IMG/VR virus record: IMGVR_UViG_3300020045_004185
Location: 1 to 29,157 of that record
Source of the DNA: a virus
Taxonomy: Duplodnaviria > Caudoviricetes
Length of the DNA: 29,157 nucleotides
Direction: 5' to 3' (one strand)
Of the stretch, positions 1 to 29,157 are shown piece after piece. The notes beneath the pieces are model-generated. The model was not told the DNA's origin. It made no database searches and was given only the letters and a program-made list of their open reading frames with translations. How positions within the stretch are numbered: the stretch's first letter is position 1; the number at the start of each line of letters is the position of its first letter. The position numbers and the translations under genes were made by a program.

Positions 1-199
1 CAGCAGGCCCAACAAAAAGAATTTTAATTTGAGGTTGGCTGATTAAAAAATCATATTGTGGTTTATGACCACAGTTAAAAATAAGGAAATAGGTGTCTTT
101 AGTGTTTAGATTGTCAGCGAGTTTGTAGCCTTCCCAAAACCAACCATTCTTGCTGTACACACTTTGGACAATAGAATTAACCGTCCCGTTGACAAACAT
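1..199 (-). CDS. hypothetical protein, partial (runs off left end)
   Basis: Read manually: ATG at 199 overlaps the upstream stop (TAATG); frame MFVNGTVNSIVQSVYSKNGWFWEGYKLAD... stays open to base 1. Confidence 0.55.
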   Translation of the reverse strand, partial: MFVNGTVNSIVQSVYSKNGWFWEGYKLADNLNTKDTYFLIFNCGHKPQYDFLISQPQIKILFVGPA

Positions 200-450
200 T
201 ACCAAACCTTCCTAATAGCAGCGGTAATTGGGCCATTCTTAGTTTCAATTACTTTTACAAGAGTGTCATTAGTGTCCTGTTCTTCAGCAACACCAGCATA
301 CAAACTAATCCCGAATTTAGTGTTTGCTTCTTGACGTGCCTTAAGTTTTCCATTCCAGGTACTACCACAACAATAGCAAACAGGGCTACCAACACGTGTA
401 GGGTACTCTCGTCCACTTTTGTTATATGGCGTGTAAAGATACATTCTCAT
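199..450 (-). CDS. hypothetical phage protein (83 aa)
   Basis: ORF track; ATGA overlap with upstream gene, GAGGA SD-like motif. Confidence 0.6.
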   Translation of the reverse strand: MRMYLYTPYNKSGREYPTRVGSPVCYCCGSTWNGKLKARQEANTKFGISLYAGVAEEQDTNDTLVKVIETKNGPITAAIRKVW

Positions 451-632
451 TCTTCAATGTCCTCATCATCGTCTTCAAGAATTGGTGTGTTCATCAAGTC
501 GGGCCGTCCCCGAACTGGAATGTTCAAATCTTCAAGACAGGTGGAACAGGTGTCCATAAACTCCTGAGTTACTGCATGTCGAAGGGTTGATTCAAAATCA
601 GACAAAGCACGGTTGCAGCAATAACACCTCAT
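447..632 (-). CDS. small Cys-rich (Zn-binding) phage protein
   Basis: MRCYCC...CSTC, acidic tail; GAGGTG SD-like motif before ATG 632. Confidence 0.65.
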   Translation of the reverse strand: MRCYCCNRALSDFESTLRHAVTQEFMDTCSTCLEDLNIPVRGRPDLMNTPILEDDDEDIEE

Positions 633-781
633 ACACACCTCAGCGTTGCATAAACTTTACGATAGTCAATCCAACCAAAAGAATAGCGAGTAGTAATAGT
701 GTGGGGATATTCTGTGGTGCAATAGGAACATGAGCTACGCCCATCTTCATGTGGGGCGCCACATGATTTACAAAAATGCAT
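629..781 (-). CDS. 50-aa zinc-ribbon protein (not in ORF track)
   Basis: MHFCKSCGAPHEDGRSSCSYC...; AGGAG upstream; overlaps both neighbours. Confidence 0.6.
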   Translation of the reverse strand: MHFCKSCGAPHEDGRSSCSYCTTEYPHTITTRYSFGWIDYRKVYATLRCV

Positions 782-901
782 CACTTACTACTCTCCTGAT
801 TAAAATACTTAGACGGAAGACATGTCAACCACATAGGATGGTGCTCATACCAAGGCAGTTTAGTATCGGGATGTGGAACAATATCAATTAGTTTAGTGAT
901 T

Positions 902-922
902 GGTGCGTTTATACGTATGTTA
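902..922 (-). repeat. terminal half-site of cassette array B (putative attI-like site)
   Basis: TAACATACGTATAAACGCACC, 20/21 identical to 11374-11394; no matching right arm found. Confidence 0.75.
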
Positions 923-931
923 TACTTTATA

Positions 932-1189
932 CTACAGCGAATCAAATTCAGCTTGGCATTTATTAAGCATATCCTTACATTCAAGCAATATTATTTTATA
1001 AATGGTTTTGCTTACATTCTCTGGTATAGTAGTAAAATACCCATCTTGTCTTGTTCCAAGCGTATTTAAAATCCCATCTCTACTTTTAAAAGAATCGCTC
1101 AAGGCATGCTCAAGCACTTTAATGTCATCCCTTAATTGTTCAATTTCTTCTCTTAGCTTATTAGCTCTTTTTAAATTTTCTGTTTTCAT
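932..1189 (-). CDS. hypothetical coiled-coil protein; cargo of cassette B
   Basis: 85-aa ORF flanked by 13/14 complementary ends (919-932 and 1209-1222). Confidence 0.75.
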   Translation of the reverse strand: MKTENLKRANKLREEIEQLRDDIKVLEHALSDSFKSRDGILNTLGTRQDGYFTTIPENVSKTIYKIILLECKDMLNKCQAEFDSL

Positions 1190-1218
1190 ATTTTAGTTTT
1201 TTATTAATGTACAAAGTA

Positions 1219-1291
1219 TAACCTCGTATAAACCAAATTACCACACGTCCTCACACACCGCCAAAGTAACTTGAGTTTATACGTATCGTTA
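1219..1291 (-). repeat. attC-like hairpin site B1
   Basis: Minus strand: TAAC-GATA-CGTATAAAC(T)CAAGTTAC...GTAATTTG-GTTTATACG-AG-GTTA, with one bulge and one G:T pair. Confidence 0.75.
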
Positions 1292-1594
1292 TTAAAACAA
1301 TCTAAGCTGTTTATCCTTGTTCTTAATAAATCCGCTACCTGATATATGCTTTTGGCAATAGAAAAATATAAACCCGCTTTCGATCTTTAAAAATATATCT
1401 CCTATTCTGTAATCGTTTCTTTCTGGTTTTTCGTTACAAAAATTACAAAACGGCTCAAACTTAACTTTTTTACCTTCTATCATATAATAGTTTTGATGGG
1501 TAAGTCTAAATGTTTGGCCTTCTTTTCCATTGATTAAATAATCATCCAGATAAGGCTCTAAAGATGTATTTACCAATGGAAGTATATTTCTCAT
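1292..1594 (-). CDS. hypothetical protein with CxxC motif
   Basis: ORF track; ATGA overlap; ends QLRLF. Confidence 0.7.
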   Translation of the reverse strand: MRNILPLVNTSLEPYLDDYLINGKEGQTFRLTHQNYYMIEGKKVKFEPFCNFCNEKPERNDYRIGDIFLKIESGFIFFYCQKHISGSGFIKNKDKQLRLF

Positions 1595-1914
1595 AACGTT
1601 TTTTTAACGGCTTCAATGAACTCCAATGTACTTCCGATCTGCTTTGTGCTTTTAATATGCCCTGTAATCATCTGTGTAAACTTAACCGGGTGTAGGTTTA
1701 TAAGTTTAGCCAGCTGGTTATACTTTACATCTTGGCTTTCTATCCACTCCCTAAATTCATTCAGTGATTGCATGCTAAATTCGTTTTTCAGTATTGTCAA
1801 TACCTGCTTCTTGTTTAGCTCTATATGGCCCGTATCTTCGATATGAATTAAAAACTCATTGCGATCCGATGCCTCAACCCGTGTTATAATATCCTGAATT
1901 TCTAAGCTGTCCAT
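1591..1914 (-). CDS. hypothetical protein, possible C-terminal HTH
   Basis: VKYNQLAKLINLHPVKFTQMITG resembles an XRE-type HTH. Confidence 0.6.
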   Translation of the reverse strand: MDSLEIQDIITRVEASDRNEFLIHIEDTGHIELNKKQVLTILKNEFSMQSLNEFREWIESQDVKYNQLAKLINLHPVKFTQMITGHIKSTKQIGSTLEFIEAVKKTL

Positions 1915-2108
1915 TATGAAAAATTTATAAAATCATTACTTTCGGTCACTGTGGGTTCTGGTTTGTCATGCTTTTTAAATACATTATCCCATTTCTCGGA
2001 CTTTTTGAACCTTACATAAAGGTAGATAAACAAGCCTATGTTTAATAAACATAGTGTTAAAATAATATTTTCCATAGCTTTAAATTTTAGTTGAGTAAAG
2101 TTAAACAA
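1914..2108 (-). CDS. small membrane protein (true start probably MENIIL)
   Basis: Single hydrophobic segment followed by a basic stretch. Confidence 0.55.
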   Translation of the reverse strand: MFNFTQLKFKAMENIILTLCLLNIGLFIYLYVRFKKSEKWDNVFKKHDKPEPTVTESNDFINFS

Positions 2109-2125
2109 TTATTTTTAATATACAA

Positions 2126-2623
2126 TTACTTTATATTAAATTTTTTACACCAATAGAGTAAATCAACCATCCGCTGGCACATTTCTGCATGAAGACATAC
2201 TCCTTTGTAAGTGTTTACACTGTTTAGTTTTTCAACTCTTTTAGTCCATATTTCGGCCAACTGCCTTAATGTGGTTGTTTTTGTTCCATACACTTTCAGT
2301 AGCCATGAAATATAATCATAGTCATATTTAACCCGCTTTTCAGTTTCGATATAGTTTTGTATTCGCTTTACTGCATTTATAACAGTTGCATGGTTTACGT
2401 TTGTAAGTTCTCCAACCTGCATAAGTGAGTATTTTTGCCTTAAAAAGAATTGTAGCATCTGTCTTTTTTCAAGTATTTCGGCTTTCCTTGTCTTGCTTAA
2501 TATGGTTGCCTTATCGGTTCCATAATATTCGCAAACTATTTTAGTTATTTTATTGTGGTCCATGTTTAATAATTTAGGTACAACGTTATTTAATAAGTTT
2601 ACTCCTCTGTTATTCGTTTCCAA
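2126..2623 (-). CDS. DnaA C-terminal-like HTH DNA-binding protein
   Basis: IVCEYYG...ILSKTRKAEILEKRQM...SLMQVGELTNVNHATVINAVKRI matches the DnaA domain IV pattern. Confidence 0.75.
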   Translation of the reverse strand: METNNRGVNLLNNVVPKLLNMDHNKITKIVCEYYGTDKATILSKTRKAEILEKRQMLQFFLRQKYSLMQVGELTNVNHATVINAVKRIQNYIETEKRVKYDYDYISWLLKVYGTKTTTLRQLAEIWTKRVEKLNSVNTYKGVCLHAEMCQRMVDLLYWCKKFNIK

Positions 2624-3003
2624 TCTGGAAAATCTATTTTAATATCAAAAACTTTAGCAAATAGCATCATTACCATTTCAACCAGTTCGCTAAATTCTTT
2701 TGTGTCTAACTGCTTTTCTTTGCCAGGAAACATATATTGCCTTAATGGGTTCCAATATATCGAATAAAGATTATCCTTTGTAAAAGGTACTTCTAATTTA
2801 GTTCCCGGAGGCTGAAAAGTTTGCCCTTGTTCTTTCAATATACTTGCAACCATTTCCAAATACAACCATCTTGCACTATTTTGGTTATTGGTCCGGGTTG
2901 CTTTCCATTGGTTAAGCTCCACCATCTTTTTATTTTCGAGCATGTGTTTTGACTGCTGGTTAAATAAATAGACTTCGTTTGGATTTTCTAAATTGTAGAT
3001 CAT
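2599..3003 (-). CDS. NinB-like recombination protein
   Basis: RTNNQNSARWLY motif and C-terminal LDTKEFSELVE...IDFP. Confidence 0.55.
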   Translation of the reverse strand: MIYNLENPNEVYLFNQQSKHMLENKKMVELNQWKATRTNNQNSARWLYLEMVASILKEQGQTFQPPGTKLEVPFTKDNLYSIYWNPLRQYMFPGKEKQLDTKEFSELVEMVMMLFAKVFDIKIDFPDWKRITEE

Positions 3004-3332
3004 CGGTGCGAATTTAAAAAGTCAACTAATTGTATTCTTTCGCTTACTACTTTTTTAATCTGTTCCCATGTTGCAAACTCATCCATTTGCTGTGGTGTGT
3101 ACCTTAAAACTGCCCAACCTAATTCAACTGCTTTGTCGTATTTTTCCATGTCGTTTAAATAACCTACTCCACGAGTATGTCGGCCCCGTGAAAATATACC
3201 TCCTTCAATCTCTATGGCTGTTTTACTTCCAACGTGTGCAAAATCGAAACGCCAACGCCTTTCACAAAATCTGAACTCAGGCTCAAAGTTATAGCCCGTT
3301 GCTTTGTTTAGTATTAAGTTTTGTAAGTTCAT
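3000..3332 (-). CDS. PD-(D/E)XK (Vsr/DUF559-like) endonuclease
   Basis: PEFRF..RRWRFDFA...AIEIEGG...GRHTRG...DMEKY..A...GW.VLR. Confidence 0.8.
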   Translation of the reverse strand: MNLQNLILNKATGYNFEPEFRFCERRWRFDFAHVGSKTAIEIEGGIFSRGRHTRGVGYLNDMEKYDKAVELGWAVLRYTPQQMDEFATWEQIKKVVSERIQLVDFLNSHR

Positions 3333-3568
3333 AAACTTATAGGTTTTAATTTGCGTTCTACTTCTTCTTTGGCATATTCATAACCCATCGTAAAAAAATA
3401 TCTTGCATCTTCATCGTTTACCTCTGGTAATTCCATGCTTTTTGCAATTTGGCTGGCCTCAATATTATAATCGCAAGTAGATACAATTTGCATTACTTCT
3501 TTTTCATCCAACTCAGGAAGCAAATCTTCCAATGGATATTCATTTTTATAAATTTCACTTTTTTTCAT
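3329..3568 (-). CDS. hypothetical protein
   Basis: ORF track; ATGA overlaps on both sides. Confidence 0.65.
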   Translation of the reverse strand: MKKSEIYKNEYPLEDLLPELDEKEVMQIVSTCDYNIEASQIAKSMELPEVNDEDARYFFTMGYEYAKEEVERKLKPISL

Positions 3569-3825
3569 AAGTTCCCTAAATGTATATCAGTTAATTGTTC
3601 CTTTGTGTAAATATTTGCATGAGCCAGGTTATGGCATTTTCTGCATAGTGCTATCAGGTTTTCAATGTTATCCTGTTTATTTTTGGTTTTGGATCCGAAC
3701 TTTGATCGTGGTATAACGTGGTGAATATCTATAGCTTTTGAACCACATCCCGGGATTTCACATATTATAAAATCTGCTATTGTATAACCAAAATAGTTTA
3801 GGTATGTTTTTACGTGTGGTGTCAT
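3565..3825 (-). CDS. HNH endonuclease
   Basis: CEIPGC...DIHHVIPRS...NLIALCRKCHNLAH. Confidence 0.85.
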   Translation of the reverse strand: MTPHVKTYLNYFGYTIADFIICEIPGCGSKAIDIHHVIPRSKFGSKTKNKQDNIENLIALCRKCHNLAHANIYTKEQLTDIHLGNL

Positions 3826-3827
3826 GA

Positions 3828-5309
3828 TTAAAATGGAATAGGTTCGTTAAATTTATCCTTTTCGTAAAAGTTTCTATTGTTTTCTGCAATAGGTTTTTGA
3901 ATTTCAACCGGTGCAAAAGGCTCTTCTATTTCTGTATAATCGAAAAACTGTGTTAAACTTTCGTTATATCTAAATAGGCAATCACCGGTCATTCCGTTTC
4001 TTTGCTTTGCAACTATCAACTTGCCAACGCCTTTTAAACTGTTACCGTTCCCATCGTTTTCTAATCCGTAATATTCAGGCCGGTGTATAAATATAACATT
4101 GTCGGCATCCTGTTCAATGGCTCCGGAATCCCTTAAATCTGAAAGTTGAGGCCTTTTATCCCCTCCCCTTTGTTCAACATTTCGGCTTAATTGGCTCAAT
4201 AATATAACAGGTATATCCAACTCTTTAGAAATGATTTTAGCGGCCCGGCTTGTTTGGCTTACATCCTGTTCACGGTTTTGTTTGTTACCTCCGGACATAT
4301 CCATTAACTGCAAATAATCAATAAAAATCATGTCGCATTTACCCAACTTTTTCATATTCCGGGAATGGGTTTTTATATAGTTGATTGAAACCATTGAATT
4401 ATCATCAATGTAAATCGGTAATTCTGATACATCATTAACGCCTTTTTCAATACCAGTCCATTCAATCGGTGCTATCTTACCACTCCTATAATTCGATGCG
4501 TTTAAATCGCCTAATTTTATAATTAATCTATCCGTTAAAGATATATCGCTCATTTCTAATGAATAGATACAAACACTTTTGCCGGACCGTGCAGCCGATA
4601 CCGAAAAATGAAGCATTAAAGCTGTTTTACCCATTGCCGGTCTTGCTGCTAATATGGTTAATTCTGAATTGTGCCAACCTTGCAACATACGATCAGAATC
4701 GAATAATCCAGTTGTTATTCCGATTGATTTTCCGGCTTTGTGGTTTATGTTCCTTTTTTCGGCCTCAACAATACAACGCTTCGCAATCTCTTTAACATGT
4801 TGGATTTTGTTTTTACCGGAAACAAGTTTGTTTATGTTTTCAAGTTCTTTGTTGCTAAAATCAATTAAGTCGGAAACATCTTCAAAATCATCAAAAGAAT
4901 CTGAGTATATTTTAGAACTGTATTTTATCAACTCCCTTTGAATGTATTTTTGATATACTATTTGGCAATGATAATCGAAGTGCGAAGTTGAGGCCACTTT
5001 ATTAACCAGCTTTGAAAGTTCAAACGGACCGCCAACCTTTTCTAAATTACCAGAATTTTTAAGTTGGTTTGATACCGTAAATAAATCAATAGGGTTGTTC
5101 TTATCGTTAAGGCTTATTATTGCCTCGTATATCAATCCGTTGGCATCTTTATAAAAGCAGTCCTTTGATAGTATCATTTCCTTATCTTTTATTAAGGATG
5201 TTTCCAACATTAATGATCCAAGAATAGACTCTTCAAATTCAATTGCCTGAGGAGGTACTTTTCCCATATCTTGTACCCGCGAAAAAGTCGCTGATGATTG
5301 GTTTGTCAT
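3828..5309 (-). CDS. dnaB: replicative DNA helicase DnaB
   Basis: PPQAIEFE N-terminus, Walker A AARPAMGKT, IDYLQL, LSQLSR, SDLRDSGAIEQDAD, AKQRNG. Confidence 0.95.
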   Translation of the reverse strand: MTNQSSATFSRVQDMGKVPPQAIEFEESILGSLMLETSLIKDKEMILSKDCFYKDANGLIYEAIISLNDKNNPIDLFTVSNQLKNSGNLEKVGGPFELSKLVNKVASTSHFDYHCQIVYQKYIQRELIKYSSKIYSDSFDDFEDVSDLIDFSNKELENINKLVSGKNKIQHVKEIAKRCIVEAEKRNINHKAGKSIGITTGLFDSDRMLQGWHNSELTILAARPAMGKTALMLHFSVSAARSGKSVCIYSLEMSDISLTDRLIIKLGDLNASNYRSGKIAPIEWTGIEKGVNDVSELPIYIDDNSMVSINYIKTHSRNMKKLGKCDMIFIDYLQLMDMSGGNKQNREQDVSQTSRAAKIISKELDIPVILLSQLSRNVEQRGGDKRPQLSDLRDSGAIEQDADNVIFIHRPEYYGLENDGNGNSLKGVGKLIVAKQRNGMTGDCLFRYNESLTQFFDYTEIEEPFAPVEIQKPIAENNRNFYEKDKFNEPIPF

Positions 5310-5940
5310 TGGTAGTATTTTTAGTGTCGTTTTTTAAATGTGGAATAGTATTTAGTAAAGTTGATTTCCAGTTTAAAATTGGTTTATTTAATCCAGTTTT
5401 CCAACCGTTTTCAATCCATGAATCGTATTTAAGTTTTAAAGCCTGTTTATTAAGTAATGGTTCTTTTTGTAAAGCATAAGATTCAAATTCAAAATAATCA
5501 GGACGGATGGGTTTTATTATTCTTTTACTTTCTTTTACTTTACTTTCCTTTACTTTAATAGTATCGTTTCGTATTTCGTTCGTATACGATGGTAATACGT
5601 TCGTATTATTCCATCTCTTACTAATTGATTCTTTGGCCTTTAAAGATTTTAATTCCATTGACATTTTAAGCCTTTCGGAATAAAAAAACTCTTTATTTTC
5701 AATAATGAATAGTGAATAGTTTAATACTACTGCCTCAACTTTTTCTTTTGATGTTCCCCACCTTCTAGCAAATGAACCGCAAACTAACAAAGGTAGTTTA
5801 TAATCTTTTTCAGCTCTTAATTTTTCAATCAATCCCCAAAATATGCCATAACCTTCCATTCCTAACTGGTCAATTAATAGCATACATTTTGGATCATCTT
5901 GGCTGTTAGCATCGTGGCTAAAATAATAAGCATCTTTCAT
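5239..5940 (-). CDS. replication initiator (DUF4373/Lin1244-like N-terminal domain)
   Basis: MKDAYYFSHDANSQDDPKC...GMEGYGIFW.LIEKL; directly upstream of DnaB; ATG 5940 preferred over the track start at 5982. Confidence 0.8.
   Translation of the reverse strand: MKDAYYFSHDANSQDDPKCMLLIDQLGMEGYGIFWGLIEKLRAEKDYKLPLLVCGSFARRWGTSKEKVEAVVLNYSLFIIENKEFFYSERLKMSMELKSLKAKESISKRWNNTNVLPSYTNEIRNDTIKVKESKVKESKRIIKPIRPDYFEFESYALQKEPLLNKQALKLKYDSWIENGWKTGLNKPILNWKSTLLNTIPHLKNDTKNTTNDKPIISDFFAGTRYGKSTSSGN
5522..5612. repeat. short tandem repeats inside initiator gene (candidate origin)
   Basis: Repeated TTTACTTT units followed by repeated TTCGTAT units. Confidence 0.4.
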
Positions 5941-5941
5941 A

Positions 5942-6577
5942 TTATTTAATTTGTTTATAGTGCCACATCCTACGCATTTCATTTATCAATTCATCAAATG
6001 AACGAATATAACCCATATCAACGGCAAACGCAAGTTTATTTTGAAGGTCAGTAAGTTCCTTTAATTGTATCTCATTTGCTTTTTGTCTTAAATCGGTATC
6101 ATGTAACCCGAAAACAATATAGTTCAATCCTTTGGCAACCTGTGCAAAATTAACATTATTAAAACGTGTTAATGCCTTTGTCAATCCCCTGTAATTATCT
6201 CCGGCATCGTGTCTAAATTGGATTAGTTGGTCATAAACAAAACGTATAACATCGTATTTAAAACGTGGATTAATCCACATTGCAAAGTCAATGAACAAAT
6301 ATGGGTGCATCCAGGTTTCTCCTGCTATTTTAGAACCGTCTTTATTTGTTTTGCATTTGGAAACTGAATAGGCAGAATCACGACTTACCTCATTATCAAG
6401 TACTTGCAAGAACTCTTTTGTTTGATTTAAATCCATAAAATGAGTAACTTTTTTTGTCATTCCAGTTGATTTATTCCATTGCATTAATAATTCTCCTGCA
6501 TTAAACATACCATCCTTAGTCCTTTGTGAAACATCGAAAGAACCCATCTTTCTTACCATCGTTACGTTTGTTTTCAT
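5942..6577 (-). CDS. KilA-N domain protein (antirepressor-like)
   Basis: QRTKDGMFNA..L...TWMHPYLFIDFAMWINPRF. Confidence 0.85.
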   Translation of the reverse strand: MKTNVTMVRKMGSFDVSQRTKDGMFNAGELLMQWNKSTGMTKKVTHFMDLNQTKEFLQVLDNEVSRDSAYSVSKCKTNKDGSKIAGETWMHPYLFIDFAMWINPRFKYDVIRFVYDQLIQFRHDAGDNYRGLTKALTRFNNVNFAQVAKGLNYIVFGLHDTDLRQKANEIQLKELTDLQNKLAFAVDMGYIRSFDELINEMRRMWHYKQIK

Positions 6578-6590
6578 GTTTTTTTAAATT

Positions 6591-6696
6591 AAAAACCCTC
6601 TATGCTTTGAAGGTGGAAGGCTTCGCAGCATAAAGGGTAAATTAATAATGTTTTAGCTATCCGCTTCCACCCGGACTTATTAGCTTTACAAAGATA
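6591..6696 (-). promoter_or_regulatory. promoter and attenuator-like leader of the KilA-N gene
   Basis: TATCTTTG -7 box (6689-6696); terminator stem 6595-6638 followed by a T-run; GGTGGAAG/CTTCCACC complementary pair. Confidence 0.55.
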
Positions 6697-6706
6697 ATAA
6701 AATTAT

Positions 6707-7051
6707 TTAATAATCTGCATTTTTAATCCAGTTTTTTAGATCATATAAAACCATTTCATAATCAACATAGATTAACTTATTGTCTTTATACGTTCCCCAT
6801 TTAGTCATCAATTTAGTTATTATAGTATCATATTTGCCTATGTAATCCATCAACTCAATTAAAGCCTCACATTGCTCGTTTATTTCGTAAACAATCATTT
6901 CGTTATCTGTATCCCATTTTTCAACAGCATACGCTTTTATCTCTGAATAATATTTAGGTAAATTTGTTTTGACTATAATAGCCGATTCATTGATTTGAGC
7001 ATTACCAAACATAGCGATACTCATTAATGCGATAAATAGTAGTTTTTTCAT
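6707..7051 (-). CDS. hypothetical exported protein
   Basis: Signal peptide MKKLLFIALMSIAMFGNA-Q typical of Bacteroidota. Confidence 0.75.
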   Translation of the reverse strand: MKKLLFIALMSIAMFGNAQINESAIIVKTNLPKYYSEIKAYAVEKWDTDNEMIVYEINEQCEALIELMDYIGKYDTIITKLMTKWGTYKDNKLIYVDYEMVLYDLKNWIKNADY

Positions 7052-7073
7052 GGTAATAATTTATTAGTTTTTT

Positions 7074-7100
7074 AAAAACCCCGGCAACAACACCGGGGTT
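7074..7100 (-). terminator. intrinsic terminator
   Basis: AACCCCGG-loop-CCGGGGTT followed by Ts on the - strand. Confidence 0.6.
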
Positions 7101-7243
7101 CACCCTCAAATTACAACACGGATGGGATCGGCTCCGCTCACCTTTAATGTTTTAGCCGGAACCATAACCGGCAATTGTTTCAAAGACAATTTTACATTTT
7201 GTTTTTACCGGAATCGAAACCGCCCGGGCCACGGCTTAATATT

Positions 7244-7534
7244 TTAAAAAGGTAATTGGTCCAATGAATCGTTATCAACCTCATTTGTAAAAGGTGTCTG
7301 GCTTTCAGAAACGGCCTTTTTTTCAAACGAATAGAGTTTTCCGCTACCTATGTACTGTTTATCCTTTTTCGCTTCTCTATCCTCTTTGGATTGCGAAATA
7401 TAAACGGTGTGGGTATTACCGTAATTGTCCGGTGCTTTCCTTTCATCAACTATCAAAGTGATGTAGCTTCCTTTTTTTCCTATAAAGATCTGATCTTTTG
7501 GAATCTCGCTTAGATTAATGTTAATTGCTATCAT
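7244..7534 (-). CDS. putative single-stranded DNA-binding protein
   Basis: GKKGSY, DNYGNTH and YIGSGK motifs; acidic C-terminus ending DQLPF. Confidence 0.65.
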   Translation of the reverse strand: MIAININLSEIPKDQIFIGKKGSYITLIVDERKAPDNYGNTHTVYISQSKEDREAKKDKQYIGSGKLYSFEKKAVSESQTPFTNEVDNDSLDQLPF

Positions 7535-7535
7535 A

Positions 7536-7670
7536 TTAAGTTAAAATTAGGTGACGATTAAATAATTGTTCAAGTTCTTTTCCTTGTTTGTTATACCACT
7601 CTTCGGCCTCTTTTCGTGTTTTGAATATCCCGGAATAAGGCTCTAATATACCTCTTTTATTTTTACTTCT
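7536..7670 (-). pseudogene. 5'-truncated orphan reading frame
   Basis: Open frame RSKNKRGILEPYSGIFKTRKEAEEWYNKQGKELEQLFNRHLILT* with no ATG; overlaps the end of 7643-7984. Confidence 0.35.
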
Positions 7671-7984
7671 CTAATCCGCAAACATTCCACATCATCGCCC
7701 TTTAATTTGGTAACTGCTGCATAAATAGTAATTGATTTACCGGCCCAATCTTCAATAAATGGACTTTCGTATATCTTGGCAATAGTCCTACAATTGGTTC
7801 GGTTTAAAATCAATGGTTTATTTCCTTCGATGTGTGCAACTGTGCATTCTTCAGATTTACCGTTTTGCCCTTTTACGATTTCACGAACTACTTGTTTGAT
7901 TTTTATGGTAATATCTTTACCGTCAGGCAGTGAATAAGCCCCTAAATAGTCAGGGTTTACGAGTTGTTTCCAGTGTGTTTTCAT
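7643..7984 (-). CDS. conserved phage protein, putative recombination/ssDNA-annealing factor
   Basis: THWK...PDYLGAYSL, KPLILNRTN, IEDWAGK.I.IY, CLRIR motifs; lies next to the SSB-like gene. Confidence 0.6.
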   Translation of the reverse strand: MKTHWKQLVNPDYLGAYSLPDGKDITIKIKQVVREIVKGQNGKSEECTVAHIEGNKPLILNRTNCRTIAKIYESPFIEDWAGKSITIYAAVTKLKGDDVECLRIREVKIKEVY

Positions 7985-7988
7985 AATT

Positions 7989-8207
7989 CTAATTTGTTAG
8001 TGTTTTTAAATAACGTTGTTTCAGCCTATCGATACACATCCTATAAATAATAAGGTCGTGTTCATATTTCTGTTTCAAATCAGGATGCCAGTTTTGTAAA
8101 GCATGGATGCTTTCTGCTCTGCTTTTAAACAGTGTTTCAAACGTTGCAATTGCCTCAACAATCTCAATACATGTTTGATGCTTTTCAATTAGTTTTTTAG
8201 TGTCCAT
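7989..8207 (-). CDS. hypothetical protein
   Basis: ORF track; operon spacing. Confidence 0.65.
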   Translation of the reverse strand: MDTKKLIEKHQTCIEIVEAIATFETLFKSRAESIHALQNWHPDLKQKYEHDLIIYRMCIDRLKQRYLKTLTN

Positions 8208-8210
8208 AGG

Positions 8211-8399
8211 TTACCTCGTTTCTTCTAAATATTCACTGTAATAATCATCATCAAAGTTTCCATAGTTCGCTTCGGCTCCGCAATCTGTGCAGAAAAAATC
8301 ATCGTCTAAAATACCGCCACATTCCTGGCATAATTTAGGTTCGTCTTGTTCATAAGGTGCTGTTGGCATAATGTTTAGTTTTAAAGTTTGATAGACCAA
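8211..8399 (-). CDS. small acidic zinc-ribbon protein (start probably MPTAPY)
   Basis: CQECG...CTDCG. Confidence 0.6.
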   Translation of the reverse strand: MVYQTLKLNIMPTAPYEQDEPKLCQECGGILDDDFFCTDCGAEANYGNFDDDYYSEYLEETR

Positions 8400-8427
8400 A
8401 ATTAAACATTATTTTTTAATTAGCAAA
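8396..8427 (-). promoter_or_regulatory. leftward Bacteroidota-type promoter
   Basis: TTTG...TAATTTTG on the - strand at the head of the early operon. Confidence 0.5.
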
Positions 8428-8468
8428 CTTTTTATGCAATTTATATTCATTATAAATAACAATATTTA

Positions 8469-8500
8469 TTTGTATATTAAAATTATTTGTTTAATTTTAC
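8469..8500 (+). promoter_or_regulatory. rightward promoter reading into cassette array A
   Basis: TTTG...TAATTTTA; near mirror copy of 8396-8427. Confidence 0.5.
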
Positions 8501-8524
8501 ATCAATAAAGAATAACGATTTATA

Positions 8525-8648
8525 TAACGTATACGGATATGTGCAGTGCCGATATTAAAACTCGCACGAACTTTAATAAATAGTAATATGAAAACTAAAC
8601 AGAAAAAAGTAAAAAAAGATAAAAAGGCATTGCATATAGCCGATATTA
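8525..8648 (+). repeat. attC-like site A1 (124 nt)
   Basis: TAAC..CGGATATGTGCAGTGCC / GGCATTGCATATAGCCG..ATTA (core G replaced by A). Confidence 0.7.
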
Positions 8649-8731
8649 GCAAATCGTTTTGTGTTGTGTGCAAAACCGAACCAGCAGTAATTAAAGGACG
8701 TTGTTGTACCTGCCACTACGATTGCCCTTGA
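8588..8731 (+). CDS. cassette 1: 47-aa Cys-rich protein starting inside site A1
   Basis: MKTKQ...ALHIADISKSFCVVC...CCTC. Confidence 0.55.
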   Translation: MKTKQKKVKKDKKALHIADISKSFCVVCKTEPAVIKGRCCTCHYDCP

Positions 8732-8746
8732 TTACAAACTGTTTGC

Positions 8747-8870
8747 TAACGGTGTGGCTAACCGTAGTTGATGGAAATTGAAATATTAACTTTTAAATTT
8801 ATAAGACATGGATTTATTTACCGAACTTGGAAACATACTTAGGCCTGAAATTACGGTTGAGCCAGTGTTA
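8747..8870 (+). repeat. attC-like site A2 (124 nt)
   Basis: TAAC..TGGCTAACCGTAGTT / AATTACGGTT(G)AGCCA..GTTA, one extrahelical G. Confidence 0.75.
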
Positions 8871-9023
8871 TGCACAGGTTTTTACCGTTGTGGGTATTGT
8901 GGGCAACCTACTGATAAGGATGGAAGGCCATTAGATTATGAAGAATATAAATTGTTTACTGAGGATAATTTAAGTGATGCGGAAGCGGTGCATGGTTATT
9001 GTTGCCCACCAGAGCAATGGTAA
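8808..9023 (+). CDS. cassette 2: Cys-rich hypothetical protein starting inside site A2
   Basis: CGYCG...HGYCC; stop just before site A3. Confidence 0.65.
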   Translation: MDLFTELGNILRPEITVEPVLCTGFYRCGYCGQPTDKDGRPLDYEEYKLFTEDNLSDAEAVHGYCCPPEQW

Positions 9024-9031
9024 CTTATGCC

Positions 9032-9154
9032 TAACATTAAATGTATGAAATGTAGGCGGATAGGAATTACTGCCTTATCCGACTGCACGAACTAAATAGA
9101 AAGTAGAAAAGTATAAACCTGCACTGAACCGCCTATATTTTATACATATTGTTA
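9032..9154 (+). repeat. attC-like site A3 (123 nt)
   Basis: TAAC..ATGTATGAAATGTAGGCGG / CCGCCTATATTTTATACAT..GTTA. Confidence 0.8.
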
Positions 9155-9182
9155 GGCGTATGTGCTTTAATTTAAAATCGAA

Positions 9183-9416
9183 ATGATACATAAAGTTGAA
9201 ATGTTTACAATCAAATGCGATAACTGCGGAAAGTTATTCGAGGATGAGCATCAAGGATTTTGCGCTTGGAACTGTGAGAATGGAGCTTGGGATAATGCAA
9301 GTGATTCTGATTGGCATAAAGAAGATTACAATATTCATTATTGCCCCGATTGCTATTCTTTTGATGATGAAGATAATTTAATTCTCAAAAAAGTCGATGC
9401 CGATGCTGTTTCTTAG
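9183..9416 (+). CDS. cassette 3: Zn-finger-like hypothetical protein
   Basis: CDNCG...W...HYCPDC. Confidence 0.75.
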   Translation: MIHKVEMFTIKCDNCGKLFEDEHQGFCAWNCENGAWDNASDSDWHKEDYNIHYCPDCYSFDDEDNLILKKVDADAVS

Positions 9417-9425
9417 CATTACACC

Positions 9426-9549
9426 TAACGGTTCGTGTATGATTAGTAGCGGATTACGAGTGATAAACTTTCAAAATATAACAAATGATTGAACGAGATA
9501 CAGAACTTCAAAATAGCACTGAAACCGCTATTAATTATACACGGTGTTA
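9426..9549 (+). repeat. attC-like site A4 (124 nt)
   Basis: TAAC..CGTGTATGATTAGTAGCGG / CCGCTATTAATTATACACG..GTTA. Confidence 0.8.
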
Positions 9550-9610
9550 TAAGCCGTATTTGTTTGATTGTCAATTTAAAGTAAAATATTTTGAAAATAA
9601 ATAGCTTTTT

Positions 9611-9645
9611 ACTTGTATATATCATATATATTATATATCTTTACT
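9611..9645 (+). promoter_or_regulatory. internal promoter/operator of cassette 4
   Basis: TTG...TATCTTTA flanking the near-palindromic ATATATCATATATATTATATAT. Confidence 0.45.
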
Positions 9646-9675
9646 TCATAATTAATAACAATTAAAAATACGATT

Positions 9676-9918
9676 ATGAAAGCAACTATTAGTCAATTAT
9701 GGGAAACTGGACGTGAACTTATAAACTTTGATGGTGATGAATTTGAACGCCCACAGTCTTTTGCAGATTTGAAAAAATGTGAAAACGTGCTTTTAGGTGA
9801 TAAAATACCAGGAACAAAGATGCGTGAAGTGCTTATAGATAATTCTATTGTACTTGTTGAACCTATGACAGTAAGACACCCAGCAGGTGGAACCATGTAT
9901 ATACTCGAAGTACAATGA
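9676..9918 (+). CDS. cassette 4 gene a: hypothetical protein
   Basis: ORF track; A-rich leader. Confidence 0.7.
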   Translation: MKATISQLWETGRELINFDGDEFERPQSFADLKKCENVLLGDKIPGTKMREVLIDNSIVLVEPMTVRHPAGGTMYILEVQ

Positions 9919-10055
9919 AAAAAATAATAGATATACCAGAAACCATACTGCAAGAACTCAAAATCCTTGCAGTAAAATCGAATAAAGACTTGAAAAATTT
10001 TATTCAGGACGAACTTAAAAAACTTGTCGAAAACTCTCAATCGAAGCCGTCTTAA
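9915..10055 (+). CDS. cassette 4 gene b: 46-aa ribbon-helix-helix-like protein (not in ORF track)
   Basis: MKKIIDIPETILQELKILAVKSNKDLKNFIQDELKKLVE; ATGA overlap; stop abuts site A5. Confidence 0.7.
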   Translation: MKKIIDIPETILQELKILAVKSNKDLKNFIQDELKKLVENSQSKPS

Positions 10056-10064
10056 TATGGCTTA

Positions 10065-10180
10065 TAACGGTATGCGTATTGGCGTTGTTGCTAACACGAA
10101 TGTTAAATTGAAATACAAAACTTGATAATATGGAAAAAGATAAATTGAAAAACAAAAGCAATAACGCTAATACGCTGTTA
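10065..10180 (+). repeat. attC-like site A5 (116 nt)
   Basis: TAAC..GCGTATTGGCGTTGTTGCT / AGCAATAACGCTAATACGC.GTTA. Confidence 0.8.
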
Positions 10181-10396
10181 TGTGCTGATAATTTTACGGG
10201 TTACTTCGATGATGCTAACAAACCAATTTTTGTTGGTGATAAATTAAGAAGTGAGTGGAATTATGAAGTAATTGTAGTAAAAGACGAAGATGGTGATTAC
10301 AGCGGGAAATTGGTTTGTGATGATAACCACAGTTGTAAAAATATTCCTTATGCTTTAAATAAAGGCAAAGGTTATAGTAAAATTATTTGCACATAA
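10130..10396 (+). CDS. cassette 5: YopX-like C-terminal domain protein starting inside site A5
   Basis: FTGYFDDANKPIFVGDKL resembles the YopX motif TGLKDKNGKEIYEGD; its TAA stop is the TAA of the next TAAC. Confidence 0.6.
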   Translation: MEKDKLKNKSNNANTLLCADNFTGYFDDANKPIFVGDKLRSEWNYEVIVVKDEDGDYSGKLVCDDNHSCKNIPYALNKGKGYSKIICT

Positions 10397-10517
10397 CGTT
10401 TGGTGCTATGAGCAGTGCAGGATTAGAAACCACAAAACTATCAAATTATGATGAAGTTAATAAATAGTACAAACATTGAAAAACGCAGAAACCCTGCATT
10501 GCTTATAGCACGTGTTA
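10394..10517 (+). repeat. attC-like site A6 (124 nt)
   Basis: TAAC..GTGCTATGAGCAGTGCAGG / CCTGCATTGCTTATAGCAC..GTTA. Confidence 0.8.
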
Positions 10518-10557
10518 GGTGTCTGTATTTTTTAATTTTTTTAGGGGGGCTTTTTTT

Positions 10558-11322
10558 ATGATTTTACGAAGATTAGGAAATAAACAAATGATTGCTGAAA
10601 AAATACAAAAGCAATTTCCGAGCCATAATATTTATATTGAACCTTTTTTCGGTGCTGGTGGTATGTTTTTTAACAAACCAAAAGCAAAATATAATATCGT
10701 AAATGATTTGGATTCTGATGTTTTTAACTTATTTCAAGTTGTAAGCACTCGATTAGATGAACTGAAAAAAGCATTTGAATTAATGCCTATTCATTCGGAC
10801 TTACTCGAATATTGGAAAACAAATACAGAAGAAGAACCAATAAGAAAGGCACTAAGGTTTTTATTTATGAGCAATTTTACATACTTAGGTAAAGGAACAA
10901 CCATTGGGCTTGTTTGTGGAGATAGTAAGGGATTTTTAATGAGCAAAATTGATGAGACTGCAAAGTTTTTATTTGATGTGCAGTTTGCAAATTTTGATTT
11001 TAGAAAATTTATAAACAGCCTTTCTTTTAGAGATGAAGTTGAGCAAAGCAAATCATTTATTTATTGCGACCCACCATATTTGGGAACAGATGATAATTAT
11101 TCACACTCATTTACTGAAAATGATAGCAGTGAATTATTTGATTTGCTTTGTAATTCTGGGTGCAGATTTGCAATGAGTGAATTTGACCACCCGTTTATAT
11201 TAAAACAAGCCGAACAAAGAAATTTAAATTTAATCGTAATAGGAGAAAGGAAAAACTTAAAAAACCGTAGAACTGAAATTTTAATTACAAACTATGAAAA
11301 TGCACCTACTCTCTTTTCCTAA
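10558..11322 (+). CDS. cassette 6: D12-class (Dam-like) N6-adenine DNA methyltransferase
   Basis: GNK, YIEPFFGAGG, NDLD and YCDPPY motifs; ATG 10558 preferred to GTG 10519. Confidence 0.9.
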   Translation: MILRRLGNKQMIAEKIQKQFPSHNIYIEPFFGAGGMFFNKPKAKYNIVNDLDSDVFNLFQVVSTRLDELKKAFELMPIHSDLLEYWKTNTEEEPIRKALRFLFMSNFTYLGKGTTIGLVCGDSKGFLMSKIDETAKFLFDVQFANFDFRKFINSLSFRDEVEQSKSFIYCDPPYLGTDDNYSHSFTENDSSELFDLLCNSGCRFAMSEFDHPFILKQAEQRNLNLIVIGERKNLKNRRTEILITNYENAPTLFS

Positions 11323-11373
11323 CGGTTTTGAAAAAACCGAGTGCGTGGGCAAAAAATTAAAAAATATTGCACC

Positions 11374-11394
11374 TAACATACGTATAAACACACC
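11374..11394 (+). repeat. terminal half-site of array A (putative attI-like site)
   Basis: TAACATACGTATAAACACACC; 20/21 identical to the reverse complement of 902-922. Confidence 0.75.
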
Positions 11395-11531
11395 TACTAC
11401 TTATGTTATTATCAATCAACTACTTAACTAATCTATTTAACATTTATATTATAGTCGTACAATAAACGTTTTTGTAATTGATAATCAACAACATATCCAA
11501 TTAAATTGCTAAACGTTTATAAACGGATAAT

Positions 11532-11556
11532 AAAAAAGCCGGGATATTAACCCGGC
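11532..11556 (-). terminator. intrinsic terminator after the lysis genes
   Basis: GCCGGG-7nt-CCCGGC followed by T6 on the - strand. Confidence 0.75.
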
Positions 11557-11589
11557 ATGAACTAAACTTAAACTATTATGAAAAAAAAC

Positions 11590-12027
11590 CTACCTAAACT
11601 TTGAGCGAATCAAAAGAAACATTATAATAACTATTAAAGCGATTGACAAATATAGTGATAATCTGGTTCTATTTTCTAATTTGTTGCTTAATTTATCGTT
11701 ATCCTTTTTCAATTGTTCATTCAATGGGTTAACTTTTGTAACCTCATTATTTATATAGATACTATCAATCTTTACTTTCTCATTGGTTTGGTAAACGGTT
11801 CGATCCCTGAAGACTATATTAGCAAAAGTATCAGTTTTGGTTATTATCGAATCAAAGCGGACTATCTCTTTTTCAAATTTGGTCTTGTATTCGATTTCTC
11901 GTATTGTATCCCCCGGCAGATATTCGATAGTTTTGCAAGTTACTGTAAAAAAAAATATAGCTATTCCTAATACTATTAGCATTATATAATGCAATGGGTC
12001 AAACTGTAAATTCTCTTTATGTGTCAT
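11590..12027 (-). CDS. putative spanin-like lipoprotein/membrane protein
   Basis: N-terminal hydrophobic stretch ending in TC, coiled coil, C-terminal TM; last gene of the lysis block. Confidence 0.55.
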   Translation of the reverse strand: MTHKENLQFDPLHYIMLIVLGIAIFFFTVTCKTIEYLPGDTIREIEYKTKFEKEIVRFDSIITKTDTFANIVFRDRTVYQTNEKVKIDSIYINNEVTKVNPLNEQLKKDNDKLSNKLENRTRLSLYLSIALIVIIMFLLIRSKFR

Positions 12028-12056
12028 AATTTAAGTTTTTAAAAGTGAAACCGCCA

Positions 12057-12257
12057 TTACATTACCGGTTTTTTTATTGCCTTGTGAATTAATCCACTAC
12101 CTGCCAATAACCCAAACAACCATAATAGAATAGTTTTAATATCAGGGTTCATGTTTTGCAAAAATATTAAATCCATTTGCAGGAAAGTAGTTCCCATTAA
12201 ACCTATTATAGTTTTTTTACCGTCAAACCACTTTTTAATAAAGTTAATTGCTTTCAT
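12057..12257 (-). CDS. putative holin
   Basis: 66 aa, DGKKT, two hydrophobic segments, basic tail; adjacent to the putative endolysin. Confidence 0.55.
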   Translation of the reverse strand: MKAINFIKKWFDGKKTIIGLMGTTFLQMDLIFLQNMNPDIKTILLWLFGLLAGSGLIHKAIKKPVM

Positions 12258-12258
12258 G

Positions 12259-12720
12259 TTATAAATCGATTACGTTATAAAATATTTCCTCTCCGTTGTT
12301 CAAACGGTTATAAATACGCTCGTAAAAATGCTTTACAGCCGGTTGGCTTTCAGAACCTTCCAAACTGCCAAAACTCAAACGAGCCGAATAGTTTAAAAGC
12401 TGGCAGCCCTCCGTGTCTTTTTCAGTGTTACCGATATGAAAATAAATATTTTCAAAATTAGGAACATTTAAAACCTCTATAAAATACCTAAACCATCCAG
12501 AATAGTTTGGCCTTGTACGACATTTTAAAGTTAAGGGTGTGTCTTCTTTTCGGATGCCTAACTTATACCTTCCTGCAGGTATTCTAGTTTCGCCTTTTAC
12601 TTTTATAGCCTTGTACCCATCTTCAACCACAAAGCAAAGCGGATATTCTTTTTCAAAGGTTAATATTCCAAGTGAGCTATTAGCCCCTATCTTTTGGCGT
12701 TCGTTAAATATTTCCATCAT
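12259..12720 (-). CDS. DUF5675-family protein (putative endolysin)
   Basis: KGETRIPAGRY, NVPNFENIYFHIGNTEKDTEGCQL. Confidence 0.75.
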   Translation of the reverse strand: MMEIFNERQKIGANSSLGILTFEKEYPLCFVVEDGYKAIKVKGETRIPAGRYKLGIRKEDTPLTLKCRTRPNYSGWFRYFIEVLNVPNFENIYFHIGNTEKDTEGCQLLNYSARLSFGSLEGSESQPAVKHFYERIYNRLNNGEEIFYNVIDL

Positions 12721-12938
12721 AATCCTTTGCTTGATAAATAAATTGTAATTACTGCTATTGTGACTGCATAAACACCTGTAATAGCCAACATTGCACCCTT
12801 TTGCCTATTCGCTATTGCTTCCAAATCTGTAACTCTATCATCTATTTTATTCGTGTTTTCTTCAATCTTTTCGAGCATTTCTTTTATATAGCCAAAATTG
12901 GCTGCAATAAGTTTCTCCTGTGTGCATTTATGTTCCAT
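12717..12938 (-). CDS. small coiled-coil protein with C-terminal TM (holin/XhlA-like)
   Basis: KIDDRVTDLE followed by a hydrophobic helix. Confidence 0.55.
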   Translation of the reverse strand: MEHKCTQEKLIAANFGYIKEMLEKIEENTNKIDDRVTDLEAIANRQKGAMLAITGVYAVTIAVITIYLSSKGL

Positions 12939-12957
12939 CTATTTAAAGATTATAGGG

Positions 12958-13590
12958 TTATACTAATAAATCATTATAATTTGGAGCGCAATAATATAAT
13001 CCTGCTGACACGCTCCATTCTGTTTCATTAACTCTTTTTGTTAGTGCTGTTCCATCGTTTAATTTGGTGCAACGCCAATTTGATGCAGTCCAATACTGTG
13101 TACCTATTTGAACAACATTATAAACATTCCCTTCGTAATCAGTTATGGTGCTTGCTGGTGTACCGCCTCCGTTGTAAAGCAACCTAACCGAATGCCCTTC
13201 ATTTAAATCCGATACTGCTAATTGATAAACATAAGTGTCGTTATCTAATGCACCATAATGATAATAATCAGATACATCTTCATCTACCCAAAAAGATCCA
13301 ACCTCTTTTAAATCTTGATATATTCCATTTGGCCAATTCCAACCGGCCCCAAGCAACCTAAAATTATAATCATTAGTTCCGGGATTTGTTAAATTCCAAA
13401 ATCTTGAATCAGCCATTTTTAATTTAGTTCCACCAGAATAATAATCAATATAAGCAACTAAAATCTGTCCATGTGTATTATTAGGTATAACCCAACCAGT
13501 AGGCGCAAAATTCGCATCGAAAACGGCATCACCATTATAGATATACCCCATGCCTTCAGGCTTTCCAAATATATAAGGGTTGATTATCAT
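12958..13590 (-). CDS. FISUMP (Fib_succ_major)-like protein, apparently circularly permuted; putative receptor-binding protein
   Basis: GYIYN, PTGWVIP, GGTKLK and GHSVRLL precede TDYEGNVYNVVQIGTQYW. Confidence 0.7.
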   Translation of the reverse strand: MIINPYIFGKPEGMGYIYNGDAVFDANFAPTGWVIPNNTHGQILVAYIDYYSGGTKLKMADSRFWNLTNPGTNDYNFRLLGAGWNWPNGIYQDLKEVGSFWVDEDVSDYYHYGALDNDTYVYQLAVSDLNEGHSVRLLYNGGGTPASTITDYEGNVYNVVQIGTQYWTASNWRCTKLNDGTALTKRVNETEWSVSAGLYYCAPNYNDLLV

Positions 13591-15689
13591 GTCAAATAGC
13601 CGATTAAAGTTACTTTTAATCCAGCGCCCGCTATTGTATTACCTACTGAATCAATATCAATAGTTATTTCGGCATCGTCTGCTAATGTTGTATCTGAAAT
13701 TACTGCTTGAGTGGCCGCCGTTGTTGTTGTTTTTTCGCTTGCATCAAATGTTAGTTTAGTGCTTAATATCGAAGTACCCCCTTCATTAATATCAATAGTT
13801 AAAAGAGTGGATCCCGTTGGTGCTGTCGTTACCGATGCCCTAACCGCTGTCAATGTAATTGCATAAGGCATTCTAAATGTTACTTTTGCCGTTCCTGCTG
13901 TTAAAGCTGTGGTTTCGTCTGAGCATGCTAACTGTATTACTTTAGTTCTTAACTTATTATAATTTGTTTCGTCAATATGTCCCCATGTTACACCACTGCC
14001 TGCCGATTGTAACCCGCTTAAATTGTTATGGTTGGAAGGTGTTGAACCGCTTGCAAGTTCTGTTACCCTCCAATCTGTGTAGTTTGCACCTGCAGAATTG
14101 TTTACTACCCTTGCATTTACTGCATTGGTTAAAGATGTTTTACACTCTATAATAATTGACCATAAAGGAACAAACTCCGGAGCCGGTAATCCTGCCAATA
14201 ATGAACTTAATTCGTTGGCCTGTCCTGATGAGGCTAAAGCTATCGAATTGTATTGAGCCGTTCCCAAAAATACTAAAGGCTTTTTATTTATGTCTGCACT
14301 TCCAAAACCGTGGATATTAAAAAAGTTCCCGCTTGTTACTTCTGTCAGTTGCCATGTTGCCCCGGTCCATTCGTTAAACTGTGGCAATGGTGTTGCACCT
14401 ACAGGAAATGAATAACCTGCGTTTGTTCCCGATGTGAAATTACCGGAGGCACCAGATTTGTAAATATACCTAAATCCAACGGTTGAGGCTGTTGCTGTTG
14501 ATTCATCAATCAAATCCTCATCTATGATAGAGCCTAACGTGTTTCCAAATTGAGCATGAGAAGCCAAAGAACCGTCACCTATTACAATGCCATTTGGTGA
14601 AATACCGGAAAGGAATTGCGCACCCCTTGTCAAATGTAAGTTTAAATGTGTCCACGGTGTCATGCTTATGCCATGCCTTTCATCGTTAAATACATGTTGT
14701 TTGGCATCGGTTGCATTATAATAGATAATTGATACGATACATTTGTTTAATATAATATCAATAGCCTGTGCCTCAGTTGCATTTACCAAACTTGAAAGCG
14801 TTGCACCGTCAAAATATATGATATGCAAGCCGGTTGTATTGGCTAAAGTTACCGTTTGAGCAGTAGTTTTTTCGTATTTGTCACCTAATTGGTAATAGTG
14901 AAATTCTGTTCCTGTGGGTGCGATGGTAAAAACTCTTGTTGCATCTACAAAGGCTAATGATGTTCCTGTTCTTTGATCGGGTGGAAATCCGTTGGTATCT
15001 GTTACTTCCGCTGTTAAAGGACTCGTCAAAGTATCAACATATAATATCCCAGTAGTTGCATTTACAGTCTTAACAATACCTACAATAGTCAGATAGCTAC
15101 CATCTGTTGGAGCCGTTTCTGTTATAGCACCTGGTACTGTATCGGAAAGCATTACAATCTTCCCTGCTGTAAAAGATGATGTATCAATACCTCCAACCTC
15201 TCCAATCTTTGTTACCCTCCCGTTACTATTGTTTGCTATCTCGGTAGTGGCTACAAATATCCGCCTGCATTTCTCTTTTTCGTGTGAATTGGCCAAAGCA
15301 ACGGTATAATAACCGCTATTAATGCCATTGATATAAACTACTGCACCGTTAGCAATGGTTGAACCTGTTATGTTTCTTACAATAGGGCTTATCAGCTCCT
15401 CTCCAAGATTCAAAGTTATATCTAAATCTTCATTGTAAGTAGATAAAGCCTTTTTTAAATCATCAAAAAATAACAACCCTTCAGAATATTCCGGGTTTGG
15501 AAACTGTGGGTTAAATGTTACCGAATCAAAAGTATCCGTTCCTACCTCTGACTCCAATGCTGTTATCCTATCATCATTAAGGTTGTGTTTTGTCTTAATC
15601 TCATTGGCATCGTCATCCCACCATTGATTAATATGTACACCCTTTGCAACTATGCCTACTTTGTTATCGTATGTTATTTTATTTGCCAT
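13587..15689 (-). CDS. tail fibre-like structural protein
   Basis: 700 aa, Thr/Gly/Ser-rich; VRNITGSTIANGAVVYI module; C-terminal ACSDETTALT...TFRMP...GLKVTLIG module. Confidence 0.7.
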   Translation of the reverse strand: MANKITYDNKVGIVAKGVHINQWWDDDANEIKTKHNLNDDRITALESEVGTDTFDSVTFNPQFPNPEYSEGLLFFDDLKKALSTYNEDLDITLNLGEELISPIVRNITGSTIANGAVVYINGINSGYYTVALANSHEKEKCRRIFVATTEIANNSNGRVTKIGEVGGIDTSSFTAGKIVMLSDTVPGAITETAPTDGSYLTIVGIVKTVNATTGILYVDTLTSPLTAEVTDTNGFPPDQRTGTSLAFVDATRVFTIAPTGTEFHYYQLGDKYEKTTAQTVTLANTTGLHIIYFDGATLSSLVNATEAQAIDIILNKCIVSIIYYNATDAKQHVFNDERHGISMTPWTHLNLHLTRGAQFLSGISPNGIVIGDGSLASHAQFGNTLGSIIDEDLIDESTATASTVGFRYIYKSGASGNFTSGTNAGYSFPVGATPLPQFNEWTGATWQLTEVTSGNFFNIHGFGSADINKKPLVFLGTAQYNSIALASSGQANELSSLLAGLPAPEFVPLWSIIIECKTSLTNAVNARVVNNSAGANYTDWRVTELASGSTPSNHNNLSGLQSAGSGVTWGHIDETNYNKLRTKVIQLACSDETTALTAGTAKVTFRMPYAITLTAVRASVTTAPTGSTLLTIDINEGGTSILSTKLTFDASEKTTTTAATQAVISDTTLADDAEITIDIDSVGNTIAGAGLKVTLIGYLT

Positions 15690-15704
15690 AATATATTTTT
15701 TAAA

Positions 15705-16247
15705 CTATCCTGGTCCTGGTAACTCTTCCTCTTCAGATCCAAAACTCAAATCATAATTAAAATATAAGCCGGAAAGCTCCTGATGAAATCCGCTTATATC
15801 TACCGGCATTGCTGCCTCGTCTTCTTTTCCTTTAAACTTTAGTTCAAATCCGTTAAAATCTGGTTTTTCAGAACCGCTACTATTTGACAATTCGCAGTTA
15901 AGACCGTTCATTACTCCAAACATTAAATAAATACCGTTGTTTGTTTCTGCAATTACCCTGTATCTTGTTTTAGTATAAACACGTTGGTTAACAACTCCGT
16001 AAACCTTGTTTAAAAGTATCTTAATTTCCTGATCCCAATAGTAATCTCCTCCCTCTGTTCCTGTTCCCTGTGTGTAATTACCTTCGCATTCGTAAGGGTA
16101 AATGATAGTATCAGGGAAAGTATATAAAGAACCGTCAACAATTACTATCTCATTTTCATCGTAATCAACAAACTCGGCTAAATAAACCCTTTTAAGCCTA
16201 CCAACCGTGTCCTTGCACTGTCTAGGATACTCAGTTAGAAGGCTCAT
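15705..16247 (-). CDS. tail-tube-like structural protein (paralog of 18850-19593)
   Basis: Shares QCK..G, NG....G...G and K.DFNG..L motifs with 18850-19593. Confidence 0.6.
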   Translation of the reverse strand: MSLLTEYPRQCKDTVGRLKRVYLAEFVDYDENEIVIVDGSLYTFPDTIIYPYECEGNYTQGTGTEGGDYYWDQEIKILLNKVYGVVNQRVYTKTRYRVIAETNNGIYLMFGVMNGLNCELSNSSGSEKPDFNGFELKFKGKEDEAAMPVDISGFHQELSGLYFNYDLSFGSEEEELPGPG

Positions 16248-16767
16248 CTATCATCCAGTTATAGTGTGAATTACGATCTGAAAAGAACATACCAGAGTTT
16301 GTATCAACCTTTTGTGCATTTACCTCATCCTGCCATGTCTTATATTCTGGTATCGAATGTTTGCAAATCCATTTATTGAACCTTTGTATATACATTTGTG
16401 CCATTGAATGATACTTACCTGCTAATATTTCTATTTCCTGCCTTGTCAATGACTCTCTATTGTCTGCCGAATGTTTAAAAGTACCTCCATTTTCAACTAA
16501 AAAAGGACTTACCTCGATATATTCAGCAACGGCCTCGTTCTTTGTAATCGGTTTAATGAAATCATCAAATAAAGTTAGATAATCGTTGCATAATTCATCG
16601 TGTTCAAAGTCGTAAATTATCTTATCGTATAATTCAGTCCCCAATAAAGGCTCAATTACTGATACTTGAACATAGGCCACATTGGTAATATAGCGATCAG
16701 GATCAACATTGCCTCCCATTATGGTAGTGGCTGTTATCTCGGCCGGTGTTATAAATAGTGTTTCCAT
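16231..16767 (-). CDS. putative head-tail connector protein
   Basis: LFIT...GNVDPD...Q...IEPLLGTELYDKI; directly follows the portal gene. Confidence 0.65.
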   Translation of the reverse strand: METLFITPAEITATTIMGGNVDPDRYITNVAYVQVSVIEPLLGTELYDKIIYDFEHDELCNDYLTLFDDFIKPITKNEAVAEYIEVSPFLVENGGTFKHSADNRESLTRQEIEILAGKYHSMAQMYIQRFNKWICKHSIPEYKTWQDEVNAQKVDTNSGMFFSDRNSHYNWMIDEPSN

Positions 16768-16770
16768 ATC

Positions 16771-18468
16771 TTACATATCATGAGGTGCAACACTTACTAT
16801 ATTCTCATTTACAGGTACTTTAAAACCTTTACGCCTTGCTTCGCTTGTGGAAATGGTATCTAATAAAGTATTTTTAACATCGGTTGAAACATCTTTGCGT
16901 ACAAATATAACTCTGTTCCATTTATGCTTACAAGTGCCACCCGGAAATTCATCGGATAATAGTCCACCCCCTTTATATAGCCATATTGAATAAGGCTCAT
17001 TCGGGTTAGGACTCATTCCAAATCCGGGGTTAACGACTTTTGAACCCATTGCGATTATATCTTCTTTTCGATATAATTTATTCGCTCTTATCATTTGTTT
17101 GCAAAATTCCCTTTCACCTGTCGCACCTTCCGAACCGCTACGCCCTTGCTGATCTACATACCTATATCTTATAACGATGTCTTTATTATCTTGCATTGAA
17201 TAACCTTCGGGCCTTGCTGTTCCTGTGGATGCGGCAAACTTCAATTCAATATCGTCATTTTCATAATCAACCTCATTTTCGATGATTAAATCATAATCAG
17301 GATATTGGGTATCATCTTCACCCATTGAAATTAGTTCGTTTACCGGATGGTCGTGGCTAAATTTAACCTGTTTAGGTAGTATTTCAGCCGGTTCGCTTAA
17401 AGGTTTAAATGCTAAGTCCAAAGCCAACCCCAAAGAGGCTGCAATGGTTTCTAAAGCATCGGTAATAAACTGCTGTTTAGGTGCTATTATCCTTTTCATT
17501 AATTGGGCTTCTGCAACGTCTAATTCGTTTGCGTTGTTTCCAAGTCCTGTGTTATCTTTTATTCCGAATAGCATAGGACTTGTTACCCTGTGAGCTGTTA
17601 AAAGCTGTTGCCTTGCTTCGCTTGTTAAATACTGCCATTGTTCGTGGGCATTGTTTACCTCTATGGCTGTTACTGTTACGGCGGCTTCCGTTCCGTTAAA
17701 ATTGATAATGAAACGACCGGCATTGGCAGAGCCTGTTAAATTACCTTTGATTTTTCTTTCAATCTCTGTCTTTTCCTCTGGAGTATAAGAGTTACCGTTA
17801 GGAATATTAATAATGTAGCCAAATGATAAACCGTTTAAAATGTGGGATAAATAGTAATTGCTTATTTCCTCTTCGAGTTCGGCATATTGCAACCCAGCTA
17901 AATAATCAGGATCAGAAAAGTAAATCTTACCGGCTTTATATGGTCTGATAGGAAAACAAGCTACTTGATTTGGTTTTCCGCTATCAAAAATAGGTAGTTC
18001 TTCGGTGTTATCTTCATTGGGCCGTTTCCAATCTTCACAAAAGTAATAAGCCTCAACCTCGTTATCATCGTTCTTTCTTTTTGGTGCTGTCAATTGCTTT
18101 GGTAAGTGGTATAATGTAGGCAATTGGTTTGAACCCTTTGCAGGGATTATCTGAAATATTGCTTCGCCAAATAATTGAAAATCGTATATTATTTTTCTTA
18201 GTTCCTTATCGTTTAAAATCTTTTTGAATTTAAGCCAGTCGGTTACGTTGCTGTTTTTGTTCATCAAACCCCTTCCATAAATAAGATCAATGTAACTATT
18301 ATTAATAGCTGCATTTGTCGGGCTTCCGTTGTACCTATCAATGATATATTGATAAAATCCATTCCTTTTTCCATTCAAAACCCACTCCCTGCTTTTTGTT
18401 TCAATAACATCGGGTCGAACATATGAATTTAAAGCTATTAGCCGTATGTCGTTTTGAGCATCACTCAT
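16771..18468 (-). CDS. portal protein
   Basis: YNGSPTNAAI, YAELEEEISNY, TGSANAG, AHRVTSPMLFGIKD, GLGNNANEL. Confidence 0.8.
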   Translation of the reverse strand: MSDAQNDIRLIALNSYVRPDVIETKSREWVLNGKRNGFYQYIIDRYNGSPTNAAINNSYIDLIYGRGLMNKNSNVTDWLKFKKILNDKELRKIIYDFQLFGEAIFQIIPAKGSNQLPTLYHLPKQLTAPKRKNDDNEVEAYYFCEDWKRPNEDNTEELPIFDSGKPNQVACFPIRPYKAGKIYFSDPDYLAGLQYAELEEEISNYYLSHILNGLSFGYIINIPNGNSYTPEEKTEIERKIKGNLTGSANAGRFIINFNGTEAAVTVTAIEVNNAHEQWQYLTSEARQQLLTAHRVTSPMLFGIKDNTGLGNNANELDVAEAQLMKRIIAPKQQFITDALETIAASLGLALDLAFKPLSEPAEILPKQVKFSHDHPVNELISMGEDDTQYPDYDLIIENEVDYENDDIELKFAASTGTARPEGYSMQDNKDIVIRYRYVDQQGRSGSEGATGEREFCKQMIRANKLYRKEDIIAMGSKVVNPGFGMSPNPNEPYSIWLYKGGGLLSDEFPGGTCKHKWNRVIFVRKDVSTDVKNTLLDTISTSEARRKGFKVPVNENIVSVAPHDM

Positions 18469-18766
18469 ATTGTATAAAGTTTTTTGATACGTTGTACTCC
18501 TGCGTTTCCTGATTTGTTATTAAAACATTACACATGAATAAAGTATCTGTTGGGTTATATAAATCTAATTTGTACCGTTCCCCTTCCACAAATGTAGCTG
18601 TGAACTGTAAAGAAAGCAATCCATCGTCTCCGGCTATGGCATGTGTAACTGTTGTCACTACCTTAGTAGCAATGTTTGTCAATTCCAAAACGGTATTATC
18701 CAAGCTATACACCCTCGGTATAAACTTGATTTCATAATCTGCCGTTCCTGAATTTAATACTCTCAT
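18461..18766 (-). CDS. hypothetical structural protein
   Basis: IKFIPR motif; lies between tail tube and portal. Confidence 0.7.
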   Translation of the reverse strand: MRVLNSGTADYEIKFIPRVYSLDNTVLELTNIATKVVTTVTHAIAGDDGLLSLQFTATFVEGERYKLDLYNPTDTLFMCNVLITNQETQEYNVSKNFIQYE

Positions 18767-18773
18767 ATATTAT

Positions 18774-18798
18774 AAACTAAATAATCATTATTTTGTTG
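18774..18798 (-). promoter_or_regulatory. putative late-promoter motif, copy 1
   Basis: CAACAAAATA-N7-TTTAGTTT, repeated at 22167-22191. Confidence 0.5.
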
Positions 18799-18805
18799 TT
18801 AAAAT

Positions 18806-18829
18806 AAAAAAGCCCCCGAATTGGAGGCT
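18806..18829 (-). terminator. intrinsic terminator after the tail tube gene
   Basis: AGCCTCC/GGGGGCT stem followed by a T-run. Confidence 0.65.
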
Positions 18830-18849
18830 CTAATATTTTGCTAAATTTA

Positions 18850-19593
18850 CTATGCCGTAACTGTGATGGTTTTGGTTGCTGTCTTACCGTTTACGTCTGT
18901 GTAAGTGATAACGGTTGTTCCTGTTGCTACTCCGGTCACATAAACGCTATTAGTATTGTTATTCACTACGGTTGCTTTAGCAGGTGTACCAGATACCCAA
19001 GCATTAGCTACTGCGGGTATTCCACTACCTACCAATTGAATAGCTGCTGCAACTGCTACCGATGCAGGGCCACTAATATAAGGTGCTACTACTCCCAAGA
19101 AAGCTATTTGTGTTGCGCTGTCAAGTTTAGGGCTAAGCTCTGAAGTTGTTGCTACTCCGGTCAAAGTGTATCCATTGAAATCGGATTTAACACCTCCTGT
19201 ATTTTGCTCAACTGTGAAATCTATACCATCTTGAATACCTATTGCATGGAATACACCGTTGCGATCTTTTACCACTGCCATTGGATAACCTTTGGCCAAT
19301 AGGTTTAACTGAACACCTGCCGCGTAATCAATAGCTTTTAAGCTAACTGTCAAAGTTTGTGTGTTTACTGTGGTCCCTGTGTTACGGTCGGAAACCAACG
19401 ATTCAACCAATGTATTCAAATCGCCTTCAATCTCATATTCAAATACATTCGTTAGGGATGCGTTTTTCGCTGTCGCTTGCCCACCTACCAAAGTGAATGG
19501 GTCTTTTAGGTAAGGAAAAAAGTAGATGCTGCTAACCCCGCCTAATTGGGCTTTGCATTGCTTAATCCTTCCGTTTGTTATATCACATGCCAT
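18850..19593 (-). CDS. major tail (tube) protein with C-terminal Ig-like domain
   Basis: MACDITNGR..CK...GG; C-terminal WVSGTPAKATV...VTGVATGTTVIT...TITV (Big_2-like). Confidence 0.75.
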   Translation of the reverse strand: MACDITNGRIKQCKAQLGGVSSIYFFPYLKDPFTLVGGQATAKNASLTNVFEYEIEGDLNTLVESLVSDRNTGTTVNTQTLTVSLKAIDYAAGVQLNLLAKGYPMAVVKDRNGVFHAIGIQDGIDFTVEQNTGGVKSDFNGYTLTGVATTSELSPKLDSATQIAFLGVVAPYISGPASVAVAAAIQLVGSGIPAVANAWVSGTPAKATVVNNNTNSVYVTGVATGTTVITYTDVNGKTATKTITVTA

Positions 19594-19615
19594 ATTTTTA
19601 TTTTTTAAATGTTAT

Positions 19616-19646
19616 AAAAAAAGGGTGAGCAGTTTTGCCCACCCTT
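19616..19646 (-). terminator. intrinsic terminator after the major capsid gene
   Basis: AAGGGTGGGCA/TGCTCACCCTT stem followed by a T-run. Confidence 0.75.
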
Positions 19647-19667
19647 ACAAGTTTATTTATAAATCTA

Positions 19668-20600
19668 CTAAGTAGTAGTTAAAAGCCAAACAATCTCTGC
19701 AGAATTGTAATAACCCATACCACCGTTGTAAACCATTTTACCACGGATATTTCCAGTTAACAAACCAATTTCGTCTTCGTCAACAAATGTAAGTTCGTTA
19801 TGGTCGGCCTGTAATCCAGTTGCAAAAACAAGGTTTTTCTTTTGATAAACTAAGATAGTGTTATCAGGTAAACTGTTTACTTCGGTTAACATATACTTAC
19901 CAAATTTGGCTTGTTTAGGCTCTGCGTTACCATCGTTAGATATACCTTTGGAAATCAAATAAAAGGTATAGGCTTGGAATACATTTGCAGAAACTGCAAC
20001 GATTAAGTCTTTCGCTCTACGCAAAGAAACCGGAATAGCGGCCAAAGCAAGTTTAAGGTCGGCTTCGACTGTTGATTCTGTACAAGCGTGTCCGGGACCA
20101 GTTAGTCCATTACCGTCTTTTATGATAGCTGCATCGGATGCAAACTGAACTAAGAAACCATCTCCGAGTTCGCCATTGGTTGCATTAACTCCGTTCCATA
20201 TATCGTCATCAATCTTTTCAGCTTGTGATGCCAAAACTTCAACCATGATAGCCTCGTTAATATCAGCCGGCATGTTTGGATTTTTTGCACTTGCACCGCC
20301 TTTATCTTCTGACCAAGTTTGACGGAAGTCCTCTTTACAAATCTGTAAAGCGTTCATCACTTTCTTTGGTACGATCTGTTTTTCAGAAAGTACAACTGCA
20401 CCCTGAGGCACAAATCCGCAAGAATAATCGGTAGTACCATCGGTATAAGCGATCTTGCGAAGGTTCATTTTATAATTTACGTTTTCTGCTACGGTCAATA
20501 GACCTAATCTCAGGGTATCGGCCTCCTTAAAAGCGGCTCCGATAATTGCCCCGGCTTCCTTACCTACGTAATTACTGGAAGTTGTTACTGTTGTTGCCAT
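19668..20600 (-). CDS. major capsid protein
   Basis: 310 aa; follows the protease; QICKEDFRQTW and IWNG motifs; followed by a terminator. Confidence 0.8.
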   Translation of the reverse strand: MATTVTTSSNYVGKEAGAIIGAAFKEADTLRLGLLTVAENVNYKMNLRKIAYTDGTTDYSCGFVPQGAVVLSEKQIVPKKVMNALQICKEDFRQTWSEDKGGASAKNPNMPADINEAIMVEVLASQAEKIDDDIWNGVNATNGELGDGFLVQFASDAAIIKDGNGLTGPGHACTESTVEADLKLALAAIPVSLRRAKDLIVAVSANVFQAYTFYLISKGISNDGNAEPKQAKFGKYMLTEVNSLPDNTILVYQKKNLVFATGLQADHNELTFVDEDEIGLLTGNIRGKMVYNGGMGYYNSAEIVWLLTTT

Positions 20601-20625
20601 GTTATTTTAATTTATAAGTTAATTA

Positions 20626-21036
20626 CTAGGTTGCGGTAAAAGTACATCCAACGGTAGTCACAACTGAACCCTCTACAAACCATGATGTACCATCACTTTC
20701 TAAAGATACCCAGTCACCTGGTAAGAATTTAGCTACTACCAAAGTTATAGTATCTTCGGCACTTGCTGCCACTACTGCACCTGCTACTTGTGCGCTTCCA
20801 AAAATAAGGTTTGCACCTGCGGGAGTTACGATTGTCCAATCGGTTGTTGCGGTTGTTGTCTGACAAATGAATTTATAATACAATCCCGCTTTTACGGCTG
20901 GCAATGTGATTGCCTTTCCTGTTGCTGCTAATAAAAAGGTTTTTCCGCTATCGGCTGCGGTCAAAGTGGTAGCTGCCGAAAGTGCTTGATACCTATTAAC
21001 AGGCTTTACATCTTGATATGAAACTGTTACGCTCAT
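20626..21036 (-). CDS. putative capsid decoration protein
   Basis: TLTAADSGKTFLL...ITLPA..AGL...GDWV.L.SDGTSWFV; lies between protease and capsid genes. Confidence 0.55.
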   Translation of the reverse strand: MSVTVSYQDVKPVNRYQALSAATTLTAADSGKTFLLAATGKAITLPAVKAGLYYKFICQTTTATTDWTIVTPAGANLIFGSAQVAGAVVAASAEDTITLVVAKFLPGDWVSLESDGTSWFVEGSVVTTVGCTFTAT

Positions 21037-21046
21037 GTTTATTTAT

Positions 21047-22159
21047 TTAAGAGTTATTACGAATTTTATCTAAAATACGCCCTTGCTTATTAAGTGGAAT
21101 ATTTGCCATTCCTACTTTAGGCTTGCTTACTGGCTGTTCGGCCATTGTCACTACTTCGGTTTTTACTTTCGCAAATTCCAAATTCATTGCATCAATCTTA
21201 GCTTCCAATCTTGTTTGGTTTTCTTCGTACTTAACCAAAATAGATTTGATTGAATTGATACTTTCAGAAACATCGCTCAAAGGCATTGCCTCCTGTTTTG
21301 GTGCGGGTGCAGGTTCTGCCGGTTTTTCTCCTGCCGGTGCTTCTTTCGGTATGATCTCACCTACAATGCCCTCTTCGGTTACTACCATTGTTGAGCCATC
21401 CTCTAAAGGAAACTTCCCAACAGGTGCAGGTATCTTATTTTCTGGATCGGCTTTGTCGATTGCGAAAACGGGACTTCCAACTGCAAGGGTTTCCCCTTCG
21501 TATTCAAAAATCACATCTCCACCCTCAAGCATAACCTGTCCAAATTTCAATACCACTTCATCAGATTTTAATCCGACAAAGGTTTTCAATTTGTCTAATA
21601 CACTCATTTTTACTTGTTTTTGATTGTTAACTTTTTTTAGTTTAACCATTGCATCTATGCTAAAACCTTTTACTTTTCCTGTTTTCACATAATCAGTCCA
21701 AAGGCTTTCATCATTTATTTTCATTGCTATAACCCATGAGCCTTTTTGATATTCCATTCCGTAGGCATTGCTTTTATCCCTTTTCGGATCGTCAACAATC
21801 CAGGATTCAACAAAGGCAATATCTTTTATTTTCTTGTCATCGTGTTCTATTGATGAGTTTAATTGGTACCCATTTAAAAAGAAACCGTGTGCTAAATTTG
21901 CAACCGTTTCCGAATTGAAAATGATATTAAACTCTTCTCCGTCTTCGTTTCTGTAAATGGGTTTATTAGGCTCTAATACCAACCCTAAAAGGATTCTTTT
22001 TTCCTCGTCAATCGTGGCTAATTTTATTTCGTATGGTTTTTCATCTTCGCTAAGTGTTACAAAGTATTCTTGTGTCGCTGGGTTTTCAACTAATGAAATA
22101 CCGAACACGCCCTTAACGCTTTCGTCAAATATCGCCTCGTATGTAATTATCTCTGCCAT
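21047..22159 (-). CDS. prohead protease (XkdF-like) with C-terminal scaffold region
   Basis: ISLVENPA, PNKPIYR, IEH, VESWIV, GSW, VKGFSID. Confidence 0.8.
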   Translation of the reverse strand: MAEIITYEAIFDESVKGVFGISLVENPATQEYFVTLSEDEKPYEIKLATIDEEKRILLGLVLEPNKPIYRNEDGEEFNIIFNSETVANLAHGFFLNGYQLNSSIEHDDKKIKDIAFVESWIVDDPKRDKSNAYGMEYQKGSWVIAMKINDESLWTDYVKTGKVKGFSIDAMVKLKKVNNQKQVKMSVLDKLKTFVGLKSDEVVLKFGQVMLEGGDVIFEYEGETLAVGSPVFAIDKADPENKIPAPVGKFPLEDGSTMVVTEEGIVGEIIPKEAPAGEKPAEPAPAPKQEAMPLSDVSESINSIKSILVKYEENQTRLEAKIDAMNLEFAKVKTEVVTMAEQPVSKPKVGMANIPLNKQGRILDKIRNNS

Positions 22160-22166
22160 AACTATA

Positions 22167-22191
22167 AAACTAAAGGATTAATATTTTGTTG
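22167..22191 (-). promoter_or_regulatory. putative late-promoter motif, copy 2
   Basis: CAACAAAATA-N7-TTTAGTTT just upstream of the protease ATG. Confidence 0.5.
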
Positions 22192-22197
22192 CATTTT

Positions 22198-23973
22198 TTA
22201 TATTGATGCCGTTGTAACTGTTTTCCTGTCAAGTTCTTGTTGTGTTGAAACATCGCTACCTACTACATAGGCTTTTAGCGGTTGCCTATTACTATTCAAT
22301 CCCTCTGCAATTTGGTTTGTTCCTGTTCCTTGCACGATGTTAAACTGTGGAGGTGTTTGATTGCCTCCTGCCGAACCAAATGAAGGATTACTAGGACTTC
22401 CAACTCCTTCGCCATTGCCTGAATTCTTTAGTTTGGTTAACTGTGCTAGACTAAACGAACCCGCTAAACTCGCCATTACATAAGGATAACCAGGAAACAC
22501 AGTAGCAATAGGAGAAAGCGAAGCAGTTGTAAAAGCATTTTGAACTGCTTGTATTCCACTAGCTGCTATCTGTGCAATCTGCAAAGCTTTATATATCTTG
22601 CTATCCTTTTTAACCATCATTGAAAGTAGTTCGGCTGTTTGTCCCGCTATGTTTACGGTGGCCATTGCAACTGCTATATCAAGTTGCTTTTTCTCTTCTG
22701 CTTTCTTTTTCTCTTCGTTGGCAATCAAATCAAGATAGTATTTTTTGACTTCATACTTTTGCTGTTCGGTTGCATCCAATGCCTCAAGTGCTGCCATATC
22801 CCTTGACTGTTGTAGCATGATCCTATCGAGTTCAGTCTGGGCCGCGGCATCTTCGTTTTTCTGCCTAAACGAATCTTGAATTGATTGTATATTTGAAAGC
22901 CTTTCTTCTTCAGCTTTTATATCTGCCTCTATTTCGGCATCAATCTTTTTGTTTCTTTCATCCAATTCCTTTGCATCCAATTCGGCTCTTGCCTCTGCAT
23001 CGGCTTTCTGTTTTTCAAGTTTGGCGTTTTCTCTTTCTATTGCTGCCTGTTCAATAGCTGTTTTCTTGTCTGCAAATTCTTTTAAACGGTCTAACCCTTC
23101 AGCCTCTAATTGTATTAGGTTGGCTTTGGCTTCGGCTTGCTTATCTAAGTTTTCAACTGAACTGTCACCTAAAGCTATATTTGCTTCGATTATTGCAAGT
23201 TCCTGTTTGGCTAAATCGATTTTGTTCTTTGTGATCTGCTGTTGTATCTTGCTGGCCTTTTCGAGTTCCTTGTATCTTTCTAAATCTGTTTTTGTGGCAT
23301 CGTCCATTATCAGTTTAGTGGCTGCCAATTCCTTATTTAATCTTACCTCTTCTTGTAAATTTGCCCGCTTAGACTTAATATAATCATTTTCCAATTTGGC
23401 TACATCAACTGCACCTTTTCCGATCTTGACAAAACTCTGACCGATCTTTTTAGCAGTTTCAACCATTTCTTTTCCTAATGCAATGGTTTCGTTTTTGGTG
23501 TTTTCCATTGCCTCTTTTACCGATTGCTTACCAGTCAAAACATCTTTGGCGTTTTTCATTACAATCATAAGAGTACGGAAAGGAAGCATAAGATATTGGA
23601 CTGCCAATTTTAAGGCATTGAAAGCGATGATCGGGCCTTCTTTAATTATTTGTCCTAATACCTTCATCGTGGTTGCCAATACCTGACTACCCTTTTCAGA
23701 TGATTTCATCCAATCAACAAGCCCCGCAATGGCAATAACCAACAAACCTATTCCGGTTGCTGCAATGGCCCCTTTTAAAGTTTTCATTGTGGTTATGGCC
23801 TTTTTACCAAAGTCAAGAAAGCCCTTAGCCATGCCTCCTATCTGGGTATCCATCATACCAAATGATTCACCGGCATCCTTTGAAGTTTCTTTTATATTCT
23901 TATCAACCTCTTTTAGCTTTTGGTTGGCCTCATCGGTGTTTATGTCGATGATTATTTCTTTTTTAATTGCCAT
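22198..23973 (-). CDS. tape-measure-like protein
   Basis: Long coiled coil, AIAATGIGLLVIA segment, C-terminal PQFNIV...KAYVVGSDVSTQQELDR. Confidence 0.75.
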   Translation of the reverse strand: MAIKKEIIIDINTDEANQKLKEVDKNIKETSKDAGESFGMMDTQIGGMAKGFLDFGKKAITTMKTLKGAIAATGIGLLVIAIAGLVDWMKSSEKGSQVLATTMKVLGQIIKEGPIIAFNALKLAVQYLMLPFRTLMIVMKNAKDVLTGKQSVKEAMENTKNETIALGKEMVETAKKIGQSFVKIGKGAVDVAKLENDYIKSKRANLQEEVRLNKELAATKLIMDDATKTDLERYKELEKASKIQQQITKNKIDLAKQELAIIEANIALGDSSVENLDKQAEAKANLIQLEAEGLDRLKEFADKKTAIEQAAIERENAKLEKQKADAEARAELDAKELDERNKKIDAEIEADIKAEEERLSNIQSIQDSFRQKNEDAAAQTELDRIMLQQSRDMAALEALDATEQQKYEVKKYYLDLIANEEKKKAEEKKQLDIAVAMATVNIAGQTAELLSMMVKKDSKIYKALQIAQIAASGIQAVQNAFTTASLSPIATVFPGYPYVMASLAGSFSLAQLTKLKNSGNGEGVGSPSNPSFGSAGGNQTPPQFNIVQGTGTNQIAEGLNSNRQPLKAYVVGSDVSTQQELDRKTVTTASI

Positions 23974-24127
23974 TTTCGTAATATTTGCGTTTTACTTTTC
24001 TTAAACCTATCTTCATTGTGGTTGACATTTGGTGCTTTCCCTTTGCTATTTCGATAACATTGCCACCTCCTAAATATTCGCCTTGCCTTAATAAGTCAAT
24101 TACCTGCACTATAAAGTTCTTTTCCAT
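23963..24127 (-). CDS. 54-aa phage protein (not in ORF track)
   Basis: MEKNFIVQVIDLLRQGEYLGGGNVIEIAKGKH...; fills the gap and overlaps both neighbours. Confidence 0.65.
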   Translation of the reverse strand: MEKNFIVQVIDLLRQGEYLGGGNVIEIAKGKHQMSTTMKIGLRKVKRKYYENGN

Positions 24128-26145
24128 TATATGTTGAATAGGTTAAATTTTATTTCACCGTTGGTTATATTAACATCCATTGTATTTATCCTAAAATAAT
24201 TACCTCCAATAACTATCTTGTCATTTAATTGAATTTCCGATATAATATTTAAAGGTATGTTTTTAGTTATTACGCTATAACTACGCCTTTTTATATTGAA
24301 TAGGCTATTGATATAATTTTGATGGTATTCAGTATAAAGGCTATCGGTAATTGTCAATTTGCTAAATTCCTCAATCTCGCTTCCAAATACTAAACCAGTT
24401 CCCAATGTTAATGCTCCGGCAACTCTAATATGTGAAGGTGAATAATATGAAGATGTTAAATTCTCTATTCCGGCCCCGTTATTAAAGCATAATGTTTTGC
24501 TACCTATGGTTCTTAAAATAGCGAAATGGATATGCGGATTGATTTTCACCGGCTCTAATTTATCATCAATCAAAGCACCATATTGAATATTGGTATTTGT
24601 ATTTGTTTCCGTGTCAACCAACCGCTCATAAATAATCTGCTCAAATGGTAGCTGAATATCCATACTGCTACCATCAATAAGCTCTCCATTATCATCGTAG
24701 ATATAAAGTATCTCATCACCGTATGCCTCTTCTGTGGTTCCCTTGAATTGCTTATTTAAAACCGTTGTAGGCTCTTTAAATTTATATGATATTTTATTTA
24801 ATAGGTCGGGCCGCGATACTTCAATCTGTGAAATATCAACATACTTTGTTATGTCGATTGTATTCCCTGCATTGTAATATGTTGTAACCGGGTTTATATA
24901 AATATCCGTTTCGCTTGTCGGAATTATTACACATTTAAAAGCCTGAGTTAACCCCTTTAAAAAATCTATTACGGTAATGTCCGGCATATTTTGTGATACC
25001 TCATAATAATCAATAGTTATAATATTTGGAGTTGCTGTTGTTGCCGATTCGCTATAAATTATAGGGGTTACTTGTTCAGCCGTAATTGTCGGAGTATATT
25101 CCATATATTCAGCCGATTCTATTTCAAAATATATGGTTTTAATTCCGCTTACGCCAATTAATCTTTTTGATAGTTGAGTTGTTCCGATTACGCTTATCTG
25201 TTCATCAAGAACATCGTCAACATACATCTTTAAAGTATATGGTATATCACTATATGTAATTACTGGCACAATGTCACAAAATATATCATATTCATAAAAC
25301 CGGTTAGCAACATTAATTTGAACACTACTATCAGCTTGAATATAAGTGTAACTACCTGCATCTACCGTAACTCTTTCAGTTGTTTTTGGCTTTATATTAT
25401 CACCCCTATCCAAACACAAATAAAGGTTGTCGAATAGTGTAGTATCGAAAAAACCACCCGTAAAATTAATACCGTAATAAGTTTCTATTTTTTCAATGAT
25501 TGATCTTATTTTAAATGATGTCTTCAGTTCGTCCCATTTAGCACCATTGGCAGTCAATGAAGCTAAATAATATAAGTTTCCTTCTAATGTAGGATCGTAA
25601 GCATCGCTATTTGAAGCATAGAAATACTTCCTATTAGATAACAAAGAACAAATTAAATCATCTCTATGCCCGATTGCCAATAAAACTTCATTTGGTGTCT
25701 GGTTGTTTGTAAGCAATGCTTTTATGAAATCAGGAACATAAGGCTCCGTAAATTCTGAATAATCCAATACGTCTAATTTATCATTGCCTAAAATGTTTTT
25801 TAAAGAAACTAGCAACCCGAAAAAGTTAATCATGTATGAACTCGGATTTCCGCTTTTCATTAATACTTTAGTAAGTGTTATCTCACCTTCCCGAAAAACT
25901 ATGCCTCCTATTTCAATCCTGGCAGTTGTTTTCTTTCTTGCATCGAAAGCATTATCAATATCGGAGTTATAATAATGTTTAAATATATTGTTGTTATTAT
26001 TCGATGCCGGTACCGTAAACGATCTTGAATATTCGGTTGTGTTAATAGATATATCCTGCACGTTTAAAACACTTGAAACGATGCTTATGTCTTCATCTTC
26101 AAATAAATCTAATCTTTGATTCTCTATAAAAATACCTAATATCAT
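24127..26145 (-). CDS. tail/baseplate structural protein
   Basis: RLDLFEDEDI, YSRSFTVPAS..NN.IFKHYYN; C-terminal LNDKIVI...FRIN. Confidence 0.75.
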   Translation of the reverse strand: MILGIFIENQRLDLFEDEDISIVSSVLNVQDISINTTEYSRSFTVPASNNNNNIFKHYYNSDIDNAFDARKKTTARIEIGGIVFREGEITLTKVLMKSGNPSSYMINFFGLLVSLKNILGNDKLDVLDYSEFTEPYVPDFIKALLTNNQTPNEVLLAIGHRDDLICSLLSNRKYFYASNSDAYDPTLEGNLYYLASLTANGAKWDELKTSFKIRSIIEKIETYYGINFTGGFFDTTLFDNLYLCLDRGDNIKPKTTERVTVDAGSYTYIQADSSVQINVANRFYEYDIFCDIVPVITYSDIPYTLKMYVDDVLDEQISVIGTTQLSKRLIGVSGIKTIYFEIESAEYMEYTPTITAEQVTPIIYSESATTATPNIITIDYYEVSQNMPDITVIDFLKGLTQAFKCVIIPTSETDIYINPVTTYYNAGNTIDITKYVDISQIEVSRPDLLNKISYKFKEPTTVLNKQFKGTTEEAYGDEILYIYDDNGELIDGSSMDIQLPFEQIIYERLVDTETNTNTNIQYGALIDDKLEPVKINPHIHFAILRTIGSKTLCFNNGAGIENLTSSYYSPSHIRVAGALTLGTGLVFGSEIEEFSKLTITDSLYTEYHQNYINSLFNIKRRSYSVITKNIPLNIISEIQLNDKIVIGGNYFRINTMDVNITNGEIKFNLFNI

Positions 26146-28427
26146 ACGTTATTTATTTCGTTGTATGAATACTCAAAATCCAAAACATAATTAATAAGCT
26201 GGTCATTTATTCGTGTTTTAAATTCCAAACTTTTAGATTTTAAATTAACCGGTATAGTTGTACCGTTGTAAAGCATCCATATTTTTTCAGACAATAACAG
26301 TTCTTTTATTGAACTATTACTCGATTCAGGAATAAAACCGCTACTTAACTGGATATTTGTTTTACCGTTTATATTAAAATCCGTAAACTGATGATAACTG
26401 TCTGATGGCTGTTGACCAAAACCCTGATATTTTTCTCCTGTTATTGCTATGCTTTCTTTCCGCTGTTTTCGCATTGATACAGTTTGCTGGCATCCGTATT
26501 TGTTTATAAAATAAATATCAGTATTGATATGCTTTTCGTCATCGTCTAAAAGGATACGAATAGTTTGAGCGCCAACTGTTACTAATATCTGACCATCCGA
26601 TCCAGCCCCCAATCCTGCTATATTTATTTCATTATTACAGAATTTAGAAAAACTATGGAAACAGTGTCCAGAGCTTGCAGTTACTCTATTTAAAATAATT
26701 TCATAAATTGAAGGTGACAAATATGCTTGTGATGTTATGGAATTAAATGTATTATAAATAAATTCATTATCTAATATAAGTACATAAGCTCCATGATTAT
26801 ATATTGTTTGTGTTCCAACGCTATTTATTAATTTACTATGCTTGCATATGTAATTAGATAAAGATGCTATTGTTGGAAATGATGCAATATTTAAAATATA
26901 ATCCGATGTATTTGTAAAATAAGAATCATTTATAAATACATTTCCAGTTAAAGTGTTTGTAAATAAAGCACCGCCTAAAGAAATAGTATTTGTAATTGTA
27001 ATATTTCCAGCACCACGATACCATATTGTTCTTTGTATGCTTACCCTTGAAAAATAGCATTTATTAATAGTCAAATTAAGGCCATTGCATGTTAATCCTT
27101 CAGTAGTTGTATTTGGAATAATATTTAATCCTTCCAATGTTATACCATTTGCATACAATTGTATGGTATAACTTTGTGATACAGTTGGTTGCAACACCAC
27201 ATTACCCAATCCATAAAAAGTAATATTTGCTTTTGAGCAAGTAACATTTTCAACATATTTTCCACTATAAATATAAATCCTATCTCCTGCAGTTGCCGCT
27301 GTAATTGCTGCTGAAATAGTTGCATAAGTCTTACCGCTTCCAACCTCACGTATATTTGAAGCCTGTTTTGTTGGTACGCTAAAATAATTATTTACCGTTG
27401 TTAAGTCTGCGCCTGTTTTAACGGTGTTATATAGAACAATCTTTTGAACTGACGGTTGCACAACCTCCATATCGTAATCCTCAAAAACACCTGTTATATG
27501 TGTTTCTATGGGTACTGATACAACTTGTTGAGCGTTATGTAAACAGAATATTTTACCAGCATAATCCACATTTTCAAAGAATGAAACTACTGGTATTTGA
27601 TTTGGTATACCGCCAGTATAAAAGAAGTTGTTTAAATCGGATGCTATCAAAGTGGCATTTCCTGCGGGTGCTGAAACGGTTGCTGCTGTTTTGTATGGAA
27701 ATCCTTTAGTCCAATCAGTGTCGAAGTCATAACCTGTAATAAGCAAATCGGCAACGCCTTTTTTACCTTTGAAGTATTTTGTTCCTGTTACGTCAATTAC
27801 TGTTCCATCCCAATATTCGACTGCATCGGAGTAAAATGGTACTAAGTAACCAAACCTTGCTAATATACTTTTAATACCATTTATTACATAAGTATATGGG
27901 TTATTTGTTGTTGGTATTGTATCATCAACAAATTCAATAAATTCATTATCCGTATCGGGTGTAGCTGTTATTACGTTTGAACCTTCTGGAATTTGATGAT
28001 CTCCAACGTCAGGATTAACAGTCCCGTTGCCTTCTTTTGTAACTGTTAATGTCCAATAAGTAATAATAGCTTTTACATATCCCACAATCACGGTAGCTTT
28101 ATCAGTAAACCATACCAAAGTACTTGTAAAAAAAGTTTGAGTTGCCTCTCCATCGGGAGTAATCTCTATTTTTTCAAACTCATCTACTAAAGGATTGGTT
28201 ACTGTTACTTCGATTGTGATATTGCCTTCATCTTTTAACCCGCTCGATGGTGTGATTGTTCCCGCTCCGTTTACTGAGGTTGTTACTAACCATTGTTTTA
28301 TAAAGTTGGCTACCAAAGTAAAAGATTGCAAAGCTTTAATAGCAATTGGATTTACCAAACTTTCAACACTATTATAAAGCCATTTTAAAAAACGAAAACA
28401 AATAATTATGAATCTAAAATTTATCAT
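26142..28427 (-). CDS. mosaic tail/adhesin protein (B-repeat-like and beta-helix regions plus tail C-terminus); 5' end probably truncated
   Basis: LTVTKEGNGTV repeats, VGSGKTYATISAAI...G.Y.E beta-helix cap, C-terminal FINKYG...LLLSEKIW; first ~18 codons look spurious. Confidence 0.6.
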   Translation of the reverse strand: MINFRFIIICFRFLKWLYNSVESLVNPIAIKALQSFTLVANFIKQWLVTTSVNGAGTITPSSGLKDEGNITIEVTVTNPLVDEFEKIEITPDGEATQTFFTSTLVWFTDKATVIVGYVKAIITYWTLTVTKEGNGTVNPDVGDHQIPEGSNVITATPDTDNEFIEFVDDTIPTTNNPYTYVINGIKSILARFGYLVPFYSDAVEYWDGTVIDVTGTKYFKGKKGVADLLITGYDFDTDWTKGFPYKTAATVSAPAGNATLIASDLNNFFYTGGIPNQIPVVSFFENVDYAGKIFCLHNAQQVVSVPIETHITGVFEDYDMEVVQPSVQKIVLYNTVKTGADLTTVNNYFSVPTKQASNIREVGSGKTYATISAAITAATAGDRIYIYSGKYVENVTCSKANITFYGLGNVVLQPTVSQSYTIQLYANGITLEGLNIIPNTTTEGLTCNGLNLTINKCYFSRVSIQRTIWYRGAGNITITNTISLGGALFTNTLTGNVFINDSYFTNTSDYILNIASFPTIASLSNYICKHSKLINSVGTQTIYNHGAYVLILDNEFIYNTFNSITSQAYLSPSIYEIILNRVTASSGHCFHSFSKFCNNEINIAGLGAGSDGQILVTVGAQTIRILLDDDEKHINTDIYFINKYGCQQTVSMRKQRKESIAITGEKYQGFGQQPSDSYHQFTDFNINGKTNIQLSSGFIPESSNSSIKELLLSEKIWMLYNGTTIPVNLKSKSLEFKTRINDQLINYVLDFEYSYNEINNV

Positions 28428-28548
28428 CCTATTACTTGCCCTGATTGTTTTGTCTGGTTGTTTAAATCGTAAGTATGATTCGAATAGTTATAATTTTCGG
28501 TTTCGTCTCGAACAGGGGAATATGAGTGATTTAAATAAACATAATTAA
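28408..28548 (+). CDS. 46-aa putative lipoprotein (not in ORF track)
   Basis: MNLKFIILLLALIVLSGC lipobox. Confidence 0.5.
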   Translation: MNLKFIILLLALIVLSGCLNRKYDSNSYNFRFRLEQGNMSDLNKHN

Positions 28549-28557
28549 CAAATAAAC

Positions 28558-28746
28558 ATGAATAAGAAATCCGCCCCAAAATACAAAAAGGTTACTTTAA
28601 ACGAATTGTTTGATGTTTTAAGTTTTTATGCGGACAAGGAAAATTATTATAGTCTTCCAACTCCCGTACTTAATGATAATGGTAAAAAAGCCCGCAAAAT
28701 ACTAAAAAGATTATTAAAAGAACAATTGGATATTATAAACAAATAA
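28558..28746 (+). CDS. hypothetical protein
   Basis: ORF track; A-rich leader. Confidence 0.65.
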   Translation: MNKKSAPKYKKVTLNELFDVLSFYADKENYYSLPTPVLNDNGKKARKILKRLLKEQLDIINK

Positions 28747-28750
28747 AAAC

Positions 28751-29008
28751 ATGAAAGTCAAAACCTTAATCCAAAAACTCCAAAAACTAGACCCCAATTA
28801 TGAAGTTATTCTGGCTTCAGATTCGGAGGGCAATTCTTATCATGAATTAAATTCTGTAAACAATGACGAAATACATTACGCTCAAAGAATAGAAAGATAT
28901 GATGACGGTATGAGTTTTGAAAGAGAAATAGAACTTGGGGATTTATGTGATTTTAAACCGGTTACTGGTTATACAAAGCCTAAAAAATGTATTGTATTGT
29001 ATCCTTGA
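28751..29008 (+). CDS. hypothetical phage protein
   Basis: MKVKTLIQKLQKLDPNYEVILASDSEGNSY...IVLYP, a common small-phage-protein pattern. Confidence 0.75.
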   Translation: MKVKTLIQKLQKLDPNYEVILASDSEGNSYHELNSVNNDEIHYAQRIERYDDGMSFEREIELGDLCDFKPVTGYTKPKKCIVLYP

Positions 29009-29018
29009 TTTAAAAAAT

Positions 29019-29157
29019 ATGAAAAAACTATTATTTTTAATATTAACAACATTATTAATTCCTATAACCTTAAAATCTCAAGATGATTTTCCGTGCCGCC
29101 TTGACATTCAGGTTTATGGTAAATCTTCGATATTATTAACACTGCATAATCCTCTAA
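29019..29157 (+). CDS. exported protein, partial
   Basis: MKKLLFLILTTLLIPITLKSQ signal peptide; frame open to the window end. Confidence 0.55.
   Translation, partial: MKKLLFLILTTLLIPITLKSQDDFPCRLDIQVYGKSSILLTLHNPL

Follow-up and report, generated by a model that had tools for sequence, protein, structure and literature searches.

Two gene arrays in a virus of the Caudoviricetes close with the same short sequence, and we estimate at about three in four the probability that this sequence is an attI-equivalent docking site for hairpin-headed gene cassettes, served by a Xer-like tyrosine recombinase that is absent from the record. The record, whose entire 29,157 nt constitute the window analyzed here, is 87 % complete and encodes DnaB, KilA-N, a portal-like protein and a Dam-like methylase; its host probably belongs to the Bacteroidota, as do those of the cultured phages with the same hairpin type. 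Each unit of these arrays consists of a TAAC...GTTA hairpin and, behind it, a gene body whose ends are complementary; an array opens with a full hairpin and closes with a half-site. Relatives keep both flanks of the array, and everything from the first TAAC-G to the last TAAC is swapped. The initial annotation of this DNA had proposed an attI-like site present at two loci, a proposal that comparison supports through the swapped cassettes, a class of sites adjacent to recombinases, the phage Leef_1 and the geometry of attI1. We infer that the site is a primary entry point for cassettes and not just a recombining boundary, and that it is functional today.

Terminal sites and the cassettes they close

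The 21-mer at 922-902 on the minus strand (site B) recurs at 11374-11394 on the plus strand (site A) with 20 of 21 positions identical. The two copies are inverted and 10,451 nt apart, in agreement with the coordinates, orientation and spacing of about 10 kb first reported, and they are the only matches in the window at three mismatches or fewer, against 0.00 expected. Site B is composed of a TAAC core (922-919), a 5-nt spacer (918-914), the box TATAAAC (913-907) and a GCACC tail (906-902). Folding z-scores of +0.67 for site A, +0.45 for site B and -0.36 for the copy in the viral contig L020 indicate no fold.

While the motif is present at both loci as described, its length of 21 nt did not hold, the conserved stretch being longer. 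Because site A matches L020 and a second viral contig, L013, ungapped over about 100 nt, the 21-mer is best read as the front of a longer conserved platform of that size; beyond the 21-mer, 46 of 79 positions are identical, which none of 5000 shuffles equaled. Two blocks of platform A are exact (12 nt at 11431-11442 and 10 nt at 11462-11471) and repeat a TAAC and an ATAAAC, and an IHF-like box lies at 11414-11426. Under the consensus that we assume for IHF, the motif is exact in site A, present in all four terminal-site copies and found at one mismatch in 18 of 34 recombinase leaders (shuffle mean 5.1, maximum 11). A perfect palindrome made from the box of the site occurs downstream of site A (11513-11524), and a palindrome of the box is also found inside the L020 and L013 platforms (L151:5010-5019); it is a possible accessory binding site.

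Table 1. Coordinates of the features described in the window
Feature	Position	Strand	Remark
Foreign-looking DNA cutting platform B	1..880	.	GC 41 % versus 35 %
Stretch common to site B and the array ends of L013 and L020	881..922	-	42 nt at 95 %
Terminal site B, core	902..922	-	attI-like, non-folding
Cassette body B, 296 nt	923..1218	-	self-complementary ends, position-7 mismatch
85-aa cassette gene	932..1189	-	no Pfam, PHROG or NCBIfam family
73-nt cassette hairpin, putative attC equivalent	1219..1291	-	TAAC...GTTA; spacers 6 and 4 nt
Fixed upstream phage gene, 100 aa	1292..1594	-	85 % identical in L151
Array A, six cassettes	8525..11373	+	ends at second copy of site
Array A hairpin 1	8525..8648	+	right end ATTA
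Array A hairpin 2	8747..8870	+	
Array A hairpin 3	9032..9154	+	
Array A hairpin 4	9426..9549	+	
Array A hairpin 5	10065..10180	+	
Array A hairpin 6	10394..10517	+	
D12-class N6-adenine (Dam-like) methyltransferase	10519..11322	+	last cassette of array A
Isolated left-arm-like TAAC-G remnant	11320..11339	+	inside end of methylase cassette
Terminal site A, core	11374..11394	+	closes array A after Dam-type methylase cassette
Platform A, ~100 nt	11374..11473	+	ungapped homology to L020 and L013

The first TAAC of array B abuts the stop codon of the 100-aa upstream gene. The 73-nt hairpin placed by the initial annotation ahead of the 85-aa gene (1291-1219) was confirmed in coordinates and in fold: as single-stranded DNA it reaches -10.1 kcal/mol (z -3.5, equaled by none of 200 shuffles), and its gene-sense strand folds better than the opposite one (-10.1 versus -8.1). 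Both arms carry the same box as the terminal site. The left arm is the terminal site with one G added after TAAC and one substitution, and the right arm is an inverted copy of the site with a 4-nt spacer, one base shorter. The ends of the cassette body (1218-923) are complementary at 13 of 14 positions, GTTA/TAAC cores counted, again as reported, and the sole mismatch, at position 7 after GTTA, proved systematic across cassettes. The 85-aa protein has one other homologue (P0002, 69 % identity); the cassette was not found in other viral arrays.

To describe cassette ends across loci we examined 130 consecutive hairpin pairs and kept the 92 whose ends match at six or more of ten positions, a level attained by about 8 % of mismatched controls. 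Positions 1-5 pair in 92-99 % of these cassettes and positions 8-10 in 90-92 %, and because position 7 pairs in only 1 % of the 92, its mismatch is a feature of the cassette system. Pairing in the fetched loci spans positions 1-6 and 8-11. A second class of cassettes pairs with a 1-nt bulge and includes the last cassette of Leef_1 and the window's methylase cassette, the ends of which pair over about 20 nt. Homologous cassette pairs that would show a hairpin traveling with its downstream gene were sought and none passed the filter. Some cassette ORFs begin in the loop of the upstream hairpin, which then supplies the N-terminus (ATG at 10130 in the hairpin 10065-10180). A strand bias among wobble pairs in the detected hairpins (143 G.T versus 2 A.C) comes from the detector, which rewards wobble on that strand.

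The Dam methylase gene of array A has a 72 % identical counterpart at L131:2067-2867 with different cassette ends and upstream hairpins, as if the two genes had been packaged independently. A 43-nt inverted repeat (81 %), also present in L151, lies just upstream of array A (8467-8509, plus strand) and three genes upstream of array B (2086-2128, minus strand); it may act as a common promoter, transcribing the two arrays from the ends opposite their docking sites. Promoter scans performed no better than chance, and no Rfam family was found in 1-12000.

Conserved flanks and exchanged cassettes

The only viral relative of the 100-aa upstream gene, 85 % identical in amino acids, lies on the same contig as L020, at the locus L151. 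L151 and the window share 78.5 % DNA identity over 1524 nt, up to 1278; identity breaks off at the TAAC-G that follows the stop codon and is regained at the terminal-site TAAC. Between upstream gene and site, L151 holds six cassettes, each with paired ends, and these have no protein in common with the window arrays (nine ORFs tested). In a short, low-depth contig from run X1 the upstream gene is shared as far as TAAC-G and then followed by another arm, and an equally short, low-depth contig from run X2 diverges at the stop codon, with 10 loose letters only. The junctions of these relatives at TAAC-G imply that the first hairpin would be part of the cassette and that the crossover would fall within TAAC(G), a position bracketed by orthologue junctions only. 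By sequence, the site B locus reads as orthologous and variable in content. The description of array B as a single-cassette array is thus correct for this record but not for the locus, since six cassettes are present in the orthologue.

Four copies of the site, namely A, B and those of L013 and L020 (two contigs with the same dataset number, weakly independent), each follow a different last cassette. The ends of that cassette are complementary over about 20 bulged nt at A and at 13/14, 8/10 and 7/10 positions at B, L013 and L020, respectively. Recombination at the terminal-site TAAC appears to have happened repeatedly, because four different self-complementary cassettes abut the four copies.

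In L013 and L020 the site precedes terminase genes. The block of about 100 nt might on that account be a regulatory element, such as a promoter or operator of a terminase operon, in which TAAC is a secondary target for cassettes in the manner of attG. The accessible text of 10.1101/2022.09.11.507474 reports that IntI inserts at non-att genomic sites, and a recombinase follows none of the four copies. However, the gene downstream of site A is convergent and forms no operon with it, and the same geometry precedes recombinases at 34 of 34 loci and in Leef_1. Secondary sites, moreover, would not be expected to share the 7-nt box of the hairpin arms. We regard a purely regulatory block as very unlikely and retain the docking site.

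Homology of site B to L013 and L020 runs for 41-42 nt and ends at about 881. The GC of the DNA beyond this point is reached by 6 of 274 other 880-nt windows and is alone no proof of foreign origin. ORF 447-638 within it has 48 relatives in other phage contigs without hairpins; at the five loci inspected the neighbors of these relatives are small genes of early type, with a primase-like gene after them, an arrangement that we take to be T7-like. For ORF 781-984 no longer homologue was found. Neither 1-900 nor 860-1300 matched isolated phages, and the terminase genes of L013 and L020 have no match in the window, where the 880 nt of higher GC are found instead. No contig of runs X1 and X2, which contain only 5-6 % of the words, spans the junction at 881, which is possibly an assembly chimera or a real recombinant.

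Searches for the motif elsewhere separate long from short matches. A 16-mer scan of viral contigs returned 27 matches, two of which (L013 and L020) extend and close arrays; the other 25 are without an array, two of those loci having one unrelated weak hairpin. Five matches came from a degenerate 21-mer scan of the same contigs, L013 and L020 plus three without hairpins, and none from a motif scan of metagenomes. L033 has a second match, which does not sit at an array. We read the array-less matches as chance occurrences with nothing in common beyond the pattern. The idea that the motif always ends arrays consequently stands for the long matches (A, B, L013 and L020), every one of which is an array end, and not for the short ones. 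As a left arm of a complete hairpin the motif appeared in none of the 27 viral 16-mer matches, none of the three unrelated degenerate matches and none of the hairpins detected in the fetched loci, so that it is not commonly such an arm. The empty versions of the site that had been envisaged did not turn up in viral scans, in GTDB or in metagenome scans (0 matches; 590 candidates, none confirmed). Nor was there a clean empty site among 33 recombinase-adjacent sites, 27 being filled and six having weaker or bulged partners (L125, L129, L132, L134, L136 and L140).

Mimics of dif are known from pdif modules, and host XerCD might recombine the site as one of these. The opposite strand of the site contains TATGTTA, which we take to resemble a XerD half-site, and recombinases neighboring related sites do score against XerC and XerD models, all of them below the cut-off. 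The heptamer is missing from most recombinase-adjacent sites, however, and the partners of the site are hairpins, which fold and vary in sequence. In addition, the exact 20-mer has a single match, without hairpins, in the 185,579 genomes of GTDB and none in Bacteroidota. No dif consensus for Bacteroidota turned up in the literature searched. We consider a dif mimic very unlikely.

Sites adjacent to tyrosine recombinases

Arrays seeded by another hairpin of the window also end in non-hairpin TAAC sites. An array walk from 28 seed loci settled few ends (7 seeds that are not hairpins, 12 ends unresolved, 9 resolved with 2 duplicates). Of nine distinct array ends picked by eye, two have a recombinase after them and one (L038) is possibly a short hairpin. 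A search with those two recombinases gave 42 loci; five duplicates, one locus lacking upstream DNA and two partial matches were dropped, which left 34. In each of these 34 distinct loci a YAAC half-site is found 34-59 nt ahead of the recombinase start, an interval chosen after inspection. Over equal lengths, 80 hairpins lie upstream of the recombinases versus 4 downstream, and a cassette-start partner exists for 27 of 33 half-sites, compared to 3.5 % in the control.

Terminal sites differ from hairpin arms in the base after the core, which is G in 80/84 left arms, A in 82/82 right arms and T or A in 30/34 terminal sites, and in the spacer, mostly 6-7 nt in left arms, mostly 4 nt in right arms and, in the odd register of terminal sites, best read as 5 nt. 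A three-class profile assigns 30/34 terminal sites, 83/84 left arms and 77/82 right arms correctly in leave-one-out tests. Both window sites fall into the terminal class, at -0.9 bits versus -8.4/-8.7 as left and -7.1/-8.3 as right arms, a terminal score that is weak in absolute terms: in leave-one-out tests 6 of the 34 true sites do not exceed it, and it is surpassed by at least 12 of the window's 328 TAAC sites. A class-separating rule, written after seeing the data and widened for the window's A at box position 5, selects 22/34 terminal sites, 0/84 left arms, 0/82 right arms and 3/328 window TAACs. The window tails were recognized neither by an ungapped profile of 16 recombinase-leader tails (p 0.07-0.53) nor by nhmmer, which found nothing significant (E 49 for site A).

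These classes bear on whether the site is simply a decayed hairpin, that is, the left arm of the 73-nt family minus one G and its right arm, left as a passive end mark. Among 99 distinct hairpins the left arm at 1291 is by far the closest to the site (15.5 versus 8.5 for the next), a member of its family is present in another contig (run X2), and a weak 35-nt TAAC...GTTA stem is possible at site A (-2.6 kcal/mol). That stem has no counterpart in B, L013 or L020, however, and a decayed arm would account poorly for four different last cassettes ending exactly at the site or for about 100 nt of non-folding sequence conserved between site A and L020. With an A rather than G after the core, a 5-nt spacer as in recombinase-adjacent sites, no stem and the left-arm scores given above, the site does not group with left arms. 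The remnant at 11320 does, scoring 4.9 bits as a left arm versus -8.6 as a terminal site, and is, as far as its sequence tells, a decayed arm, unlike site A. The likeness of the 73-nt left arm to the site fits cognate site pairs better than decay, which we consider unlikely.

The docking-site reading receives further support from the Polaribacter phage Leef_1 (NC_062750), which lies outside the training set. Its hairpin cassette array, like those of the window, ends in a near-identical site, 58 nt before the integrase and with a terminal score of 5.7 bits; unlike the window, Leef_1 keeps a 287-aa tyrosine recombinase. Across box and tail, the Leef_1 site is identical to site B at 11 of 12 positions and that of L130 at 10 of 12, while the best left arm reaches 6. 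The half-site that ends the published CALIN of phage P12002L (L154:36900-39250) scores as right-arm-like and not as terminal.

The neighboring recombinases keep the catalytic motifs and are 264-293 aa long. Residues 197-227 and 240-249 of IntI1 are absent from 33 recombinases of the family and from that of Leef_1, and the two recombinases tested against TIGR02249 score 151-170 bits against a cut-off of 265. A recombinase beside the site, as looked for from the outset, is thus found for sites of the same geometry and not after any of the four copies themselves. In the 87 % complete record no tyrosine recombinase matches PF00589 and none starts at +56; five orphan-array records, 7-79 % complete and searched without a positive control, returned no recombinase either. 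A common dataset number links recombinase-bearing contigs to L013 and L020 and makes a supply of the enzyme in trans plausible.

Relation to integrons and a candidate mechanism

The phage system resembles an integron in its hairpin-bounded cassettes with complementary ends, the cassette sites being imperfect palindromes with AAC/GTT ends. In plasmid pLBC54, attI1 has the same 7-nt box, 5-nt spacer and GTT layout as the terminal site, and both attI1 and the recombinase-adjacent sites are non-folding array ends with a tyrosine recombinase reading away from them. The platform may also contain accessory boxes like DR1/DR2 of attI. The non-folding sequence, box, spacer and GTT core expected of an attI are found, the window copies being assigned by likeness with a weak absolute score. 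By contrast with integrons, whose cassette genes are read from a Pc promoter at attI and away from it, opposite to the integrase, phage cassette genes point towards the site, in the same reading direction as the recombinase; the hairpin heads its gene and its better-folding strand is gene-sense; end pairing covers 10-11 nt with a fixed position-7 mismatch; and the terminal site lies 34-59 nt from the recombinase start. An IntI integrase with its extra domain of about 35 residues is found neither in the record, which has no PF00589 match, nor in the family. Because the neighboring recombinases lack the IntI insertion, and because gene polarity is reversed, this is not a true integron, even if the site works like an attI. 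Set beside CALINs, array A counts six hairpins and array B one, with no integrase match in the record.

Such integrase-less cassette arrays were described in phages, with orphan DNA methyltransferases, by Qi et al. 2023 (PMC9892861), whose accessible text also reports that the Shewanella prophage M16-3 has attI at both integron and CALIN and that IntI1 mediated recombination of one P12002L site with attI1. The Polaribacter phage P12002L has TAAC...GTTA hairpins of the window type around its methylase genes. In its accessible parts that study treats the arrays as ordinary attC clusters and mentions for P12002L neither a terminal site nor reversed polarity nor a Xer-like recombinase. The attG sites of Loot et al. 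(10.1101/2022.09.11.507474) are, like the window site, double-stranded non-hairpin targets without a neighboring integrase; the accessible text presents them as greatly unlike att sites, whereas the window site is conserved, recurs where arrays end and shares the hairpin box. In the literature searched, mostly open-access papers, no description of the terminal site or of the system was found.

Two plasmids carry related elements. In a Flagellimonas plasmid (NZ_CP092416, L157:2904-4995), a gene of the dihydrofolate reductase family stands between a hairpin of the window type and a further left arm; erm(F) comes next, then a TAAC half-site and a recombinase like xerA. Resistance genes of Bacteroidota plasmids may be among the cargo of the system. 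In a Chryseobacterium plasmid (NZ_CP041688, L156:4761-8007) hairpins of the window type are found downstream of a recombinase of 347 aa, with their genes on the other strand, a layout that differs from the phage arrays.

Recombination between attI and attC, as set out in the accessible text of PMC8946536, serves as the model for the mechanism we propose. The folded gene-sense strand of a circular cassette's hairpin would be the recombining strand, and strand exchange would take place inside TAAC, mirroring G|TT in attI1. The new cassette would insert just upstream of the duplex site with its gene facing the site, and older cassettes would be removed by hairpin x hairpin events. The 5-nt spacer would be the duplex counterpart of the 6- or 7-nt and 4-nt spacers of the hairpins, and the downstream stretch of about 80 nt would hold boxes bound by accessory proteins. 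The enzyme could come from a co-infecting phage or a host element, be encoded in the missing 13 % of the genome, or have been lost.

A likely receptor site can now be named for a phage gene-capture system that is integron-like with reversed gene polarity and whose recombinase is without the domain held to explain hairpin recognition. The mechanism is testable since the cultured Leef_1 supplies both the enzyme and a near-identical site. The likeness between hairpin arm and docking site is relevant to the origin of new cassettes, called unknown in the accessible text of Cury et al. 2016 (PMC4889954). The 73-nt hairpin might have been born from the docking half-site by duplication and inversion, in a phage with two enzyme-less platforms served in trans; such a birth is unlikely, and would offer a candidate route to integron-type cassettes. 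In the accessible text of Bartlau et al. (PMC8776804), the Leef_1 integrase is read as a sign of lysogeny, and 'integron' and 'cassette' have 0 occurrences in the main text. If enzyme-less sites work in trans, integrase-less phages could still swap methylases and other small genes, and an 'integrase' annotation in flavobacterial phages need not mean lysogeny.

Follow-up and report, generated by a model that had tools for sequence, protein, structure and literature searches.

Positions 8525-11377 of a Bacteroidota-type phage contig (29,157 nt, analysed over its full length and hereafter called the window) are split by six hairpins of 116-124 nt, of the form TAAC...GTTA, into six units, which we interpret as an array of mobile cassettes. 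A short Xer-like tyrosine recombinase, missing from this contig, probably excises the units and inserts them again, as circles, at the TAAC core. Swapping as folded DNA circles is made likely by two observations, namely that units recur beside different neighbours and that the ends of a unit pair with one another over about 15 bases.

Layout of the array

One unit comprises an upstream hairpin and its cargo, and ends at the next TAAC. The unit drawn in an earlier note on this DNA, from GTTA to TAAC, leaves out the hairpin ahead of the cargo, which the mobile unit includes. The features are as follows.

8467..8509, + strand: promoter-like AT-rich motif ahead of the array, of putative function (inverted repeat I1, 81%)
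2086-2128 (- strand) and 9606-9660 (within cassette 3): related copies of the promoter-like motif, giving three copies in all
8525..8648, + strand: hairpin H0, 124 nt, ending in ATTA, not GTTA
8525..8750, + strand: cassette 0, H0 and a 47-aa Cys-rich ORF (8588-8731) starting within the loop
8747..8870, + strand: hairpin H1, 124 nt, of atypical form: a single unpaired G lies 8 nt ahead of GTT, as in attC1 of phage P12002L
8747..9035, + strand: cassette 1, H1 and a 71-aa ORF (8808-9023) starting within the loop
9032..9154, + strand: hairpin H2, 123 nt; no ATG-started frame spans the junction
9032..9429, + strand: cassette 2, H2 and a 77-aa Zn-ribbon-like ORF (9183-9416; phrog_17873)
9426..9549, + strand: hairpin H3, 124 nt; a 39-aa ORF (9485-9604) starts within the loop
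9426..10068, + strand: cassette 3, H3, a promoter-like motif, an 80-aa ORF (9676-9918) and a 46-aa ORF (9915-10055)
10065..10180, + strand: hairpin H4, 116 nt
10065..10397, + strand: cassette 4, H4 and an 88-aa ORF (10130-10396)
10394..10517, + strand: hairpin H5, 124 nt; a 37-aa ORF (10448-10561) starts within the loop
10514..10557, + strand: 5' frame of cassette 5, a T-rich leader up to the ATG, common to cassettes with unrelated genes
10558..11322, + strand: Dam/D12-class N6-adenine DNA methyltransferase, 254 aa (PF02086, E 2e-21; TIGR00571; phrog_56)
11321..11377, + strand: 3' frame of cassette 5, with a small hairpin, a G-rich motif, an A-rich arm and the end box
11367..11410, + strand: terminal site, the end box of cassette 5 followed by sequence resembling 886-922 (- strand; repeat I2)

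H0 has possibly decayed, given its ATTA end. A sigma-70 promoter scan stood at chance level (22 vs 19.0). No family in Pfam or PHROG matched the 47-aa ORF of cassette 0, and a 'YopX-like' label for the ORF of cassette 4 was unsupported in family searches that included both collections. The latter ORF starts within the loop and takes its stop from the TAA of the next TAAC, while the stop of the 37-aa ORF of H5 overlaps the methyltransferase start. The 19-nt core of the 3' frame of cassette 5 is present in 35 viral loci. Nineteen loci with the left-flank gene (33-64% identity) carry no hairpin and have diverged too far for an empty site to be recognised, and two exact metagenome scans for the ends of the array returned 0 matches.

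Pairing of cassette ends

The earlier note had proposed that each cassette start is complementary to the end at the next TAAC, and not to the other end of its own hairpin. All six such pairs are present (starts 8645, 8867, 9151, 9546, 10177 and 10514; ends 8750, 9035, 9429, 10068, 10397 and 11377) and the match counts given for them hold, the sixth pair requiring a one-base gap (25/28 columns). When cognate ends were set against non-cognate ones, the comparison by which the proposal was to be judged, the cognate assignment outperformed the others, with 84/156 matches over ungapped positions 5-30 against a permutation mean of 51.8, a score reached by 1/720 orderings. Positions 8-18, which lie beyond the 7-bp box, gave 36/66 matches (2/720 orderings). 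Over positions 5-14 the flanks of a unit's own hairpin match at 25/60 positions vs 41/60 for cognate ends, with the exception of H2, whose flanks match each other at 7/10 positions, above the ungapped 5/10 of cassette 2's own ends.

The note was right that pairing continues past 7 bp, yet the range of 10-27 bp that it gave is really a fixed module of 15 bp. In 109 segments from related phages, pairing occupies positions 5-10, a T.G wobble stands at position 11, pairing resumes at 12-15 and then ceases. These segments, from 43 other loci, show 614/1199 matches over positions 8-18 vs 377 +/- 13.5, a score reached in 0/5000 permutations. General long pairing beyond position 15 is ruled out by positions 21-30 of the 109 segments, where pairing lacked significance, and by its rarity (8/261 units, with cassette 5 of the window a further case). 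The wobble at position 11 occurs in 89/109 phage segments and 18/20 host segments, and the 12-15 block is absent from the 17 Vibrio and 9 Shewanella control segments of two classical integrons.

All six hairpins of the window fold better on the + strand, with G.T wobbles at fixed places on that folded strand. Such wobbles are present in 5/6 window hairpins, only H1 having an unpaired G, at -8, and AAC and GTT triplets form the base of 5/6, H0 having ATT. An inner wobble at -15 was found in 171/182 hairpins, and no bulge was required in 182/184 called hairpins, the caller itself penalising bulges; the commonest form of the unpaired central spacer is 5 against 2 nt.

The pattern of cognate ends is indeed shared with integrons, as the note held, although the boxes that it put at about 7 bp pair to 9-10 in classical cassettes. 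End pairing past 7 bp, over 9-11 nt, is reported for classical integrons (Bouvier 2009, PMC2727003) and is thus partly a known integron trait; the new part is the wobble at 11 together with the 12-15 block. These two elements read best as a putative longer protein-binding box, not simply as a longer hairpin, and the value of end pairing here lies in mapping that candidate box. Folded together with the upstream hairpin, the circularised site surpassed the array form in four of the six cassettes, but not in cassettes 1 and 2.

Exchange of units and the linked recombinase

That cassettes integrated as circles is upheld as regards mobility and the circle-type signature of their ends, but circles themselves were not seen: junctions sought in the contigs of 8 sequencing runs yielded none. 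This run comparison covered contigs only, with no run holding half of the words and no RNA run among those listed. The same cassettes were sought beside different neighbours, as the note had advised, and were found, with ends that pair only within a unit. Cassette 4 occurs in two phages (L001 and L002) as a whole unit, from upstream TAAC to downstream TAAC, beside other neighbours, and the whole unit also occurs in a contig of run X6. Contigs of runs X1 and X2 contain an exact copy of the body of cassette 2, and the 80-aa gene of cassette 3 recurs in L094 and L095 (90% nucleotide identity), where no hairpin was called. A contig of run X7 (one contig, depth 3.6) shows, at the TAAC core, the end of cassette 4 joined to a hairpin of H2 type, and other contigs begin or diverge at 10064-10065 and 11377.

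In 5/5 same-cargo pairs with both neighbours changed, the upstream hairpin was kept. Since the hairpin that travels with cassette 4 is likewise the upstream one, the genes are flipped relative to those of integron cassettes. Phage units carry their genes on the folding strand in 247/261 cases, on the opposite strand in 5 and have no ORF in 9, and translation starts lie within the loop in 108/152 long hairpins (5/6 in the window). The hairpin does not always accompany the body: in 11/68 pairs with a like body start the hairpins are <65% identical, and a relative of cassette 1 in L001 carries another hairpin, 57% identical to H1. Exchange of hairpins and cargo is also seen away from TAAC, and the frame of cassette 5 carries unrelated genes elsewhere. 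Target duplication of the G-rich motif around cargo, which is present at both ends in 28 of 140 cases vs 12.6 expected, was rejected because its copies resemble each other no more closely than shuffled pairs do (254 vs 265).

The arrays adjoin one clade of short tyrosine recombinases, which falls outside the IntI clade in a tree that included two IntI. In 80 loci chosen only for their recombinase, 226 hairpins were counted upstream of it on the same strand, with 0 in 359 kb downstream and 0 on the other strand, and in relatives a conserved terminal site (57 distinct) stands 37-47 nt before the recombinase start. These enzymes are without the IntI insertion of about 43 residues, score under the TIGR02249 cut-off (152-216 bits vs 265) and also under the XerC/XerD cut-offs (TIGR02224/TIGR02225), and form a branch separate from E. 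coli XerC/XerD; their best family and structure matches are archaeal XerA-type (NF040815 and PDB 4a8e). The contig of L002 encodes such a recombinase (L127), as do the cultured phages Ingeline_1 and Freya_10, behind such sites, and in Bacteroidota host chromosomes the same sites lie beside relatives of the enzyme. The integrase of L038 is of another kind. Among loci selected by hairpin, the recombinase lies within 6 kb in only 4/61.

A tblastn search of this contig yielded no recombinase (best E 0.12). Measured on the primary-site profile, its last site reaches -5.5 bits, which places it at rank 9 of 620 and under every one of the 57 training sites and so speaks against an intact primary site at 11374; judged by its sequence, the terminal site is likely a secondary target. 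Lacking an enzyme and ending off the primary-site profile, this particular array may be inert.

Proposed mechanism and competing readings

The recombinase would be supplied by the host or by another phage. Upon circularisation of a unit, its end and start would zip up below the hairpin and so complete an outer 11-bp box, T-N6-TAAC, mirroring a predicted inner box, T-N6-TANC, at positions -15 to -5 of the 3' arm. Together the boxes would form a dif-like two-box site on folded single-stranded DNA, read via wobble pairs and not via flipped-out bases; the single-strand step is suggested by the wobble bias. In the array form, each outer box would combine sequence from two cassettes and contain mismatches, so that the circle would be the better substrate, insertion would be favoured and the ends kept under selection. 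A hairpin placed ahead of its gene on the coding strand can supply the translation start from within its loop, and a cassette that has moved could thereby still be expressed. The dif layout itself consists of two 11-bp boxes in dyad symmetry; that predicted symmetry and the best matches of the recombinase are points of likeness to Xer/dif, whereas the substrate here is predicted to be a folded strand and the sites are many, variable in sequence and placed at the borders of cargo genes.

With integrons the arrays share tandem units set apart by imperfect hairpins (AAC/GTT at the core, a variable loop and a spacer that is unpaired and asymmetric), one better-folding strand, pairing between the ends of one cassette, in relatives a primary site adjoining a tyrosine recombinase, and homogeneous sites in chromosomal arrays (Bouvier 2009, PMC2727003; Cury 2016, PMC4889954; Loot 2017, PMC5371416). 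They differ in pairing to 15 with a fixed T.G at 11 (classical 9-10), in wobbles at -10/-12 and -15 in place of the flipped-out bases of attC, in a recombinase outside IntI and without its insertion, and in gene order: a phage gene follows its own hairpin on the folding strand, often starting inside it, whereas an integron gene precedes attC. Host arrays keep the classical orientation, gene before site, but their recombinase is co-directional. The Polaribacter phage P12002L (Qi 2023, PMC9892861) has 9 hairpins of the window's type in two methyltransferase clusters, with attC1 directly before gp35 on the strand of that gene, methyltransferase cargo and no integrase; two of its sites were treated as attC of divergent direction, and the 15-bp module, flipped genes and recombinase are undescribed in the available portions of that paper. 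Beyond this partial CALIN call, no description of the system was found in the literature covered, which takes in few subscription journals and some papers only in part.

Given these resemblances, the array could be an ordinary CALIN, with classical attC sites and reversed genes served by a host IntI. The core, unpaired spacer and end pairing are all as in attC, H1 has its unpaired G, and the P12002L array was called a CALIN, its attC2 construct recombining with IntI1 (PMC9892861). However, according to the same paper attC1, the most H1-like site, was the sole failure of six with IntI1, and the wobbles that replace flipped-out bases in five window hairpins, the 12-15 block missing from classical cassettes and the non-IntI character of the neighbouring enzymes leave this reading quite improbable. 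It is also unlikely, if slightly less so, that the recombinase built the array in an ancestor and that its units today move chiefly through homologous recombination of the repeated hairpin arms and frames. The contig does lack both the enzyme and a site that fits the primary-site profile, H0 has lost the G of GTT, and exchange occurs at non-TAAC places as well, but near-identical single units with sharp TAAC borders recur in unrelated contexts and end pairing persists in all six units. This alternative bears on present activity, not on origin.

The least probable reading, to which we give very little weight, is that hairpins and end pairing are RNA structures controlling translation or processing of an early phage transcript, mobility being secondary. 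The wobble strand is the coding strand in 247/252 phage units with an ORF, and the frequent starts within loops would suit such a role, yet the cassette genes of the 8 host loci examined are encoded opposite the wobble strand, so that the bias follows site polarity and not transcription. RNA folding would also leave the one-sided link to a recombinase unexplained, and an Rfam scan of the window (E up to 1) returned nothing except a chance snoRNA match. The Flavo-1 RNA motif is a repeated hairpin element of Bacteroidota. Its covariance model (RF01705; Weinberg 2010, PMC2864571) was unmatched in the window and gave, in 10 related loci, one match outside the array (L197).

Returning to recombinase-driven cassettes, we tentatively entertain a broader possibility, namely that Bacteroidota and their phages possess a second integron system of separate evolutionary origin. 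In it, a recombinase free of the IntI insertion would read T.G wobbles within a pair of 11-bp boxes on single strands that have folded, phage genes would be flipped to put every cargo behind a hairpin that leads and translates it, and reusable frames, that of cassette 5 among them, would be reloaded with new genes over the whole span between start and stop codons. Bacteroidota have been reported to be almost devoid of integrons (IntegronFinder 2.0, PMC9024848), the IntI insertion has been described as essential for integron function (PMC8138268), and how cassettes first arise is said to be largely unknown (PMC5371416; PMC4792948). With its own enzyme and site code, a parallel cassette system would close the Bacteroidota gap and reveal another way of recombining folded DNA. 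Frames with exchanged cargo offer a handle on cassette origin and, if the broader reading is true, their reloading would make a step in cassette genesis accessible to experiments with phages and hosts in culture; since Ingeline_1 and Freya_10 are in culture and carry the enzyme behind such sites, these claims are testable. Phages, for their part, would gain a way to restock DNA-modification genes, which are likely protective against restriction.

Pairing of cassette ends in the window and in related loci

Each cassette in the window consists of a hairpin and the cargo that follows it, up to the next TAAC; a seventh TAAC stands at 11374, with no arm to pair with.

Hairpins of the array
H0, opens with TAAC at 8525, plus strand, 124 nt, closes with ATTA
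H1, opens with TAAC at 8747, plus strand, 124 nt, closes with GTTA
H2, opens with TAAC at 9032, plus strand, 123 nt, closes with GTTA
H3, opens with TAAC at 9426, plus strand, 124 nt, closes with GTTA
H4, opens with TAAC at 10065, plus strand, 116 nt, closes with GTTA
H5, opens with TAAC at 10394, plus strand, 124 nt, closes with GTTA

The earlier note's observation that the two ends of each cargo match each other is real. Over positions 5-30, counted inward from the segment ends, cognate ends give 84/156 matches against a mean of 51.8, and shuffled pairings score lower, since only 1 of all 720 orderings reaches this value; over positions 8-18 the count is 36/66 (2/720). Blocks 5-10 and 12-15, picked from the segments of related loci without the window and then scored in it with a one-base shift allowed, yield 52/60 matches versus 31.3 (1/720). 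The flanks of one hairpin match at 25/60 positions versus 41/60 for cognate ends, with the exception of H2 (own flanks 7/10, cognate ends 5/10). Position 11 is T in all six segments, with G opposite directly in three and after a one-base shift in the other three.

Hairpins were called in 96 loci; three shuffled versions of the window gave 0, 0 and 1. From 43 loci other than the window came 109 distinct segments, each lying between two successive hairpins. In these, cognate ends agree at a rate of 0.54-0.83 over positions 5-10, 0.03 at 11, where a 5'-side T stands opposite G in 89/109 segments, 0.65-0.77 at 12-15, and at background from 16. Positions 8-18 hold 614/1199 cognate matches versus 377 +/- 13.5 (0/5000 permutations), or 540 versus 397 when permuted within loci, while at positions 21-30 the excess is not significant (224/5000). 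Part of the related loci were picked by a pattern from one hairpin arm, which may bias arm composition but not cognate-end pairing. The earlier note's pairing of 10-27 bp, set against about 7 bp in integrons, holds past 7 and through the block at 12-15 but seldom beyond 15 (8/261 units), and a passage in Bouvier 2009 (PMC2727003) puts classical end pairing at 9-11 nt.

In the inner stem, 171/182 hairpins carry a G.T wobble 15 nt upstream of GTT, and 145 carry one at -10 or -12. The inner 3' arm, from -15 to -5, reads T-N6-T-A-N-C and mirrors the outer T-N6-TAAC, such that the two would form 11-bp boxes flanking an asymmetric spacer. The hairpins fall mainly into three length groups, of 88-90, 123-127 and ~186-199 nt; long hairpins hold translation starts, short ones hardly any.

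Mobility of cassettes and exchange of cargo

Cassettes were also sought beside different neighbours elsewhere, and cassette 4 is present in L001 (a 71-kb contig, 90%) and L002 (a 210-kb contig, 88%) with both neighbours changed, the common DNA spanning from the upstream to the downstream TAAC. A survey of 261 units (100 loci) yielded five pairs that share their cargo but differ in both neighbours, and the upstream hairpin was kept in 5/5 (80-98%). Contigs from public sequencing runs also carry single units: the one in X6 covers 10065-10398, differs at 3 places and has a loose end ahead of 10064; X1 carries 9143-9428 identically, X3 and X8 have loose ends behind 11377, and in a single X7 contig, of depth 3.6, 10398 is joined to 9037. 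These data place the crossover inside TAAC(G) and no closer. Contrary to a strict rule linking hairpin and body, hairpins were <65% identical in 11 of 68 like-bodied pairs (first 50 nt; >=75% in 43), and H1 shares 57% identity with the hairpin carried by its relative in L001. No circle junctions were seen in contigs of 8 public runs. We consider it probable that cassettes are excised and re-inserted as circles at the TAAC core by a Xer-like tyrosine recombinase absent from the contig.

Cargo is also exchanged within frames. The cassette 5 frame (a leader that ends at the 10558 ATG and a tail that begins at 11321) surrounds other genes elsewhere: one with a PAPS-reductase domain in L089, a further methyltransferase-like one in L090 (labelled from its sequence and cluster) and one of the Mom family in L091. 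Runs X8, X9 and X10 break at the same place in this frame. Among the matches listed, 35 viral loci have its 19-nt tail core, and 20 ORFs that end at this core, counting the window's own, split into 11 groups without a BLAST link. The 80-aa gene of cassette 3 is found without hairpins in L094 and L095. The cassette 2 frame (9151-9176, 9405-9429) surrounds other middles in X1 and X7, with joints of 9172-9176 to 9405-9409. Target duplication as the basis of cargo exchange was unsupported. In units L028-L176, many long cassettes have a G-rich motif close to each end (28/140 versus 12.6 expected), which is not a duplication.

The recombinase and the origin of the array

A tyrosine recombinase of 263-289 aa (PF00589, PF13495) directly follows the last TAAC in L028, L035, L043 and L053, i.e. 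in 4/61 loci picked by hairpin pattern. In 80 loci gathered by recombinase alone, among which are the query's own contig and some near-duplicates, the 273 kb upstream hold 226 hairpins on the recombinase strand, with none downstream in 359 kb and none on the other strand; a hairpin is present in 51/56 loci having 1.5 kb upstream. A conserved TA-rich terminal site lies 37-47 nt before the recombinase start. L002, which shares cassette 4, is among these loci (as L127). The cultured phages Ingeline_1 and Freya_10 (L297, L298) carry an annotated 'integrase' directly after the terminal TAAC, with hairpins upstream, and this may be a cassette recombinase, not a prophage integrase.

A scan over 3/64 parts of the genomes gave at least 80 loci. 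Of the 42 examined, 28 were sorted from their titles as Bacteroidota; 13 of these have hairpins, which lie on the opposite strand to the recombinase and, in 12 loci, downstream of it. Of the other 14, one has an array (Desulfitobacterium). The latter, L177 (Desulfitobacterium sp. Sab5, Bacillota), has 69-73 nt hairpins of the same site family beside a 368-aa recombinase relative. In a midpoint-rooted tree of 42 proteins with only two IntI, phage and host enzymes form one clade (100/99), apart from IntI (100/99) and from E. coli XerC/XerD. All array-linked enzymes fall under the TIGR02249 cut-off and miss ~43 IntI residues in the alignment (~48 versus structure 2a3v). A passage in Smyshlyaev 2021 describes the IntI-type insertion as not fully conserved within the integron-like subgroup, and these enzymes may therefore be counted there, without described function.

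The window, a whole contig of 29,157 bases from a tailed phage, encodes no array-type recombinase. Its minus-strand genes include DnaB, KilA-N, HNH, portal, protease and tail-like genes, and a Bacteroidota host is likely, given that among named phages the array region is best matched by those of Cellulophaga and Olleya. The array (8525-11377) lies on the plus strand, opposite to neighbouring genes, with GC skew reversed. The stretch 28420-29157 also runs on the plus strand. Between the array and convergent lysis-region genes is a GC-rich hairpin with an A/T run (11538-11556), likely a terminator. The first 900 bases have a G+C of 0.40 versus 0.33 in adjoining early genes, and 199-930 holds an 83-aa ORF without any family.

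Repeated motifs
886-922 (minus), ~1275-1290 (minus) and 11374-11410 (plus): TAAC-led motif with an 8-base palindrome; the third copy closes the array
2086-2128 (minus), 8467-8509 (plus) and 9606-9660 (plus): AT-rich promoter-like repeat; the third copy is inside cassette 3

On the terminal-site profile, the window's last site reaches -5.5 bits (rank 9/620), lower than any leave-one-out score (-2.3 to 22.8). The array may have grown at a secondary site already in the phage, with the enzyme acting in trans, and the TAAC-led palindrome is possibly a phage operator that served as this target; alternatively, the enzyme may have been lost. No close relative was found in which to test either course. 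Cassette 3 resembles a captured fragment of phage DNA carrying two genes and a promoter of its own.

Gene orientation and comparison with integrons

The array works much as integrons do, yet stands outside them on three tests of membership: IntI, flipped-out bases and a gene before the site. Control segments, 17 from a Vibrio integron and 9 from a Shewanella integron, were detected by folding, with some miscalls among them; they pair only to 9-10, with none at 12-15, whereas the window's family adds T.G at 11 and the block at 12-15; host arrays of this family show the full pattern in 20 segments (T.G at 11 in 18). The publications found by literature search do not describe the array system itself. 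Qi 2023 (PMC9892861) reports 17 phage CALINs, among which P12002L attC1 was the sole failure of six sites with IntI1, while attC2 recombined; we find attC1 (30056-30008, before the methyltransferase gene gp35) among 9 hairpins of the window's site family. Bacteroidetes are almost without integrons, according to a passage of IntegronFinder 2.0 (PMC9024848).

In the 261 units, which were defined through end pairing and whose orientation counts are thus no evidence for it, the main ORF is on the wobble strand (the better-folding hairpin strand, with G.T wobbles) in 247, opposite in 5 and missing in 9. ORF starts lie inside the hairpin in 108/152 units with hairpins of 101-135 nt versus 4/83 with 81-100 nt, and the commonest stops are 13 nt (62 units) and 1 nt (56 units) from the unit end. 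In the window, 5/6 loops have an ATG with a frame crossing GTT, and the H5 loop frame stops on the methyltransferase start codon. Host arrays, in contrast, keep the classical orientation, with cassette genes opposite to the wobble strand and co-directional with the recombinase (8 loci viewed closely). In a Flavobacterium cellulosilyticum array (L183, ~10184-11284, minus), one 366-aa ORF begins like a methyltransferase, lies on the wobble strand and stops at TAAC, i.e. it is a phage-type cassette within a host array, which hints at phage-host exchange. Sites on the lagging-strand template recombine more, as a passage in Loot 2017 (PMC5371416) reports, and genes flipped onto the folding strand could raise cassette turnover in phages.
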